Below, one piece after another: positions 1-30,021 of a stretch of DNA of 30,021 nt (its first letter is position 1; the number at the start of each line of letters is the position of its first letter). Below the pieces are notes generated by a model that was given only the letters and a program-made list of their open reading frames with translations, searched no databases and was not told where the DNA came from. Both the position numbers and the translations under genes were made by a program. This stretch comes from a virus (lineage: Duplodnaviria; Caudoviricetes), in IMG/VR virus record IMGVR_UViG_3300002307_000167, positions 1 through 30,021 of that record; one strand, written 5' to 3'.

Positions 1-28
1 TTACCATTAGAGTATAAGCCAATATAAC

Positions 29-129
29 TGGTGTGAGAGGTTGGATTTGAACCAACGGGCACCCGGGTTTCAAACCTGCCCCGCACCGTGCGCTACGAAC
101 TGACCTTACTAGATAGTCAGCCACCTCAC
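29..129 (-). ncRNA. tRNA-like RNA with canonical T-arm, acceptor stem and CCA but non-cloverleaf interior
   Basis: Minus strand GTGAGG...GTTGG-TTCAAAT-CCAAC-CTCTCAC-A-CCA; interior has hairpins CTGAC/GTCAG and GGGCA/TGCCC but no standard D-arm or 7-nt anticodon loop. Confidence 0.6.
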
Positions 130-189
130 ATGAAACTGATGCGGGTTTTTAAAAAGGGACCCGCGGCCCGCAGCAGCCTAAGCTGTAAC

Positions 190-214
190 TGGGGTGAATG
201 AGGAGGATCGAACT
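190..214 (-). pseudogene. 3' fragment of interrupted tRNA-His (T-loop, acceptor 3' strand, C73, CCA)
   Basis: Minus strand AG-TTCGATC-CTCCT-CATTCAC-C-CCA; the acceptor strand pairs with GTGGGTG at 1208-1214. Confidence 0.75.
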
Positions 215-247
215 TAAAATATTTTTCATATAGGCATAAATAGCAAT

Positions 248-1105
248 ATGAAAAAGTATATCCAATGTAAAATTTGCAACAAGCAAATGAAGCAAATAAC
301 CTCCCAGCACCTTAAATTTCATAATATGACTATTCCCGAATATAAAAAGTCTTTTGGGAACATATTATCAGAAGAGGTATACAGTAAGTGTAATACGGCT
401 GCTAGTAAGGGAAGACCTTTAGCTTCCGCCAAGAAACAACAACAGCGAACCGAACGAATTTTGCTAGCAATCAAAGAATACTCCTTAGAGCCAACTCGGT
501 GCAAGCAATGTGAAATAGAACTAAAATTTGAATCCAGGTATAATTCGTTTTGTTCTCAATCATGCTCTGCAAAATATTCAAATGCTAAACGATACTCCCC
601 CAAGCCTACCATAATCAGACCGCTATGTAAAAAGTGCAATAAACCCACTAAAGCTAAGTCCGGAGTTCATATAGAGTGCAGTAAGACTACATGCCAAATC
701 TGCGATAGGCAAATCTATTCAAATGCTACTAAGATGTGTCGATCTTGCTACATCAAGTCGGACCAAGCCAACGAGCAACGAGGAAGAACTTTCTCAAAGA
801 CAAGGGGGTATTATGAATCAAAATCCGGAACATTTTACTATATGTCTTCTCTTGAATTGGAATTTCTTAAATTGTGTGATCTGTATAATATTAGCGTTGG
901 AAAACCAAAACCAATGTCTTATTGGCATAACAACAAAAATCATTTGTATTTTCCTGACTTCAAAATTAATGAAACCGTTATAGAAATAAAAGGATATCTA
1001 ACAAAGGAAGACAAAATCAAAATGTCTTATTTTCCGGAAGTATTAATACTCTTCTCTAAAGATATAGCTCTATTCAAAGAAACAGGAAAAATTCCGGGTG
1101 TCTAG
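248..1105 (+). CDS. Zn-finger-rich PD-(D/E)xK free-standing (putative homing) endonuclease
   Basis: N-terminal CKIC...HLKFH finger, several CxxC and FCSQSC motifs, C-terminal YFPDF...IEIKG motif; ATAAATA just upstream of ATG. Confidence 0.75.
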   Translation: MKKYIQCKICNKQMKQITSQHLKFHNMTIPEYKKSFGNILSEEVYSKCNTAASKGRPLASAKKQQQRTERILLAIKEYSLEPTRCKQCEIELKFESRYNSFCSQSCSAKYSNAKRYSPKPTIIRPLCKKCNKPTKAKSGVHIECSKTTCQICDRQIYSNATKMCRSCYIKSDQANEQRGRTFSKTRGYYESKSGTFYYMSSLELEFLKLCDLYNISVGKPKPMSYWHNNKNHLYFPDFKINETVIEIKGYLTKEDKIKMSYFPEVLILFSKDIALFKETGKIPGV

Positions 1106-1170
1106 CGGGTAACGATCCCGCTACTCCGGCTTCACAGGCCGGCGTGTATCCATATAACACTCTAGACACC
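1097..1170 (-). tRNA. tRNA-His(GTG), G-1/C73, no encoded CCA
   Basis: G-GTGTCTA/TAGACAC-C acceptor, GTGT/ACAC D-stem, CCGGC-CTGTGAA-GCCGG anticodon arm, atypical T-loop ATCGTTA. Confidence 0.88.
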
Positions 1171-1184
1171 ATAAATTCTAAGGC

Positions 1185-1215
1185 GCCGCCGCTCTACCAC
1201 TGAGCTACACCCACC
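1185..1215 (-). pseudogene. 5' half of interrupted tRNA-His
   Basis: G-GTGGGTG-TA-GCTC-AGTGGTA-GAGC-G-GCGGC then breaks off before the anticodon loop. Confidence 0.75.
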
Positions 1216-1221
1216 ATGAAT

Positions 1222-1298
1222 TGGAGGACCCGCCCGGGCTCGAACCGGGGACCCGAGGCTTAAAAGGCCCCTGCTCTGACCTACTGAGTTACGGGTCC
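1222..1298 (-). tRNA. tRNA-Lys(TTT)
   Basis: GGACCCG/CGGGTCC acceptor, GGGGC-CTTTTAA-GCCTC, TTCGAGC T-loop, CCA. Confidence 0.93.
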
Positions 1299-1347
1299 GT
1301 AAAACTCTCAGCTTCGGCTGTAGACTGAACTTAATCAGTCTTAAAAA

Positions 1348-1421
1348 TGGCATACCCTGTAGGAGTCGAACCCACGCTATCTGGTTTGGAGTCAGAGGTG
1401 CTACCGTAACACTTAGGATAT
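1348..1421 (-). tRNA. tRNA-Trp(CCA)
   Basis: ATATCCT/AGGGTAT acceptor, TCTGA-CTCCAAA-CCAGA, GTGGG-TTCGACT-CCTAC, G-CCA. Confidence 0.88.
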
Positions 1422-1526
1422 ATGAAAAAGAAGGGGCGAAACCTTCCCCTGACTCAAGTGGCGCATTATATTCAGTGCCTTGTCTTGCCTGACCTAACGA
1501 CTAGAGCCTATTATAGATTTTTATTG

Positions 1527-1688
1527 TTACTTGTTATTGACAGCTACGCGCAAAGCACCTAAGCCAGAAGCAGCAAGCAGAGTATATACATACTCAGGGA
1601 TTACATATCCCATAGCCTGTGCAAACGCAATACCAGCAGTAATTAAAGCAACAATATATGTTTTCTTTCCATTTAGTAAATCAGTCAT
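1527..1688 (-). CDS. small two-TM membrane protein, holin-like (53 aa, MTDLLNGKKTYIVALITAGIAFAQ...)
   Basis: Own translation (below ORF track cutoff); AAGGAG RBS, ATAAATA upstream, two hydrophobic segments, GKKTYIV motif. Confidence 0.7.
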   Translation of the reverse strand: MTDLLNGKKTYIVALITAGIAFAQAMGYVIPEYVYTLLAASGLGALRVAVNNK

Positions 1689-1732
1689 TGAACATCTCCT
1701 TTATCAAGTGTTCAATTTTATTTATGCTATAA

Positions 1733-1806
1733 TGGTACCGCCTGAGGGATTCGAACCCACGCTGCCTGGGTTGGAACCAGGAGTGCTACCGTAACACTTG
1801 AGGTAC
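1733..1806 (-). tRNA. tRNA-Trp(CCA)-like gene with non-pairing acceptor stem (chimeric/pseudo)
   Basis: CCTGG-TTCCAAC-CCAGG arm and D-arm identical to 1348-1421; 5' GTACCTC does not pair in register with 3' AGGCGGT. Confidence 0.65.
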
Positions 1807-1813
1807 ATGAAAC

Positions 1814-1894
1814 TGGCGCGGCAGATAGGAATCGAACCTACATGTAATCCAGTTAACCTTTCTACAGTTTCGTAGACTGAGGGTATACTACCGC
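1814..1894 (-). tRNA. atypical tRNA-Arg(ACG): no D-arm, long extra region
   Basis: GCGGTAG/CTGCCGC acceptor, CAGT-CTACGAA-ACTG arm, GTAGG-TTCGATT-CCTAT, G-CCA. Confidence 0.7.
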
Positions 1895-1917
1895 TTGATA
1901 ATTGGCTGCATGAAGTC

Positions 1918-1994
1918 TGGTGGACCCTGAGGGATTTGAACCCCCAACATTCGGTTTCGAAGACCGACGCTCTATCCGGTTGAACTAAGGATCC
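1918..1994 (-). tRNA. tRNA-Arg(TCG)
   Basis: GGATCCT/AGGGTCC, TCGGT-CTTCGAA-ACCGA, TTCAAAT T-loop, CCA. Confidence 0.93.
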
Positions 1995-2003
1995 ATTGAA
2001 GAA

Positions 2004-2079
2004 TGGTGCCCACTGCAGGATTCGAACCCGCCGCCTATACATTACTAGTGTATTGCTCTACCAAATGAGCTAAGTGGGC
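2004..2079 (-). tRNA. tRNA-Thr(AGT)
   Basis: GCCCACT/AGTGGGC, ATACA-CTAGTAA-TGTAT, TTCGAAT, A-CCA. Confidence 0.92.
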
Positions 2080-2087
2080 GTTAAGTT

Positions 2088-2161
2088 TGGATGGGCCCCA
2101 GGGATTCGAACCCCGATTGACGGATTCAAAGTCCGCTCTCTTACCCTTAGAGGAGGGCCCA
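2088..2161 (-). tRNA. tRNA-Gln(TTG)
   Basis: TGGGCCC/GGGCCCA, GCGGA-CTTTGAA-TCCGT, TTCGAAT, CCA. Confidence 0.92.
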
Positions 2162-2165
2162 ACAA

Positions 2166-2843
2166 TCACTTACAAACTCTGCCCTTTTTCCATCCTTGTG
2201 GAATAGGAACATCGTTTTTAATCTTTTTATTTTCGGTTCCATTAGTTATCCACATCATTCCGAATTGCGAATTCCTAGAACCAGATTGTGAAACAGCATT
2301 TGCTGTTCCTATCTTCTTTTTTGTCTCGTCGCTATGAGCTTTTCCTTTGAATGTACCACCTGTAGTAGCTAGTCTTTCACGAACTGTTCGTGAAATCTCT
2401 GCCCTTCGTTTAGCAGCCCATTCTCCGTTTTCTTCCCATAACTTTCTTTGTGTATCTCTACCTCTATCAGCAGATTCTAAAGTAGCTTTCTTGACTGACA
2501 TTATATTTAATGTCTTCTCAAAGCCGTTTCTTATTTTATTAGTATTGATGTACCCAAATCCGCCCTGGCCACCCCGACACAGATTATAAGTATCTTGGCG
2601 AGAACAAAACTCTTCGGTTACGATATTCCGTTCTGCGAGGTTCATTTCTTCTTCGGTTTCAAAAATATGAAGGAATTCTTTTTTAAAGTTTTCTACTCCA
2701 TATTTCTTTTTAGCGGCACCGAGCAATTTTCCAGAACCCATATATCCATCGTCTAGATTAGTTGTTTGGTGCTTACCGACATATACTTTGCCATTAACAA
2801 GATTAGTTATTTGGTATACTGTATAGAACATAATTTTCTCCAT
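2166..2843 (-). CDS. GIY-YIG homing endonuclease (Seg-like) with NUMOD3-type motif
   Basis: YTVYQITNLVNGKVYVGKH...YMGSG; C-terminal KGKAHSDETKKKIG and WITNG; lies between two tRNA-Gln genes. Confidence 0.9.
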   Translation of the reverse strand: MEKIMFYTVYQITNLVNGKVYVGKHQTTNLDDGYMGSGKLLGAAKKKYGVENFKKEFLHIFETEEEMNLAERNIVTEEFCSRQDTYNLCRGGQGGFGYINTNKIRNGFEKTLNIMSVKKATLESADRGRDTQRKLWEENGEWAAKRRAEISRTVRERLATTGGTFKGKAHSDETKKKIGTANAVSQSGSRNSQFGMMWITNGTENKKIKNDVPIPQGWKKGRVCK

Positions 2844-2871
2844 CAGTATTTATGCCAAATAGCAAAAAGTG

Positions 2872-2944
2872 ATGCCCGACTAGGGTTCGAACCTAGAACC
2901 TACTGAGTCAGAGTCAGTTGATCTGCCAATTGATCTATCGGGCA
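2872..2944 (-). tRNA. tRNA-Gln(CTG), no encoded CCA
   Basis: TGCCCGA/TCGGGCA, GATC/GATC D-stem, ACTGA-CTCTGAC-TCAGT, CTAGG-TTCGAAC-CCTAG. Confidence 0.92.
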
Positions 2945-3045
2945 ATGTAATCTATTCATAAAAACACACATTGGGGCCAATCCTAACGTCATAGGTAAGG
3001 GGCGTTGTTTTACCATTATGTGTTTATAAGAATAGATTATATTTT

Positions 3046-3240
3046 CTACCTAAATGTCTTACCAAAAAGAGTGTTTCCGAACTTCTTTCTACGTTTTTTA
3101 GCAGAAAGAGTACTGCGGTTAATAGTATTAGGTGACCATTGTGATACATCATGTTTTTCAGATAAGACTGATAACGTAGATGCATATTCGGTAGTTTTCA
3201 ACATCTTACGATGCGTTGATTTTGCTGTTCGCTTATACAT
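3046..3240 (-). CDS. small basic hypothetical protein
   Basis: 64 aa ORF with AAGGAG RBS. Confidence 0.65.
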   Translation of the reverse strand: MYKRTAKSTHRKMLKTTEYASTLSVLSEKHDVSQWSPNTINRSTLSAKKRRKKFGNTLFGKTFR

Positions 3241-3280
3241 ATGAGTCTCCTTATATATGAATAGCCTTTTGTTTCTTCAT

Positions 3281-3465
3281 GGAGCGAAATATCTTGTCCG
3301 GCATTTCGGACTGATCCGCTCCCCGCCTTTTTTACTCTCTGCGTTATCTCCGCAGATTTCATCCCAGCGCCGCCCGTTCTTTTTTTATAGTGCTTTGCAG
3401 CCTCGTTCCGACTTGCACTTTTGTCAGTCTCTCACCTGACTGCTAGAGATTTTGCCTCTAGCTAA
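3281..3465 (-). ncRNA. multi-hairpin structured RNA candidate at the head of the tRNA array
   Basis: GC-rich noncoding stretch with stems CTAGAG/CTCTAG, CAGTC/GACTG, AGTGC/GCACT, CTGCG/CGCAG, GGAGCG/CGCTCC enclosing GTCCG/CGGAC. Confidence 0.6.
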
Positions 3466-3468
3466 TGG

Positions 3469-3500
3469 AAAACCCCAAGAACTTTATTGTCCCCGGGGCC
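3469..3500 (-). terminator. intrinsic terminator / attenuator hairpin
   Basis: CCCCGGGGAC-AATAAA-GTTCTTGGGG followed by TTTT. Confidence 0.65.
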
Positions 3501-3527
3501 TAAATAAACTAGTTTAACTATGTCTAC

Positions 3528-3671
3528 TTATCCACCGGGACTCTGTTCCATTGATGGTGCAAAGTCGCCGCGAATGCTTGTATTATACACTGCCGCAACC
3601 TTACCCAATAAGGACTGTTGTCCCCAGAGTTTGGTATGCTGTTTCAGCGATATATTACAAGTTGTAGTCAT
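3528..3671 (-). CDS. putative leader peptide (47 aa, MTTTCNISLKQHTKLWGQQSLLGKVAAVYNTSIRGDFAPSMEQSPGG)
   Basis: Own translation; ATG..TAA between a sigma70 promoter and the terminator hairpin; RBS is weak. Confidence 0.55.
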   Translation of the reverse strand: MTTTCNISLKQHTKLWGQQSLLGKVAAVYNTSIRGDFAPSMEQSPGG

Positions 3672-3757
3672 AGTATGTTTACTTAGTCCTGGTATTCAAA
3701 AATGTTATTTTAACGGCTGTTTTTGGCGATTTTCGTCAAAACAGCGTTACATTCACT

Positions 3758-3786
3758 CTTATATATCATTTCAAAACCGCTGTCAA
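3758..3786 (-). promoter_or_regulatory. sigma70-type promoter for leader/tRNA array
   Basis: TTGACA-17 nt-TATAAG. Confidence 0.75.
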
Positions 3787-3815
3787 TACTTTTTTCAACG
3801 ATTTGAAATTTTATT

Positions 3816-3992
3816 TCAAGCAGGAATTCCCACTTCACGAACAATCTTACGGGCAGCATATGCTACAGTAGTGCGAGTAATGTCAATCTGACCTTCGTCA
3901 ATCATCTTTTCACAGATGATTGCAGCGCCTTCAAAAGCATACTCTTCCCAGGCGTAAAGTTCAACATGACGACAAAATTCGATAGTAGTCAT
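3816..3992 (-). CDS. hypothetical protein (58 aa, MTTIEFCRHVELYAWEE...)
   Basis: Own translation; AAGGAG RBS; promoter directly upstream. Confidence 0.7.
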   Translation of the reverse strand: MTTIEFCRHVELYAWEEYAFEGAAIICEKMIDEGQIDITRTTVAYAARKIVREVGIPA

Positions 3993-4022
3993 AACTGATC
4001 TCCTTTTCTCACTCTATATCTT

Positions 4023-4051
4023 GTTATAGCACCAAGAGATTCATATGTCAA
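4023..4051 (-). promoter_or_regulatory. sigma70-type promoter
   Basis: TTGACA-17 nt-TATAAC. Confidence 0.75.
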
Positions 4052-4061
4052 CCAAAATATT

Positions 4062-4592
4062 TTACAAAACACATTTTGCTAAAGGAGGGATCACACACGC
4101 GATTCTAGCAGCAGCCTGAATTTTTTCCTGAGAAACACCATACCCCAACAAAAGATCAATGTTGTTTCGTATTGATTGTTCTGATTGATTTACGATTGCA
4201 GTGACCAAACAAAACAATGTAAACTGCTCTCTAGTGGAGCCACCGTTGTTAGTAAAGTCATCTATGCAAAAATCGTGGGGAGGTACTACCGCACGCTCAC
4301 TTAATGCAGTTATACTATATAACGAATAACGTGCATTTGTTGTTTCGAACAACACCGCCCTTGCAACTGCGTCACGAATATCATTTCCAAAAAGCTCTTT
4401 ACTTACAGAAATTTCAAACGCGATAGCATCGCCTGAGGACATAGCTGCTGCAAGTGCGCAAGCATGGGCATCAACTACATCTAGTGCAGTAGTAGACATT
4501 GCAATTTCTAGATTTTTAATTAAATCAGTTGCATATTCTGGAGCAGTCAATTTGACTGATTCTATCCAGTTTCTATTCATAGTAAATGCCAT
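4062..4592 (-). CDS. AhpD-like (CMD family) protein, catalytic CxxC apparently lost
   Basis: PEYATDLIKNL...ACALAAA N-terminus and IQAAARIA C-terminus resemble AhpD; start reassigned to MAFTM. Confidence 0.7.
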   Translation of the reverse strand: MAFTMNRNWIESVKLTAPEYATDLIKNLEIAMSTTALDVVDAHACALAAAMSSGDAIAFEISVSKELFGNDIRDAVARAVLFETTNARYSLYSITALSERAVVPPHDFCIDDFTNNGGSTREQFTLFCLVTAIVNQSEQSIRNNIDLLLGYGVSQEKIQAAARIACVIPPLAKCVL

Positions 4593-4613
4593 AGTAATCC
4601 TTGTATCCAGTTT

Positions 4614-4635
4614 GGAAGGGGCCGAAGCCCCTTCC
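4614..4635. terminator. GC hairpin with UUCG loop (minus strand) after AAA gene
   Basis: GGAAGGGGC-TTCG-GCCCCTTCC; no U tract on the minus strand. Confidence 0.5.
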
Positions 4636-4641
4636 TGTATG

Positions 4642-5697
4642 TTAGAGTGCAAGATAGCTGTAATCGTAAAGAGCAGCTTCCTTCTTGCGAGTGAGAACAA
4701 GACGGGCACCCTTGTTCTCAAAGATGAACTTACCTTCCTGAGGGCTGAGGTTAATCAGATTCTCAGGAGTAAAGCGAAGCTGGACATATTCCTCGGGACC
4801 TTCGGGGTTCGGATCGTACTCAATGTCGACACCGCGAGTTGCGAGCGGGTTACCACGCCAAGTATCAATAGTATTGTCAATTTCCTTACCACCATTGATA
4901 AGAGTGACCTCATACTTAGCACCCTCGTCATACTCGGGCTTAGCGTTAAGCATTTCAAGAGCATCAGACGGAGATTCGTCATAACGGTTCATTTCTTCAA
5001 CAAGCGCCTTGAGCATGTCAAAGTTGAATTCGGCAAACAGTGTAGTAAGACCGCAGACCTGATCAATATACTGCTTGTTATTCAGACGATCATTGCAGTA
5101 TTCACGAATGAATTCCTGATCAAGGCCCTTGAAGTCGAGGAGATAAAAGAGACGACCCGGACGATTGCGCATGTGACTGTTGACACGCCACTTGTCGTTA
5201 ACCGTCATAAGATAGAGCTTCTTACTGCTGAAAACACCATCAAGCAGGGTAAGAATCTGCTCCTGTTCATCAGAGCCATAGACCTTTTCAAACTCGTCAA
5301 AAAGAACCACGCACGGCTGATCAATATCCTGGAGAAGCTTGAAGAAACCATCACCAACCCAATCACGGTTGATCACGATAGTAGGAACACCTTGCTTAGC
5401 AAGCTGAATGCTAATATTCTTAGCAAGAAGAGTCTTACCACTACCCTTTTCACCGTTGAGAAGAACCCCAGTCTGTGCCGGGCGATCCCAAAAGCTGTTG
5501 ATAATACGATCGGTGTGACGCAGAGTATTACCGTAAAGCTTGGTAGGGATTTCAAAATCCTCAATACGCTCAAGGTAAAAATTACCAAAAGGATCGGTTG
5601 CAACAGTGTAGTTACCTGCAGGGAGCTTATCGTGAAGATCCATTGCTTCCTTGCTGGAAACTCGGAAAGTGTTGCCCGACTTGAGAAAATATGCCAT
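4642..5697 (-). CDS. AAA-family ATPase
   Basis: Walker A GEKGSGKT, Walker B VVLFDEFEK, LLTLLDG-like segment, RPGR arginine finger. Confidence 0.92.
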   Translation of the reverse strand: MAYFLKSGNTFRVSSKEAMDLHDKLPAGNYTVATDPFGNFYLERIEDFEIPTKLYGNTLRHTDRIINSFWDRPAQTGVLLNGEKGSGKTLLAKNISIQLAKQGVPTIVINRDWVGDGFFKLLQDIDQPCVVLFDEFEKVYGSDEQEQILTLLDGVFSSKKLYLMTVNDKWRVNSHMRNRPGRLFYLLDFKGLDQEFIREYCNDRLNNKQYIDQVCGLTTLFAEFNFDMLKALVEEMNRYDESPSDALEMLNAKPEYDEGAKYEVTLINGGKEIDNTIDTWRGNPLATRGVDIEYDPNPEGPEEYVQLRFTPENLINLSPQEGKFIFENKGARLVLTRKKEAALYDYSYLAL

Positions 5698-5753
5698 TTA
5701 AAATATACCTTTATTAGTGAGTTTTTAGAGAAATTCTGTATATTACATCCAAA

Positions 5754-6062
5754 CTATTTGGTATAATACAATCTAAAACAGGGAACCCTGTCTAAATAAA
5801 CCAGGTCATCAACGTCAGTAATTGTTACTGGCTTAGGATAACTTCCGTTGATGTATTTGTAATGAAATTGTTTTCCTACCAAGTTGCGATAATATGACAA
5901 TTCCTTTGTAAAATCAGCATTTGGCGAAAACGTATAAGCACGAACGGGAATAATCATTCCCATGACAACGTTCATGTAATTGCGCTTAAGAGTGGTTGTC
6001 ATAGTTGACACTCTAAAAGCAACTTTACCAGTAGTGTCGTAATAAGTTGATCTATCTGCCAT
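5754..6062 (-). CDS. hypothetical protein
   Basis: 102 aa ORF packed in the minus-strand operon. Confidence 0.65.
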   Translation of the reverse strand: MADRSTYYDTTGKVAFRVSTMTTTLKRNYMNVVMGMIIPVRAYTFSPNADFTKELSYYRNLVGKQFHYKYINGSYPKPVTITDVDDLVYLDRVPCFRLYYTK

Positions 6063-6072
6063 TATTATACTC

Positions 6073-6393
6073 TCAAAACTTCAGGAGGTTAAACGCAAGC
6101 AGGATATCCCGCTTATCTTCATCAACTGGATGAACTGCCAGTGCAGTATACTCACCGCTATTTAGATCAGGTTCAAAGAACTTTTCGTACTTGAATCCAA
6201 ACTTAGTGAGAATCTTTTCAACAGCCTCAAGGGCTTCTAGGTTACGCACACCTACACAAGTAAAATATGTATTATCTGCGTCAGCGTCCTTACCCAATAC
6301 GGACCCTAGCTTGTAGGCCACATGAGAACTCTGGACTAACTGATACTCCTTAAAAATATCTTGTCTAACGAAGATGTATAGATACCGCTTCAT
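6073..6393 (-). CDS. PTH2-like peptidyl-tRNA hydrolase family protein
   Basis: LYIFVRQDI...VQSSHVA...FFEPDL...TALAV pattern; start reassigned to MKRYL. Confidence 0.7.
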   Translation of the reverse strand: MKRYLYIFVRQDIFKEYQLVQSSHVAYKLGSVLGKDADADNTYFTCVGVRNLEALEAVEKILTKFGFKYEKFFEPDLNSGEYTALAVHPVDEDKRDILLAFNLLKF

Positions 6394-6460
6394 ATTATCT
6401 CTCTGTTTGTTCATTGTGTTTTCACTGTACACGAAGATTGTATGAATGTCAACCGAAAAG

Positions 6461-6540
6461 ATAAATAAAGATGTAGTTCGCGGTACGGGAATACCCAACT
6501 ACTCTAATGCTAACAAGGAGCACCAGCAATGACTATTTAT
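6461..6540 (+). repeat. endonuclease leader cassette, copy 1
   Basis: ATAAATA..GTAGTT-CGC-GGTA..TACC-C-AACTAC-TCTA-ATGCT..AGCAC-CAGCA-ATGACTATTTAT. Confidence 0.9.
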
Positions 6541-7212
6541 TCACCTACCGGTCACCGAAAGATATATGAGCAGCACTTTGGTCCTATCCCCAAAGACTCA
6601 AACGGGCGCTCATACGAAATACATCACATAGACGGTAATCATTCAAACAATGATCCATCAAATCTAAAATGCGTTACAATACAAGAACATTATGATATCC
6701 ATCATTCACAAGGAGATTGGGCTGCGTGTTTGCTCATTGCAAACAGAATGAATCTCACTTATGAAGAACGATGCCGGATCGCTAAGTTGGCTGCTAAAAC
6801 TAGGACTGAAAACGGTACCAATCCATTTTGCGGACCAGAACTAAATCGCAAGAGAGTTGAGAACGGTACTCATAACTTCTTAGGTCCAGAAACCAATCGT
6901 AAGAGAATAGAAGCCGGAAACCACCCCTGGTTGGACAAAGATGCTGCGAGAGAACGGGAATTAGCTAAAGTGCAGGATGGAAGTCACCGTTTCTTGGGAG
7001 GAGAAATACAAAGTAAAACTGCTAAGAAACGAGTTGAGGAAGGAACTCATCCTTTCTTAGGTGGGCAGGTAGCAAAAAGAACTATGCAACAGCGTTTGGC
7101 AAACGGGACAAGTCCTTCTCAAATAAAGAAAACTTGCGAACATTGTGGCAAAAGTATCAGTTTACCAATGTATAGTAGATGGCACGGAGACAAATGCAAA
7201 AGCAGGGGTTGA
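6529..7212 (+). CDS. HNH homing endonuclease with NGTH repeats and C-terminal Zn finger
   Basis: YEIHHIDGNHSNNDPSNL...EHYDIH; C-terminal CEHC...WHGDKC. Confidence 0.9.
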   Translation: MTIYSPTGHRKIYEQHFGPIPKDSNGRSYEIHHIDGNHSNNDPSNLKCVTIQEHYDIHHSQGDWAACLLIANRMNLTYEERCRIAKLAAKTRTENGTNPFCGPELNRKRVENGTHNFLGPETNRKRIEAGNHPWLDKDAARERELAKVQDGSHRFLGGEIQSKTAKKRVEEGTHPFLGGQVAKRTMQQRLANGTSPSQIKKTCEHCGKSISLPMYSRWHGDKCKSRG

Positions 7213-7228
7213 CCATGAAGTCAACCCC
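7205..7228. terminator. hairpin between convergent genes
   Basis: GGGGTTGAC-CATGAA-GTCAACCCC. Confidence 0.65.
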
Positions 7229-7235
7229 AAATTAT

Positions 7236-7275
7236 CCTTACTTGTTGGCGTTTGCCTGAACTTCGTCAAAGTCAT
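7236..7275 (-). repeat. degenerate duplicate of the nadV 3' end (direct repeat with 7675-7715)
   Basis: ccttacttgttggcgtttgcctgaacttcgtcaaa-gtcat vs ccttacttgttagcgtttgcccgaacttcgtcaaaagtcat. Confidence 0.9.
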
Positions 7276-7665
7276 TTAATCGCCGATATCTTCACCCAGT
7301 GACAACGATCCATCAAGTAACTCTAACACCCTATAGCCGACCTGCCCGTCGAAGAGAGTATCAGGAGTGTCACACATGAACTCTCTAACAACCCGAATAT
7401 CTCCCTCACCATTGTACTTGCTTCGGCGTTTCCAGTTTTTCTCGGTAGTCAAGGCTTTCTCTACCAGATCAATTCTGTATTTTAGAAAGTGAGATATGTG
7501 CTTTTCATACGTGGCCTTATCCATTGCCTTGATATCTTCATCATTGAACTCGTTAGCCACTTCGTCTTCCGCCGCACCTCGGTCACATGCCCAATTTGCA
7601 CTAATATTACCTTGTCGAACTTGGTCTACAATAAACTTTCTGCAATCATTCGTAGTCACAGCCAT
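7276..7665 (-). CDS. hypothetical protein flanked by direct repeats
   Basis: 129 aa ORF, AAGGAG RBS. Confidence 0.75.
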   Translation of the reverse strand: MAVTTNDCRKFIVDQVRQGNISANWACDRGAAEDEVANEFNDEDIKAMDKATYEKHISHFLKYRIDLVEKALTTEKNWKRRSKYNGEGDIRVVREFMCDTPDTLFDGQVGYRVLELLDGSLSLGEDIGD

Positions 7666-7676
7666 TGTATATCTCC

Positions 7677-9059
7677 TTACTTGTTAGCGTTTGCCCGAAC
7701 TTCGTCAAAAGTCATGTCACGAAGAAGAACGCCATTTTCATAGACTGTGTCCAGCATACGCATATCCGATCCAACACAAACATCAGCGACCTCTTCATCA
7801 CGCATAGTAGTGAAGGTTCCATCCTTATGCTGAATCAGTTCCAGCTTACCCTTCTTGCTACGCTTGCCCTTGTCAGTGATTGGGTCCTTGAAAACATCAA
7901 CCCAGGTACCATTGACGAGTGCAGCCGAACACTTCATGGCAAACTTCTGATCGTCACGGTTTACAATCTGGAGCAATGCACCGCCCTGACCGAACACTAC
8001 ATTGTCAGCACTGTAGCCAGCAAGTGTGATAGTGTAGAGGATGCTGCGAATGCTGGCGTGATTGATACCGTCACCCTGCAACACACGAACATTGTTCAGG
8101 ACCTTGTAGCCCTTAGCATTGACGGTATGACCAAAGTACTGATCAAGAATCTTGAGACACTTGAGAACAATGTCAGCAGGATCACCCGAGTCAGGACGCA
8201 CAACAAGAGTAGCACCACTGTCAAGCACATCCTGCTTAAGCTCCGTACCCCACAGCTTGCAAGCGTTGAAGATATCGTAGCTGTCAGAAACAGCACTTAC
8301 AATGCCACCAGGCTTGCCGTTGACCTTGACCATGTTGCGGTAAGAAGCAACCTCGTTCTCACGACCCCAGCTAGTTACAGTGCTGTGTTCCATTGCAGGA
8401 ACGCTAAAGCCAGCCATGTCAGCATTGTAGTAACGACGGGCAAAAAGCAGAGCCTCAACGGTGTCGGTCCCTTGAAAGTTAACCAAGTGTGCGGCGCCAC
8501 CAATACCTGCGCTTTCCAAACTGCTAACCCCACGAGCACCGAAATCGTGAAGTTTAAAATCAATACTAGTAGGATCACCGGTCTTCTCCAGGTAGTCAAG
8601 AATCAGTTTCTTGTTCTCGTAGCTGTTGGTAGCAACAGTAGTCGGGTACCAAACTGCACGAAGCAAAGCAGTCTCAAGGAAGCTAGTCAGCCAGTAGCAG
8701 TTAGGATCAGTGTTCTCAATAGTAACGAGAACATTAAGAGTAGGGATAACAAGTCCCTCAGGGGCAGCCTTGATAATGACAGGCAGCTTACCACCGTGTT
8801 CGCGGACGATGTATTCCCATCCTTCACGATTAAAGGGTTCGCCATGTGTAGTGATGATGGCTTCGGCTTCATCAATCATGTCCATCGTGACAGGAGTAAG
8901 CATGTACTCCTTGATGAAGGCTTGAAGGCCGAAGAAAACAGTAGTATCGTACTTTCCACCGCGGCTTTCAATGTAGCTGTAGATCACTGTAGTTTTGGGA
9001 GGGTATTGTACCCACTGTGAGTACTTGTACGAATCGCTGTTCAAGATTAGGTTATGCAT
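7677..9059 (-). CDS. nadV: nicotinamide phosphoribosyltransferase (NAMPT)
   Basis: SDSYK, LHDFGARG, PAMEHS, VSDSYD, RPDSGDP, QGDG, NRDDQKFAMKCS motifs. Confidence 0.97.
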   Translation of the reverse strand: MHNLILNSDSYKYSQWVQYPPKTTVIYSYIESRGGKYDTTVFFGLQAFIKEYMLTPVTMDMIDEAEAIITTHGEPFNREGWEYIVREHGGKLPVIIKAAPEGLVIPTLNVLVTIENTDPNCYWLTSFLETALLRAVWYPTTVATNSYENKKLILDYLEKTGDPTSIDFKLHDFGARGVSSLESAGIGGAAHLVNFQGTDTVEALLFARRYYNADMAGFSVPAMEHSTVTSWGRENEVASYRNMVKVNGKPGGIVSAVSDSYDIFNACKLWGTELKQDVLDSGATLVVRPDSGDPADIVLKCLKILDQYFGHTVNAKGYKVLNNVRVLQGDGINHASIRSILYTITLAGYSADNVVFGQGGALLQIVNRDDQKFAMKCSAALVNGTWVDVFKDPITDKGKRSKKGKLELIQHKDGTFTTMRDEEVADVCVGSDMRMLDTVYENGVLLRDMTFDEVRANANK

Positions 9060-9143
9060 GATAAAAATCCTTTATCTAAAATGCTAGCTTCTATTAGCTA
9101 GTCTTGATATCTTATTTATAGCGTATTTCTGTGTCTGTGTCAA
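9060..9143 (-). promoter_or_regulatory. nadV promoter(s) and two-hairpin leader
   Basis: TTGACA-17-TATAAA overlapping TATAAATA; CTAGCT-AATAGA-AGCTAG hairpin; GATAAA/TTTATC hairpin over the RBS. Confidence 0.65.
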
Positions 9144-9550
9144 GTTATTTCTGCCAAAATGTTTTTCAAATGTTCCTGCTCGGACCACTTTCGCTCTTGA
9201 TCAATCCTGATCTTGAGATAGTTACGGATGGTGTCACGCTCTTGCCAGATGAAGTCCTCATATTTGCGAAGATGTTTAGAGCATCCATCGCAGCCATAAA
9301 CAAACTGACGACCGATAAACTCAAAATGTCCCACGCTATCGCAACCGTGATGGTGCTTTACTGGAAAGGTGCCTTCGGTGGATTCTGGAGGTGCCTCGAC
9401 AGTATCATATAATTCATCAAAATACCTGGATTCGACAGCATAATGCTGGGTGCCACACTGACATTCCACGTAAACTCCTCCGTATGCACGTTCTTGTGCA
9501 TCATAGAACATTTCACTAGACTTACCGTCGCTTGGAAGAGTGTATTGCAT
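9140..9550 (-). CDS. hypothetical protein with Cys/His motifs
   Basis: 136 aa, CQCG..H and CDGC; start overlaps the upstream stop. Confidence 0.75.
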   Translation of the reverse strand: MQYTLPSDGKSSEMFYDAQERAYGGVYVECQCGTQHYAVESRYFDELYDTVEAPPESTEGTFPVKHHHGCDSVGHFEFIGRQFVYGCDGCSKHLRKYEDFIWQERDTIRNYLKIRIDQERKWSEQEHLKNILAEIT

Positions 9551-10041
9551 TATTCAAATTCCACAAGAGTTACACTTCCGCCTTGTGCAGAAACCTTTTC
9601 AGCAAAATCACTTAACATTTGATTGATTCGTTCGGGATTACCACCAGCCAAACCTTGTCCGATCCGCGGGAAGCCGATCTTGAACGGCCCATATTCGTGA
9701 AGCATCTTTTTCAAGATAACTTCAAACGAAGCGTATTCAAAGTGATCAATGCCACGAGGTGAGAACATCACCTGAGTGTATGCATTAATGATAAGAAACT
9801 TGTGATCACCTTTAACTAGATGAGAAGTATAGCGGCCGAGTTTCTGAACCTGACTATTTGTATCGCCTTCTATTTGGGTAGTCAGAGCGGTGTCAGCTTC
9901 GTATGCTTCTGGGTAGCGGGCACGAATCTCTGCTGCAATCCCTGAACCCATTGTGTTCAAGCAGTTGCAACCGTGGACGATGATGTCAAACTCACCCTGC
10001 TCTGCAAGATCAATAAGATTACCCTTGGTATGAAGCAGCAT
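9550..10041 (-). CDS. macrodomain protein (ADP-ribose processing)
   Basis: GNLI...IVHGCNC.NTMGSGIA...FPRIGQGLAGG. Confidence 0.92.
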   Translation of the reverse strand: MLLHTKGNLIDLAEQGEFDIIVHGCNCLNTMGSGIAAEIRARYPEAYEADTALTTQIEGDTNSQVQKLGRYTSHLVKGDHKFLIINAYTQVMFSPRGIDHFEYASFEVILKKMLHEYGPFKIGFPRIGQGLAGGNPERINQMLSDFAEKVSAQGGSVTLVEFE

Positions 10042-10045
10042 TTTA

Positions 10046-10825
10046 TTATTCCTTTCCTACGAGTTTCCAGCCAATTGAGGTTTTTTGTTCACCTCTCACT
10101 AACTTACCTACACTGCCGGTTGGCATATTATAATTGTTCTCAAACTCAAATCTAGTTGAATGAACTACTCTACCGTCAACGTGTTCAAAAACATAAACAG
10201 TGTGATCATACATTCCATGTTTGGCACCACGGTGAGATTCCGACTGTGCTGCTAGTACCTCTGGTCTATTTTGTGCATTTTTCTGTGCATTACTACGACG
10301 GAGTTTAGTATCCGGCTTACTTTCAGTTTCTAACCTCTTATTAAGTATGTCAGGATCAGTGTGTATCTTCTTTAGCTTTCCAAGCTGAGGAATAGCCCAT
10401 TCTGGATTCTGCCACAATGCTTTGGCACTTTTTCTTCTTTTTTCCTTAGTCTCTGGCTTAGCATTAGTCTTGGCCTGTGCATTTACTCTGCGAATTTCGG
10501 CAGCAGAATCCCGCAATTCAAATGCTATATTATCAGTTTTGTTAAGAAAATCATTACGATGAATTGCATTAATTCTTCGCAAAACTATATGCTCCCACTG
10601 TCTAGCTTTGTCAACACTAATTTCGTCAAACACCTTTCGGACTTGAATGATATCAGGATATCCGTGCAGCTTGATATAATCAGCGACATTGTTACTTGAA
10701 GTAAAGTATGTTACGAATAGTTCCGAAGGATGACAATTTTTAGCGTATCGGACACCATAATACTTCATTCCAGTATTAGACCACATTATAAGATAGGTAT
10801 AGGGAGTTCGGGTATAAATATTCAT
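10046..10825 (-). CDS. GIY-YIG-like free-standing endonuclease
   Basis: YTYLI...YYGVRY...YFTSS...WE...FLN; helical repeats; C-terminal YDHTVYVF...GW domain. Confidence 0.8.
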   Translation of the reverse strand: MNIYTRTPYTYLIMWSNTGMKYYGVRYAKNCHPSELFVTYFTSSNNVADYIKLHGYPDIIQVRKVFDEISVDKARQWEHIVLRRINAIHRNDFLNKTDNIAFELRDSAAEIRRVNAQAKTNAKPETKEKRRKSAKALWQNPEWAIPQLGKLKKIHTDPDILNKRLETESKPDTKLRRSNAQKNAQNRPEVLAAQSESHRGAKHGMYDHTVYVFEHVDGRVVHSTRFEFENNYNMPTGSVGKLVRGEQKTSIGWKLVGKE

Positions 10826-10893
10826 TGCTGATGTTCCAGTATAACATTAGAGTAGTTGGGAACGCCAATTCCGTGAACTACATCTTTATTTAT
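10814..10893 (-). repeat. endonuclease leader cassette, copy 2
   Basis: ATAAATA..GTAGTT-CAC-GGAA..TTCC-C-AACTAC-TCTA-ATGTT..AACAT-CAGCA-ATGAATATTTAT. Confidence 0.9.
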
Positions 10894-10930
10894 CCCGAAC
10901 ATTCCCTTTTTCATAGGTAAATCAAACTCC

Positions 10931-11122
10931 TCAATCCAAATCAATGATGCGGCCGCAGTTAGGGCAATCAATATACTCGTAATAATCGCCGCAGCCGCCG
11001 GGGCCGTTAGAATCGGTCCAGTGCCGAACATCGCTCTTGGCGTATTCTACTACTGACTTGCAGCGAGAACAGGTTACCACATTTTCTGCTTTGTTTTGAT
11101 ATAATACCTTAGCCATGATCAA
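10931..11122 (-). CDS. small Zn-ribbon protein
   Basis: CSRC...CPNC, 63 aa. Confidence 0.75.
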   Translation of the reverse strand: MIMAKVLYQNKAENVVTCSRCKSVVEYAKSDVRHWTDSNGPGGCGDYYEYIDCPNCGRIIDLD

Positions 11123-11178
11123 AAGTCCTAATAAATACTAAATAATATGATAAATAGTTTTAACACAAGAGGTCAACT

Positions 11179-11922
11179 ATGTCAACCGAATATATTCCTT
11201 ACTGCTATCTCATAGGATGGTCCAAACTAGACACTTGGTACTACGGAGTTGAATATGCTAATAATAGTCAACGAGTAGCAAATCCTGCAAATCTCTGGAC
11301 AACTTATTTCACTTCATCAAAACATGTTAGTAACTTCATTGAAGAACACGGTGACCCTGATGTTATCAAAGTTAGAAAGCTGTTCACTACTAGAGAGAAA
11401 GCACAACTTTGGGAATGTACCGTGTTGCGTAGACTCAAAGTAAGAGAAAAAATTAACTGGCTTAATGTTAATCCTGGTGGATTTGGTTTTGCAGTTCCTG
11501 TCGGTGAACTACATCCTTGCTTCGGTAAAAAGCGATCCGAAGAATCAAAAAACAAGCAGCGAGAAACTAGAAAACAACGACACGCACAAGGTTTATATTC
11601 ATATTACAATCATACTCCTGAGCAAATAGAGAAAGTAAGACAACTTGGCAAAAACAATGCTAGACCAAAAGAACAAAGAACATACACTTGCACCAAGTGT
11701 AACACTGTTGTTGAAAAAGTTGAATATACTCACCATCCTATTAATCAAAACTATAGATGCAAACACTGCAAACCAGGGAGACCGCCTAGGCCTGTAGTTA
11801 TGTTTGGTGTTAGGTATGATGGCGAATCATATGCTGCTACTGCATTAAATATGTCAATAGACCAAATACGACACCGATTAGGCAGTGATAAATTCCCAGA
11901 TTGCAATAGATTACAAACCTAG
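11179..11922 (+). CDS. GIY-YIG-like free-standing endonuclease
   Basis: PYCYLIGW...YYGVEY...YFTSS, paralogous to 10046-10825; GKKRSEESK NUMOD-like motif; CxxC pairs; GAGG RBS and ATAAATA. Confidence 0.8.
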   Translation: MSTEYIPYCYLIGWSKLDTWYYGVEYANNSQRVANPANLWTTYFTSSKHVSNFIEEHGDPDVIKVRKLFTTREKAQLWECTVLRRLKVREKINWLNVNPGGFGFAVPVGELHPCFGKKRSEESKNKQRETRKQRHAQGLYSYYNHTPEQIEKVRQLGKNNARPKEQRTYTCTKCNTVVEKVEYTHHPINQNYRCKHCKPGRPPRPVVMFGVRYDGESYAATALNMSIDQIRHRLGSDKFPDCNRLQT

Positions 11923-12987
11923 AAAATATTGCACTATTGCAAAATGGTCATCGAACATCTGGTCTTCTCGCAACTCGCTGATAGGAATCCATTTTGCGCG
12001 GATGGCATCGTCAGCACCCTTCACCTTCGGCAACGTAACATCGTCAGCCAGCTTAAAGTGATAAGCCTTCGTGATAACACGACCAAGCGTAGAACGATAA
12101 GGATCGTCAAAAGTCTCGTGGTCACGAATGCTACCGCGCAGAACAGCTTCCGGCACCTTGATCTTCGTTTCTTCACGAAGTTCGCGGATAGCACCATCAA
12201 GCTGCTTTTCAAATTCGTTCAAGTGTCCACCGGGCAATGCCCACAGACCCTTACCTGGTTCTGCCTTACGCTTGACGAGCAGAATGTGACCACTCTGTTC
12301 AACAACTGCGTCAACAGTGGCGTGCTTTACGGGATAAGGCGACACTTCCCACTGCTTCTTGTAGTCACGAACGAAGTTAAGTTCATTAGCAAGCTGCTCG
12401 TAAGAGTCCATCTTGCGGAAGTTCATGAGGAAACTGAAAACGCTCTTAGGGCAAGCATCACTGATACGACCAGTATCAAGATAATCTTCACGAATAGCAG
12501 TAGCGTGTACATCAGCCTCAATCTCAACGTTGATGGACTTGTACTGCGGGAACAATTTGAGGTAGTAGCTAGTACCATCCTTGCTTGCACCGATCAAGCC
12601 AACCTTAGCATCATTGTATCCCGAAGCCATGAACCCATCTGGGTTGATAACTTCCAGAGTGGTATCCTTGACGATGTTCTGAACCTGCTTGACCCAAGCA
12701 GCATCGTTATAGGTCTTGTCATAGAGGGGCTTAATGATCAAGCGATTAGCGACATAGCTTGCAGGACCGAATTCCTGTTCTACTGCACCGCTGTAAGCAC
12801 CGGTGATCATCTGCTTACGTTCATCAAAGGTGAACGGGTTACGGATCGTTCGGGCTTTTCCGGCAGAACCTACGAGAACCAATACATTTCGAGATTTTTG
12901 AAGCGCGATATCAATGACGCGCTTGTGTTCCACATGAAACGGCTGGAACCGACCGACAAAGACCAGAAGGTCAAACTCTTTTTTCAT
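11911..12987 (-). CDS. nadM: bifunctional NMN adenylyltransferase / Nudix hydrolase (NadM-Nudix)
   Basis: GRFQPFHVEH, RNPFTFDER, HATAIRE; Nudix box GGHLNEFE...AIRELREET; GADDA. Confidence 0.95.
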   Translation of the reverse strand: MKKEFDLLVFVGRFQPFHVEHKRVIDIALQKSRNVLVLVGSAGKARTIRNPFTFDERKQMITGAYSGAVEQEFGPASYVANRLIIKPLYDKTYNDAAWVKQVQNIVKDTTLEVINPDGFMASGYNDAKVGLIGASKDGTSYYLKLFPQYKSINVEIEADVHATAIREDYLDTGRISDACPKSVFSFLMNFRKMDSYEQLANELNFVRDYKKQWEVSPYPVKHATVDAVVEQSGHILLVKRKAEPGKGLWALPGGHLNEFEKQLDGAIRELREETKIKVPEAVLRGSIRDHETFDDPYRSTLGRVITKAYHFKLADDVTLPKVKGADDAIRAKWIPISELREDQMFDDHFAIVQYFLGL

Positions 12988-13078
12988 TGCTCAAAACTCC
13001 TTTGAAGCGATTAAACGAGAAAGTCTATCTTTCTCGTTTCTATTTATACTTTATAGCGCATGCGGTGATAAAAGTCAA
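12988..13078 (-). promoter_or_regulatory. nadM promoters and two-hairpin leader
   Basis: TTGACT-17-TATAAA, then TATAAATA, AAACGAGAAAG-ATAGA-CTTTCTCGTTT hairpin, GCTTCAAA-GGAG-TTTTGAGC hairpin at the RBS. Confidence 0.7.
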
Positions 13079-13098
13079 CCGGTTTTTTCACCTAGGTG

Positions 13099-13176
13099 AT
13101 AAATAAGTGTGAGTCACGGAATCCCCATTCCCACTCACTCTAACGCTTTCGAGGAGCATCAGCAATGACTATTTAT
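13099..13176 (+). repeat. endonuclease leader cassette, copy 3
   Basis: ATAAATA..GTGAGT-CAC-GGAA..TTCC-C-ACTCAC-TCTA-ACGCT..AGCAT-CAGCA-ATGACTATTTAT. Confidence 0.88.
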
Positions 13177-13767
13177 AAACCGAGCCGCAAGTCCACAGGA
13201 ATATACCGTAGACTGTATGAAAAGCATCATGGACCTATTCCCAAAGAACCAAACGGCAGAAGCTATGAAATCCACCATATAGATGGAGACCACTCCAACA
13301 ATGATATATCCAATTTACATTGCGTCACTGCACAAGAACACTACGATATACATTACGAACAGGGAGAGTTTTCTGCTTGTTTTCTAATAGCAAAAAGGTT
13401 AGAATTAAGTCCTCAGGAAAAGTCGGAGATTGCTAGCAAAGCAGCCAAAGAGCGAATACGCAACGGTACACACAACTTTCTAGATAAGGAAGTAAGAAGT
13501 GCGAACGCAAGAAAGGCTAATGCTACTAAAGTAGCCAGCGGAAATCACCTATTTCAAACTGAAGGGCACAAACAGAGACTTAAAGAAATTCTAAGAGTAA
13601 AGTTAAAAGATCATACAATATATACGTTTGAACATTGCCTAACAAAAGAAAGAGTGAGTATGGCACAGCAAGACTTTGTTAGGAAATATTCTCTTAATCA
13701 AGGAAACGTATCTTCAATGATACGCAATCCAAATAAGAGTGTCAAGGGCTGGCGGAGAGTAGGTTAA
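13165..13767 (+). CDS. HNH homing endonuclease
   Basis: YEIHHIDGDHSNNDISNL...EHYDIH; C-terminal DHTIYTF...GW domain. Confidence 0.9.
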   Translation: MTIYKPSRKSTGIYRRLYEKHHGPIPKEPNGRSYEIHHIDGDHSNNDISNLHCVTAQEHYDIHYEQGEFSACFLIAKRLELSPQEKSEIASKAAKERIRNGTHNFLDKEVRSANARKANATKVASGNHLFQTEGHKQRLKEILRVKLKDHTIYTFEHCLTKERVSMAQQDFVRKYSLNQGNVSSMIRNPNKSVKGWRRVG

Positions 13768-13770
13768 TCT

Positions 13771-14097
13771 TTATGCCACAACACCCATATTAACAGCAGT
13801 CTTGACGACCTTGAACTTCACTGCACCGATCTTGATCTGGTCCTCGTTGACGCTTTTAACCAAATAGCTCTTGGCTGCATACTTCGATTGTTCTTCTGCA
13901 ATAGCCTGATGCAAGAATTCATATCCAGCGCGTCCATTGTGCTGCGGTTCCCAATAGAAAGGATTACAACCTGATGCATTAGGATTATGCGAGAGTATCA
14001 ACACGCATTCGTTACCTTCACGATCAATGCCAGTTGTGTGAGGGAAATACCCAACCCACTCGTCATTGCGATTGAGTCCATCAAGATTAAAAGCCAT
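13771..14097 (-). CDS. hypothetical protein
   Basis: 108 aa ORF in operon. Confidence 0.7.
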   Translation of the reverse strand: MAFNLDGLNRNDEWVGYFPHTTGIDREGNECVLILSHNPNASGCNPFYWEPQHNGRAGYEFLHQAIAEEQSKYAAKSYLVKSVNEDQIKIGAVKFKVVKTAVNMGVVA

Positions 14098-14101
14098 CTT
14101 C

Positions 14102-14419
14102 TTATTCCCTGATCAAGGGTTCTTCACCGCTGATAAAACGCTTACTACGAGCGTCAAGTTCATCGGCGCGTTCAACGTTACCCAATTCTCGCATACGTGC
14201 CGCACGAGTAGCAAGATGATAACCATAGCCCAGATCACTCCAAACGGTAATCACGGTTCCATGATCACGAGCTTTAAACTTCCCAGGACCATACATAGCA
14301 CTAAAGGCTGCGTTAACCATATCAGGAGTCAAGTTGCCGATATTAGTAATAGCGTGATTGGGGTGGTCAGAAGTGCCGATTCCGAGCAGCCAATTGTCAT
14401 CACGGTTCCAAATAGCCAT
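14102..14419 (-). CDS. hypothetical protein
   Basis: Start reassigned to MAIWNRDD (GGAG upstream, directly after the upstream stop). Confidence 0.7.
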   Translation of the reverse strand: MAIWNRDDNWLLGIGTSDHPNHAITNIGNLTPDMVNAAFSAMYGPGKFKARDHGTVITVWSDLGYGYHLATRAARMRELGNVERADELDARSKRFISGEEPLIRE

Positions 14420-14420
14420 T

Positions 14421-14723
14421 TTAAGCTCCGTAAATGCAAATAGTTTCAAAGTCATCATCACTCATAGTGAGATAATCCATTTCGGTATATCCATAGCGAT
14501 CAATGCCATTACCGTGACCTGCAAAGCGACCATCTGCAAGCCACGCGCTGTAACCATAGTAGTCATAGCCGTCCTTGTCATAATCCGCAAAGTGGATGAT
14601 ATCATCGTACTCGTCCCATTCCGTAGGAGCAATTTCACCCTTACAGTTATAGATGAATGTGTTTTCGTCGCGGTCTGCGATCATCTTGCGAGTCAGTGCC
14701 GGGCTGTACTTACCTTTAGACAT
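14421..14723 (-). CDS. hypothetical acidic protein with YDxxGY repeats
   Basis: YDKDGYDYYGY...GIDRYGY; AAGGAG RBS. Confidence 0.75.
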   Translation of the reverse strand: MSKGKYSPALTRKMIADRDENTFIYNCKGEIAPTEWDEYDDIIHFADYDKDGYDYYGYSAWLADGRFAGHGNGIDRYGYTEMDYLTMSDDDFETICIYGA

Positions 14724-14748
14724 ATCGCTATCTCCTTGCTATAAATTT

Positions 14749-14777
14749 GTTATATCATTTTGGGTAACCGTTGTCAA
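14749..14777 (-). promoter_or_regulatory. sigma70-type promoter
   Basis: TTGACA-17 nt-TATAAC. Confidence 0.75.
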
Positions 14778-14778
14778 C

Positions 14779-14816
14779 CAAAAAGGTAGGGTGAGAAGAA
14801 ATTAATCTTCTCACCC
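14779..14816 (-). terminator. rtcB terminator
   Basis: GGGTGAGAAG/CTTCTCACCC stem then TACCTTTTT. Confidence 0.7.
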
Positions 14817-14822
14817 ATTTAG

Positions 14823-16040
14823 TTACCCTTTGACACAAATCACCTGCTTAAGCGCATGGACGATATCAACAAGATCAGCCTGCGCAGCCATAACTGCATC
14901 AATGTCCTTGTATGCAAGAGGAGTTTCGTCAATGACTTCTTTATCCTTCCTGCATTCAACGCCCTCGGTTGCAGCGATATGGTCCTTTAGGTTGAACCTG
15001 CGCTTTGCTTCTGCTCGGCTCATTGCACGGCCTGCACCATGCGAACAAGAGTAAAACGATTCACGATTACCCTTGCCGCGCACAATATAAGAACGAGCGC
15101 CCATAGAACCTGGAATGATTCCAAGCTCATTCAACCTAGCAGAAACCGCACCCTTTCTCGTCACTAGAATGTTATCACCGAAGTGCTTTTCACGCGACAC
15201 GTAGTTGTGATGACAGTTAACTGCCATCATTTCACTAAAGAAAGGCTTCTTGATATGCTGCTTGATGGCGTTCAAAGTAGCCTTCATCATAACTTCGCGG
15301 TTGCTGCGTGCGTATGACTGGGCCCATTCGACTGCCTGCAAATAATCCTTGAAATGATCAGTCCCTTCGGGAATGTAAGCAAGATCAATGTCAGGAATGT
15401 TGATGAACCACTTGCGCATATCTTCTTTAGCAAGTTCAATGAAGTAAGAACCAATACGGTTACCTACACCACGCGAACCACTGTGAAGCATTACCCACAC
15501 ATACCCTTCTTCGTCAAGGCAAATTTCAATAAAGTGGTTACCCGTACCAAGAGAACCCATGTGGTTAATTGCACGATCAGCGGCCCGACCAATCTTAGGA
15601 TGCTTCTCAACAATCTTATCAAGCTCTTCCTTATGCTTAGCAAAGAAATCAACTGCATCACCGCTCGGATCACCCCATGCACCACGGTCGTTTGCTCCAC
15701 CATTATCAGTGCGTCCATGAGGAACAAGTGCTTCAATTGAAGAACGAATTCCGAACAGATTATCCGGCAAATCGTCTGCTGTAAGATTAGTGCGATGTGC
15801 CATCATACCGCACCCGATATCAACGCCGACAGCAGCCGGGATGATTGCGCCCTTAGTAGGAATAACTGAACCAACAGTTGCACCCATTCCCCAGTGAACG
15901 TCAGGCATGATTGCCACATGCTTGTGAATGAAGGGCATTGAAGCGATGTTGTCGAGCTGGTTACGGGCTTCCTGTTCAACCTGAACGCCGTCTACCCAAG
16001 CCTTAATAAGGCCGCCCTTGTTTCCCTTAATCACTTGCAT
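14823..16040 (-). CDS. rtcB: RtcB RNA ligase (3'-phosphate/5'-OH)
   Basis: MPDVH, GVDIGCG, GSLGTGNHFIE, LHSGSRG, HHN, IPGSMG, SCSHGAGR, DETP.AYK; start reassigned to MQVIKG (AAGGA RBS). Confidence 0.97.
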   Translation of the reverse strand: MQVIKGNKGGLIKAWVDGVQVEQEARNQLDNIASMPFIHKHVAIMPDVHWGMGATVGSVIPTKGAIIPAAVGVDIGCGMMAHRTNLTADDLPDNLFGIRSSIEALVPHGRTDNGGANDRGAWGDPSGDAVDFFAKHKEELDKIVEKHPKIGRAADRAINHMGSLGTGNHFIEICLDEEGYVWVMLHSGSRGVGNRIGSYFIELAKEDMRKWFINIPDIDLAYIPEGTDHFKDYLQAVEWAQSYARSNREVMMKATLNAIKQHIKKPFFSEMMAVNCHHNYVSREKHFGDNILVTRKGAVSARLNELGIIPGSMGARSYIVRGKGNRESFYSCSHGAGRAMSRAEAKRRFNLKDHIAATEGVECRKDKEVIDETPLAYKDIDAVMAAQADLVDIVHALKQVICVKG

Positions 16041-16104
16041 ATCTAATTCCTTTTCCTTATAACATAGAATGCTATATATCTTTTTGGAACAGATGTCAAC
16101 CTTT

Positions 16105-16386
16105 TTATTCGCCGTGATACTGCCAAAGTACCGCATTGCAATATGCGTGAACGGTTCCTAATGTCATCCCGGTGTCATGTGAATGATGCAGATGATGGGG
16201 GTGTTGTAAGAAGTTAGGTGGAAACAAATCCCAATCTATCTTCTTACTGCGGATACCTGCAGGTGGAGCCTTCATCAACGGACTCTTGCAATAATAACAA
16301 ACTCCACCTTGTTGCTTAATATATTCCTCCCTAACTAACTTGCGCTGTGTAGGAGGAGTCTTAGCGTAATTAACTGGCAGTTTCAC
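16105..16386 (-). CDS. endonuclease VII-like His-Me finger protein
   Basis: QQGGVCYYC...HLHHSHDTG...VHAYCN. Confidence 0.7.
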   Translation of the reverse strand: MKLPVNYAKTPPTQRKLVREEYIKQQGGVCYYCKSPLMKAPPAGIRSKKIDWDLFPPNFLQHPHHLHHSHDTGMTLGTVHAYCNAVLWQYHGE

Positions 16387-16398
16387 GGGAATTCTTTC

Positions 16399-17229
16399 TT
16401 ATGCGTAGATTACTAGAGCCGTACCGCATTCACTGCAAAACTTAGCGGTAGCTTTGTTCTGCTTGCCGCAGGTAGTGCATTTCGGCTTGGTCTTTACAGT
16501 GATCGGTTCACGAATAGCCTTGTTGTCTTCGGTCTCACCAAGCAACTTAATCACGATACTATGCTTCTCTGTTTCAGTAGCAAAATTGCTTACAGTAACA
16601 AACTTTTGTTCGCTTTTGCTACCTGCGACCGTGATTCCAGTTTCAGTTTGCGGTGCAGCGTTGAATGAATGTGTAGCAGCACTAGCACTAAGCGTAGCAC
16701 CCACTGCCATGTTGTTAATGCTAGTAGCACCCACTGCCATGTCTGCACATGACACTGTACCCTTCATATAACTAGGGGTTACATCTGCTGCTGATCCTCG
16801 TAGCAGTGTGGATGTCCAAGAATCGTGTAGTGTGTTATATCCATTGTTCCAAGTCATTACTGGATTCTTGGGATAAACCTTCTCAAACTGATATTCTACA
16901 CGAATCAATCCATCTTCAAGCTTGACGCCGCGATGATCTTCAATCTTACCAGTGCGTTCAATGAACTTGAACTTGTTACCTCCAGTCAAGCTTCCGTTAG
17001 CAAGACTGCGTTCAAAATCAACCTGCTGTCCTGCATTGATTACAAGACCGTTAGGAGTGACGTTTTCACCATCAATATAGATATTGACGATTGCTCTTAC
17101 GGTGTTGAGATTCTTGAGTAGAATTGAATATTCTGTGCCGAATGGGATATAAACTGTATCTTTGAATTCACGGAGTATTTTTCCGTTGGCTTTAATGCTG
17201 GCAACCAGCTTACTATTAAACATTGTCAT
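16399..17229 (-). CDS. hypothetical protein with C-terminal double Zn ribbon
   Basis: CTTCG...AKFCSECG; AAGGA RBS. Confidence 0.8.
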   Translation of the reverse strand: MTMFNSKLVASIKANGKILREFKDTVYIPFGTEYSILLKNLNTVRAIVNIYIDGENVTPNGLVINAGQQVDFERSLANGSLTGGNKFKFIERTGKIEDHRGVKLEDGLIRVEYQFEKVYPKNPVMTWNNGYNTLHDSWTSTLLRGSAADVTPSYMKGTVSCADMAVGATSINNMAVGATLSASAATHSFNAAPQTETGITVAGSKSEQKFVTVSNFATETEKHSIVIKLLGETEDNKAIREPITVKTKPKCTTCGKQNKATAKFCSECGTALVIYA

Positions 17230-17319
17230 TTTCTTTCCTTTTCTAACGACACACTGACTAAGTGTCCATATTTAAAGTCAGTTAAGGTGAAGCCTTATGC
17301 TTCGTGTATATTTATTCTT

Positions 17320-17451
17320 TTATCTAATAACGTGTGTTTTTTTATGCTTTAATGACTTCTTTAGTGCTTTAAACCAAAGTTTCTTTTCTAATTCTTTATC
17401 TTTGGTAGTAATAGCTTGGTAAAGTTTATGAACTAATTTATCAACTTTCAT
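17320..17451 (-). CDS. small basic hypothetical protein (43 aa, MKVDKLVHKLYQAI...)
   Basis: Own translation; AGGAG upstream. Confidence 0.55.
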   Translation of the reverse strand: MKVDKLVHKLYQAITTKDKELEKKLWFKALKKSLKHKKTHVIR

Positions 17452-17601
17452 TGTTTCATCTCCTGCCTTGTTACAAACTACAGTTGCTCCATTCTTAACA
17501 TAAATAATATCATGAAGAACATTATTATAGCATATTTATTAAATACTAACAAGATCAAAAAAGCTGTATGGTCCATGAAATTTGAAAAACGGTTTCCTGA
17601 T

Positions 17602-18492
17602 TTAGAAAGGAGAGTCTTTATACTTATGAGAGTGATCGAGAGCGGGTACAAACGAAAATCCAAGCGACAAATAATATCGGATACAATCTTCTCCTGTTAA
17701 TATTTGAGAAGAATGGCGAACTTTTGCGTGAACAGGTTTATATGTCTGACCATCAAGAACCATAGTGAAGAAATCTCCATCATGAGTCTCAACCAACGCG
17801 GAACATGACTCACACCAGTCGCCATCGTTCATATACACTACATCACCCACCATTTTAATTTCAGCATTGTGGATATGTCCACATATTACACCATCATATC
17901 CTTTGCGTTTGGCATAACTAGTTACATTTTCTTCAAATTTGAACATAAAGTCAACTGCTTTCTTAACACGGTGTTTAAGAAACTTGCTTAGTGACCAGTA
18001 ACCGAAGCCTAATCTATGTCGTATCCAATTGAATCTGCTATTCCAACTCAAAATAAAATCATATGCTTTATCGCCTAAGAAACTAATCCAGGGCGCAAGT
18101 CTAGTAATACCATCAAATAAATCACCATGTACTACCATGTACTTTTTGCCATCAATGCCGTGATGAATTATAGTATTACAAATTTTGACTCTACCAAAAC
18201 TTGCAGCATAAGGTATCATAGGTCTTAGAAACTCGTCATGATTTCCTGCAACATATATTACATCAGTATCGCGTTTACTATGACCTAATATTCGTCGTAC
18301 TACATTAGTATGCGACTGCTTCCATTTCAATTTGTTTTGTTGAATTTTCCAAGCATCAATAATATCACCCACTAGGTATAATGTATCACAAGAGTTATGT
18401 TTTAAAAAGTTATTGAGTAACTCTGCCTTACAGTCTTTGGTGCCCAAATGGACATCAGAAATAAAAATAGTTCTGTAAGTTTTCTTTGTCAT
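17602..18492 (-). CDS. metallophosphoesterase, UDP-2,3-diacylglucosamine diphosphatase (LpxH-like) family
   Basis: ISDVHLG, LVGDIID, AGNHDE, HGDLFD, CGHIH, NDGDW. Confidence 0.9.
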   Translation of the reverse strand: MTKKTYRTIFISDVHLGTKDCKAELLNNFLKHNSCDTLYLVGDIIDAWKIQQNKLKWKQSHTNVVRRILGHSKRDTDVIYVAGNHDEFLRPMIPYAASFGRVKICNTIIHHGIDGKKYMVVHGDLFDGITRLAPWISFLGDKAYDFILSWNSRFNWIRHRLGFGYWSLSKFLKHRVKKAVDFMFKFEENVTSYAKRKGYDGVICGHIHNAEIKMVGDVVYMNDGDWCESCSALVETHDGDFFTMVLDGQTYKPVHAKVRHSSQILTGEDCIRYYLSLGFSFVPALDHSHKYKDSPF

Positions 18493-18496
18493 ATTA

Positions 18497-18733
18497 TTAT
18501 TTAGCTTGATTCTTGCGAAGTACAGTAGTTACGTTGTTTATGTCGGTATTCTGTCTACGAATTTGTCTGCCGTTTAATTCAAGAATAGTAGCCATTTTAT
18601 GAACCTGTTCGCTTAATTGACGAACACGCTCTTCTAATGCAGCTATTCTACGATGCTCATGATCCCACTTTGCAGGCTCAAATGGAACTGAATTAGTTTC
18701 TACTATCGGTTTGTTAATGTACATTTTCTTCAT
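18497..18733 (-). CDS. hypothetical coiled-coil protein
   Basis: 78 aa with heptad pattern. Confidence 0.65.
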   Translation of the reverse strand: MKKMYINKPIVETNSVPFEPAKWDHEHRRIAALEERVRQLSEQVHKMATILELNGRQIRRQNTDINNVTTVLRKNQAK

Positions 18734-18743
18734 CGTTTTTTAC

Positions 18744-19634
18744 TCACTTATTACATGTATTTAATTTATAGTGTACAAATTCTGCAATGTGTTCTGCAAC
18801 ATCAACTTTGCAATACTTTTCGAACCCTTCAAATCCAGGATTAGAATTAGCTTCGCAAATTTTGTATCCATTTTTGTCAAACAATAAGTCAATGCCTGCG
18901 ATTTCTAAATCACATGCTCTTGCTGCTTCTCTTGCAATATAATCAATTTCATTGTTTAGCTCAAACGGTTCGCCATGCCCACCATTCGTTATGTTTGCTC
19001 GGAAATCTCCTTCTGGCGCAATTCGTTTCATTGCACCTATACACTTTCCTCCTACAACTAATACACGCAAATCTGCGCCGGGTATAGCGTCAACATATTC
19101 TTGCACTAGTAGTGTTTTGGGACTATCGAGTTTATCAATGAACTCCATTAATTTTTTAAAGCTGCGTTTGTTATCACATAGATATATTCCATCACCGTGA
19201 CTTCCTGTTATAACTTTAACGACACACGGAAATCCTATAATTTCTTCTGTTAGCTTTATATCTACTGGATGCTTAACTAACATAGTATTAGGAATGGGTA
19301 ATCCTGCACCAGCAAAAATTTGATTATGTCTTAGCTTATCTTTAGCAATATTGATGCTGTTAGAAGAGTTTATACAAGGAACGTTTTCATGTTCAAATTG
19401 CCTGATAACAGATACTATAAAATCAGTACTTGCCGATCCTGTTCTAGTTAACACTAACTCAGGAAAGGTAAAGTCGTCTCCTTTGTATCGCAGACCTTTG
19501 CCTTTGTTTACAATAACATCAAACTTATTTGGATTGTATACTTCGGCTACAATGTTTTTGTTTTTTAATGCTTCAATAAGTCGGGTGTTGTTATAGTAAT
19601 TGGACTTAAATTTAGATAGTATCATGACAGACAT
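18744..19634 (-). CDS. rimK: RimK-family ATP-grasp (alpha-L-glutamate) ligase
   Basis: GFPCVVK..GSHG.GI, VQEYV, DLRVLVVGG, DFRANITNGG, AGIDLL, ICEANSNPGF. Confidence 0.9.
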   Translation of the reverse strand: MSVMILSKFKSNYYNNTRLIEALKNKNIVAEVYNPNKFDVIVNKGKGLRYKGDDFTFPELVLTRTGSASTDFIVSVIRQFEHENVPCINSSNSINIAKDKLRHNQIFAGAGLPIPNTMLVKHPVDIKLTEEIIGFPCVVKVITGSHGDGIYLCDNKRSFKKLMEFIDKLDSPKTLLVQEYVDAIPGADLRVLVVGGKCIGAMKRIAPEGDFRANITNGGHGEPFELNNEIDYIAREAARACDLEIAGIDLLFDKNGYKICEANSNPGFEGFEKYCKVDVAEHIAEFVHYKLNTCNK

Positions 19635-19651
19635 GCAAATGACCTTAAGTA

Positions 19652-19675
19652 AAGACGGGGCCTAAGCCCCGTCTT
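19652..19675 (-). terminator. hairpin after peroxiredoxin
   Basis: AAGACGGGGC-TTAG-GCCCCGTCTT-TACTT. Confidence 0.65.
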
Positions 19676-19677
19676 AT

Positions 19678-20226
19678 TTAGTTAGAATTAGTAAGATAAG
19701 CTAAGATGTTCTCTGGAGAACTTTCACCGTATGGGTCAGTTGCACAATTATGCTCAATACCCGGCTCAACAAACCAATGTTCAATTTTACCGTTGTTGAC
19801 AATACATGCATAACGCCAACTGCGAACACCAAATCCAAGATTATCCTTCTGAACAAGCATGTTCATCTGACTAGTGAACAGTCCTGAGCCATCTGGTATG
19901 ACTTTGACATTCTGCAAATTCTGATCTTGCGCCCACTTGTTCATGACAAAACTATCATTTACACTCAAGCAATAAATTTCATCAATTCCCAAATTCTTAA
20001 ACTGTTCATAGTTCTGTTCGAAGCCAGGAAGTTGATAAGTTGAGCAAGTAGGAGTAAATGCACCCGGAAGACTAAAAAGAATTACTCTCTTATTAGCAAA
20101 CAAGTCATAGCTGCTTACATCTTCCCAACGATATGGATTAGAACCTTCAATAGTGTCGTCCCGTACCCTAGTCTTAAAAATTATTGCAGGCACCACTGAT
20201 GGGAGCTGCTCAATAAAATCTGTCAT
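19678..20226 (-). CDS. peroxiredoxin (Prx5/type II family)
   Basis: FSLPGAFTPTCS, SVNDSFVM, PDGSG, GFGVRSWRY. Confidence 0.95.
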   Translation of the reverse strand: MTDFIEQLPSVVPAIIFKTRVRDDTIEGSNPYRWEDVSSYDLFANKRVILFSLPGAFTPTCSTYQLPGFEQNYEQFKNLGIDEIYCLSVNDSFVMNKWAQDQNLQNVKVIPDGSGLFTSQMNMLVQKDNLGFGVRSWRYACIVNNGKIEHWFVEPGIEHNCATDPYGESSPENILAYLTNSN

Positions 20227-20293
20227 AAATTTTCTCCAATTAAAGCTACTAGTAGCATATCAAAACGTATGTTAACATGTTTACTATACCACT

Positions 20294-20500
20294 TCAATCA
20301 GTTTGGGCATAATTTCGTATGACATCATACTTTAGTAATAAGTATACTACCAAAGGGTGATGCTGTGGTTCAAACTCTATTTGGTATCCATCTGGTTTAC
20401 GTCTAAATGGATAGTATTTTACCCCTGAACTTTTGATTGCTTGTTCAATCTGCTTGAATTCTGTTACAGGAACATGAATCTTAGTTGTCGTGTGCGTCAT
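20294..20500 (-). CDS. hypothetical protein
   Basis: 68 aa, ATGA overlap with upstream gene. Confidence 0.65.
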   Translation of the reverse strand: MTHTTTKIHVPVTEFKQIEQAIKSSGVKYYPFRRKPDGYQIEFEPQHHPLVVYLLLKYDVIRNYAQTD

Positions 20501-20775
20501 ATTACAAAACTCAACGGTTCCTCGTCTTCATATAGATCATCCCAATCAGGAAGCGATCTATCTTCATCTTCATACATCATATAGTAATACTCATTAGGCA
20601 TTAATTTCCTAATGTTGTTTACTGTCAACGCCAAAAAAGCTAACTCTGAAGCATTGCGCAATTCAGTAACATACCAGGTCGTGGAACAACCTCCACCAAA
20701 TGTCTTGATGGGACCATGCGGTATCTTACTGCGTGTCAACGAGTCAATTAATGCTTTACCAAAACTCGTGATCAC
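20497..20775 (-). CDS. hypothetical protein
   Basis: 92 aa, GTGA overlap with upstream gene. Confidence 0.6.
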   Translation of the reverse strand: MITSFGKALIDSLTRSKIPHGPIKTFGGGCSTTWYVTELRNASELAFLALTVNNIRKLMPNEYYYMMYEDEDRSLPDWDDLYEDEEPLSFVI

Positions 20776-21071
20776 GCGAATTGGGTCGCTTTTTTTAATC
20801 GCTCCCTATCCTCCTGTGAGAGTTGGGAGAGCGTAGCGGTGTTTTCACTGTCAATGACTAGCAAACAGTCCTTGACCTTGATAGCGCCTTTAGTATGTGG
20901 ATTGTCGGGAGTTTCTTTAGTAGACCACGGCACGTTACAGTCAACGTGGCTTACATAAAACGATTCACCTTTTGTTTTTAAGACCCACATGGGAATCGAA
21001 GGGTCTTCTAAGTGCTTCTTATTGAAGTGGAATACACATTCTCGGCATGCAATTTCAATTTTCTAATTCAT
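20772..21071 (-). CDS. hypothetical protein with in-frame TAG at codon 3 (or shorter product from 20990)
   Basis: AAGGA..ATG AAT TAG AAA ATT GAA..., then open frame KIEIACRECVFHFNKKHLEDPSIP into MWVLK... Confidence 0.6.
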
Positions 21072-21072
21072 A

Positions 21073-21747
21073 TTAATTTCCTTTTTTCCTACAGTTATTG
21101 CCATGCCACCTTGCATATGTATTTGATGAAACAGTTTTATTGCAATAGTGACACGTTTTTTTGATCTGTGATGCATGAGTTCCATTGGCCAGCATGTCAT
21201 CAATATGTTTTGTTCCTAATAAATGGTGAGTGCCATTTTGAACTCGTTTTCTTTGAATTTCTCCACCTAGCATATTGTGGGTGCCATCGCGCACCGTTTT
21301 ACGCTGAACTTCTCCCCCTAGTAAGTGATGAGTTCCGTTATTTATTAATTCCCGTTGCACAGTTTTTGCAAACTCACTCGTGAAATGCCAGGTGCCGGCT
21401 TCTATTCTCTGCCGCGCCAATTTAATTTGGTGCTCTCCTCCGACCCACGGATGAGTTCCGTTTTCTACTCGTTGATTATTATACGCAGTTGATAACGCAG
21501 ATTTTTCTTCAGGCGATAACTCTAGTCTCTCAGCGATCAATACACATGCTCCGTATTCCTGCTGCGACTCGTGAATGGCATAGTGTTCTTGGATAGATAG
21601 CGCGACTAGGTTATTTGGATCGTTGTTGTCATGGTTTCCATCTATATGATGGACTTCATAGGTTCTACCATCAACGTCTTTTGGAATAGGTCCGTAATGA
21701 TTTTTATAGATTCTTCGGTACTTATCAGTACCACAATAAATACACAT
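21073..21747 (-). CDS. HNH homing endonuclease with NGTH repeats and C-terminal Zn finger
   Basis: YEVHHIDGNHDNNDPNNL...EHYAIH; CHYC...WHGNNC. Confidence 0.9.
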   Translation of the reverse strand: MCIYCGTDKYRRIYKNHYGPIPKDVDGRTYEVHHIDGNHDNNDPNNLVALSIQEHYAIHESQQEYGACVLIAERLELSPEEKSALSTAYNNQRVENGTHPWVGGEHQIKLARQRIEAGTWHFTSEFAKTVQRELINNGTHHLLGGEVQRKTVRDGTHNMLGGEIQRKRVQNGTHHLLGTKHIDDMLANGTHASQIKKTCHYCNKTVSSNTYARWHGNNCRKKGN

Positions 21748-21813
21748 AGCTGTAACTCCGATATAGTTATAGAGTAGTTGGGCTTGCCGTCCGCGAACTA
21801 CACTTCTATTTAT
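21736..21813 (-). repeat. endonuclease leader cassette, copy 4
   Basis: ATAAATA..GTAGTT-CGC-GG..CC-C-AACTAC-TCTA-TAACT..AGTTA-CAGCT-ATGTGTATTTAT. Confidence 0.88.
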
Positions 21814-21831
21814 CGTAGTTCTATAATAAAG

Positions 21832-21951
21832 CTATGCCATTTTACTTTCCTTCTTTCGTTGTGCAGCATATTCTATCAATTCACGATAGCCGCCGAGCTT
21901 CTTTGCTGCGTTGTATACTTTTTGTTGCTCGGAATATGTTGTAACAATCAT
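21832..21951 (-). CDS. small hypothetical protein (39 aa, MIVTTYSEQQKVYNAAKKLGG...)
   Basis: Own translation; fills the gap between genes; ends in TAG. Confidence 0.5.
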   Translation of the reverse strand: MIVTTYSEQQKVYNAAKKLGGYRELIEYAAQRKKESKMA

Positions 21952-21962
21952 ATTAATATTTA

Positions 21963-22214
21963 TTATGTATCGTAACAAGTTGAAAAATGATATAGTCTAT
22001 CACCAAAACAAAGCTTCAACCATGCTTCTTGTTTACCATCAGAAGTCGTAATACGAACTTCTTCTCTACCACTAAAATACTGCCTATGAGACTTAATATC
22101 TACAGAATATTCGTCTCTTATAATTGATACATCATCAACTTTTGAGCGAATAAGAGTCTCAATATCATATTTTGAAACTTCTCCTAACAGAAACCAAACT
22201 TTCTTAACAGACAT
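21963..22214 (-). CDS. hypothetical protein
   Basis: 83 aa ORF. Confidence 0.65.
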   Translation of the reverse strand: MSVKKVWFLLGEVSKYDIETLIRSKVDDVSIIRDEYSVDIKSHRQYFSGREEVRITTSDGKQEAWLKLCFGDRLYHFSTCYDT

Positions 22215-22232
22215 AAACTATTGGCACAAAAA

Positions 22233-22307
22233 TGGCGCGCTTGGTGGGATTCGAACCCACTATCTCGGGTATTAGAAGCCCTTGCAATACCATTTAGCCT
22301 CAAGCGC
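22233..22307 (-). tRNA. degenerate tRNA, Arg(TCT)-like body, CTA in canonical anticodon register
   Basis: GCGCTTG/CAAGCGC-G-CCA and perfect T-arm; anticodon arm AGGGC-TTCTAAT-ACCCG with two mismatches. Confidence 0.7.
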
Positions 22308-22340
22308 GTTTTTCATATTCATGATATAGCGAGTTAATGG

Positions 22341-22469
22341 TTATATGTCAAGCTTTTTAGATTTAAATGGGAGTTTTAATTTTTTGCAAATATGCTTAAG
22401 TTGAACAGCAGTCTTACCATTCTTTATCTGTCGGTAACCCTTATTGTTATGGTGCTTACGAGTCTTCAT
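22341..22469 (-). CDS. small basic hypothetical protein (MKTRKHHNNKG...)
   Basis: 42 aa, TAAGG upstream. Confidence 0.5.
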   Translation of the reverse strand: MKTRKHHNNKGYRQIKNGKTAVQLKHICKKLKLPFKSKKLDI

Positions 22470-22716
22470 CCTTATGACCTTCAATGAATTTTCGTTTTTG
22501 TAAGGTTGGTTTATGAAAAATCTTTTCAGCGTGACATACAAGACACTCTGGATTACCACAGTCTAACGCATGATGTTTTGCCATTCGGTGAGGCTGGTCT
22601 AACAGTTTAGGATTATGCCATATAGATTGCTTAGCAATTCGTAATTGCTTTTTGATTGCATTCGCAGTGCGTTGCAATCGCTTACTCTTCTTTACCTTGC
22701 TGGTCTCGTCGCTCAC
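22456..22716 (-). CDS. hypothetical protein with His/Cys cluster
   Basis: HHALDCGNPECLVCH; GTG start with AGGA RBS. Confidence 0.75.
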   Translation of the reverse strand: MSDETSKVKKSKRLQRTANAIKKQLRIAKQSIWHNPKLLDQPHRMAKHHALDCGNPECLVCHAEKIFHKPTLQKRKFIEGHKDEDS

Positions 22717-22838
22717 TATTTCCTACCTTATCACTACTTTTTTCAACTTTTTGCAAACTTTCTTGATTCAAAACTGTCCACTTTTTCACATTAGTAGAAC
22801 GCTGCATCAATTTAAGTAGTTGCTGACCCATTCCTAAA

Positions 22839-23351
22839 TTATTGAGATTCATTATATTCCTTCACTATCCACCCTAATTTGAGTAAGTCGTTTCTTATTT
22901 CGTCGGTAACTACGCCTTCACTGGTGTCACCGGCTCTGTTGCTTATGCTAGAACAGTACCAATCCATATAATCCCCCTGTCCTCGCATATCTGCGATAAT
23001 TCCGCCTGCGTAACGCCAAGAACAACACCATGTTTCGTCCTTTAGGATAGGAAATACTTCGTTCTTACAAAAATCAGTATTACACATTGCTGCATAAAGA
23101 TTCTGTGCATATTCATCGGACTCCCGCACTTTCTTAAGAATCCAATCAGTAGTACGTAGATCGTACTCTAGATTGTTCTTCTGCCATTCAGGATCCTGTT
23201 CACGCTCTCGCTTATGTTGATCCAAAGATTTGTACCACTCAAGCATCTCTTCAGTTTCAGGATCGTCCATTAGTCCCTTCTCAGTTTGTCTTTCTATATA
23301 CTTATCACGATGAAAAGTGTTACGCGCAGGACTAGATGATATTTTGTTCAT
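22839..23351 (-). CDS. hypothetical phage protein
   Basis: 170 aa, YAQNLYAAMCN...SWRYAGGIIA...YMDWYCS. Confidence 0.8.
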   Translation of the reverse strand: MNKISSSPARNTFHRDKYIERQTEKGLMDDPETEEMLEWYKSLDQHKREREQDPEWQKNNLEYDLRTTDWILKKVRESDEYAQNLYAAMCNTDFCKNEVFPILKDETWCCSWRYAGGIIADMRGQGDYMDWYCSSISNRAGDTSEGVVTDEIRNDLLKLGWIVKEYNESQ

Positions 23352-23391
23352 CTAATCACTCTATCAAACAATATTAAAAAGTCAACCTATT

Positions 23392-26370
23392 TTATGGTAA
23401 CCAGCAATCACAGTTGCAATGGGTCACATGAGTTATGGCACCTGCAACATTGGGATTAGATTGCATCATCGTGCTATTAATGTAGTTAGGATCAAGATTA
23501 GGTGGTAAATTATTTGGATCATATTCAGGTGGAGTTTGAATAATCACTATGTTGCCAATTGGGTTGTTAGGTACTATTACTGGACCAGACGGTACTACTG
23601 ATGCGACAACAGGATTGCTATTACCATTCAGTATGCTAGTGATGTCTCCATCACTGGTACTATTAGTAGGTTTGAATCCGTAATCATTAGATAAATCACT
23701 AGAGACATAATACCCATTTGGATTGGGTAACACTGTATTTCCGTCTTGGGTAGAGGTGAAGTATGCAGGTATGGTATATACATTCCCATTCGGACTTGCT
23801 ATACCATCAAGTGCACCTGGTGCAGTACCATTCGCTAACAATGTTTTATTCGTTGTCGGAGAAAGAGTGTTAGGAATATTGTTATCTGGTTCAATACCTA
23901 GCTTTTGCAGTCTAATTTGGTTACGCTCTTCGCGCATTTTAGCGATAGTGCTTTGTCCACCCAAGCTGTTCAAATCGCTAATTGATTGTATTGTCTGCGC
24001 TGCCATATGAGGTCTAGTATCTTGACTATATTGCGACATGCTATCTAAGAACCCGGATATCGCAGTTGGATATGAATACAAGAAGTGATTTTTTGGTGCT
24101 TGTACTGGAGAAAGAGCAGTATATCTTGATCTTTGTTCTCTAATAAGTTGAGACCCTACAATACCATAATTCGTATTTAAATTTTTAACTGCATCAATAT
24201 TAGCAGTACTAATTGCTAATATTTCTATATTTGATTGATCAATATACTGCTGTACTACAGTATTCATTGGACTAGCCCAACCTACAGTGCCACTTGTAGT
24301 ATTTGTTCCGGAACTAGAAACTGAACCGTCAGTATTAACTGCAAGTGTTGCGGTGGGAGGGGCTTGTATAGATACAGTAGGAATAGAAGTTGAATCTGTA
24401 CCTGAACCAGTGAGATTGATATTTGTTATTCTCCCATACGAACCGTTTTCATTGCTGTTAGCTAAAGCATCATCAGTTCCTATACTAGCTATAGCAGTAG
24501 CCCCATTACTAATTGTTATAGTAGGAGCAGGTGCGCTACCTCTTCCATATCCGCCTCCCGGATTAGTAATAGTAACACCTGTCACATGATAGTATGTAGT
24601 AGGTCCTACTAAATACGTAGTATACTGCACTGTAGCAGTTGCTTGCTCCCATGTCACTGCTAAGAACAATTGCTGATAAATGTTATATAGTTTTTGAGTT
24701 TGTAGTTGATTGATGCGTGTGTTAATGAGTTTCCAGGGATAAGGTAATCCACTCATGCTTCCAAAGAAATCACTTACGGTATATGTTCCGGCGACACCAC
24801 TACCTAAACTAACTATTTGTTGACTATCATTAATAGCTGCTTGGTTAGTTGGCTTACTTGTTCCTGCTACTAATGGTAGATCAGTGAAGTTTTCAATACC
24901 TTTTGCTACTTTAGCAAATGTTTGAAAATTTACATTTTCAATATTCTTGATTTGACGCATACTATAACTAAACGCCCCGGCAGCAGTAGCCCAATCACTT
25001 GGTATAACACCGTCAAGATAACTACCGAACCCTTTTGGTAGTATTGCAAAATTATTAGGACTAACAGTTGATTCGTAAATAGGAGGGGTTCCTTTTGGGA
25101 TCAATGTGCCAATAACTTCTTGAATAGCTTGACTATTCAAATTGTTATTCAATCCACCATTCTCGTATATCAAATAATAAGTCTTGCTATTTGTAGGCAA
25201 CCCTAGTATACTATTGTATACCGGCACAGTCAATGAGCTATAGCTATTAGGGAATAATTTTTGTAGATTTAATAAATCTGCTAGTGTTTCTAAGCCTTCA
25301 GTTTTACATTGTAGTGGTGCTAACACATGTGTTAGGTTCTCGCCTGTAATGAGCAAGAATGCGCCTAATATTTGCTGTTCTTGCTTCTTTGACCAATTTG
25401 ACACGGTCCCGGCAGTAATTGACGCGATATCATTTTTGCTTAATCCTGCTGCTAATAGAGCTAAACTCAAGTCTTGTGTCATTGCACCAGCTTTACCAAT
25501 GTTCATAAGTAAGTTGCTTGGCATGCCAAAAGTTTCAATCTGCGCAAGATCAATAACTTTACCTAAATTCTCTAAGTCATCACCGAACGCAACTGAGGAT
25601 AAACATACACCTGCTATATCTGCGCTACACAAGTCGTTCATGTTACTATATGCACCATCCATGAACGAGTTACTATTGTCTATCACATTGATAGTTTGAT
25701 TACTGTCATTAATAAAGCCATAGAAACTTGAAAATGATCCTAAAAACTCTTTGTATTCTGGAGTAGATTGTGTAGGGCTGTCCCCGTTATAATTGAATTC
25801 ATTCCATGCTTGTAATGCCGGAAGACGCAAGAATCCCCACTGCGTAATACCTGTGTTTGGATTCTGTGTATTGTCTCCTGTATATGGATACCAAGTGGCT
25901 TCTTGTCCACTGTCTGTGTTGCTAGTGATTCCATACCCGTTGTTAGCAGGGCCCGGTAACGAGGGAGTTACACCCTGCTGTAGTCCATACTTCTCAGCAA
26001 TACAAGGATTAGTAGAACTAGTTGATGTTCTAGCCCAAACACCTGCAGGATCAACTGCAACAAACGTAGAGGGAGGACTATTACCTAATGCAGGTATGAC
26101 ATTTGATCCAATTGATATCAGATTATTGTATGTAGCTGTAGTGAGTGTAGTTCCGCTATTGGGAACACCTCTGATATAGCCATCATTTATCGCATAAGTC
26201 AATAATCTTAATACTGTATTATTGATTATTGAGCCAGGTGTATATGAACTATTGTTTTTACTAGTACCCATATACCCTTGTGCGACGGAATTAATAGTGA
26301 GGCCAGTGTTTTGCAACAATGACCCCATCATATTAACTGCTAACGGACTTTGCCTACCTGTATCTGACAT
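23392..26370 (-). CDS. large S/T/N/G-rich virion (tail/baseplate-type) protein
   Basis: 992 aa; ITNPGGGY...APTITI beta-rich repeats; adjacent to PAAR. Confidence 0.7.
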   Translation of the reverse strand: MSDTGRQSPLAVNMMGSLLQNTGLTINSVAQGYMGTSKNNSSYTPGSIINNTVLRLLTYAINDGYIRGVPNSGTTLTTATYNNLISIGSNVIPALGNSPPSTFVAVDPAGVWARTSTSSTNPCIAEKYGLQQGVTPSLPGPANNGYGITSNTDSGQEATWYPYTGDNTQNPNTGITQWGFLRLPALQAWNEFNYNGDSPTQSTPEYKEFLGSFSSFYGFINDSNQTINVIDNSNSFMDGAYSNMNDLCSADIAGVCLSSVAFGDDLENLGKVIDLAQIETFGMPSNLLMNIGKAGAMTQDLSLALLAAGLSKNDIASITAGTVSNWSKKQEQQILGAFLLITGENLTHVLAPLQCKTEGLETLADLLNLQKLFPNSYSSLTVPVYNSILGLPTNSKTYYLIYENGGLNNNLNSQAIQEVIGTLIPKGTPPIYESTVSPNNFAILPKGFGSYLDGVIPSDWATAAGAFSYSMRQIKNIENVNFQTFAKVAKGIENFTDLPLVAGTSKPTNQAAINDSQQIVSLGSGVAGTYTVSDFFGSMSGLPYPWKLINTRINQLQTQKLYNIYQQLFLAVTWEQATATVQYTTYLVGPTTYYHVTGVTITNPGGGYGRGSAPAPTITISNGATAIASIGTDDALANSNENGSYGRITNINLTGSGTDSTSIPTVSIQAPPTATLAVNTDGSVSSSGTNTTSGTVGWASPMNTVVQQYIDQSNIEILAISTANIDAVKNLNTNYGIVGSQLIREQRSRYTALSPVQAPKNHFLYSYPTAISGFLDSMSQYSQDTRPHMAAQTIQSISDLNSLGGQSTIAKMREERNQIRLQKLGIEPDNNIPNTLSPTTNKTLLANGTAPGALDGIASPNGNVYTIPAYFTSTQDGNTVLPNPNGYYVSSDLSNDYGFKPTNSTSDGDITSILNGNSNPVVASVVPSGPVIVPNNPIGNIVIIQTPPEYDPNNLPPNLDPNYINSTMMQSNPNVAGAITHVTHCNCDCWLP

Positions 26371-26372
26371 GA

Positions 26373-26642
26373 TTAAGGTACAAACACATTATCACTGCCT
26401 TGATTAATTGGATGGCCGCAGTCATTGCCAGATCCAACTCTTAACACTGCTACTCCCTCAGCAAAAACAGTTGGGCTACCCTCAGTGGTTTTAGCTGCAT
26501 TGTGCTTTCCACCGCCGGGGTGTTTAGAAATGTCACTTGTATGCAATGCTACCGGAAGTCCGTTACAAAATACAGTGCTTGCACCTCTTTGTATCTTTCC
26601 TCCACCTGAGTCTGTATCACCTTTTCTGCTGAGCTTTGGCAT
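26373..26642 (-). CDS. PAAR-domain baseplate spike tip protein
   Basis: RKGD..SGGG, STVFCNG.PVA, GSPTVFAEG..V.RVG...CGH...GSDNVFV. Confidence 0.92.
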   Translation of the reverse strand: MPKLSRKGDTDSGGGKIQRGASTVFCNGLPVALHTSDISKHPGGGKHNAAKTTEGSPTVFAEGVAVLRVGSGNDCGHPINQGSDNVFVP

Positions 26643-26671
26643 TCGCTTGTCCTTTGTTTATAGTATTTATG

Positions 26672-26751
26672 ATAAATAAAAGTGTAGTTCGCGGAAGTGG
26701 GATTCCCAACTACTCTAATACTGATTCAGAGTATCAGCAATGACTATTTAT
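26672..26751 (+). repeat. endonuclease leader cassette, copy 5
   Basis: ATAAATA..GTAGTT-CGC-GGAA..TTCC-C-AACTAC-TCTA-ATACT..AGTAT-CAGCA-ATGACTATTTAT. Confidence 0.9.
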
Positions 26752-27363
26752 AATAAAAGACCACAGTCTTCTCTTTACCGAAAAATACACGAACAACATT
26801 ATGGCCCAATTCCGAAAGAGGATAATGGAAGAAGTTATGAAATCCATCATATAGATGGAAATTCTCATAATAATGACCCAAAAAACTTAATTGCAGTAAC
26901 CTTACAAGAACATTATAACTTGCACTATAAGCAAGGAGATTACAATGCATGTAAGTTAATAGGGAGTAAACTTAATCTTCCTCCGGAAGAAATGTGTGAT
27001 TTACAAAGCAAGGCTCAACGCAAAAAAGTATTAGAGGGCACACATAATCTACAACGAAGATCGGATGGGTCAAGCGTGAGTTTGGATTTAGTACGGTCGG
27101 GGAAACACCCTTTCCTGAGAAGACCAGATGGTAGTTCTGTGACCTCAGATAGAGTAAAAAATGGAACTCATCATCTTCTGTCAAGAGGAAACAAACACCC
27201 AAAATATCTTCACACGGTATACACGTTCAGGAACAAGTATACCGGTGAAGTAATTAGCGCGACTTATTACGAGTTTAGAATCCGATTTAATTTAGACCCT
27301 GGTAATGTTCGCAGAATGTTAAAGAATCCTAATAAATCTTGTGGCGGCTGGCAAATAATTTAA
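26740..27363 (+). CDS. HNH homing endonuclease
   Basis: YEIHHIDGNSHNNDPKNL...EHYNLH; C-terminal HTVYTF...GW domain. Confidence 0.9.
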   Translation: MTIYNKRPQSSLYRKIHEQHYGPIPKEDNGRSYEIHHIDGNSHNNDPKNLIAVTLQEHYNLHYKQGDYNACKLIGSKLNLPPEEMCDLQSKAQRKKVLEGTHNLQRRSDGSSVSLDLVRSGKHPFLRRPDGSSVTSDRVKNGTHHLLSRGNKHPKYLHTVYTFRNKYTGEVISATYYEFRIRFNLDPGNVRRMLKNPNKSCGGWQII

Positions 27364-27662
27364 CCCAAAATCAACTTCTTTGTTTCAGGAACAATCAAGT
27401 TGCTTGTTGCCTGGATATACTTGGCTCGGACACTCTCGTCTGTAACTGCATAGATTGCAATGCTACTTTTGTTCAATCGGGTGTCACCCTTCGGATCTGA
27501 GGTGAATAGGCTTGGAATAAGGCCAACACCCTGAGGGCCTGGAGCTACACTCAACGGATCATGAAGTGTAACATCAGTTTCAGTCACAGCAGTTACCTTA
27601 CTAACAAGTTCTTCACCGCTGTTCAACTTTATCGTATAAATCGTATTAATTTCAAAATTCAC
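27360..27662 (-). CDS. hypothetical phage protein (Sm-like fold suspected)
   Basis: TIKLNSGEELVSK...YIQATSNLIVP; GTG start with AAGGA RBS. Confidence 0.75.
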   Translation of the reverse strand: MNFEINTIYTIKLNSGEELVSKVTAVTETDVTLHDPLSVAPGPQGVGLIPSLFTSDPKGDTRLNKSSIAIYAVTDESVRAKYIQATSNLIVPETKKLILG

Positions 27663-27672
27663 AAATATTTCC

Positions 27673-27909
27673 TTATGCTGCTTCTGCTAAGAACTTAGCA
27701 CGAAGCTCTTTAAATCCACCGACGAGTTCGCCGTCAATGAAAATCTGAGGGACGGTACGCGCATTAGGAACTGCTTCTAGTAGCTGCTCCTTAGTCCAAC
27801 CATCACCAATCTTTCTTTCTTCAAATTCAATACCCTTTTGTTCTAACAGGGTCTTTGCTTGTACGCAAAATGGACAGTTATCGCGGGACCAGATAATAGC
27901 TGTTGTCAT
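27673..27909 (-). CDS. glutaredoxin
   Basis: CPFC, RTVPQIF, VGGF; start reassigned to MTTAII (AAGGAG RBS). Confidence 0.95.
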   Translation of the reverse strand: MTTAIIWSRDNCPFCVQAKTLLEQKGIEFEERKIGDGWTKEQLLEAVPNARTVPQIFIDGELVGGFKELRAKFLAEAA

Positions 27910-27919
27910 AATATTCTCC

Positions 27920-29014
27920 TTATAAATCTGGTAATTCATCATAATTAAGATCGTCTGATAAAACACCAATAACATAATTAGTACTTTCTGTTTCTTGTAA
28001 GGCCGCTTGTTTCTTAGAGGTGTCTACATGTTTTAGGAACCAAGGAATGGGAGTAGTCTTTGGGGCAGGGTTCCAATACTTGATACCAATCTGTTTAAGA
28101 GCGTCTACGGCGTTATAGTCAACAAAGTCAATCATGATTTTTTCGTTAAGGCCAATGACAGGGCCCTTCTTGAAAAGATAAACAGCCCATTCTTTTTCTT
28201 CACGAATCACATCTTCGTAAATCTTACGGACTTCATGTTCACAATCAACTTTTGCTTTAGCAAATCGAGGATCTTCCTTGATAACTTGATTAATCATCCA
28301 AGCTGTCCATTCTTTGTGTAATAGTTCATCTTGTAGGATCAAGCTGATAATATTTCCATTACCCATGAACATCTTGTTTTCAACCATGGCCAATGATGTG
28401 GCAAACGATACCATGAAACGAAATGCTTCCAGGGCATAACTGGCATGAAGTGCCAACCAAATTGCATTGATGTGTTCCTGTTCATCAACATTGAGACCAA
28501 TTTCTTTTTTACAGTTGATCATATGCAGTGCATCATAATATTCACCCACGCTTGAAGCCATGTTGATGATTTCAGAGGTGTTGTGAATCGTGTTGAACAC
28601 TTCCTTAGGAACATTGTAGATGTTACGAATGATGTGGCTGTATGAGCGACTATGAATGTTTGTTTCAAATGACGACCATATCAAAACCAAAGACTCTAAT
28701 TCCGGAATAGATGCAACCGGAGAAAAAATCTGTACCGGTGCTCTACCTTGAATGCTATCTAAGGCAGTCTGTCGTAGGAGGTTAGAAGTAAAGATATGCT
28801 TTACTGTATCACTGGCATTCTTAAAGTCTCCGGCATCCTTAGATAAGTTGACTTCCTCAGGAACCCAAAAGAATCCCCGCTGCATTTCTTCAAACTTTGC
28901 AAGCTTAGGGTGACGATATTCTTCAAATCGCTGAACTGTAACTGTTCCGTCTAGGAACATTTTTCTGCCTAAATAATTAGGTGCGGTACTGATATCATAT
29001 TGTGCTTTAGACAT
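27920..29014 (-). CDS. nrdB: ribonucleotide reductase class Ia beta subunit
   Basis: FFWVPEEV, QTALDSIQGR, ETNIHSRSYSHI, LEAFRFMVSF, DELLH, QETESTNY. Confidence 0.97.
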   Translation of the reverse strand: MSKAQYDISTAPNYLGRKMFLDGTVTVQRFEEYRHPKLAKFEEMQRGFFWVPEEVNLSKDAGDFKNASDTVKHIFTSNLLRQTALDSIQGRAPVQIFSPVASIPELESLVLIWSSFETNIHSRSYSHIIRNIYNVPKEVFNTIHNTSEIINMASSVGEYYDALHMINCKKEIGLNVDEQEHINAIWLALHASYALEAFRFMVSFATSLAMVENKMFMGNGNIISLILQDELLHKEWTAWMINQVIKEDPRFAKAKVDCEHEVRKIYEDVIREEKEWAVYLFKKGPVIGLNEKIMIDFVDYNAVDALKQIGIKYWNPAPKTTPIPWFLKHVDTSKKQAALQETESTNYVIGVLSDDLNYDELPDL

Positions 29015-29056
29015 TTTATTAATCCTTAATGTTGAATGTGAGCTTATAAGCTCTTA

Positions 29057-29096
29057 GTGAACTACTACGCCCTAAAGTGACGTAGCTTTACGCTCA
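29057..29096 (+). mobile_element. solo IS200/IS605-type end-like hairpin
   Basis: GTGAACTAC-TACGCC-CTAAAG-TGACGTAG-CTTTACGCTCA resembles end hairpins of TnpB/IscB-bearing elements; no transposase nearby. Confidence 0.45.
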
Positions 29097-29792
29097 TTTC
29101 AGTAATCCTGGTACCAATTCACGCATTCTGCGTGTATTAAAATGACTTTTTGTTTCAGCCAAACCTTCGCCGCTTTCCGAAATTACATATTGATATCGTT
29201 TAAACGAAGAATCTCCTGTCTTGAAATATTTTTCCATATCATCTACTGTATCTACTGTAATCATTGTTTGTCCGGGGTGTTCTTTGTCGTAGATCGAGAC
29301 TTTGTTTCCTTGTGAAAGCAATCTTTTCCATATGTCATATCCTTCGTCACTGAGAGTTTCATCACTCATTAGCCGAATTGATCTTCCGGTTGAATCGAGG
29401 ATCATGTTATACAAATCAGATGCATAAGGTGGCTTTCCTTTATAATTAGGGCTTTTTCCAGTCATTGATACAACTAATGCTTGCGGTTTTATATCAAGCT
29501 GTGTTATTAAGATTGGTTCTTCTGACTGTGGATTTACGTACCAAAAGTAAGCAACTTGATTGCCGACATAGGAACGTAAATTATTTCCCATGTCCGATAC
29601 TTTCACTCCAGAATTTATTAAATTATGAATATCCTGACATAATCCGTCGTAAGTAGAAAATGCACCGAGTCCCATTGGCATTTCCGTAAGCCAAGTGTCA
29701 ATGAAATCTTCTCTGCTAGTTGCGCCCGATGATACCCTGGGAATAGGAACCACTCTTCCCTCATTAACTAATGATAGGTTAATTTTATACAT
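29094..29792 (-). CDS. hypothetical protein between nrdA and nrdB
   Basis: 232 aa ORF, SDETLSDEGYDIWKRL motif. Confidence 0.75.
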   Translation of the reverse strand: MYKINLSLVNEGRVVPIPRVSSGATSREDFIDTWLTEMPMGLGAFSTYDGLCQDIHNLINSGVKVSDMGNNLRSYVGNQVAYFWYVNPQSEEPILITQLDIKPQALVVSMTGKSPNYKGKPPYASDLYNMILDSTGRSIRLMSDETLSDEGYDIWKRLLSQGNKVSIYDKEHPGQTMITVDTVDDMEKYFKTGDSSFKRYQYVISESGEGLAETKSHFNTRRMRELVPGLLK

Positions 29793-29935
29793 TGTTTCTT
29801 CCTATCCTACTGTATCCTAATTCTTTTCTAATCTCTTTTTCTCTAAATCTTTGGAACTTTTTGGTTCGCATTTGGGACAAGGAATACCCTCCGGACACCG
29901 ATGCTCGTGGTATATAACTATTGCTTCTTCGTTCA

Positions 29936-30021
29936 TCATAAAACGCAACTCTCGCAGGAATCTTCATCTTCGAAGAAGTCAATTTCTTCCAGCGGCGCCT
30001 CATCTTCAACTTCTTTTGAAC
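29936..30021 (-). CDS. nrdA: ribonucleotide reductase alpha subunit, C-terminal end (partial)
   Basis: Own translation ...SKEVEDEAPLEEIDFFEDEDSCESCVL*: acidic tail with terminal CxxC, upstream of nrdB. Confidence 0.8.
   Translation of the reverse strand, partial: SKEVEDEAPLEEIDFFEDEDSCESCVL

Follow-up and report, generated by a model that had tools for sequence, protein, structure and literature searches.

A tRNA-His gene of a large phage has been split by an insert together with the deletion of its anticodon arm, and this is a real feature, the states before and after the event both having been observed (the former in related alleles). The gene lies in a window of 30,021 nucleotides (the whole stretch of DNA analysed here), a 30-kb part of the phage genome; one contig with the same protein cluster reaches 340 kb. 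The minus strand carries a tRNA array in the order Gln, Gln, Thr, Arg, Arg, Trp, Trp, Lys and His. After tRNA-Lys, the locus consists of a 30-nt 5' remnant of the resident tRNA-His (1186-1215, minus strand; G-1 to G30, including the acceptor 5' strand, the D arm and 4 nt of the anticodon stem), a 15-nt left-edge spacer of the insert (1171-1185, minus strand; unrelated bases that are missing in empty alleles), a replacement tRNA-His(GTG) gene (1097-1170, minus strand), an opposite-strand ORF for a predicted endonuclease of 285 aa (248-1105, plus strand; stop codon TAG at 1103-1105), 33 bases, and a 25-nt 3' remnant of the resident gene (190-214, minus strand; A52 to CCA, including the T-loop, the acceptor 3' strand, C73 and CCA). 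Based on the junctions found in two other data sets (X2 and X6, see below), the whole cassette comprises 971 bp (215-1185) and replaces 21 nt, corresponding to tRNA positions 31-51. The remnants total 30 + 25 of 76 nt and the anticodon is absent; the best match of the lost 21 nt within the whole window has 7 mismatches. An earlier note made from the sequence had placed the 3' part at 214-190, the missing stretch (with the anticodon loop) at about 20 nt and the intervening DNA at about 970 bp. The 3' coordinates hold, and comparison with an intact locus (L002) sets the loss at exactly 21 nt and the insert at 971 bp (1185-215). The 5' half was given as 1215-1185; its start is correct, and its end is position 1186, since 1185 already belongs to the insert.

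A scan with the 25 bases at the 5' end of the resident gene gave three viral loci (L001, L002 and L003); L002 and L003 are intact tRNA-His genes and L001 was called Trp. L002 has a similarly ordered array with an intact 76-nt tRNA-His(GTG) at 739-814, with which the 5' remnant is identical at 30/30 bases (L002:739-768) and the 3' remnant at 23/25 (L002:790-814). Moreover, contigs from two other studies (X2 and X6) join position 214 to position 1186 with 21 bases between, equal to those of L002. Because L002, X2 and X6 hold the same 21 bases unbroken, with the anticodon GTG, the 971 bp replaced tRNA positions 31-51. The intact allele that the earlier note suggested looking for in related phages thus exists, and its anticodon is that of tRNA-His; both fragments come from this one gene, and an origin from different tRNA genes is not borne out. 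In the empty contig of X2, similarity continues through tRNA-Lys (1186-1340; 16 differences and 3 gaps). Both empty contigs diverge from the window past position 187, the sides of the joint are shorter than 30 nt, and three acceptor bases differ in X6; therefore, X2 and X6 represent related alleles and not the exact pre-insertion state. An exact pattern search with the 3' remnant gave no matches, and a looser pattern gave one, L027, an unrelated intact tRNA-His. Record 14 of X6 holds a third type of tRNA-His allele, with a resident-type body and an acceptor 5' strand that begins like the new tRNA; its acceptor strands would mispair as aligned, and it may be a chimera. The 5' ends of sequences in X3 and X4 are similar to this third type.

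The filled allele was also observed outside the window record. A contig in X1, probably the window's own sample, is identical to the window across 130-1308, which excludes a misassembly of the window's contig as the source of the layout. X2 holds pieces of the filled allele as well (189-596, 587-744 and 746-1022; 17 differences in 843 bases), and the cassette therefore occurs in a second study; these pieces reach only 26 bases past the right junction and leave the left junction uncovered. Among the eight runs examined (X1-X6, X8 and X10), the empty joint was seen in two (X2 and X6) and the filled allele in two (X1 and X2); neither was clear in X3, X4, X5, X8 or X10.

The gene inside the insert has the hallmarks of a complete tRNA-His. 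It was called as tRNA-His(GTG) by ARAGORN at 1096-1169 and scored 44 bits with Rfam; it has the G-1:C73 pair (G-1 at 1170 and C73 at 1097), a 7-bp acceptor stem, a GTG anticodon and a cloverleaf fold (fold z -3.4). The longest word that it has in common with the resident gene is 5 nt, in agreement with the earlier description of a complete, divergent tRNA-His(GTG). It also shows several oddities, including G8, a non-canonical ATCGTTA T-loop and an A37/A38 loop, and CCA is not encoded (C73 is followed by CGG). A free-standing, CCA-coding tRNA-His of the replacement type was detected in L025 (61/75 identical; four compensatory pairs and no broken ones), and in two near-identical contigs (L025 and L026) this gene stands after tRNA-Lys. 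A looser pattern gave five further loci, none of which was called His. Because of these free-standing copies, the compensatory pairs and the words of at most 5 nt in common with the resident gene, the replacement tRNA is taken as an imported isoacceptor whose structure is under selection, with putative maturation and charging. As a separate observation, pairing is possible between left-junction bases and the six bases at the start of the new tRNA (1156-1188, minus strand), and between the old 5' strand and the new tRNA 3' end; this alternative 120-nt fold (z -2.1) could compete with maturation.

The endonuclease has a ROS/MUCR-like C2H2 N-terminus, modules with Cys pairs, and a C-terminal PD-(D/E)xK domain resembling T7 endonuclease I. 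Matches in Pfam and PHROGs were weak (ROS/MUCR for the N-terminus; phage endonuclease I and endonuclease PHROGs for the C-terminus), and the score for the T7 endonuclease I family of Pfam (PF05367) was 15.3 bits, below the gathering threshold of 29.1; several relatives carry this family. A profile of ten homologues (A1) matched T7 endonuclease I (PDB 1m0d) with an E value of 2.4e-9, and E203, D237, E246 and K248 are invariant in 35 sequences, which bears out the earlier assignment to the PD-(D/E)xK class. Neither Pfam nor PHROGs matched a GIY-YIG domain in this nuclease or a recombinase family in the cassette's one long ORF. The AF2 model is confident locally and not globally (pLDDT 89, pTM 0.50), as would be expected for small modules on a string. 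Matches in the ESM Atlas were to viral clusters only, some of which share Phage_endo_I, TnsA-like or NUMOD3 domains, and serve as a lead only. With regard to the features of free-standing homing endonucleases, the catalytic residues of the ORF are intact, the ORF stands alone outside any intron or intein (Rfam), and it is missing from the cognate locus of relatives (L002, X2 and X6, which are related and not identical phages). A nuclease gene of the T4 Seg/Mob type lies between intact genes, whereas this one lies inside a broken tRNA gene.

A predicted late promoter combined with a hairpin that hides the start codon, which is typical of free-standing homing endonucleases and not a defining feature of them, was also found. 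The hairpin (222-255, plus strand) covers the nuclease ATG, with a fold z of -4.5 and none of 200 shuffles as stable, and its loop is the late-promoter-like motif ATAAATA (236-242). The T4 late promoter consensus is TATAAATA. A transcript starting at this motif would be nearly leaderless. The motif occurs at most 80 nt upstream of 8/8 homing endonuclease gene (HEG)-like ORFs of the window, 6 of them labelled by eye, compared to 4/25 other ORFs. A promoter-in-hairpin arrangement is described for T4 homing endonucleases in the accessible text of PMC2988022, and the cassette nuclease resembles them in its predicted late promoter inside a hairpin at the start. Besides, a leader of 66-68 nt was noticed in five HEG-like ORFs of the window (6461-6528, plus; 10826-10893, minus; 13099-13164, plus; 21748-21813, minus; 26672-26739, plus), consisting of ATAAATA, a hairpin of the GTAGTT/AACTAC type, CTCTA and a second hairpin reaching the ATG. 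In four of these five ORFs, ATAAATA also occurs on the opposite strand across the first codons. The leader seems to be a portable regulatory unit common to HNH-like and GIY-YIG-like genes (families assigned by eye).

The nuclease stop codon (1103-1105) overlaps the 3' end of the new tRNA in antisense, as noted before; the ORF covers tRNA positions 65-73, and its last four codons and the stop are the antisense of positions 65-76. Further examination of homologues with at least 60% identity (P0002, P0003, P0004 and P0017) revealed that the C-terminal peptide IPGV, the antisense of the tRNA acceptor end, is kept in 4/4. In P0017 the stop is missing, and 20 more residues end in the register of the window's next stop. 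When back-translated, this tail gives a cloverleaf that keeps the register and has GNG as its anticodon (score 18.6, above all 1500 shuffles; p 0.0007). All eight typical controls pass this test, which uses tRNA invariants, and the window's own atypical tRNA gave p 0.06, so the test misses atypical tRNAs. An earlier version based on pairing only was weak (p 0.31 for the positive control, 0.018 for P0017 and 0.04 for P0018). The anticodon arm of P0017 matches the resident type at 12/13 informative bases, compared to 9/13 for the new type, which counts against the simple form of the reading in which the resident gene is cut and the replacement is resistant.

In the wider family, an antisense T-arm signature was found in 11/181 C-terminal tails and in 0/1055 internal segments, and whole-cloverleaf scores in 6/181 tails (several isotypes) compared to 1/178 controls. 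The 181 relatives are the best 150 of 5822 representatives (E <=0.001, many probably sharing domains only) plus earlier matches, with four redundant ones excluded. Because of these T-arm signatures and cloverleaves, running in antisense into a tRNA 3' end appears to be a habit of the nuclease family, with the His link belonging to the close subgroup. The proposal that nuclease homologues travel with tRNA-His is thus indirectly supported for the close homologues, whose C-terminal peptides keep the overlap, and does not extend to the wider family, whose tails correspond to other tRNA types. DNA encoding the close homologues was found neither in viral contigs (protein search; degenerate motif) nor in genome contigs, and metagenome contigs yielded the window's own contig only. 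Among the matches listed for distant homologues, which cover 4/64 parts of the viral contigs, 18/20 loci have no nearby tRNA. In three cultured or finished phages, relatives were located in tRNA clusters, where inspection by eye showed no layout with a split gene and a spare. Two distant loci may be described here. The N-terminal arm (aa 50-138) recurs at 41% in gp465, an HNH gene of Agrobacterium phage Atu_ph07 (L035:1795-2673). This gene faces tRNA-Phe in convergent orientation, with 3 nt between it and the CCA of that tRNA; on the other side of gp465 lies an unannotated tRNA-like gene with an insert of about 35 nt in the anticodon loop. In Prevotella phage Lak-B1 (L033), a distant homologue with in-frame TAG codons lies between tRNA-Glu and tRNA-Leu; recoding is known in Lak phages, with which these codons are consistent.

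We consider that the cassette is probably a free-standing homing endonuclease which would cut the unbroken tRNA-His gene of co-infecting sister phages and be copied into it together with its spare tRNA. Because related phages keep the gene whole, it is likely a selfish element that cuts the gene and brings a spare. According to this mechanism, the nuclease gene of a donor phage would have converged on a tRNA-His gene and overlapped its 3' end. After a cut at or close to the resident anticodon arm, repair from the donor segment may have led to the loss of 21 nt. Thereafter, the remnants and their flanks would supply homology for ordinary homing, and the split would destroy the target site. The spare tRNA would be transcribed with the array and matured by RNase P and a CCA-adding enzyme, which would make the insertion nearly cost-free. 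Through the antisense overlap, the nuclease gene would share its end with a tRNA under selection, which would make the two difficult to part, and the late promoter in the hairpin loop over the ATG would restrict expression to late infection. Here, cleavage, resistance, homing and tRNA function of the cassette are what we infer. The strongest argument for homing, which comes from comparing the two genes, is that the broken gene and the cargo are the same isoacceptor with almost no sequence in common; because they have only words of at most 5 nt in common, simple homologous exchange does not explain the site. The homing reading is further supported by the T7-endonuclease-I-like domain, the invariant catalytic residues, the kept overlap, the promoter-in-hairpin layout and the empty alleles. 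It is weakened by the anticodon arm of P0017, the tRNA-free loci among the listed distant ones, the finished phages without a split, and the lack of CCA, G8 and odd T-loop of the spare, as well as by a neighbouring GIY-YIG nuclease that could have made the cut. As a whole, the interpretation of the earlier note, a selfish element that destroys the resident tRNA-His and supplies a cleavage-resistant isoacceptor, is partly supported.

The main rival, to which we give a smaller but appreciable chance, holds that the enzyme is a homing endonuclease of tRNA arrays with its target elsewhere, or at a motif common to many tRNA genes. The His split would then record one illegitimate capture event, for which the GIY-YIG enzyme may have made the break, and would have survived because the captured segment by chance carried a His tRNA. 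The many tRNA types traversed by the family tails, the resident-like anticodon arm of the P0017 tRNA and the GIY-YIG ORF in the same array (2166-2843) fit this scenario, as do the T4 free-standing enzymes that cut hundreds to thousands of bases from their own gene (available text of PMC2988022) and the general T-arm motif recognised by SegB (PMC2330249, accessible portion). However, it is unlikely without His-directed cutting that the segment landed in the single gene of its own isoacceptor, with only 5 nt in common, and the close homologues all appear to be tied to a His-type acceptor end. It is improbable that the tRNA is the selected part, i.e., that an unusual His isoacceptor evades an anticodon nuclease of the host or fits the synthetase of the host, with the nuclease gene as a hitchhiker. 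The new type does stand alone in other phages (L025/L026) with compensatory pairs, and phage tRNAs counter host defences that cut tRNAs (PMC13096335, as far as its text is available), but gaining a tRNA needs no destruction of the resident gene, and the nuclease retains its catalytic residues, its own promoter-like motif and the hairpin.

Two further explanations are scarcely credible. One is that the insert is an intron, or that the halves are joined at the RNA level to restore the resident tRNA, for which the break at the anticodon arm and an RtcB homologue in the window (14823-16136) might speak. The insert nevertheless holds a complete second tRNA-His, and repair by splicing is ruled out despite RtcB because the lost 21-mer, including the anticodon, is absent from the window and Rfam finds no intron, either at the gathering threshold or at E <=1. 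A group I or group II tRNA intron was rejected, as neither a ribozyme core (Rfam) nor complete exons are present and 21 nt are missing, and so was an archaeal-type split tRNA, whose halves would have to make a whole tRNA (here 30 + 25 of 76 nt). An Rfam match to YrlA (E 0.17) was dismissed as tRNA-like overlap. The other explanation, in which an integrative element used an att site within the tRNA gene and rebuilt the gene on entry, has a very small chance of being correct: tRNA genes are common integration sites (accessible text of PMC4390854), but the cassette's long ORF lacks a recombinase family match, there is no duplicated att core, 21 nt were deleted, and the spare and resident genes have a common word of only 5 nt. 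The junctions largely refute this reading.

Returning to the homing reading, the cassette can be compared with several known systems. SegB of T4/T6 is a free-standing GIY-YIG homing endonuclease of the tRNA cluster, with tRNA genes as its homing targets (PMC2330249 and PMC13096335, in their accessible parts). Like SegB, the cassette enzyme is a free-standing nuclease in a phage tRNA array, with a late promoter and an RBS-hiding hairpin (predicted here); by cutting a related phage's tRNA genes, SegB spreads along with the tRNAs next to it, and the same is proposed for the cassette by analogy. Unlike SegB, which belongs to the GIY-YIG class, lies between intact tRNA genes and recognises a general motif, the cassette nuclease resembles T7 endonuclease I, and its gene lies within the remains of a tRNA gene, runs opposite to the array, and overlaps a complete substitute for the lost isoacceptor. 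The closest rescue precedent comes from mitochondrial homing endonucleases of fungi, which supply their host gene with a new 3' end, as in Allomyces atp6, Ophiostoma rps3 and Phlebia atp6/cox2 (available text of PMC4019555). In both cases, part of the host gene is displaced by an insertion that brings replacement sequence with it. The fungal replacement is a homologous C-terminal fragment fused to the resident 5' part (PMC4019555, same portion), while the cassette carries a whole, independently folded and barely homologous gene, and both resident halves are abandoned.

With T7 endonuclease I (PDB 1m0d and others), the nuclease has in common an alignable catalytic domain in which E...PDF...ExK is kept; T7 endonuclease I is a small junction resolvase, and the cassette protein has about 190 further residues, predicted to form Cys/His arms that bind metal and DNA. 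I-Ssp6803I is a PD-(D/E)xK homing endonuclease of a tRNA group I intron, and the cassette likewise has a PD-(D/E)xK nuclease within a tRNA gene at the anticodon arm. In contrast to tRNA group I introns, it has no intron core and its exons are incomplete, so rescue would come from the spare gene and not from splicing. The engineered home-and-rescue (HomeR) drive offers an analogy, in that it homes into a needed gene and carries the rescue (PMC7968924); HomeR is synthetic and Cas9-based, whereas the activity of the cassette is putative. Phage nucleases that mobilise neighbouring cargo genes are treated in PMC10448857, and disrupted tRNAs are covered in PMC4390854, the available text of which does not describe the type with a split gene plus a spare. 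In the main texts of the openly readable literature, no description was found of a nuclease cassette that interrupts a tRNA gene while bringing a complete substitute for it.

Several other features of the window were observed. In 2088-2944 (minus strand), the GIY-YIG nuclease gene (2166-2843) lies between a tRNA-Gln(CTG) without CCA and a tRNA-Gln(TTG) that differs from its L002 counterpart; in L002, 51 nt without an ORF separate the two Gln genes. The region in the window may be a second nuclease-plus-tRNA swap. On the minus strand there are also an atypical tRNA-like sequence (28-126; not called by ARAGORN) that has CCA, a TTTGAAA loop and an extended 5' part, a 96-nt Arg(ACG) called only at a lowered threshold (1814-1909), a tRNA with a CTA anticodon, amber suppressor-like and labelled Pyl by ARAGORN (22233-22307), an RtcB RNA ligase, an RNA repair gene (14823-16136), and two NAD salvage genes that by eye are NAMPT-like (7677-9059) and NadM-Nudix-like (11911-12987).

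Homing endonucleases do not normally kill the gene they target, since they reside in an intron or intein, or lie next to that gene. The cassette would represent a third way, in which the gene is broken and a whole unrelated spare is carried along. This case contributes a nuclease resembling T7 endonuclease I, an antisense overlap between convergent genes, and evidence for such overlaps elsewhere in the family. The scar points to a 21-nt candidate cut zone whose unbroken state is in hand, and the finding also directs attention to uncharacterised long-site nucleases, a family numbering in the thousands (5822 representatives, E <=0.001; many of them probably share domains only). It also offers a selfish-element explanation for phage arrays that swap divergent isoacceptors and hold tRNA fragments. 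More tentatively, and with the balance somewhat against so broad a claim, this may be a natural cleave-and-rescue gene drive, run by T7-endonuclease-I-like phage nucleases, a large family not yet described, with genes locked in antisense to tRNA 3' ends. Each would cut the matching isoacceptor gene of rivals and replace it with an immune version, and much of the tRNA allele turnover in jumbo phages would then be driven by homing nucleases and not solely by codon demand or host defence.
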